A DNA stretch of 25,842 bases from a virus (taxonomy: Duplodnaviria > Caudoviricetes), in IMG/VR virus record IMGVR_UViG_3300020176_000084, positions 1-25,842 of that record, one strand, 5' to 3'. Within the stretch, counting starts at the first letter, position 1, and the number at the start of each line of letters is the position of its first letter. Both the position numbers and the translations under genes were made by a program. A model generated the notes under the pieces. It was not told where the DNA came from. It did not search any database and was given only the letters and a program-made list of their open reading frames with translations. This document shows positions 1 to 25,842 of the stretch, one piece after another.

Positions 1-9
1 GATTGGAGG

Positions 10-222
10 ATGACGATGGAATTCGATGTTGTGCCCATCCAGTCGTTCGGGCGCGCCCCGCACGCATGGGCCGTGGAGCGAGGCGGCGAACGCTACTCGC
101 GACACGATAACCAGGTATCCGCGTGGCAGCACTGTTACGCGCTTCGGATGCTGACCGAGGAACAGATTAGAGCGTCCAGGGATATGGCGCTCGCACATAT
201 GGGAGAGAGACATGCCGCATGA
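10..222 (+). CDS. Phage hypothetical protein
   Basis: GGAGG RBS before ATG at 10; overlaps the start of the next gene. Confidence 0.65.
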   Translation: MTMEFDVVPIQSFGRAPHAWAVERGGERYSRHDNQVSAWQHCYALRMLTEEQIRASRDMALAHMGERHAA

Positions 223-967
223 TGAAACGCCGGGTATCGGGCACAACGAACCACCTGTCGAGATGACGCCTTTCGAGGCCATCAAGGCCGAAATCAATGG
301 GCTCTACGACGAAGCCCTTGGGTGGTGCGATGGCGAGCCGGTCGAGAACCAAGGGCAAGCTGACGGGCTCGGCGAACTCATGAACCTTATCCGTGACGCT
401 TCGGGACGGGCCGACGCGCTCCGAAAAAAGGAGAACGAGCCCTTCGATCAAGGCAAGGCGGAAGTTCAGGCTCGATACGCGCCGTTGATCGCGGACACGA
501 AATCAACCAAAGGGAAAACGGTTCTAGCGGTCGACGCCTGCAAGAAAGCCCTCGCGCCGTGGCTCCACAAGCTTGATGAGGAAATGCGCGCCAAGGAAGC
601 CGCCGCCCGTGAAGAAGCGGAGCGCTTGCGGAAAGAAGCCGAGGAAGCCATCGCCATGGCGGATTCGGACAACCTTGCCGCCCGCGCCGATGCCGAGAGC
701 CGCATCAACGACGCCAAGGAAGCCGAGAAGGTTGTCGCCAGGGCCGCGAAGGATAAGGCCGGCGCTTCTGGTGGCGTAGGGCGCGCGGTCACTCTCCGCA
801 CCTTCTATCGCGGCGAAATCACCGACGCCACCGCCGTTGCCAAGCACTATTGGCTGACCAACCGCGCCGAGGTGATGGCGTTTTTTCAAACCCTCGTGGA
901 CGCCGACGTGCGGGCTAAGCGCCCCGTGCCGGGAGTGACCGTCCATGCAGAAAAGAAGGCGGCTTGA
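212..967 (+). CDS. Coiled-coil phage protein of the recombination module
   Basis: 251 aa, Ala/Glu/Lys-rich helical sequence, N-terminal IGHNxPP motif, directly upstream of the annealing protein. Confidence 0.8.
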   Translation: MPHDETPGIGHNEPPVEMTPFEAIKAEINGLYDEALGWCDGEPVENQGQADGLGELMNLIRDASGRADALRKKENEPFDQGKAEVQARYAPLIADTKSTKGKTVLAVDACKKALAPWLHKLDEEMRAKEAAAREEAERLRKEAEEAIAMADSDNLAARADAESRINDAKEAEKVVARAAKDKAGASGGVGRAVTLRTFYRGEITDATAVAKHYWLTNRAEVMAFFQTLVDADVRAKRPVPGVTVHAEKKAA

Positions 968-969
968 TA

Positions 970-1755
970 ATGCCATTTACCGAAGAAATCACCGCAAACC
1001 TCTCCGCCGGACTCGATAAGGCCTATGTCAAGCAGCGTCAGCAGGGCGGCGCGCGCCTTTCCTACGTCGAAGCGTGGCATGTCATCGCCGAAGCCAATCG
1101 GATCTTCGGGTTTGACGGATGGGCACGGGAAACCGTGATCCTTCAGGAAACCAATCGCGACCTGAAAGAACTCAAAGGCCAAAACAGCACCTATGAACAA
1201 TGGCGTGTCGGCTACATGGCAAAAGTTCGCATCACGGCCCACGGTGTTGTCCGTGAAGGCACCGGGTTTGGCATTGGAATGGGGCGCCCCGAAGCCTTGG
1301 GCGACGCCATCGAATCCGCCGTCAAGGAAGCGGAGTCCGACGCGATGAAGCGCGCGATGATGACGTTCGGGCATCCGTTTGGGCTGGCCTTGTACGACAA
1401 ATCGCAATCGAACGTGGTTGACAGCCCGCAAGAGCCGAAGCCCAAACCTCAAGCGGAACACACGCCCTTCGACGATGACAAGCCCGACCCCGTAGCGGAA
1501 TGGGCCAACAAGAACTGGACCGCCGACAAGCTCGACGTGCGCCAAATGGGGCTACCCGACGAAAAGCTGGCTGGCGCGCTCAAGAACATGGCGGCTTACG
1601 CCCCGACCATCCAGCGGTTGGACGAACTCTGGGCTCTGAATGCCGCCTATCACGGCTGGTTAAGCGCGAACAACGAAGATGCATTCGCGTCCATTAAAGC
1701 CGCCTTCGCCAACCGCAAAGGCTTTCTCTCACAAGAGCCCGCCAAGGCGGCATAG
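970..1755 (+). CDS. Rad52/Rad22-family (Sak-like) single-strand annealing protein
   Basis: Motifs LSYVEAWHVIAEANRIFGFDGW, VREGTGFG and AVKEAESDAMKRAMMTFGHPFGLALYDK. Confidence 0.92.
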   Translation: MPFTEEITANLSAGLDKAYVKQRQQGGARLSYVEAWHVIAEANRIFGFDGWARETVILQETNRDLKELKGQNSTYEQWRVGYMAKVRITAHGVVREGTGFGIGMGRPEALGDAIESAVKEAESDAMKRAMMTFGHPFGLALYDKSQSNVVDSPQEPKPKPQAEHTPFDDDKPDPVAEWANKNWTADKLDVRQMGLPDEKLAGALKNMAAYAPTIQRLDELWALNAAYHGWLSANNEDAFASIKAAFANRKGFLSQEPAKAA

Positions 1756-1764
1756 GAGGTCACA

Positions 1765-2010
1765 ATGAAACTCAAAAGCGTTCACATTCATCGTCATTGG
1801 GGCAACACCAGACAATTCTCATGCAAGGTCGATTTCGAGGGCCTTCACGGGGACGTGAGCCTCAATCTCAACGAAGACATGGCGCAGCGAATTCTGGAGG
1901 TTTGCGCCGATCTTGTCGTCGAGGCGGGTCAAGAAACGGCACGAGAGATCCAATCGAAGGAGCCGCGTAATGGCTGGCAGCGAAATCTCGATCTCCATCT
2001 GTCCTTTTGA
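1765..2010 (+). CDS. Phage hypothetical protein (C-terminus possibly frameshifted)
   Basis: AGGAGG RBS; an out-of-frame IEGAA* end coupled to the next ATG lies at about 1953-1970. Confidence 0.65.
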   Translation: MKLKSVHIHRHWGNTRQFSCKVDFEGLHGDVSLNLNEDMAQRILEVCADLVVEAGQETAREIQSKEPRNGWQRNLDLHLSF

Positions 2011-2188
2011 AGGTGGCGATGTCGACGTGATCATTAAAGACCGAAAGTCGGGCGAAGAGATTTGTTTTACCTCGACCCGAAAGCTCTCCGACGCGGAATT
2101 TGAATTCGTGAATCGCGTCGCCCCGTCTTGCGTCTTCACGCCTTATCGACAGTTCAACCCTCGACCCGAAAGCAAGGGAGCCGCGTAA
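1970..2188 (+). CDS. Phage hypothetical protein (MAGSEISISIC...)
   Basis: AAGGAG RBS and TAATG junctions at both ends. Confidence 0.65.
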   Translation: MAGSEISISICPFEGGDVDVIIKDRKSGEEICFTSTRKLSDAEFEFVNRVAPSCVFTPYRQFNPRPESKGAA

Positions 2189-2637
2189 TGCTCAACATGA
2201 ACTTCACCGGGAATCTCGGCAAGGATGCCGAAACCCGCGCCATCCAATCCGGCGATAAGGTCACATCTTTCAGCGTTGGCGTAAAAGTCGGGTTTGGCGA
2301 CCGCCAAAAAACCCAATGGGTAAACTGCGCCTTTTGGGGTGACCGTGGCGAAAAGGTGGCCCCGTATCTGAAAAAGGGAACGCTTGTCGCCATCACCGGC
2401 ACGCCATCCACCAGGGCGTACATCCCGAACAACGGCGGTGATCCGCGTGCGGAATTGCAGTGCTCGGTCGGTCAACTCGATTTGCTTGGCGGTCGCGGCG
2501 ATGGTGAAGCGCGCGGCGGGGACCAGGGCGGCTCCGCTGGCGACTATCGCGAGGCATCCGGTGGTGGCGGCTATGACGCGGGGCCGGATGACCTCAATGA
2601 CGAGGTGCCTTTTATCTCGTCACACGGGATCTGGTGA
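2188..2637 (+). CDS. ssb: Single-stranded DNA-binding protein
   Basis: OB-fold motifs GNLGKDAETR, TQWVNCAFWG and YLKKGTLV; Gly-rich linker; acidic DDLNDEVPF tail. Confidence 0.95.
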   Translation: MLNMNFTGNLGKDAETRAIQSGDKVTSFSVGVKVGFGDRQKTQWVNCAFWGDRGEKVAPYLKKGTLVAITGTPSTRAYIPNNGGDPRAELQCSVGQLDLLGGRGDGEARGGDQGGSAGDYREASGGGGYDAGPDDLNDEVPFISSHGIW

Positions 2638-2647
2638 TGACCACCCC

Positions 2648-2995
2648 ATGCTCCGCCGTCGCCGCAAAGCTAAGAAAAACGAGCCGATTGATAGTTCAAT
2701 GCTGCCATTCGGCAAGGCCGCGCGCGTGCGAGACGACGCTTATAAACGGAGCGCCGAACAGCGCCCGTGCGATGCGTGCGGGCATGGCGGAGATGGCTCC
2801 GTTGTCCTGGCTCATATCTCAATCGATGGGAATGCTGGGACGGGCATTAAAGCGCCGGACGATCAAGCCGCGTTCCTCTGTGACGAATGCCATCGAGAAT
2901 TCGACACGCAACCGGACAAGTGGCGGTGGCTCGTCACCAACGTGCTTCTCCCGATGCTTCGCAAGCGCCACCAGGATTGGAAGGTAAACCGATGA
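2648..2995 (+). CDS. Zn-binding HNH-like nuclease (DUF968/DUF1364-like)
   Basis: PCDACG, VVLAH, GTGIKAPD and LCDECHREFD motifs. Confidence 0.75.
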   Translation: MLRRRRKAKKNEPIDSSMLPFGKAARVRDDAYKRSAEQRPCDACGHGGDGSVVLAHISIDGNAGTGIKAPDDQAAFLCDECHREFDTQPDKWRWLVTNVLLPMLRKRHQDWKVNR

Positions 2996-3420
2996 CGGCA
3001 CCGGCATTCTTCCGCAAGGAACTAGGAGGGCTCCGGCCCGAGGGCGACACGGCAACGGCGGTCCTCGGCAAGATCAAGCTCGGAGACGTGGTGAAGGTCA
3101 AGATCAATCGCCCCCGGAACTTGGCACACCATCGAAAATTCTGGGCCTTGATGAACCTCGTTTTCGAAAACCAAGAGCATTACGAGAGCGTCGAGAACAT
3201 GGTGGCCGCGATGAAAACGGCGGTCGGGCACTGCGATTTCATGCCGAGCAAAGACGGCAACACCATGATCGCTATCCCGAAATCCATCGCGTTTCACAAG
3301 ATGGATCAGACGGAATTCGAGACGTTCTACGAGAACTGTCTCAACGTCATTGCCAAGCACTTTATCCCCGGCATCGACAAGGACGATTTGCGCAAGGAAG
3401 TGGAGAGTTTTCTCTCATGA
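2992..3420 (+). CDS. DUF1367-family phage protein
   Basis: RPRNLAHHRKFWAL and PKSIAFHKMDQTEFETFY motifs; ATGA coupling. Confidence 0.85.
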   Translation: MTAPAFFRKELGGLRPEGDTATAVLGKIKLGDVVKVKINRPRNLAHHRKFWALMNLVFENQEHYESVENMVAAMKTAVGHCDFMPSKDGNTMIAIPKSIAFHKMDQTEFETFYENCLNVIAKHFIPGIDKDDLRKEVESFLS

Positions 3421-3659
3421 ACGACGCTCGACCCTTCTTCCATGACCATGACTTCGCGACGATCCAAAGCGAGCACCCAAACATGACGTGGCCCGAACTC
3501 AACGAGAAATATCGCCAGCCGGAATGGTGTGGCGAGCCTGATCCCATAAATCCGATGGGGTGCTGGGGTTTGGCTTGGGGCGAGATCAAGAGGCCAGCAG
3601 ACTGCGGGGACTGCCCATCCCGCATCACTCCCAACGACCCAGCTGAGCGCACGCGATGA
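3417..3659 (+). CDS. Small Cys-containing hypothetical protein
   Basis: ATGA overlap; QPEWC...MGCWGL...CGDCP. Confidence 0.7.
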   Translation: MNDARPFFHDHDFATIQSEHPNMTWPELNEKYRQPEWCGEPDPINPMGCWGLAWGEIKRPADCGDCPSRITPNDPAERTR

Positions 3660-3704
3660 CCACCCGCCGCACCCCTACCCCTACCCCAGAGACGGGAGAG
3701 ACCA

Positions 3705-4064
3705 ATGGCTGACACCCCTACCCCGGAAATGGTCGAGCGCGTTGCGCGAGCGATTTGCCTGAACCGCGGCGGCCAATGCGATTGCCACGATGCAGGAAGT
3801 TGCTTCGCGCTGTCCGAACATCTCTTGACTGAAAGCAACCCGACCTTTCATCAAGCTCGCGCCGCCATCAAGGCCATGCTGGAGCCTACCGAAGTGATGG
3901 TCGCCGCCGCCGCCCCCGCCCACGAGGGGGAGCGAATTATGCACAAAGTCGCCTACCGTCTCATGATCGACGCCGCCCTATCCGAGACACCCATGCCAGA
4001 GGGCTTGCCGACCGGCGACACGATCTTTGGCGGCGATGGTCAGAAGACGGACACCAGCAAATGA
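3705..4064 (+). CDS. Phage hypothetical protein
   Basis: GGGAGA RBS; EMVERVARAI...ARAAIKAMLEPTEVM...YRLMIDAAL pattern common in alphaproteobacterial phage early regions. Confidence 0.75.
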   Translation: MADTPTPEMVERVARAICLNRGGQCDCHDAGSCFALSEHLLTESNPTFHQARAAIKAMLEPTEVMVAAAAPAHEGERIMHKVAYRLMIDAALSETPMPEGLPTGDTIFGGDGQKTDTSK

Positions 4065-4504
4065 CACTCGCGACTGTGCCGCTGTCACTCAAAGAGGCCA
4101 ACGAATTTGTGCGCGCACACCATCGACATCACGCCCCGGTGGTCGGCCACAAGTTCTCTATCGGTGCCGCGCTGGGCGACGCGATTGTCGGAGTAGCGAT
4201 CATCGGACGCCCTGTTTCGCGCCACCGTGACGACGGCCTCACGCTTGAGGTCACGCGCCTTTGCACGGACGGCACGCGGAACGCTTGCTCTTTCCTATAC
4301 GGGGCATCTTGGCGCGCGGCCAAGGCGCTAGGATTCAAAAAACTCGGAACCTACACGACGCCAGAAGAAGGCGGGGCCAGTTTACGCGGCGCTGGGTGGC
4401 GTCTGGTTGCCGAGACGCCGGGGCGCAGTTGGTCGGTTCAATCTCGTCCGCGCGTGGATACGCACCCTCTCGGGCAAAAACTTCTTTGGGAAGTCGAAGC
4501 ATGA
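4061..4504 (+). CDS. XF1762-family protein (Mom-like GNAT fold, putative DNA modification)
   Basis: EANEFVRAHHRHH, GVAIIGRPVSR, LEVTRLCTDGTRNACSFLYGA, YTTPEEGGASLRGAGW. Confidence 0.88.
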   Translation: MTLATVPLSLKEANEFVRAHHRHHAPVVGHKFSIGAALGDAIVGVAIIGRPVSRHRDDGLTLEVTRLCTDGTRNACSFLYGASWRAAKALGFKKLGTYTTPEEGGASLRGAGWRLVAETPGRSWSVQSRPRVDTHPLGQKLLWEVEA

Positions 4505-4699
4505 CCGCCCTATCCGAGACACCAGAGACGGGAGAACGGTGATGGCTGATTTTGGCGGCGTGCTTGTTTGTAAAATCGTGCCCCCCGTCGTCGCCGGATC
4601 TGGCGCGGCTGGAGTATGCCCGGCTCAATCAATCTGGGTGTTGAGACAGTCGACCGTGCGATTGCGGGATTGGTCACCGCAGGCGGAGGCATAGAGACC

Positions 4700-5065
4700 A
4701 TGGCCGCGAAACTCAATCTAGAGCCCGGCACTTTCTACACCGAGGGCGAGATATTGGAGCGATGCCGTGGCCTGTTCTCTAATCGGGAACTGCGCCGCGC
4801 GCGCGACAAAGCCGAAATTGAATACTACGCTTTGGACAAAGGCCCGCGATACGACCGCGACCAGATTCTAGCCTACATGAACCGGAGGCTCAAAAAATGC
4901 CCAGAGGCGGACCAGGCGGAGAAACCTTCGAATACGGCGGATACTGGCTCGGAACCGAGACCAGCAGCGACGCCTTCTACCGATATTGGTACGAGCAGCG
5001 AGGACGAAAGATCCGCCGCCGCTCACTTGGCACTAGTGATTGGGAAGAGGCCAAGCGAGCGCTGA
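4700..5065 (+). CDS. xis: Excisionase-like DNA-binding protein
   Basis: Small winged-HTH-like N-terminus (LRRARDKAEIEYY...PRYDRDQILAYM) directly upstream of and overlapping the integrase. Confidence 0.6.
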   Translation: MAAKLNLEPGTFYTEGEILERCRGLFSNRELRRARDKAEIEYYALDKGPRYDRDQILAYMNRRLKKCPEADQAEKPSNTADTGSEPRPAATPSTDIGTSSEDERSAAAHLALVIGKRPSER

Positions 5066-6114
5066 TCACCCATGTTCAAGTCAACGAAGCACCCAAGGGC
5101 CAAGAGCCGGAAAGCGTATTTCTCGCCGTGTTAATGGAACGATATTTCCTCGACGTGACCGATAAGAAAGCAAGCGCCGATGACGCGCGCGCGGCGGGAA
5201 AGCTGATGCTGGATTACTTCGGACCCGAGGCAAAGTTTGCTGATATCACGATCGATAAACAACGCGAATTCATGCGCGCGTTCGACGACAAGGGCCACGC
5301 GGTCGGAACGATATCGCGCAACCTGTCCGTACTCAGCGCCGCCAAGAACCACGCCTTGAGAGCGGAGATTATCCGATCCGCGCAACCCGTCTTATACGCC
5401 CCCGGCACCGTCGCCGAGATACTGGACAAGGAAGCGCCGAAAAACCGGGAATGGGTTCCAACCGTCCAGCAAGTTGGTGAGTTGTTTGACTACCTAAACG
5501 AAGACCCAAGAGCTGGTCACCTGTTTTGGTACACCATCGCCGCCCTCAACACTGGAGCCAGGCCGGATGCGATACTTGGATTGACGGTCGAGCAGTTCGA
5601 TTGGGCGCATCGCACGATCGCACTCAACCCGCCGGGCCGTCGGCAGGAGCCAAAGAAGTTTCGCCCGACGATCAAATCGCCGCTTTGTCTTTGGGGCTGG
5701 GCTCAGCATCGCAAAGGCTGGAAGCTTTGGGTCGGATACGGGAAGAAGGAACGCCGCCTCACCAACATGAAGAATTTTGGCCGGCGCGTCCGTGAGAGCT
5801 TGGGGTGGTCGGAGTTTGTCCCCTACACGCTACGCCACTTCGTCGCGACACAGACCTATGACCGGATGCGGCGCGCGGGGATCGTGGACGCAAAGCAGCA
5901 GACCGCTTACTTGCTAGGCCACACTGGCGAGCTTAAGTCGACCACCGACCGCTACATCAAATATAGCGCGGATTTCATGTCGGACACCGTTCGAGCGATC
6001 GACGACATGATGGTCGAGATCCAGGATCACACCCGGAAACAGCTATTTGCACCCAAAATGCACCCAAAAAAGGGTATGATGGTGGTGCATGGTGGAGGCC
6101 AAAATGTTCAATGA
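4897..6114 (+). CDS. int: Tyrosine recombinase / phage integrase
   Basis: Catalytic motifs TGARPD (R), YTLRH (H/Y-x-x-R), LLGH and TTDRY; GGAGG RBS; adjacent to the tRNA-derived att core. Confidence 0.95.
   Translation: MPRGGPGGETFEYGGYWLGTETSSDAFYRYWYEQRGRKIRRRSLGTSDWEEAKRALITHVQVNEAPKGQEPESVFLAVLMERYFLDVTDKKASADDARAAGKLMLDYFGPEAKFADITIDKQREFMRAFDDKGHAVGTISRNLSVLSAAKNHALRAEIIRSAQPVLYAPGTVAEILDKEAPKNREWVPTVQQVGELFDYLNEDPRAGHLFWYTIAALNTGARPDAILGLTVEQFDWAHRTIALNPPGRRQEPKKFRPTIKSPLCLWGWAQHRKGWKLWVGYGKKERRLTNMKNFGRRVRESLGWSEFVPYTLRHFVATQTYDRMRRAGIVDAKQQTAYLLGHTGELKSTTDRYIKYSADFMSDTVRAIDDMMVEIQDHTRKQLFAPKMHPKKGMMVVHGGGQNVQ
6048..6068 (+). repeat. Integrase arm-type sites, left pair (TGCACCCAAA x2)
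   Basis: Direct repeats at 6048-6057 and 6059-6068, inside the int 3' end. Confidence 0.75.
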
Positions 6115-6122
6115 GAACAAGA

Positions 6123-6172
6123 TGGTGGGCACGACTGGGATTGAACCAGTGACCCCCTCGATGTCAACGAGG
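6123..6172 (-). mobile_element. attP core: 3' half of tRNA-Val(GAC) including CCA
   Basis: The reverse complement CCTCG-TTGACAT-CGAGG-GGGTC-ACTGG-TTCAATC-CCAGT-CGTGCCC-ACCA gives the anticodon arm, T-arm, acceptor 3' strand and CCA. There is no D-arm or 5' half. Confidence 0.92.
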
Positions 6173-6262
6173 ACATCACCCCCGAAAACCGCACGAAACC
6201 GCGATTGTTACCAACCGCTTGATGACGATAGCGGCGGGTACGTTACGGGAACATTCGGCATT

Positions 6263-6283
6263 TGCACCCAAATTGCACCCAAA
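6263..6283 (+). repeat. Integrase arm-type sites, right pair (TGCACCCAAA x2)
   Basis: Direct repeats at 6263-6272 and 6274-6283, identical to the left pair. Confidence 0.75.
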
Positions 6284-6339
6284 TGCCCGCCACACGGCCT
6301 CAATGGGTTAGGGCGGAAGTTGGAAATGGGGGTGGCGTC

Positions 6340-7113
6340 GTGAGGACTATATCCTGGTTTTCATGCGGCGCTGCGAGCGCTGTCGCCACAAAACTCTCCT
6401 CCCCCGATGTCGTGGCCTATTGCCATACCGGAGCCGAGCATGAAGACAACGCTCGGTTTATGGCTGACTGTGCGGCTTGGTTCGGGCAAGAAATCACTAT
6501 TCTAAAGTCCGAAATCTACGCCGACACTTGGGACGTGTGGGAACGCCGAAAATATCTAGCGGGCGTCGCCGGGGCGCCCTGCACGCTGGAATTGAAGGTC
6601 AAGCCCCGCCTCGCCTTTGAGCGCCCCGACGACCTCCATGTTTTCGGCTACACCTATGATCAGCGCGACATCGCCCGCGCCGAGGCGCTTGTCGAACACT
6701 ATCCGGATCTGCAACTAAAATTTCCATTGATCGAGCAACAACTCTCAAAAGCAGCGTGCTTAGACATGGTTGGCCGTGCTGGCATTCAACCGCCACTGAC
6801 ATATGCGCTTGGATTCCCCAATGCCAACTGTCTCCCATGCGTCAAAGCGACGAGCCCCGCCTATTGGGCCTTAGTTCGGCAAGAGTTCCCGGATCGTTTC
6901 GCTCGCATGGTTAAAATCTCCCGAGAGCTAGGCGTAAAGCTAACCAGAATCAAAGGCGTCCGAAGCTTCATTGACGAAATTCCACCCGACCACCCCGTCA
7001 CCCAGCCGATAGCGCCCGATTGCGATTTCCTATGCTCGCTCGTGGAACAAGATATGGCGGAGACCGTCACCGACCAGTCGCCGGGATTAGAAAAGATTGG
7101 GGGTGGGGAATGA
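6340..7113 (+). CDS. PAPS-reductase-like / PP-loop adenine nucleotide alpha-hydrolase family protein
   Basis: N-terminal WFSCGAASAVA PP-loop, APCTLELKVKPR, NANCLPCVK and terminal CDFLC cysteines; GTG start. Confidence 0.85.
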   Translation: MRTISWFSCGAASAVATKLSSPDVVAYCHTGAEHEDNARFMADCAAWFGQEITILKSEIYADTWDVWERRKYLAGVAGAPCTLELKVKPRLAFERPDDLHVFGYTYDQRDIARAEALVEHYPDLQLKFPLIEQQLSKAACLDMVGRAGIQPPLTYALGFPNANCLPCVKATSPAYWALVRQEFPDRFARMVKISRELGVKLTRIKGVRSFIDEIPPDHPVTQPIAPDCDFLCSLVEQDMAETVTDQSPGLEKIGGGE

Positions 7114-7141
7114 GCCGCATCAATCAAACGTGGAGGGCGGT

Positions 7142-7360
7142 GTGAGCGAATGGTTCGACCCTGCGGAGGTCAATCCGCTCCTATCTCGAATGAGCCTCGA
7201 TATCGACGCCGGGACCATTCGTTACCGTTTGTATCGCCAGGACGGCTCCTTCCAGCCGATGCGCTGCCCAGACTCTCCCATGAACCGGATCTACGTGTCC
7301 TGGTTCAAGGCGCACGATCGATACGGAGCCTCCCCCACTCACCAGACAGGAGAATCGTGA
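7142..7360 (+). CDS. Hypothetical protein
   Basis: GGAGGG RBS before GTG at 7142; coupled to the next gene. Confidence 0.6.
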   Translation: MSEWFDPAEVNPLLSRMSLDIDAGTIRYRLYRQDGSFQPMRCPDSPMNRIYVSWFKAHDRYGASPTHQTGES

Positions 7361-7689
7361 TGGATATCGCGACCAAACTGCGATCCCCGGCGACGGTATT
7401 CTACGAGCATGCCGTAGACGACGGCGCATTGCTGAAAGAAGCCGCCGACGTGCGGGGGATCATGGCGCCGGATGGTCAGATGAATGATGACGCGGACTAT
7501 TGGATGGAAAAGACCGAATCCGCCCTCAAGCGTGCTGGCAACTACCAAATCGCGCTTGCCGTCGCCGAGATGCATATCGCCAGAGCAAGCGGCGGCGGCG
7601 AAACCGACCTTCGCGCTAGGCTCCAGCATGTGATCAATACCGGCGAGCCGATGCCAGAGGCCGGTCAGACGACGGACACCAGCAAATGA
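7360..7689 (+). CDS. Phage hypothetical protein (MDIATKLR...)
   Basis: AGGAGA RBS; LLKEAAD motif; C-terminus shared with gene 3705..4064. Confidence 0.65.
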   Translation: MDIATKLRSPATVFYEHAVDDGALLKEAADVRGIMAPDGQMNDDADYWMEKTESALKRAGNYQIALAVAEMHIARASGGGETDLRARLQHVINTGEPMPEAGQTTDTSK

Positions 7690-7984
7690 CCTGCGCGTCA
7701 CTCGCCGGTCAGGGCTTGGGCTTGGCGGCGCGCTTTATCTCGCGCTCCCGAGCTTCGCTCACACCCGGCTGATAACCTTTGAACGGTTCGACGCCGAAAG
7801 ATCGCTGAGCCGCGCAGAACGGCTCGGAATCGTTTACGCGGAAGTCGATGTTCAGCCCGTGGTCATTCAGACGCGCCTCCGACAGCGCGAAGAAGTCGGC
7901 CAATGTTTGAGATTCGGGCGCAATGATATCGCCCACGCTTTGAGACAGCATGGTATAATCCTTTGATGATTAGGGAGTGACGCG

Positions 7985-8113
7985 ATGCGGATCTTGATCT
8001 TGTTGATGGCGGTGATCGCGGCTCCGGCATGGGCGTCTGATCCGCTTGACGGCATCACGATCCGACCCGATTGCGCCTCGCCAGCCTATGACCGCAAGAT
8101 GGCGGGCTGTTGA
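7985..8113 (+). pseudogene. Short or truncated secreted protein (42 aa, signal peptide)
   Basis: MRILILLMAVIAAPAWA signal peptide, GGGAG RBS, TGGTATAAT extended -10 at 7951-7959. Confidence 0.45.
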
Positions 8114-8343
8114 CCTCCCTCACCCTCTCAGACCTTGCTCAAGATCCGGTCGAGATCCGTTGCCGCCGTTGCGAGCGACATGGCCGGTACTACAAGGCCA
8201 CGCTAGCGGCCCTGGAGGGCGTGGAACCCGGCACCGCCCTTCCCGATATAGCCAACGCTATTGCGCAAGCTAGGTGCGCTGACTGGTCGGAGCTTGGGAA
8301 CAAGCGATGCGCTGTCTACTTCGTGGAGTTGGCCTTGAAGTGA
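8110..8343 (+). CDS. Small Cys-rich (Zn-ribbon-like) hypothetical protein
   Basis: TLSDL...VEIRCRRCERHGRY...C...C.VYF pattern typical of a small alphaproteobacterial family. Confidence 0.65.
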   Translation: MTSLTLSDLAQDPVEIRCRRCERHGRYYKATLAALEGVEPGTALPDIANAIAQARCADWSELGNKRCAVYFVELALK

Positions 8344-8687
8344 CCGCCGCCGCCAATTCGCACTGAAGCCCACATAATCCAGGCAAGCCATAGCGGCACA
8401 CCGTCACGGATCATGGCGTCGCGGAAATACCAATCACAGAGCCCGCGTGAAAAGATCCGGTCGGTATAGAGGCTGTCGTGAAGGATCGCCGCTAGCCGAT
8501 GCTTGCCCGTGGCAGGAGATGCGACCACCCGAAAGAACCTCGGGATGCTGGCGAAGTCAGTCTCGAACCCCGCCGGGATCTTGATCACGCCATAGCCGGT
8601 CTCGTATTCGAGGTCATTGACCAGCTTCCATGTCTTGCCATCTGGCAGCACGCCAAGCGTTGGCGTCGAGGTGAAGCCGATCATCAC
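8316..8687 (-). CDS. DUF1353 domain protein
   Basis: IPAGFETDFASIPR, AAILHDSLY and MWASVRIGG motifs. Confidence 0.9.
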   Translation of the reverse strand: MMIGFTSTPTLGVLPDGKTWKLVNDLEYETGYGVIKIPAGFETDFASIPRFFRVVASPATGKHRLAAILHDSLYTDRIFSRGLCDWYFRDAMIRDGVPLWLAWIMWASVRIGGGGHFKANSTK

Positions 8688-8896
8688 TCATCGCCCGGAC
8701 AATAGCGATACACCGTCTCGCCATCGGTCAGCTTGTCACGGACCTTCGCCCGGCCTTCATCCGTCGCATTGGCGCAATAGGTCGACTTGGCGGCACTATA
8801 CACCTCCATGACCACGGGTATGCCCGCAACGATAGCGGCGGGCGCGCAACCGGACAGGACGAGCGCCAGCGCGCCCGCGAGAGCGAGTTTCTTCAT
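8684..8896 (-). CDS. Small lipoprotein (possible spanin-like lysis accessory)
   Basis: MKK plus hydrophobic stretch and LSGC lipobox; AAAGGAAA RBS. Confidence 0.75.
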   Translation of the reverse strand: MKKLALAGALALVLSGCAPAAIVAGIPVVMEVYSAAKSTYCANATDEGRAKVRDKLTDGETVYRYCPGDE

Positions 8897-8916
8897 AACG
8901 TTTCCTTTCAGACATG

Positions 8917-8939
8917 AAAAAACCGCCTCGGCGGGCGGC
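8917..8939 (-). terminator. Intrinsic terminator
   Basis: CCGCC/GGCGG stem followed by T6 on the minus strand. Confidence 0.6.
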
Positions 8940-8976
8940 GACTGCGATACACTCACTTAGCAGAGCGTCGCTAAGG

Positions 8977-9219
8977 TCAGGCATCGACGGATGTAAAAAG
9001 TTGGCCCGACAACACCAAACCTTCACGGATGGCGACCACCTTGTTCTCTGCATCGCTCTGGTCGTACGCCCAAATATCGATACCGTAGCGGTCGCGGCCC
9101 ATCTCATATTCGGCCATGAACCGATATAACGGACGGCCATATTCATCGCGTCGAACGTTCTCGGGGTCCGGCGCTTCGCGCTGATTTCGCATGACGCCAA
9201 GATCAATAACTTCAGACAT
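8977..9219 (-). CDS. Hypothetical protein (MSEVIDLG...)
   Basis: GGAGGG RBS lies within the displaced endolysin 3'-end copy; the start overlaps that copy's last codons. Confidence 0.7.
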   Translation of the reverse strand: MSEVIDLGVMRNQREAPDPENVRRDEYGRPLYRFMAEYEMGRDRYGIDIWAYDQSDAENKVVAIREGLVLSGQLFTSVDA

Positions 9220-9224
9220 GTTTG

Positions 9225-9299
9225 CCCTCCAGATAGTCCGCCTCTTTCCTCCGGCGCGTTGGATAAACGTCTCCAAAATCACGAAGCTCTCGGACCACG
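9225..9299 (-). repeat. Displaced duplicate of the endolysin 3' end (copy 1 of a 75-bp direct repeat)
   Basis: 70/75 identity with 10206-10280; reads VVRELRDFGDVYPTRRRKEADYLEG, then KHV*. Confidence 0.92.
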
Positions 9300-9398
9300 G
9301 CGGGACGGATTTTACGGACGGCTTTTGCAACAGGGTTTCGCATTGTGGCCTCCGTCTAACATCCGTCTAACAAAAATCGTGCGGGCGTCACTTTTCCC

Positions 9399-9431
9399 AT
9401 TGCAATTAGGAACAAGGTTCCTATATATAAT
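9399..9431 (+). promoter_or_regulatory. Sigma70-like promoter with palindromic operator TAGGAAC-N3-GTTCCTA
   Basis: TTGCAA at 9400-9405, CTATATATAAT at 9421-9431, and a perfect 7-bp inverted repeat at 9407-9423 between them. Confidence 0.75.
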
Positions 9432-9463
9432 GTGTAGACAGAGACACCAAACGGGAGATAGAC

Positions 9464-9727
9464 ATGAAAGCGGAATCCAAATTGGCCGCAGCGTTTCGCA
9501 CTATAATCCGCCGCGAAATCCCCGCGACCGACCTAGTTCACATCGACACGATGAACCGCGACGGCTATGTGGGTTGCGCCACCCACGAGCACATCGACGC
9601 GAACCAAGCCATGCTCGAAGCGTGGGAGGTTGCGTTTGGTCGTGAGCCTGACTTAACCGACGACGACCTTGATACAATGAACACCGCTTGGGATATCGCT
9701 ATTAAAACCGGATACGCGGAAGCCTGA
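9464..9727 (+). CDS. Small acidic protein, candidate anti-defence/anti-CRISPR
   Basis: 87 aa with 17 D/E vs 8 K/R; strong GGGAGA RBS; first gene of the moron operon. Function is inferred only. Confidence 0.75.
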   Translation: MKAESKLAAAFRTIIRREIPATDLVHIDTMNRDGYVGCATHEHIDANQAMLEAWEVAFGREPDLTDDDLDTMNTAWDIAIKTGYAEA

Positions 9728-9799
9728 CATTCACCTGACCCCGCGCTCGGTCCACGCGAGGTCTAGTGAGTACCAAACCAACCAAACGGGAGAGACGAG

Positions 9800-9994
9800 A
9801 TGGAAATCACCCTCACAAGTTTCGCGACCGAAACCAAAATGACCATCCGCAACTTGCCGGAAGGCGCGGAAGAAAAGGTGGAGGACCGCGAAAGCGACGG
9901 CAATCCTCGGTACGGGGTTTGGGTGAACTTTGAAGATGTTTGGATGGGCGATGATTTTGACGATGCCATTGACGTGATCAAATCGCACCTCTGA
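9800..9994 (+). CDS. Small acidic protein, candidate anti-defence/DNA mimic
   Basis: 64 aa with 16 D/E vs 6 K/R; A/C-rich leader and GGGAGA RBS. Function is inferred only. Confidence 0.75.
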   Translation: MEITLTSFATETKMTIRNLPEGAEEKVEDRESDGNPRYGVWVNFEDVWMGDDFDDAIDVIKSHL

Positions 9995-10022
9995 CATTCA
10001 TCAAGCCAATGGAAACCACGAA

Positions 10023-10217
10023 ATGACCAGTATTGAGTTCAGATCATGGCGCGCGGCGATGGGCTGGACACAGGCCCGCGCCGGGGACGCGCTTGGAGTG
10101 ACCGGACGTGCCGTGCGAATGTGGGAAGCCGGCGACCGGCGCGTTCCCGAAACCGTCAGCAAACTATGCGCGCTGCTAGCTAGGGATAATGCGGATCAGG
10201 CCGTTCCCTCCAGATAG
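10023..10217 (+). CDS. XRE-family helix-turn-helix regulator (Aca-like position)
   Basis: FRSWRAAMGWTQARAGDALGVTGRAVRMWEAGDRRVP is a classic HTH_3 pattern. Confidence 0.88.
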   Translation: MTSIEFRSWRAAMGWTQARAGDALGVTGRAVRMWEAGDRRVPETVSKLCALLARDNADQAVPSR

Positions 10218-10759
10218 TCCGCCTCTTTCCCCCGGCGCGTTGGATAGGCGTCTCCAAAATCACGAAGCTCTCGGATTACGTCGCCCCATCGCCCTGCCGT
10301 GGCGTAACTCCAAAACGTCGGGCACCGCTTCCACGGTGTCCCGTATTGCCAAGCAACGGACATGATAACGGTCTGCTCTCGGTCGCTTAGATCGTCCCAC
10401 ATAGCGCCGTGGTTCACGCTGGTGGCGGCGTTCCATCGGTTTTCGACGGTCTTGGTGAAATCGGCGCGGAGGCAATTGTCAAGTTCGGCGACATGCGCCT
10501 CTCCCAGGACTAGGGGCCGCTCATTCAGCAAGGCCACTGCCGCCTCACCCTTCACCCCGCAATAAGGCCGGATCATCTCCAACGTCGCCTCGTGGATTGC
10601 CAATCGTTGCCAGTCCGATGCCGACCGCTGCCCAAGATCCACGCCACTCGCGATCGTCACGCCGGACTTGCCGAGTGGCTTGCCGTCTTTGTCCAGGGGC
10701 ACATAGCCCGTGGCAACCGCCGCGCCCTCAAGTTCTTCGATGAAGTGCCAGTTGATCAT
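10196..10759 (-). CDS. Endolysin, pesticin-like muramidase (T4-lysozyme fold)
   Basis: FIEELEG...GYVP...KSGVTIASGVDLGQ, QTVIMSVAWQYG and ELRDFGDAYPTRR.KEADYL; AGGAG RBS. Confidence 0.88.
   Translation of the reverse strand: MINWHFIEELEGAAVATGYVPLDKDGKPLGKSGVTIASGVDLGQRSASDWQRLAIHEATLEMIRPYCGVKGEAAVALLNERPLVLGEAHVAELDNCLRADFTKTVENRWNAATSVNHGAMWDDLSDREQTVIMSVAWQYGTPWKRCPTFWSYATAGRWGDVIRELRDFGDAYPTRRGKEADYLEGTA
10206..10280 (-). repeat. Copy 2 of the 75-bp repeat (current endolysin 3' end)
   Basis: 981 bp from copy 1, with 5 mismatches. Confidence 0.92.
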
Positions 10760-10767
10760 CTCTTCTC

Positions 10768-11169
10768 CTAAAACAGCGCGACGGCGCCGGTTACGGCCAA
10801 CGCAAGCGCAAACCAGATCAGCGCGCAAAGCTCGCCGCGATCCTGGTAAGTCGCCGTTCGAATATGAATCAAAGCCGCGACGCCGCTCGCAAAAGGGATC
10901 AGCGCGACGGCGGGCAGATACTCCAACCACCAGCCGACGGCTTGGTGGTCGCTGTGGCGATGCAGGAACAACAGAACGGCAAGCCAAGCCATGAAAATGG
11001 ACTGCGAACCAATGCCCAAGGCCACGCCGGTTGCCAGGAACAATGTCGCCCTGTCTCTGCCCGGCTTGCGGTAGACCTTAACCGCCATGAGGGTTGCGAG
11101 GATCGCCGCCCCGAGCGACAGAAACGCGCCCCACGCAAGAGATCCGTTGAAAAGCTGATCAATCGGCAT
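10768..11169 (-). CDS. Multi-pass membrane protein of the lysis region (holin candidate)
   Basis: Four hydrophobic segments; immediately upstream of the endolysin. Confidence 0.7.
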   Translation of the reverse strand: MPIDQLFNGSLAWGAFLSLGAAILATLMAVKVYRKPGRDRATLFLATGVALGIGSQSIFMAWLAVLLFLHRHSDHQAVGWWLEYLPAVALIPFASGVAALIHIRTATYQDRGELCALIWFALALAVTGAVALF

Positions 11170-11341
11170 CGCCGGGAGCCTTTCGCGTCTGCTCCGCCAA
11201 GCCATCCATGGCCTTGACCCCGCCATCGGTCGCGGTATCGAGCGCCTTCATTAGACGGGTGAAGGCCTTGTGATAATCAGCAACGGCCTTATCCGCCGCA
11301 TCGGGGTTGGGTGTCTTTTGCCACGGGAACAATGCGATCAT
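11159..11341 (-). CDS. Small hypothetical protein
   Basis: Coupled to both neighbouring genes. Confidence 0.6.
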   Translation of the reverse strand: MIALFPWQKTPNPDAADKAVADYHKAFTRLMKALDTATDGGVKAMDGLAEQTRKAPGDAD

Positions 11342-11541
11342 CGCGAACGCTCCCAGGATTCGATCCTAGCCGCGAGCAACGTCATGCTCTGCGCCGCCTG
11401 GGAAAGCGCCTCGCCCATTTTGGCCTCACGTTCGTATCCCTTCGCCACCGATTTTTGATACGCCACCCAAAGGGCGACCACGGCCACGATCAGCAACGCG
11501 CCAACCGGGCCGAAGGTGGCAAGCAATTGATCGAAACTCAT
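11338..11541 (-). CDS. Single-TM membrane protein (holin candidate)
   Basis: FGPVGALLIVAVVALWV TM segment followed by a charged helix; ATGA coupling. Confidence 0.7.
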   Translation of the reverse strand: MSFDQLLATFGPVGALLIVAVVALWVAYQKSVAKGYEREAKMGEALSQAAQSMTLLAARIESWERSR

Positions 11542-11846
11542 GACGCCTTGCCCTTCTTCGCTACTGGGATCGGGAGAATGAGATGATCGCCGACTTCATT
11601 CCCGCTCCCGACAAGGCAAATCAGTCCTTGAAACGTCACCAGGATGTTGAAGCCCGTTTCCGACGCATAAACGCTCCAAACATCGGAAGCGTCATCCATC
11701 CCGCCTAAAATGCCCTTCATGTCCGGCTGGCGAGTCCATGACTCGGTCGGCGTGCATATCATTTGCAGGGGCACGGCTATCGGGCGGGTCTGAGCAATGG
11801 CCGGGAACGCGAAGGCCATAACGAAAAGCATCACCAGGGATCGCAT
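11538..11846 (-). CDS. Secreted hypothetical protein
   Basis: Signal peptide MRSLVMLFVMAFAFPAIA; GGAGGG RBS; C...W...CLVGSG pattern. Confidence 0.7.
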   Translation of the reverse strand: MRSLVMLFVMAFAFPAIAQTRPIAVPLQMICTPTESWTRQPDMKGILGGMDDASDVWSVYASETGFNILVTFQGLICLVGSGNEVGDHLILPIPVAKKGKAS

Positions 11847-11948
11847 GCCGCCCTCCATATTGTTATATAGATATGTTTTACACACATCATGTGGCACGCA
11901 AGCACCAACCCACTTGCGGAATCAATTCGGCATCGCCATGTTGGACAA

Positions 11949-12107
11949 ATGCCGCCAGAAAAGAAATTCGACGCACAAATCCACCTGACCATCGCAACCG
12001 AGATGCTGAAGCGGGTCGATGAGTGGCGTGCGAAACAGCCGGACGTGCCGAACCGGTCAGAGGCCATCCGGCGATTGGTAGATCTCGGGCTATCCGACGA
12101 TGAGTGA
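11949..12107 (+). CDS. Ribbon-helix-helix (CopG/Arc-like) regulator
   Basis: IHLTIATEMLKRVDEWRAKQPDVPNRSEAIRRLVDLGL. Confidence 0.85.
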   Translation: MPPEKKFDAQIHLTIATEMLKRVDEWRAKQPDVPNRSEAIRRLVDLGLSDDE

Positions 12108-12285
12108 GGCCTTCACGATCGCCGCCGGCGTGCTGCTCGCCAATTTACTGACCGCGATGTTTCTCTTCGGATGCTATCAACTTCGAGGCCTTTCCGTGGA
12201 TGAAGCCGGGGAAAAGCTCGTTGCCCTGGGGTGTATGGCATTTCCATTAATATGGGTCGCAGTCATGCTTATGGTCGCCGCCTGA
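12100..12285 (+). CDS. Small 2-TM membrane protein (moron)
   Basis: Two hydrophobic helices; overlaps the RHH stop. Confidence 0.65.
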   Translation: MSEAFTIAAGVLLANLLTAMFLFGCYQLRGLSVDEAGEKLVALGCMAFPLIWVAVMLMVAA

Positions 12286-14524
12286 CTCCAAACACGCGGC
12301 GGGGCTGCTCCCACAGTTCGGCGGCTGACGGTGCCGGACGGGACAACGTGCCAAGGCCTAGGTTACCAGCCCCCGATCGGACCCTTGGCCCCATGTTTGC
12401 CGTTCGCCCAATGCCCTCAGCCAAGCGCGCGGCGTCATCCCCGCGCGTGCCGACCAAAAGCCCGACCATCCTTTGATCCACCGCGTCCATCGCCCGGCGT
12501 TGCGCCTGCGGCGTTTGTCCGGTTGTCGCCTGAATGCCTCTCCGGGCGGCCTCAAGGGGGTTCCCTCGGGCAAGCTCTCCAACCACACCAGGCGCGGCGG
12601 CGTCTGCATCACGCCCACCCATCGCTTGGCGCCGGTAGGTTGCCGAGTTCCTGGCCACGTTGCCCCGCAGTGCCAGCGCTCGGGATGCGCGGCTAACCTC
12701 CGTGAGAAGCCTCGCCGTGTCCTTTTTGCCGAGAAGCATTTCCAGCTTTTCGCGTGTCGCCCGGCTGGACAGGCTTTTCAGGGTCGACAGAGCCTCGCGG
12801 GCGGCGGTGTTGTCGTCTAACGCCGTTCGGCTGACGTTGGCCACCATGTCATCAATCGTTTGGCGCAGAGTTTTCTTGATGGCGGTGACTTCCGCCGGGC
12901 CCTTGCCTTTCAGAAATTCCTCAACGCCTTCCCGCGTGGTTTTGCCCTTCAGCACGTCCAGCCCAAACATGAGTGATTCTCGGACGGAAATAGCATCCCC
13001 CGCGATCCGCAAGGCGTCGCTGTACTCCGGCACAGCATCGCTAATCGCGTTTCTCAATTCGCGGGCCATGTCCTGAAAAAGTTGCTGCTCGGCCGTCGCC
13101 GGGTTCATGGATGAAACACCGTCGTATCCCATGTCGCCCAGCCCCCGCTTGATATAGTCTAGCTGGATCACGTTCGGCATTTCCCGGAACGTAACGGAGC
13201 CGTCGTCGGCAACATCAAATAGGATTTGCTTGGCCTGCTTGCCGTCCCATTTCATGCGGGTATTGGCGCGCTCCACCGCTTGGGATATCACCCCGTCCGG
13301 GATGCGGTTTAAGACCGATTCAATTCGCGCCCCGCTGTCGGCGGAATAGTTGATCGCCTTGTTATAGGCCGCGTCATAAGCATCCCCCCGAGCCGTCGCC
13401 GTGTTTTGCCGATTGCCGCGCAACTGAGCAATAATCCCCTCGGGCTCACCAAGCGCGTCGTCCAGAGCCCCGGTAAGTGTCTCATTGGCGTTGGATGCCC
13501 GCGCTTCAATGGCTTTCGTCGCCTGAACGCCGCCTGGGCCGCTACGTTGGATCGCCGCATCCAAGGCGTCGTCATAATGCGGGGCCGCGTCCGCAAGCAT
13601 CGCGTCATCGCCCAAATCGCGGATGCGCTTTGCCCCTTCTAACACGGCGTCTGGATCGTCTCGAAACGGGACAGCAAGGCGCTCGTATTGTTCACGGGTT
13701 AGCCCGCCGCCGGGCAGGTCTCGCGTTTGGTTCTGTGCGGCCTTGGTTCGCGCGACCTTATCCGCCACTCGACCGGCGACGGCCCTCACGCCAGCAACCG
13801 CAGGGACAGCCACCCCGGCAAGCGCGCCGCCGATAGGAGCCGCTTGGGCCGCATTCACGGCTCTGTCCGTCACGTCGCCCTCGCCTGCCGCGAAACCATA
13901 AACGCCCGCTTGCGCCGCGCCGACGGCAGCTTGCTTGCCCGCCTCGCCCATCAGACTTTTCGCTGCGCCATAGGACGGCCCCGTTACAATCGCCGTAGGG
14001 AGGCTGCCCGCAATCTCCGCGCCGTAAGCCAAGACCGGGGATTCTTCACGGAATTGCTTCAGTTTCGCACTCTCGCGCGCCAAATAGGCGTCGTAACGGT
14101 CGCCATAGGTTCCACCAGCGCTTGGGTTGAGCGCCGCCAGAGCCGCAACGCCTTCATCCATCGAGCCGAAGGACAGCCCGTGACCTCCCGCCCGCAATAC
14201 CCCTTCCCCCGCTGAGATAGGCTCGCGGCCTTCGGATAGCTTGCCGTATAGACGAACCTCGCGCTCAGCGTCGGTTTCGCCTGGGCGTGGCTTTTTAGCC
14301 TCTTCGCGGAGATAAGCGCCGAAAGCGTCGTTTTTAGCCCGAGCGCCGGAAAGATCCATTGGCGACATTTGCGCGGCGCGGGCGGCGAAGTCTTTACCAC
14401 CAGACTCTAGGGAGACAAGACGCGTCTTGAGTCCCGCCTTGGCGGCACTTGGGCTAGAAGTTATCCCGCCCGTGCCCGAAAGGCGCTGCCTAAGACGCTC
14501 TTTCAAACCGACATCATCGTTCAT
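12269..14524 (-). CDS. Large internal virion / DNA ejection protein
   Basis: 751 aa, Ala/Gly-rich helical; HGLSFGSMDE motif; last of three ejection-type genes. Confidence 0.75.
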   Translation of the reverse strand: MNDDVGLKERLRQRLSGTGGITSSPSAAKAGLKTRLVSLESGGKDFAARAAQMSPMDLSGARAKNDAFGAYLREEAKKPRPGETDAEREVRLYGKLSEGREPISAGEGVLRAGGHGLSFGSMDEGVAALAALNPSAGGTYGDRYDAYLARESAKLKQFREESPVLAYGAEIAGSLPTAIVTGPSYGAAKSLMGEAGKQAAVGAAQAGVYGFAAGEGDVTDRAVNAAQAAPIGGALAGVAVPAVAGVRAVAGRVADKVARTKAAQNQTRDLPGGGLTREQYERLAVPFRDDPDAVLEGAKRIRDLGDDAMLADAAPHYDDALDAAIQRSGPGGVQATKAIEARASNANETLTGALDDALGEPEGIIAQLRGNRQNTATARGDAYDAAYNKAINYSADSGARIESVLNRIPDGVISQAVERANTRMKWDGKQAKQILFDVADDGSVTFREMPNVIQLDYIKRGLGDMGYDGVSSMNPATAEQQLFQDMARELRNAISDAVPEYSDALRIAGDAISVRESLMFGLDVLKGKTTREGVEEFLKGKGPAEVTAIKKTLRQTIDDMVANVSRTALDDNTAAREALSTLKSLSSRATREKLEMLLGKKDTARLLTEVSRASRALALRGNVARNSATYRRQAMGGRDADAAAPGVVGELARGNPLEAARRGIQATTGQTPQAQRRAMDAVDQRMVGLLVGTRGDDAARLAEGIGRTANMGPRVRSGAGNLGLGTLSRPAPSAAELWEQPRRVFGVRRRP

Positions 14525-14691
14525 ATCGCGGACTCCAAATTCGACACTAAGGGGGCGGGATGCATAGTCGCATCAACAAAAGACGGGGGCCGACAATGGG
14601 AGGAGAATTTATCGCCGACACCATCTTCAGCTATCTCATGGGTAGGAATCAGTAATTTGCGTTTCCCCGCACCACCCCCCATATTCTTCTG

Positions 14692-15057
14692 ATGCGCACC
14701 TTGATCACCCTCGCACTTTTGCTCCTCGCCGCGCCCGCCATCGCAGATGATCTGTTCTCCAAGACGGAACTGCGGTGTGAGTTTAAGTTCGGCGGGAAAT
14801 GGAATTTTATCAAACACCCCCCACAACTCGATCCACTTCCCGCTCGGTCAATAAGGCTTCATTCTATTGATTTGCCGGCGCAAAATGCCCATTCTGGACC
14901 GAAATTCGATACGCCTTTGAGCGCTTTCAAAGGAAATCGAACAATCACGTTCGTAAGAAAAGACGTGATCTTGACTGTTTTCGCTGACGAAGGGATGGCC
15001 GGGCACCCTGCCCTTTACAACAACGTTGAAGTTGATCGCGCCGGGTTCTGTCGCTAA
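14692..15057 (+). CDS. Secreted/periplasmic moron protein
   Basis: Signal peptide MRTLITLALLLLAAPAIA; opposite strand between ejection genes; more AT-rich than its flanks. Confidence 0.7.
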   Translation: MRTLITLALLLLAAPAIADDLFSKTELRCEFKFGGKWNFIKHPPQLDPLPARSIRLHSIDLPAQNAHSGPKFDTPLSAFKGNRTITFVRKDVILTVFADEGMAGHPALYNNVEVDRAGFCR

Positions 15058-16535
15058 CGAGACGGAACCTCTGCCCCGCCCAGTCCCGCATCCCGCTCAT
15101 CGAGCCTCTTCATCAAGATAGCGGCCTCTTCGTCCGTCAAGTCATCCACCATATCTGGCGTGAACGTGTCCAAGTCAACGGTGTTCACGTCTATACTGCC
15201 CCCCGGATAATTTGCCACCGGCACACGCTCGCCGGTTTTCACGTCGTAGCGGAAGGATTCCTTGGATGGGCCAGCGTTCGGGCCGTGAACCGTGTCACTG
15301 TAGACGTTATGCAAGCGCCGCAAGTTGTAAGCGAGCTGTCCCGGGCTTTGGCTTTGGGCCAGCGCGCCAAAAACAGATTGCAGAAGTTCGTTCTCGCGCT
15401 CCGAAACGCTGCCCAAGGCGCCGCCGGTAGGTGACGATTCCCGCATTGCCTGGAGTTTGTCGAATCCGATACTGGCTTTGATGGTTCCAAGGTTCTTTGA
15501 CACATCGTGCGCGGGTGATCCGGCGATCAAAGAGAGTGCCGGCGCAAAGAGCCCGGCCACAATCGTCGGATCTTCGGCAACCGATGCGAGCACGCGATCA
15601 ATGTCCTCCGTCACTACCGTCGATTGTGTCGTCTTCTGTGCGGTCTTCATTTCCGCTGCTGCGATCTGCGCCTTGGCCTCCTGTGCTTGCTTGCTACCCG
15701 GAACTGGCTCGTAGCGCACCAGCCGTCCTTGATCGTCACGCACCGCCTGCATGCCCGTTGGGATTGTTCCTTCGTTGCGAGGAGCGGACGCAGCCCGGAG
15801 ACTTCGTTGATATTCCGTAAATGTCCCAATGTTCGGGTTTTGGGATAGTGCCAGCTGATAGTTTTTCCAGTCATTGGTCAGGTTTGGCTTCGTCTTCACC
15901 CCCGGCAACACCCGCTTGCCCGCATTTGCGCCGTCAACATAGTACTGGTGGCCGTCAGCGCCCTTGATCGTTTTCGGCCCCGCGTTTGCCCCAGGCTTCT
16001 CATAAGGGCGGTATACGCCAGGAGACTCGGCGATAACGCTTGCATCCATAAGGGCGGGCTTGCCGTCAGGGCCGACAACCCACTCACGCGAAGGCTTGCT
16101 CTCCGGACGCTCTTTGAGCGCGTAGCTTTGGAGCAGATCCATCGCCTCCTTGGCTTTCCCCGATTCCGCCCAGGCACGCGCCAGTCTCTTGACTTGCGGC
16201 GGGAACATCGGCTTAGCCGCTTCGGCCTGAGACGCCGCCTGGACCGTGGGGCCGCCGTGTGCCTCCATGGCCTGATTGCGGCCCTCGTTCAAAAGGCCCA
16301 TGACCGATTTTTGTGCCGCCGCGTCTTGCTCTTCAGCCTTTTTTTGCGCGCCGAATTGCCCCAGCATCTTGCCGATCGCGCCCAAGCCTTGGCCCAATTG
16401 AGTGCCCATGTCACGCTGCGGACGCGGGGCCGAAGCGCCGATGGGGCTAGGAGCGCGGCCCATTTGCATCAGGCGCATTTGGTTGGCTCTATGGCCAGCC
16501 AAGATGTTGCCGGGGCCGAATCCAAGATTGTTCAT
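15054..16535 (-). CDS. DNA ejection/transfer protein (P22 gp20-like position)
   Basis: TIKASIGFDKLQAMRESSPTGGALGSVSERENELLQ motif typical of podoviral DNA transfer proteins. Confidence 0.75.
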   Translation of the reverse strand: MNNLGFGPGNILAGHRANQMRLMQMGRAPSPIGASAPRPQRDMGTQLGQGLGAIGKMLGQFGAQKKAEEQDAAAQKSVMGLLNEGRNQAMEAHGGPTVQAASQAEAAKPMFPPQVKRLARAWAESGKAKEAMDLLQSYALKERPESKPSREWVVGPDGKPALMDASVIAESPGVYRPYEKPGANAGPKTIKGADGHQYYVDGANAGKRVLPGVKTKPNLTNDWKNYQLALSQNPNIGTFTEYQRSLRAASAPRNEGTIPTGMQAVRDDQGRLVRYEPVPGSKQAQEAKAQIAAAEMKTAQKTTQSTVVTEDIDRVLASVAEDPTIVAGLFAPALSLIAGSPAHDVSKNLGTIKASIGFDKLQAMRESSPTGGALGSVSERENELLQSVFGALAQSQSPGQLAYNLRRLHNVYSDTVHGPNAGPSKESFRYDVKTGERVPVANYPGGSIDVNTVDLDTFTPDMVDDLTDEEAAILMKRLDERDAGLGGAEVPSR

Positions 16536-16549
16536 AGCCGGTCTCCTCT

Positions 16550-17620
16550 CTAGGCCGCCAGGACCATATCCATGGCCTCGCGAACCTGCGCCTTCATGGC
16601 CGGATTATGGCGGATGTGCTCGGCAAAGGCCGGGCCATGCTCGGCATAGGCGCTAACCAATTCGTCGGAACCGTGCGCCAACATCTTGTCACGATATTCC
16701 AGCCACCTTGGATCATCCTCGCCATAGACCTCGCGAGCCACCCAACAGAGAAATGGCGCCAATTTCGCCGCGCCCATTGCAAAAGTCCCGGCGCCGCCCA
16801 AAAGCCCCCCGACATCCATGCCCGGCTTAGGGGACCGTTGGATCGACCCCATAGGCGTCTGGCCAAGAGCGGATTGACGCATCGCCAACATCCGCATCGG
16901 ATGCTCCTGCTCATCAAGGAAGCGGTTATAGGATTCGTCGAGGTTTGCTTGATCCATGCCGCGTTGCATGCCGCCCGCCTGTAGCCCGGCCCGTTGAGCG
17001 CCAAGCCCGAGGTTCTGAGCCATCTGAGCCGCCTGAAGCCGCGTGTTGGTGTTGAACGTATCGCCCTGGAGTTGGCGAGAGGCATCAGCCTGCCCGAGCC
17101 CCGCCGCCGTGGTAAAGCCTTGGTGGCGCAACTGTCCGGCGGTATTCCCCACCCTATCGAGCAGGTTTCGGTTCATCTCCGCATTGGCGATGCCGTGCCG
17201 CGAGCCGCCGAATGCCCCCGCCCCCGCCGCCGTCGCGTTGAGGCCGTTCTGAGCGATGGTGTTCGCTCGCGTCATGTCGTTGATGGTGTTGTTGACGACG
17301 GTGTTTTCGTGAGGGTTCTGGTAATTGCTCAGATATTCCGAACCATTCCTGACCGTCACGTCGCCGGAGCCAGTCGCCAGCCCGCCAATCGCCTCGGCGG
17401 ATTGCCGCATGGCCGGCCCCCAGGCGTTCATGTTGTCCTGCATCGAATTGAACGCGCCGGTCTCCATGTCGCTAAATCCGGCCACGGTCGGGCCTTGATA
17501 ACCGACATAGGGAGAGTTCGCCATCGTCCCCGCAATCGAAAGGTTTTGATTGGCAAAATCTTTATATTGCTTGGGGACTTCCGAACTCGTCGTTTGCGTC
17601 CCACCACCACCACCAGGCAT
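16550..17620 (-). CDS. DNA ejection/pilot protein with C-terminal CFI-box-CTERM-like domain
   Basis: GGGGGTQTTS N-terminus, YQNPHENTVV, AGAFGGSRHG; C-terminal CWVAREVYG domain. Confidence 0.78.
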   Translation of the reverse strand: MPGGGGGTQTTSSEVPKQYKDFANQNLSIAGTMANSPYVGYQGPTVAGFSDMETGAFNSMQDNMNAWGPAMRQSAEAIGGLATGSGDVTVRNGSEYLSNYQNPHENTVVNNTINDMTRANTIAQNGLNATAAGAGAFGGSRHGIANAEMNRNLLDRVGNTAGQLRHQGFTTAAGLGQADASRQLQGDTFNTNTRLQAAQMAQNLGLGAQRAGLQAGGMQRGMDQANLDESYNRFLDEQEHPMRMLAMRQSALGQTPMGSIQRSPKPGMDVGGLLGGAGTFAMGAAKLAPFLCWVAREVYGEDDPRWLEYRDKMLAHGSDELVSAYAEHGPAFAEHIRHNPAMKAQVREAMDMVLAA

Positions 17621-17979
17621 CACACTATCTCCTTTGCCAATAAATGGGCCGAGACGGAATAATCCGGCAACGCCCGCACCCAACCTTTTCGGCCACCGGC
17701 CAACATGAACGCGCACCCTTCGGACCGCGCCCAATCCTCAATATCCGGCTTCATTTCCTCAACATCGGCCATTCGCCCGCCGACAAAAACGACCCGGCAC
17801 GCTTTCAGTCGAGGGAACTGGACCATCTCGGTAACAATCGCTGTCTCGCCGTGACACCAAAGCCGCATGGTCTTGGCTTCGATCGCTTTGCGGACATCTT
17901 CCGCATTGTGCGTGGGCAAGCCTCGCCGTATCGCCGCCTCGATCAAAGGCTTGGCCTTGGCCCAAGTCTCCGGCGTCAC
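17620..17979 (-). CDS. GNAT-like phage protein of the tail/ejection module
   Basis: IEDWARSEGC...GRKGWVRAL motif, usual between nozzle and ejection genes. Confidence 0.7.
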   Translation of the reverse strand: MTPETWAKAKPLIEAAIRRGLPTHNAEDVRKAIEAKTMRLWCHGETAIVTEMVQFPRLKACRVVFVGGRMADVEEMKPDIEDWARSEGCAFMLAGGRKGWVRALPDYSVSAHLLAKEIV

Positions 17980-20036
17980 CGTTTCTCACCAGACGGTTGA
18001 ACATCAAAAGTCATCCGGCCCAACCGTCCCGACGCGGGCGCCGAAGATCCGGAATATCTGACCTTCACCTGCCGCGCCTTGATCCGCGCCGCGAGGTATT
18101 TTGTAGTTGAGCCAAGCGTCCCAAACGACTTCTCGCTCTCCGTTCCTTGCGGCCACATTTTCCCGGTCATGGTGACGGTTGCCCCGCCGACAAGATCCGC
18201 GAAATCAGGCGTGACCCGCCGCACCATCATGAGGTTGTCGCCATCACCGAGATCGATATAACCGCTCTCGACGTGCCAGGTGATCGCGTTGCCGCCGTCG
18301 GTATCACCGCGCTCCTGAAGATAGACCGTCCCGTCGGTGTGGATGCCTATCGGGTACTGAAGAACGCCGCGATCAACCCAGGCGGAGATGTCATACGTGC
18401 CGATCGACCAGTGATTTTCCTTGTAGTTGTAAATCAGGTAGGAATCGCACTCGTTCGACGCCCCCGGATAAAACCACCAGATTTCATTCCAGCGCCCGTT
18501 GACACCGCCAAAAATCAATTCCTCTTGGACATTCGCGAGCCGGTCAAAAAACCACTCGCGCACAGGACATTGAATCTCTTGCGGCGCGCCGCCCTGCCAG
18601 ACAAAGAATTTCCGACTGGTGGAGAGCCAATATACCGCGCCGGTATCCCCGACCCTGACCGCCGCGTTGGAGCCGATCAACCCGCACCCGGTTCCAACAA
18701 GGTCAAACCCAAAAACAAAGGTGGTATCTTGCAAGTACCGCATTTGATACATCGCGGTGTCAGTCCAGATCGCGTTCACGAACGGCATCGCCATGCCGCG
18801 AACAATGCGAGAGCCCTCGGCAAGCTTAAAGTCGCCCGCCGTGTTCGTCGCCGCCGGGGTCCAGTCACCGTTGGTAAATCCGCCCTCTTGCAGCGCCCAG
18901 GCGGCGAGCATCGGGTCTCGTGTCGACGTTGCCGCATCCTCTGTCCCCAGGGCCACCAGGAACCGCTCGGGCGTCATGAAGTGGCTTAGGGACTGCGCCG
19001 GGGCGTCCGTTGCTGAGAGCGCCGCCGCGTTCTGGCTCAGATTGTTGGCCCAACGATAAAGCGGGGACTCCCGATAGTTGGCCACCATATTCTGGCCGTA
19101 ATTCGAGATATGCCACACCCGCGCGCGCAAGTCGCTTTCTGTCGATGACCGGGAGTAATAGCCCGACGAATAAGTCCCCGTGCCATAGCCCGCCTGAGTA
19201 ACGCCAAATTCGCGCCCGATGTTCTCTTCATAGAAGTATTTCGACACCCCTCCCGCAGCCGATGCCGTCGCGTCCGCAGCCGATCGAGCGGTGAAAGCAT
19301 AGGTGTCCGCGTCCGTGACGGATTCAACCGGGTGCTCGTGATAGTAGGTGTACGTTGGTGTCCCGCCGCCCGTGGCAGAACTCGTGGCCACGGTGTCGAC
19401 GTGGATCAGATACGAGTCATTGTTAAGAACATAGACCCGGTGGGTTTTATCAATATCCCCCGTTCCAACGCCGCCAACCGCCGCCGAGCTTCCGAGGGTC
19501 GCGTATTCCCCTCGGGTCAGGCCGTGCGCCGTGTGGTTGATAATCATAAATTTGGAATTCTGAATGGTTTCGAGAAGCCCCGAACCAAGCGTTCCAGAAG
19601 CGCCGATCGACAACCCGCCCACGGTCGCCGCGCACTGCAAATATGCCGCATCGCCAACCGTCAGCCCATGCGCCGTGTGCGTGACCGTGACAGTGGTTGA
19701 CCCGCCGACGGTCGCCATGCGGCTGGTAAACTCTCCGCTCGCCCGAGATGGGGTGACATCCCATATCCTGGCGTCATGGTAGACATAGATCTTTTTATGC
19801 GTGCCAATGCCGACAAGTTTCTGCCCAGCATTGTCTTCCCATGCATGGGTGGCGCGCGCTTTCCCGGCAACCGTGTCGAGCGTCGCCTTTTCCTGCCCGC
19901 CGATGATTTGTGGCAAGCCCTCGCCGTTCACGACGCGAAATCGAACCTTGTCCGCATCGGTATAGGCCCCCTCGGATGACAATTCCGAGTTGTCCTTAAC
20001 GACACCAGGGCGGAGACGGGGGGCGAAGTTCGCCAT
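17976..20036 (-). CDS. Tail tubular/nozzle (stabilisation) protein with inserted HTAHGL beta-domains
   Basis: 686 aa beta-propeller-like; WTPAATNTAGDFKL, WTDTAMY, NEIWWFYP and YNYKENHWSIG motifs. Confidence 0.85.
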   Translation of the reverse strand: MANFAPRLRPGVVKDNSELSSEGAYTDADKVRFRVVNGEGLPQIIGGQEKATLDTVAGKARATHAWEDNAGQKLVGIGTHKKIYVYHDARIWDVTPSRASGEFTSRMATVGGSTTVTVTHTAHGLTVGDAAYLQCAATVGGLSIGASGTLGSGLLETIQNSKFMIINHTAHGLTRGEYATLGSSAAVGGVGTGDIDKTHRVYVLNNDSYLIHVDTVATSSATGGGTPTYTYYHEHPVESVTDADTYAFTARSAADATASAAGGVSKYFYEENIGREFGVTQAGYGTGTYSSGYYSRSSTESDLRARVWHISNYGQNMVANYRESPLYRWANNLSQNAAALSATDAPAQSLSHFMTPERFLVALGTEDAATSTRDPMLAAWALQEGGFTNGDWTPAATNTAGDFKLAEGSRIVRGMAMPFVNAIWTDTAMYQMRYLQDTTFVFGFDLVGTGCGLIGSNAAVRVGDTGAVYWLSTSRKFFVWQGGAPQEIQCPVREWFFDRLANVQEELIFGGVNGRWNEIWWFYPGASNECDSYLIYNYKENHWSIGTYDISAWVDRGVLQYPIGIHTDGTVYLQERGDTDGGNAITWHVESGYIDLGDGDNLMMVRRVTPDFADLVGGATVTMTGKMWPQGTESEKSFGTLGSTTKYLAARIKARQVKVRYSGSSAPASGRLGRMTFDVQPSGEKR

Positions 20037-20037
20037 G

Positions 20038-20634
20038 TTAAGACGGCCAGCCGACGGTGATGTCCCGATCGGCTATTTCTTGAGCCGTTCGAGCGGGATC
20101 GTTGATATATTCGGCGTGCGCGCTTTCAGCCGCCTGATCTGCCGCCTTATGCGCGACCGCCTGTTGGTATAGAGCGGTCGCCAGCGTCGATGTCATGGGC
20201 ACGACAACTCCGGATCGCGTGGTCACCTTGTTCGTTCCGGTCAAGCTTCCGTCAACGTAAGCATCTCGGGCCTCTTTGATCTCGGCAATAGCGTCCGGCG
20301 TAGTCGCAATAAAAATGCCGTTGAAGGTCATCCCGTCCTGCGATCGACGGCGATACTCGGCGCTCAAGGCATCAAGCTTGGCCTTGCGGACGCTCGCCAC
20401 CCGCGCGGTCGTTTCTTCCGCCGTCAAGGCTGCCGTGACCCATGCCGCCCCGTCCCACGATTGCTTGTGTGTGTTCGGATTGAAGATCGGTGCGCCTGTG
20501 GCCGCGACATAGCCCAGCGTGGCTAGTTTGGCATCGGACAGCTCATTGAGGGCGGTGTAGTTGGTGCCATCCGCCGCAAGGTGCGATTTGGGAAGCGGAG
20601 CCGGAACCGCGCCATTAAAGGAATAGAGCGTCAT
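20038..20634 (-). CDS. Tail fibre assembly-like protein (DUF4376-like)
   Basis: HKQSWDGAAW, KAKLDALSAEYRRR and terminal DITVGWP. Confidence 0.75.
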   Translation of the reverse strand: MTLYSFNGAVPAPLPKSHLAADGTNYTALNELSDAKLATLGYVAATGAPIFNPNTHKQSWDGAAWVTAALTAEETTARVASVRKAKLDALSAEYRRRSQDGMTFNGIFIATTPDAIAEIKEARDAYVDGSLTGTNKVTTRSGVVVPMTSTLATALYQQAVAHKAADQAAESAHAEYINDPARTAQEIADRDITVGWPS

Positions 20635-20939
20635 TCCCAACCTCCCGCTAGCATTTGTGAAAGTGTCGGCGGCGTGAAGTTCGCATCGCTCGCCTCAATA
20701 CCTGCTCGTATCGCAAACCCGCACATCTGTCCCGTAAAATTACTGCCGGAAAAACCCGTTTCCTTGCCGACGGAAGCAAGAATATTGGTACCTGTTCCCG
20801 CACCAAACATATTGCCGGTGACCGATGTCCAAGTGGTGTCGAGCACCCCGTCTAGGAAATGATAGGCTTTGCTTTCTGACACATCATGCACAGTGCGGAT
20901 ATGACGCCACGTATTAGTGCCGATCGCGAGGTAGGTCAT
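20631..20939 (-). CDS. Partial LamG/concanavalin-A-like domain (probable remnant of a former tail-fibre C-terminus)
   Basis: NTWRHI...HFLDGVLD...FTGQMCGFAI...ANFTPPT; AAGGA RBS; coupled to the next gene. Confidence 0.6.
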   Translation of the reverse strand: MTYLAIGTNTWRHIRTVHDVSESKAYHFLDGVLDTTWTSVTGNMFGAGTGTNILASVGKETGFSGSNFTGQMCGFAIRAGIEASDANFTPPTLSQMLAGGWE

Positions 20940-20968
20940 TGGTGTGTCCTTATATGATGCTGCGGTCT

Positions 20969-21730
20969 TTACGCCGGGTTCTCTGGGAAGCCGTGTAGTA
21001 TTGGATTGTGCGCGGCGGTGTATCGACTGGCGTGGGTGAAGCGCATGGCGGTCATGTTGCCGCCGAAGAAACCTCCCCCGTCCGTGAACAGCTTAAACGC
21101 CTGCCAGTTGGTGTCGTAATCGTTGGTGTCAGCACCGGACGTTATTAGACTTCCGTTCCAGAACATGCGCGTCGTTCCGCTGGCGCGATCCAAGGTGATG
21201 TTCTCAACCATCGGGCCGTTGGCGGTATCGTAGCCGGCCCCCGGCTCAAAATTTCCGAAAAGAGATCCACCCGCGCGATACCAATACCAGTTTGCTCCGT
21301 CATAGAAATGCCCCTGGAAATGTCGAGCGCCGACCGCACCGGCGGTGTATGCGTAGTGTGCAGAAAACGCCGCATCCAAAGCCCGGTTGCCAACGAACTC
21401 TATGCAATAGTCGCCAGTGCCGAACTGAAGACCGGCATCGTCGGAGTACGTGACGGACGCACTGGACGGGTCGGCATACGCGCCCCAAATCGGAGACCGA
21501 CCGCTATCGTCGGTGATGGTTACCGACCCCGCCGCGATTGTCGCGGTGCGCCCATCCGGGCCTCGATCATGCAAGCCGTCAACGCCGACATCTCCAGCGT
21601 GCGGCTGGATCAGGAGTTTAACGCTGGACCAGAGTGGGTCGGTTTCACCTACCGCCGACCCCGCCGCGCCGTCCGCGATATGCTGGAACGGGCTGTCACT
21701 TAGGCTCCCGCCGATTACAGGGTTTCTCAT
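20969..21730 (-). CDS. Tail fibre/receptor-binding protein with LamG-like lectin domain
   Basis: DPLWSSVKLLI, FGTGDYCIEF, RASGTTRMFWNG, MRFTHASRYT. Confidence 0.75.
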   Translation of the reverse strand: MRNPVIGGSLSDSPFQHIADGAAGSAVGETDPLWSSVKLLIQPHAGDVGVDGLHDRGPDGRTATIAAGSVTITDDSGRSPIWGAYADPSSASVTYSDDAGLQFGTGDYCIEFVGNRALDAAFSAHYAYTAGAVGARHFQGHFYDGANWYWYRAGGSLFGNFEPGAGYDTANGPMVENITLDRASGTTRMFWNGSLITSGADTNDYDTNWQAFKLFTDGGGFFGGNMTAMRFTHASRYTAAHNPILHGFPENPA

Positions 21731-21734
21731 CCTA

Positions 21735-22175
21735 TCATCCAATCACTTGGTAGATACCATTAAGCGTAAGGTCGTCGGCGGCACTCGCTTGGAACACCAG
21801 CGACTGGTCCTCCATCAGGTCGATAGGCGAGTTACGGTCAACACACACGACGGCCTTGCCGGTGTCGATGCTCAGGTTGAGGGGGATGACATCGCCGAGG
21901 GAAGACCCAGCGACCGTGTCGGACCCATAGGCCACCTGACTGTCACCAACGTCCGAGTGGATACCCGCACCGTCCTGGTCGTAACGCTTACCTTGGCAAG
22001 TGACGGCGGCGGCGCTGGCGTCGTTGTTCACGGCGACCAGGGACACCAGGCGTACCAGCTTGCCGCTGGACGCGGTGTTAGACAGAATGTTTCGGTTGGT
22101 CGTCGCACTGGAGAAGGCTACGGAGAAGCCATATTCCTTTACGGTCGTTGAACCGGAAATCGTTGGTGCGGCCAT
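21735..22175 (-). CDS. Small virion/tail protein
   Basis: ILSNTASSGKL...IDLMEDQSL pattern; coupled in the tail operon. Confidence 0.75.
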   Translation of the reverse strand: MAAPTISGSTTVKEYGFSVAFSSATTNRNILSNTASSGKLVRLVSLVAVNNDASAAAVTCQGKRYDQDGAGIHSDVGDSQVAYGSDTVAGSSLGDVIPLNLSIDTGKAVVCVDRNSPIDLMEDQSLVFQASAADDLTLNGIYQVIG

Positions 22176-22927
22176 TACATGACTCCCATCGCCATCGCGT
22201 GGTTAAGGTTGAGATTCGAGACAGGGGATACCACGGCGGTATCCGCCGCCACGGTCAGCGTTTCGTCCGCGCCGTCATTGTTTTCGGTCAACGTGACGCC
22301 CGAACCAGCCACCAGAGCGCCGTTCAGATACTGGGCGGTCGTATCGTTCGCGCTCACCAGAACCGCGCCGGACGCCGCCGGGATCGCGGACGATGCGATG
22401 GCCGTGTTCATTTGCCCGACATTCACGCCGTCCGTTGTTGCCGTCCCCGTGGCAAGCGCGGTGATTTTTTGCGACCCCATCGAAACGGATGACGTTGGCG
22501 CGCCCAGGTCATCAAGATTAATCGGGCCAGTGGCGTAACAATCAGTTCCGTCACAAACGATGCTGACGCCCTGCCCCGTCGCGAGAGTCACCGTCGCGGA
22601 CCCGCCGGAAGTCTTAATCGTCGCGGTTTGCCCCGATTTATTGTGAAACAAAAACCGGCTTTTGACGCTCGCCAACGTCACCGTAAACGCGGCGGACGGG
22701 GAGCCCGCGAGGATATGCCCCGGCTGGCGGTTCTGCTGGCTCACATAGTTCGATGACGTGAGGGTCATGTCCCCGGTCACCGTATGGGTAACGACGCCGT
22801 GAATGCCCTCGGACATCTGCTGGATGGCGTTATTTAGCCCCGCCGTGGTGTCGGTGCCCCAGGTGTTCAGGTTGTCCCCCGCGTCCTGTACGGGATAACC
22901 ACCATAATTCGATGCCGATGTGCTCAT
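22175..22927 (-). CDS. Tail fibre base/structural protein
   Basis: GDNLNTWG N-terminus; SMGSQKITALATGTATTDGVNVGQM stalk motif. Confidence 0.8.
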   Translation of the reverse strand: MSTSASNYGGYPVQDAGDNLNTWGTDTTAGLNNAIQQMSEGIHGVVTHTVTGDMTLTSSNYVSQQNRQPGHILAGSPSAAFTVTLASVKSRFLFHNKSGQTATIKTSGGSATVTLATGQGVSIVCDGTDCYATGPINLDDLGAPTSSVSMGSQKITALATGTATTDGVNVGQMNTAIASSAIPAASGAVLVSANDTTAQYLNGALVAGSGVTLTENNDGADETLTVAADTAVVSPVSNLNLNHAMAMGVM

Positions 22928-23193
22928 GATACAGTCGCTCCGTCGCTAACGCGCTTCCAGTTCGTCCCGTCGCTCGTGGCGAGCGTCCGTCCGCCGGCCT
23001 CATCCGTCACGATGACCACGCTATTGAAATGCGTCGTCGCGCTCGGAAGCGTCGCCACCGTGTAGGCTGCGACTTTCGGGATCTGGCCTAGCGAGAATTT
23101 GCTGTTTTCAAGGTTCTGAAGCTTGGGGGTGAGAACCTGGATCACGGACCACGCCCATTGCTCCCAGGCCTTGCCAGTCGGGGCCGGGATCAT
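22924..23193 (-). CDS. Small virion protein
   Basis: YTVATLPSA...VTDEAGG...SDGTNWKRVSDG motif. Confidence 0.75.
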   Translation of the reverse strand: MIPAPTGKAWEQWAWSVIQVLTPKLQNLENSKFSLGQIPKVAAYTVATLPSATTHFNSVVIVTDEAGGRTLATSDGTNWKRVSDGATVS

Positions 23194-23825
23194 ACGACCA
23201 CCACGTCAAGCTGAGTCTTGATCGGCGAACCGCTGTAGATCGCCCGCGCGCTTTCACCTTTCAACGCCCCCACCGCCCTGTCATAGAGGCCAATCCACAC
23301 TTGGAGCCGCGCGTCATCTTCAAGATATGGCGCGGAATGCACCAGGGAGCCGTAGAGGTAGACATCCGGATAATTGGTCAGAAGCCAATTCGTGTCCGCG
23401 TCGTCCGTCAGAACGGTTAGGGCCTGGTAATAGTGTAATTCGACGTTATAGGCGGCATCCGACGGCGGGCGAATGAGCATATTCCCGCCCTGGATCGCAT
23501 AGGCCACCGGCTGGGCCGTCGTTGTGTTTGGATACTCCTGGAACAAGTCGAAGATCGTCTTGCTCACCAGCGCCTTCAGTGGTGTCGATTGCAATATCAC
23601 CGCCTCGGCGCTCAAGAAATCGGTGGGCAGCGTGAGGCTGGTCCCGCTAGCCGCGAGCGCGATTGTCTCGCTCGTTTGTTGCCGGCGATGCAGAAGATCC
23701 CGCTTGATATTGACCTCGAACAATCGGACAAAATCCGGCACCTTGGCCGTGAAATCCGTGTCGCCATCTCGCGCCAGTTCAGCGCCAATCGACGTTTTAA
23801 GCTGCCCGTAATTCGCGAGTGCCAT
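23190..23825 (-). CDS. Head-tail adaptor protein
   Basis: MALANYGQLKTSI, LPTDFL and TNWLLTNYPDVYLYGSLVHSAPYLEDD motifs. Confidence 0.88.
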   Translation of the reverse strand: MALANYGQLKTSIGAELARDGDTDFTAKVPDFVRLFEVNIKRDLLHRRQQTSETIALAASGTSLTLPTDFLSAEAVILQSTPLKALVSKTIFDLFQEYPNTTTAQPVAYAIQGGNMLIRPPSDAAYNVELHYYQALTVLTDDADTNWLLTNYPDVYLYGSLVHSAPYLEDDARLQVWIGLYDRAVGALKGESARAIYSGSPIKTQLDVVVV

Positions 23826-25131
23826 TCGTCGCCTCCAATACCGATTTCAAATCCCACGGCTCATGAACGACGTTCACGCAGCCAAACCAGGGGTGCGTGG
23901 CCTCGTTTATTCCATAACGCCAATGGTGATAGTCCTTCGGCAGTAAAACCCACGTCGGCGTGCCGAGCGCGCCGGCAAGGTTAATCACCGAGGTTGGAAC
24001 CGAAATCACCGCATCCAATTCGGCGACTAGCGCCGCCGTGTCGTCATAGTCCGGCGTTTCGACCATAAACGGCCAATGGATAATCCCAGGAACGAGGGGT
24101 GGCTCTTTGTACTGGAGAGAGATGAACGTAACGTCCGGCCCGTCTGTGAACGGGGACACCCCCAATTTCTCCAATAGCCACTGAGCATCAACCTGCCTCT
24201 CGTATCCCGCGCCCTTCGCAAAGCCGCCTGTCCAGGCCAGCCCGATTTTCCGTCCCGGTAAATCATCCAAAAGCGCCCGCGCCATCTTCCGCCGCTCGGG
24301 GCATGCGGTCAGATACGGCTTGCGCGGGCAATCGTCCGGCTTGTCCCAGAAATGCATCGGCAAGGATGAAATCGGGATCTTATGCGTCGGGCTGAAATCC
24401 GCCAGCCAGGGCTTATCAGTCTGATATCGAGTGCCGCGAACCTTCAGCCATGGGAACGATCTTTGAAACAACCCAGCTAGCTTTGGGTTGGTTTCCAGAA
24501 CGACATCGCGCCCCTCCAATTCATGTAGCAGGGCGGCAAAATAAACCTCATCGCCGACGCCTTGCTCGCCATAGACAACTAGCCGGTCGAAGTCGCCGTC
24601 GATCCACATCTCCGCGTCGCCGAAAAACCGCTCGGGACGCTCGGGCTGCCCCACATGGGAATGCATGCAGCGCCAGCCGTTTTCCCAATCTCCCTTGGTC
24701 ATGTAGACCATGCCCAGATTGCCGAGCGTGTCGGGGGAATTCGGGTCGATCTCAATGGCGCGGTGGTAAAATTCCAGCGCCTCGTCATGCCGCCCCATCG
24801 AGTGAAGAACGGTGCCCATGTTCGATAGCGCGAATTTGTAATCCGGGTCTCGTTCAAGAGCCTTGGCGTAGAATTCAGCCGCTTGCTCGTGCTGATGCCA
24901 GGCATAGAGGCATCGGCCAATCCCATTGTGCGGCGCCGCCTTTTCAGGCGCGATCCGCATCGATTGTTGGAACATCTGAAACGCAACGCCCAGGTTGCCG
25001 TGGTCGAACAGCGCCGCCCCCATGCAATACAGGCATTCGGCGTCATTGGGGTGATCGTTCAGATAACTCTCATAGAGGCTCAACGCGCCGGTCGGGTCAC
25101 CCGCCTCGACCAACCGGCGCGCTTGGATCAT
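23797..25131 (-). CDS. TPR-repeat glycosyltransferase (GT-B, GT9/FlmG-like)
   Basis: About five N-terminal TPRs; EQGVGDEVYFA, KIGLAWTGG, FISLQY and DDTAALVAELDAVISVPTSVINLAGALGTPTW. Confidence 0.85.
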   Translation of the reverse strand: MIQARRLVEAGDPTGALSLYESYLNDHPNDAECLYCMGAALFDHGNLGVAFQMFQQSMRIAPEKAAPHNGIGRCLYAWHQHEQAAEFYAKALERDPDYKFALSNMGTVLHSMGRHDEALEFYHRAIEIDPNSPDTLGNLGMVYMTKGDWENGWRCMHSHVGQPERPERFFGDAEMWIDGDFDRLVVYGEQGVGDEVYFAALLHELEGRDVVLETNPKLAGLFQRSFPWLKVRGTRYQTDKPWLADFSPTHKIPISSLPMHFWDKPDDCPRKPYLTACPERRKMARALLDDLPGRKIGLAWTGGFAKGAGYERQVDAQWLLEKLGVSPFTDGPDVTFISLQYKEPPLVPGIIHWPFMVETPDYDDTAALVAELDAVISVPTSVINLAGALGTPTWVLLPKDYHHWRYGINEATHPWFGCVNVVHEPWDLKSVLEATNGTRELRAA

Positions 25132-25463
25132 ACGTTCCAATGGGCGCTCCGCAGATGCCGCCAATCAGAATCGTTCAACAGTCGCTTGACCGCCGGCCAA
25201 TGGTCCTTGTTGAAAACGTCGATGCCCTTCTCGGTTTTCCATTGTTGGATAACCGTGAGGGGGATGGTGCCGACCTTGCGAAAATCTCGGCTTTCACTCC
25301 ATCCGCCGTGATCCTCGTTGGCCTGGTATTTGTTGGCCTCGATGATGCCGCTCACGTCCTGAACTTCGTGAACCTTGAACTCGTTCCCGTCGGTGGATTC
25401 ATTGACGTACCACGTCTGAATCCCGGTCAACGGATCGATATCAATCAAGCGTTTGTCGGTCAT
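25128..25463 (-). CDS. Conserved phage protein downstream of the capsid gene
   Basis: QDVSGIIEANK...VGTIP...VKRLLNDSDWRHLR; GGAG RBS. Confidence 0.8.
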   Translation of the reverse strand: MTDKRLIDIDPLTGIQTWYVNESTDGNEFKVHEVQDVSGIIEANKYQANEDHGGWSESRDFRKVGTIPLTVIQQWKTEKGIDVFNKDHWPAVKRLLNDSDWRHLRSAHWNV

Positions 25464-25480
25464 GATTTCTCCAGAGGAAA

Positions 25481-25500
25481 CGGGGGGCCGAAGCCCCCCG
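25481..25500 (-). terminator. GC hairpin (cUUCGg loop) after the capsid gene; weak terminator or stabiliser
   Basis: CGGGGGGC-TTCG-GCCCCCCG followed by only TTTCCT. Confidence 0.6.
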
Positions 25501-25533
25501 CCCATGGTTACGCGCAAGCCGTAGGGTGTACCC

Positions 25534-25842
25534 CTAAGCTACGGCGAGGTCCGCGATCTTACCGCTTGCGGCCTCGTTGCAGCATTCAAGGGTATACTCC
25601 CCTACAATGTGGCGCTTCTCGGAATCACCGGTCTTCGCCAAGCGCTCTTGCTTGAACGAACGCCCAGACAGCGGGCACAACTTCCAGTAATCCCAATCGA
25701 CCACCAAGCCCGTCCGACCGCGCATGAAGCGGGAGGGGACGATCGCAAGTTGACCGAAGTCGCTGACATAGACATCGGCGGCGCCGATGATCTGCGTCTG
25801 GCCAACCTTCGGCGCGGTATCGCGATACAACGTCGCGATGCC
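25534..25842 (-). CDS. Major capsid protein, C-terminal part (SU10/DUF5309-like)
   Basis: ADVYVSDFG, VPSRFM and LAKTGDSEKRHIVGEYTLECCNEAASGKIADL; runs off the window end. Confidence 0.88.
   Translation of the reverse strand, partial: GIATLYRDTAPKVGQTQIIGAADVYVSDFGQLAIVPSRFMRGRTGLVVDWDYWKLCPLSGRSFKQERLAKTGDSEKRHIVGEYTLECCNEAASGKIADLAVA

Follow-up and report, generated by a model that had tools for sequence, protein, structure and literature searches.

The window analysed here, a 25,842-nucleotide stretch of marine phage DNA, carries in its late region a three-gene unit that we read, at a probability of roughly 0.6, as an acquired operon of the acr-aca type, in which a terminal helix-turn-helix (HTH) protein would use an Aca1-type palindrome to repress its own promoter, and ORF1 and ORF2, the genes ahead of it, would encode inhibitors of host defence. 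That the HTH protein represses this promoter is very probable, a counter-defence role for at least one of the two ORFs is somewhat better than an even bet, and anti-CRISPR activity specifically is improbable. The architecture as such is already known; what is new is a non-Aca1 regulator on an Aca1-type operator, the shuffling of cargo bounded by linkers and a widespread protein family that can be tested. An acr-aca-like operon had been proposed in an earlier prediction from the sequence alone (hereafter the original prediction). Its account of the regulation holds up, with an operator shared with acr loci and an HTH orthologue, and for the cargo we found no Acr match.

An antisense operon inserted at the endolysin

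The phage is temperate and podovirus-like, and a sequencing-run search places the runs that contain the whole stretch in salt marsh. Its plus strand carries a Rad52-like recombinase, an SSB and an integrase-like gene (with a weak Pfam match) and its minus strand the virion and lysis genes, the virion proteins having their nearest matches at 28–36% identity. All three ORFs of the unit lie on the plus strand, against the minus-strand lysis and structural genes, which agrees with the antisense unit first proposed, and they have the layout of acr-aca loci, with small genes followed by a terminal small HTH gene on one strand (Table 1). As had been described, ORF1 (87 aa, pI 4.5) and ORF2 (64 aa, pI 4.2) are small and acidic and each follows a strong ribosome-binding site (RBS), GGGAG, compared with only GGAAA before the HTH gene. 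The 64-aa HTH protein passes the Pfam cut-offs for HTH_3 and HTH_31, bearing out its assignment to the XRE type.

Table 1. Features of the cassette and its surroundings, in window coordinates
Feature	Position	Strand	Basis
Rad52/Sak-like recombinase	964..1755	+	PF04098, E=8e-36
80-aa gene	8977..9219	-	directly after endolysin in cassette-free L228, L229
43-aa ORF, GGAGG RBS, foreign N-terminus in frame with orphan endolysin end	9212..9343	-	translation
Left repeat copy, native endolysin 3′ end left behind	9225..9302	-	92% to 10206-10283
Inferred promoter, -35 TTGCAA (9400-9405), 16 nt, -10 TATATA (9422-9427)	9400..9431	+	likeness to aca promoters
Aca1-type operator palindrome, 7-3-7 TAGGAAC-AAG-GTTCCTA	9407..9423	.	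one base per arm from Aca1 IR2
13-nt leader including RBS	9446..9458	+	exact repeat at 9781-9793 before ORF2
ORF1, 87 aa, all-helical, uncharacterised family phrog_21393	9464..9727	+	exhaustive protein search
Linker hairpin, 39 nt, directly 3′ of ORF1 stop	9731..9769	+	related copies in three phages
ORF2, 64 aa, acidic singleton, predicted small beta-sheet and C-terminal helix (low confidence)	9800..9994	+	model
XRE-type HTH, predicted Aca-like autorepressor, 64 aa, pI 10.5	10023..10217	+	HTH_3/HTH_31
Pesticin-type phage endolysin, insertion target	10196..10759	-	PF16754, E=8.5e-36
Right repeat copy, 3′ end now completing endolysin	10206..10283	-	78-nt repeat

The cassette is a 981-bp insertion at the 3′ end of the endolysin gene, flanked by a direct repeat of 78 nt whose copies are 92% identical. 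Window positions 9212–9289, on the left side, are 98.7% identical to the intact endolysin end of a cassette-free relative, L234. The cassette-free relatives (L228/L229, also returned as L232/L233, and L234, L236 and L237) have a single copy of the repeat and endolysins 82–95% identical to that of the window. In a more distant relative, L235 (endolysin 66%), the alignment runs without a break from the endolysin into an orthologous HTH gene, and the site has five other small cargo genes together with a related promoter. On the simplest reading, the endolysin gene would have recombined with a donor arranged like L235, from which it gained a new 3′ end, and the old end stayed in place; PMC3945230 reports that exchanges of this kind are driven by Rad52-like recombinases.

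On the left, the 43-aa ORF that contains the orphan endolysin end has no Pfam match; its stop codon overlaps the start codon, ATG, of the late gene that follows, and it may keep translational coupling. On the right, the HTH gene and the endolysin stop overlap by 22 nt. The empty-site and donor-type relatives provide an unusually clear record of how an operon entered a lysis module with the endolysin left intact. The acrIF1-aca1 operon of JBD30 is also inserted among late genes; the window unit differs from it in being antisense, with an endolysin duplication at its flanks, and in cargo that is not a known Acr. In metatranscriptome contigs from three runs, cassette and flanks have similarly low depth, which is uninformative on expression or strand, and a joint that skips the cassette was found in none of four runs examined.

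Several further features of this region deserve mention. The insertion with its endolysin duplication, like the linker hairpin and the ORF1 family described below, was no part of the original prediction. A 10-nt direct repeat at 9352–9372 (two copies 11 nt apart) closely precedes the RBS of the 43-aa minus-strand ORF and might serve a divergent promoter as a binding site. L234 (1691–1950), L236 and L237 have a third allele, in which the endolysin is followed by a gene for a 77-aa protein with CxxC motifs and then by a repeat of about 15 nt of the endolysin end. The 3′ end of the endolysin gene seems to be a hotspot for insertion. Beyond 8330, the cassette-free L228 has a different integrase and a different 165-aa gene (L228:5511–6008), so the right-hand region is also mosaic.

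A palindromic operator shared with acr loci

As had been proposed, the palindrome lies between the −35 and −10 elements, after TTGCAA and overlapping TATATA (an alternative −10, TATAAT, lies at 9426–9431). A strict sigma-70 scan listed no promoter at the cassette, so the promoter is assigned by its likeness to aca promoters; palindromes of this size number 12 in the window, against 15.1 ± 3.5 in 20 shuffles, and are not rare alone, so the meaning of this one rests on its conservation elsewhere. Both elements, for these reasons, needed comparative support. According to PMC8633003, Aca1 IR2 reads TAGGCAC-AAT-GTGCCTA, with both G bases contacted by R44 and R47, and the JBD30 acrIF1-aca1 operon described there likewise places a 7-3-7 operator between its −35 and −10, differing from that of the window by one base in each arm. 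The acrIC7-acrIC6-aca10 promoter, given in PMC9410881 as TTGCAA-N16-TATTCT, has the same −35 and spacing as that of the window.

We scanned viral contigs for the exact window palindrome and obtained 74 stretches, corresponding to 57 distinct oriented contexts. An upstream TTG hexamer is present in 20 of the 57, and 16 of these 20 have a same-strand HTH gene downstream (15/19 minus the window's own copy); the 16 include the window's own phage and L144/L224, a member of the seed of our HTH profile. Without the hexamer, a same-strand HTH gene follows in none of 37 contexts, and in four of them an HTH gene lies on the opposite side, with a −35 on that strand. The operator-linked HTH proteins are mostly Aca1-like (L144 versus Aca1, E=1e-11), and these loci are not independent because about half carry near-identical Aca1 proteins. 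The first gene behind an identical operator is an AcrIF2 homologue in L170, L177 and L191 (PF25704 above cut-off; PDB E=2e-25) and AcrIE3 in L168 (E=1e-33). Judged by sequence comparison, the window palindrome is an Aca1-type operator, an inverted repeat over the promoter that is conserved with its regulator as at acr-aca loci. Such an address does not prove function, since most Aca-operator genes lack an assigned function in PMC13551039.

The pattern has exceptions. The left arm of the operator is degenerate in L235, which has the closest HTH; in L242 and L245 the operator is degenerate too, and their operons show no HTH gene in the sequence examined; and L139 has the operator but a Cro-like HTH without the arginine pair. 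A promoter-plus-operator scan added four matches, of which L142 and L143 led to no operon. On the single contig of L198/L199, two near-identical promoters with the window operator stand 1.4 kb apart, with one Aca10-like HTH fused to an extra domain between them, likely a single regulator for two operons.

A putative regulator outside the Aca1 family

The terminal HTH protein is predicted to be Aca-like in action and is not Aca1 by sequence. Aligned by eye, Aca1 R22, S31, Q32, S42, R44 and R47 correspond to R7, T16, Q17, T27, R29 and R32 of the window HTH, which on this mapping combines an R-x-x-R recognition helix with its Aca1-type operator. The window thus resembles JBD30 acrIF1-aca1, as described in PMC8633003, in a terminal HTH with phosphate-binding and GG-reading residues; unlike JBD30 Aca1, the window HTH is without the loop insertion. 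By sequence homology it falls outside the Aca1 family, with no Aca1 among its PDB sequence matches at E ≤ 0.1, no BLAST alignment to the Aca1 homologue of L171 and a path to Aca1 only through a profile that includes an Aca1-like member.

The sole Aca match in a direct PDB search is Aca10, at a non-significant E=0.074. Q22, R34 and R44 of Aca10 (PDB 7XI5) align with Q17, R29 and R39, but the dimer-interface G49 is not kept and the 21-bp IR2 operator of Aca10 differs from that of the window (PMC9410881); on E value and operator, the window HTH does not belong to the Aca10 family either. When the HTH profile was compared with known structures, Aca1, Aca3 and Aca10 held five of the first six places. 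A word-index protein search with the HTH returned the window's own protein only.

The neighbourhoods of HTH homologues vary as the original prediction would have it. The L235 orthologue (61% identity) stands behind a related promoter and unrelated cargo, and cargo also varies upstream of related HTH genes in L158 and L002, as at acr-aca loci. A similar recognition helix and the same operator core occur together in L158 (53% identity to the window HTH, with the same operator), L002 (45%) and L198. The core is absent at eight HTH-homologue loci, seven of which (L003, L145–L148, L150 and L151) have other helices and one of which (L004) has a similar recognition helix. If a non-Aca1 HTH does act on an Aca1-type operator, then operators are shared between Aca families that sequence sets apart, and cross-repression would be possible.

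Linker hairpins and the exchange of cargo

Conservation extends from the promoter into the leader, with window positions 9409–9458 being 88% identical to the promoter and 5′ leader of L235. The 13-nt leader has two exact copies in the window and one one-mismatch match elsewhere (shuffle mean 0.03), and ORF1 and ORF2 have it in common together with a 10-nt tail. The hairpin of the cassette 5′ UTR is weak (z 0.01); the sequence is nonetheless kept in L235. A promoter/terminator scan found no plus-strand terminator downstream of the cassette toward the endolysin.

Between ORF1 and ORF2, the linker hairpin has related copies in L235 (two), L242 and L245. Its fold is matched by 9 of 500 shuffles, and in the alignment of the copies 93.8% of the cells of its 13 pairs are paired, compared with 30–40% in slid controls. 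Two pairs are changed on both sides, a covariation value that 20 of 500 shuffles reached, in a small sample of five copies (four distinct over the hairpin) in which both double changes are peculiar to the window copy. Rfam held no credible family match for the hairpin, and 10 of the 13 matches of a hairpin scan are neither the window's phage nor true copies.

In these alignments the linker hairpin marks the site of a cargo swap. L242 and L235 are 98% identical over the first cargo gene and the hairpin and diverge at the hairpin end, and L242 and L245 have the promoter and last gene in common and differ in the middle, where two hairpin types, set in the same flanking frame, have exchanged places. 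The second hairpin type has a different stem and the flanking frame of the window's (L242:3208–3267, L245:2169–2230). Four related operons already hold about ten distinct unannotated cargo genes, and the operator, the HTH and the linker offer three sequence handles for defence-inhibitor candidates outside Pseudomonas-type hosts.

The hairpin may be bound by the HTH, be processed or simply be a conserved recombination substrate. It resembles the Aca-bound RNA hairpins of 5′ UTRs and intergenic regions in PMC13551039 in being conserved, between cargo genes and before an RBS; compared with the descriptions in that source, it differs in being 39 nt long and repeated as a linker where the cargo changes. 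In PeSL cassettes of T4-type phages, small non-essential genes are separated by repeated stem-loops at which recombination shuffles them (PMC2839356), and the linker is likewise a repeated stem-loop at cargo boundaries. PeSLs each have a promoter and a terminator, however, according to that source, whereas the window linkers show neither on the plus strand, with no U-tail, and belong to a single operon under operator control, in a temperate podovirus-like phage. We rejected the linker as an integron attC site, as the attC core does not fit the window copy.

ORF1 and ORF2

Both acidic proteins had been called orphans, which is right for ORF2, a singleton, and wrong for ORF1, for which an exhaustive search found 411 representatives at E ≤ 0.001 (a word-index search gave the window's own protein only). 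Of 83 aligned members, 80 match phrog_21393, whose function is unknown. Members stand alone, are duplicated or form a domain of proteins of up to 3,871 aa, and they occur in phages and in genomes of several phyla. D45 is invariant in the alignment, and F11, N31, C38, H41, N47, M50, A53, A75 and W76 are at least 90% conserved. The predicted structure (pLDDT 96.7) has no sequence match in the PDB and no Foldseek fold match there; BFVD yielded two uncharacterised phage proteins of the same fold only, and a VIA fold search gave a best Z of 5.2, with Ocr at a background Z of 3.7. This absence of a fold match does not show a new fold, and a homodimer prediction, at a score of 0.02, gives no answer either way. 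With its conserved polar motif C38/H41/D45/N47, ORF1 may be a ligand-binding or catalytic inhibitor; a ligand or metal binder or a small enzyme directed against widely shared defence chemistry seems more likely than a DNA mimic. With more than 400 clusters, a confident model and an obvious site to mutate, the family is directly testable.

Using an HTH profile seeded outside the ORF1-family loci, we found an Aca-like HTH downstream, on the same strand and within 2.1 kb, at 11 of 112 distinct loci (adjacent at five) and in the other three positions at 1, 0 and 1; the link is absent at 101 of the 112. Nearby same-strand ORFs in viral ORF1 loci are mostly small, 75% of 386 being under 150 aa by a crude caller. 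PAPS reductases and DNA methylases recur beside ORF1-family genes, and PAPS reductases are also present in Aca-regulated operons in PMC13551039. Our literature search returned no description of the ORF1 motif, of its phrog number or of linker-shuffled anti-defence operons, a result from which subscription journals and the supplements of PMC13551039 may differ.

For ORF2, no relatives emerged from any search run, the word-index search giving the window's own protein only, and Foldseek found no match with its pLDDT-66 model as the query. ORF2 resembles Acr-like protein inhibitors in its size, its charge and its rarity.

Competing functions and a working model

Neither ORF is recognisable as a known Acr, as the original prediction had already stated: Pfam, NCBIfam and PDB sequence and fold searches, in libraries that contain some Acrs only, gave no match of either to known Acr or anti-defence proteins. 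This bears on the possibility, which we think unlikely, that the unit is a true anti-CRISPR operon in which one or both ORFs block a Cas complex, like AcrIF2 and AcrIE3. Homologues of those two inhibitors stand behind the identical operator, both ORFs are small and acidic, and ORF2 is a singleton, but no Acr similarity of either ORF is seen in sequence or fold, Pfam Acr families are absent from the 150 ORF1-family neighbours scanned (of 346), and ORF1 is conserved across phyla and occurs as a domain of large proteins. Such deep conservation and domain-in-large-protein occurrence are atypical of Acrs.

It is similarly doubtful that the unit is an autoregulated moron for superinfection exclusion, inter-phage competition or host takeover instead of counter-defence. 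It has its own promoter, sits amid the lysis genes and is missing in sister phages, the phage has its integrase-like gene (the Pfam match being weak), and Aca-regulated genes may include factors against superinfecting phages according to PMC13551039; yet neither ORF has evident membrane or secretion features or matches a PADLOC model, and a self-silencing operon would fit a transient burst better than lasting protection of a lysogen.

A more ambitious reading, which as a joint claim we consider unlikely, would see a family of phage operons as small integrase-free cassette arrays, each under a single operator and repressor of the Aca type, with linkers that serve at once as RNA control sites and recombination junctions. 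The units of such an array would be anti-defence cargo bounded by conserved hairpins, and ORF1 would represent a new inhibitor class, widespread, with an unsolved helical fold and a Cys/His/Asp/Asn site. A HigBA-like toxin-antitoxin module, with the toxin upstream, an HTH antitoxin last and a palindromic operator, is very improbable: the gene order agrees, the HTH has sub-cut-off matches to MqsA and Y4mF antitoxin models and HigA chains are among its profile matches, but neither acidic protein encoded upstream matches a toxin family, the orthologous HTH stands behind unrelated cargo where HigBA or MqsRA modules would have a RelE-like toxin fixed to the antitoxin, and Aca proteins predominate among the closest structural relatives of the HTH profile.

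Under the preferred reading of a self-repressing counter-defence operon, we envision that the cassette promoter, served by the host polymerase, would fire on phage DNA entry and give a burst of both cargo proteins. The HTH protein, translated weakly, would then dimerise, read the GG of each half-site with R29 and R32 and close a promoter that would otherwise run antisense into the endolysin. For the exchange of cargo, the likely route would be recombination between conserved stretches (promoter/leader, linker and HTH/endolysin), with the phage's Rad52-like recombinase as the probable agent.

Other accessory genes in the window

A second antisense pair lies in the late region (11889–12285, plus strand) and encodes an RHH-like regulator, which matches phrog_4738 at E=5e-9, and a 61-aa hydrophobic ORF; Aca14 is of the RHH type in PMC13551039. 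Lone antisense genes among the late genes at 14692–15057 and 8110–8343 (both plus strand), with weak family matches or none, are probable further morons. Elsewhere, the window has a Mom-like gene with a weak Pfam match (4061–4504) and an ORF that is PAPS-reductase-like by eye and has no Pfam match (6262–7113), both possibly serving anti-restriction through DNA modification.
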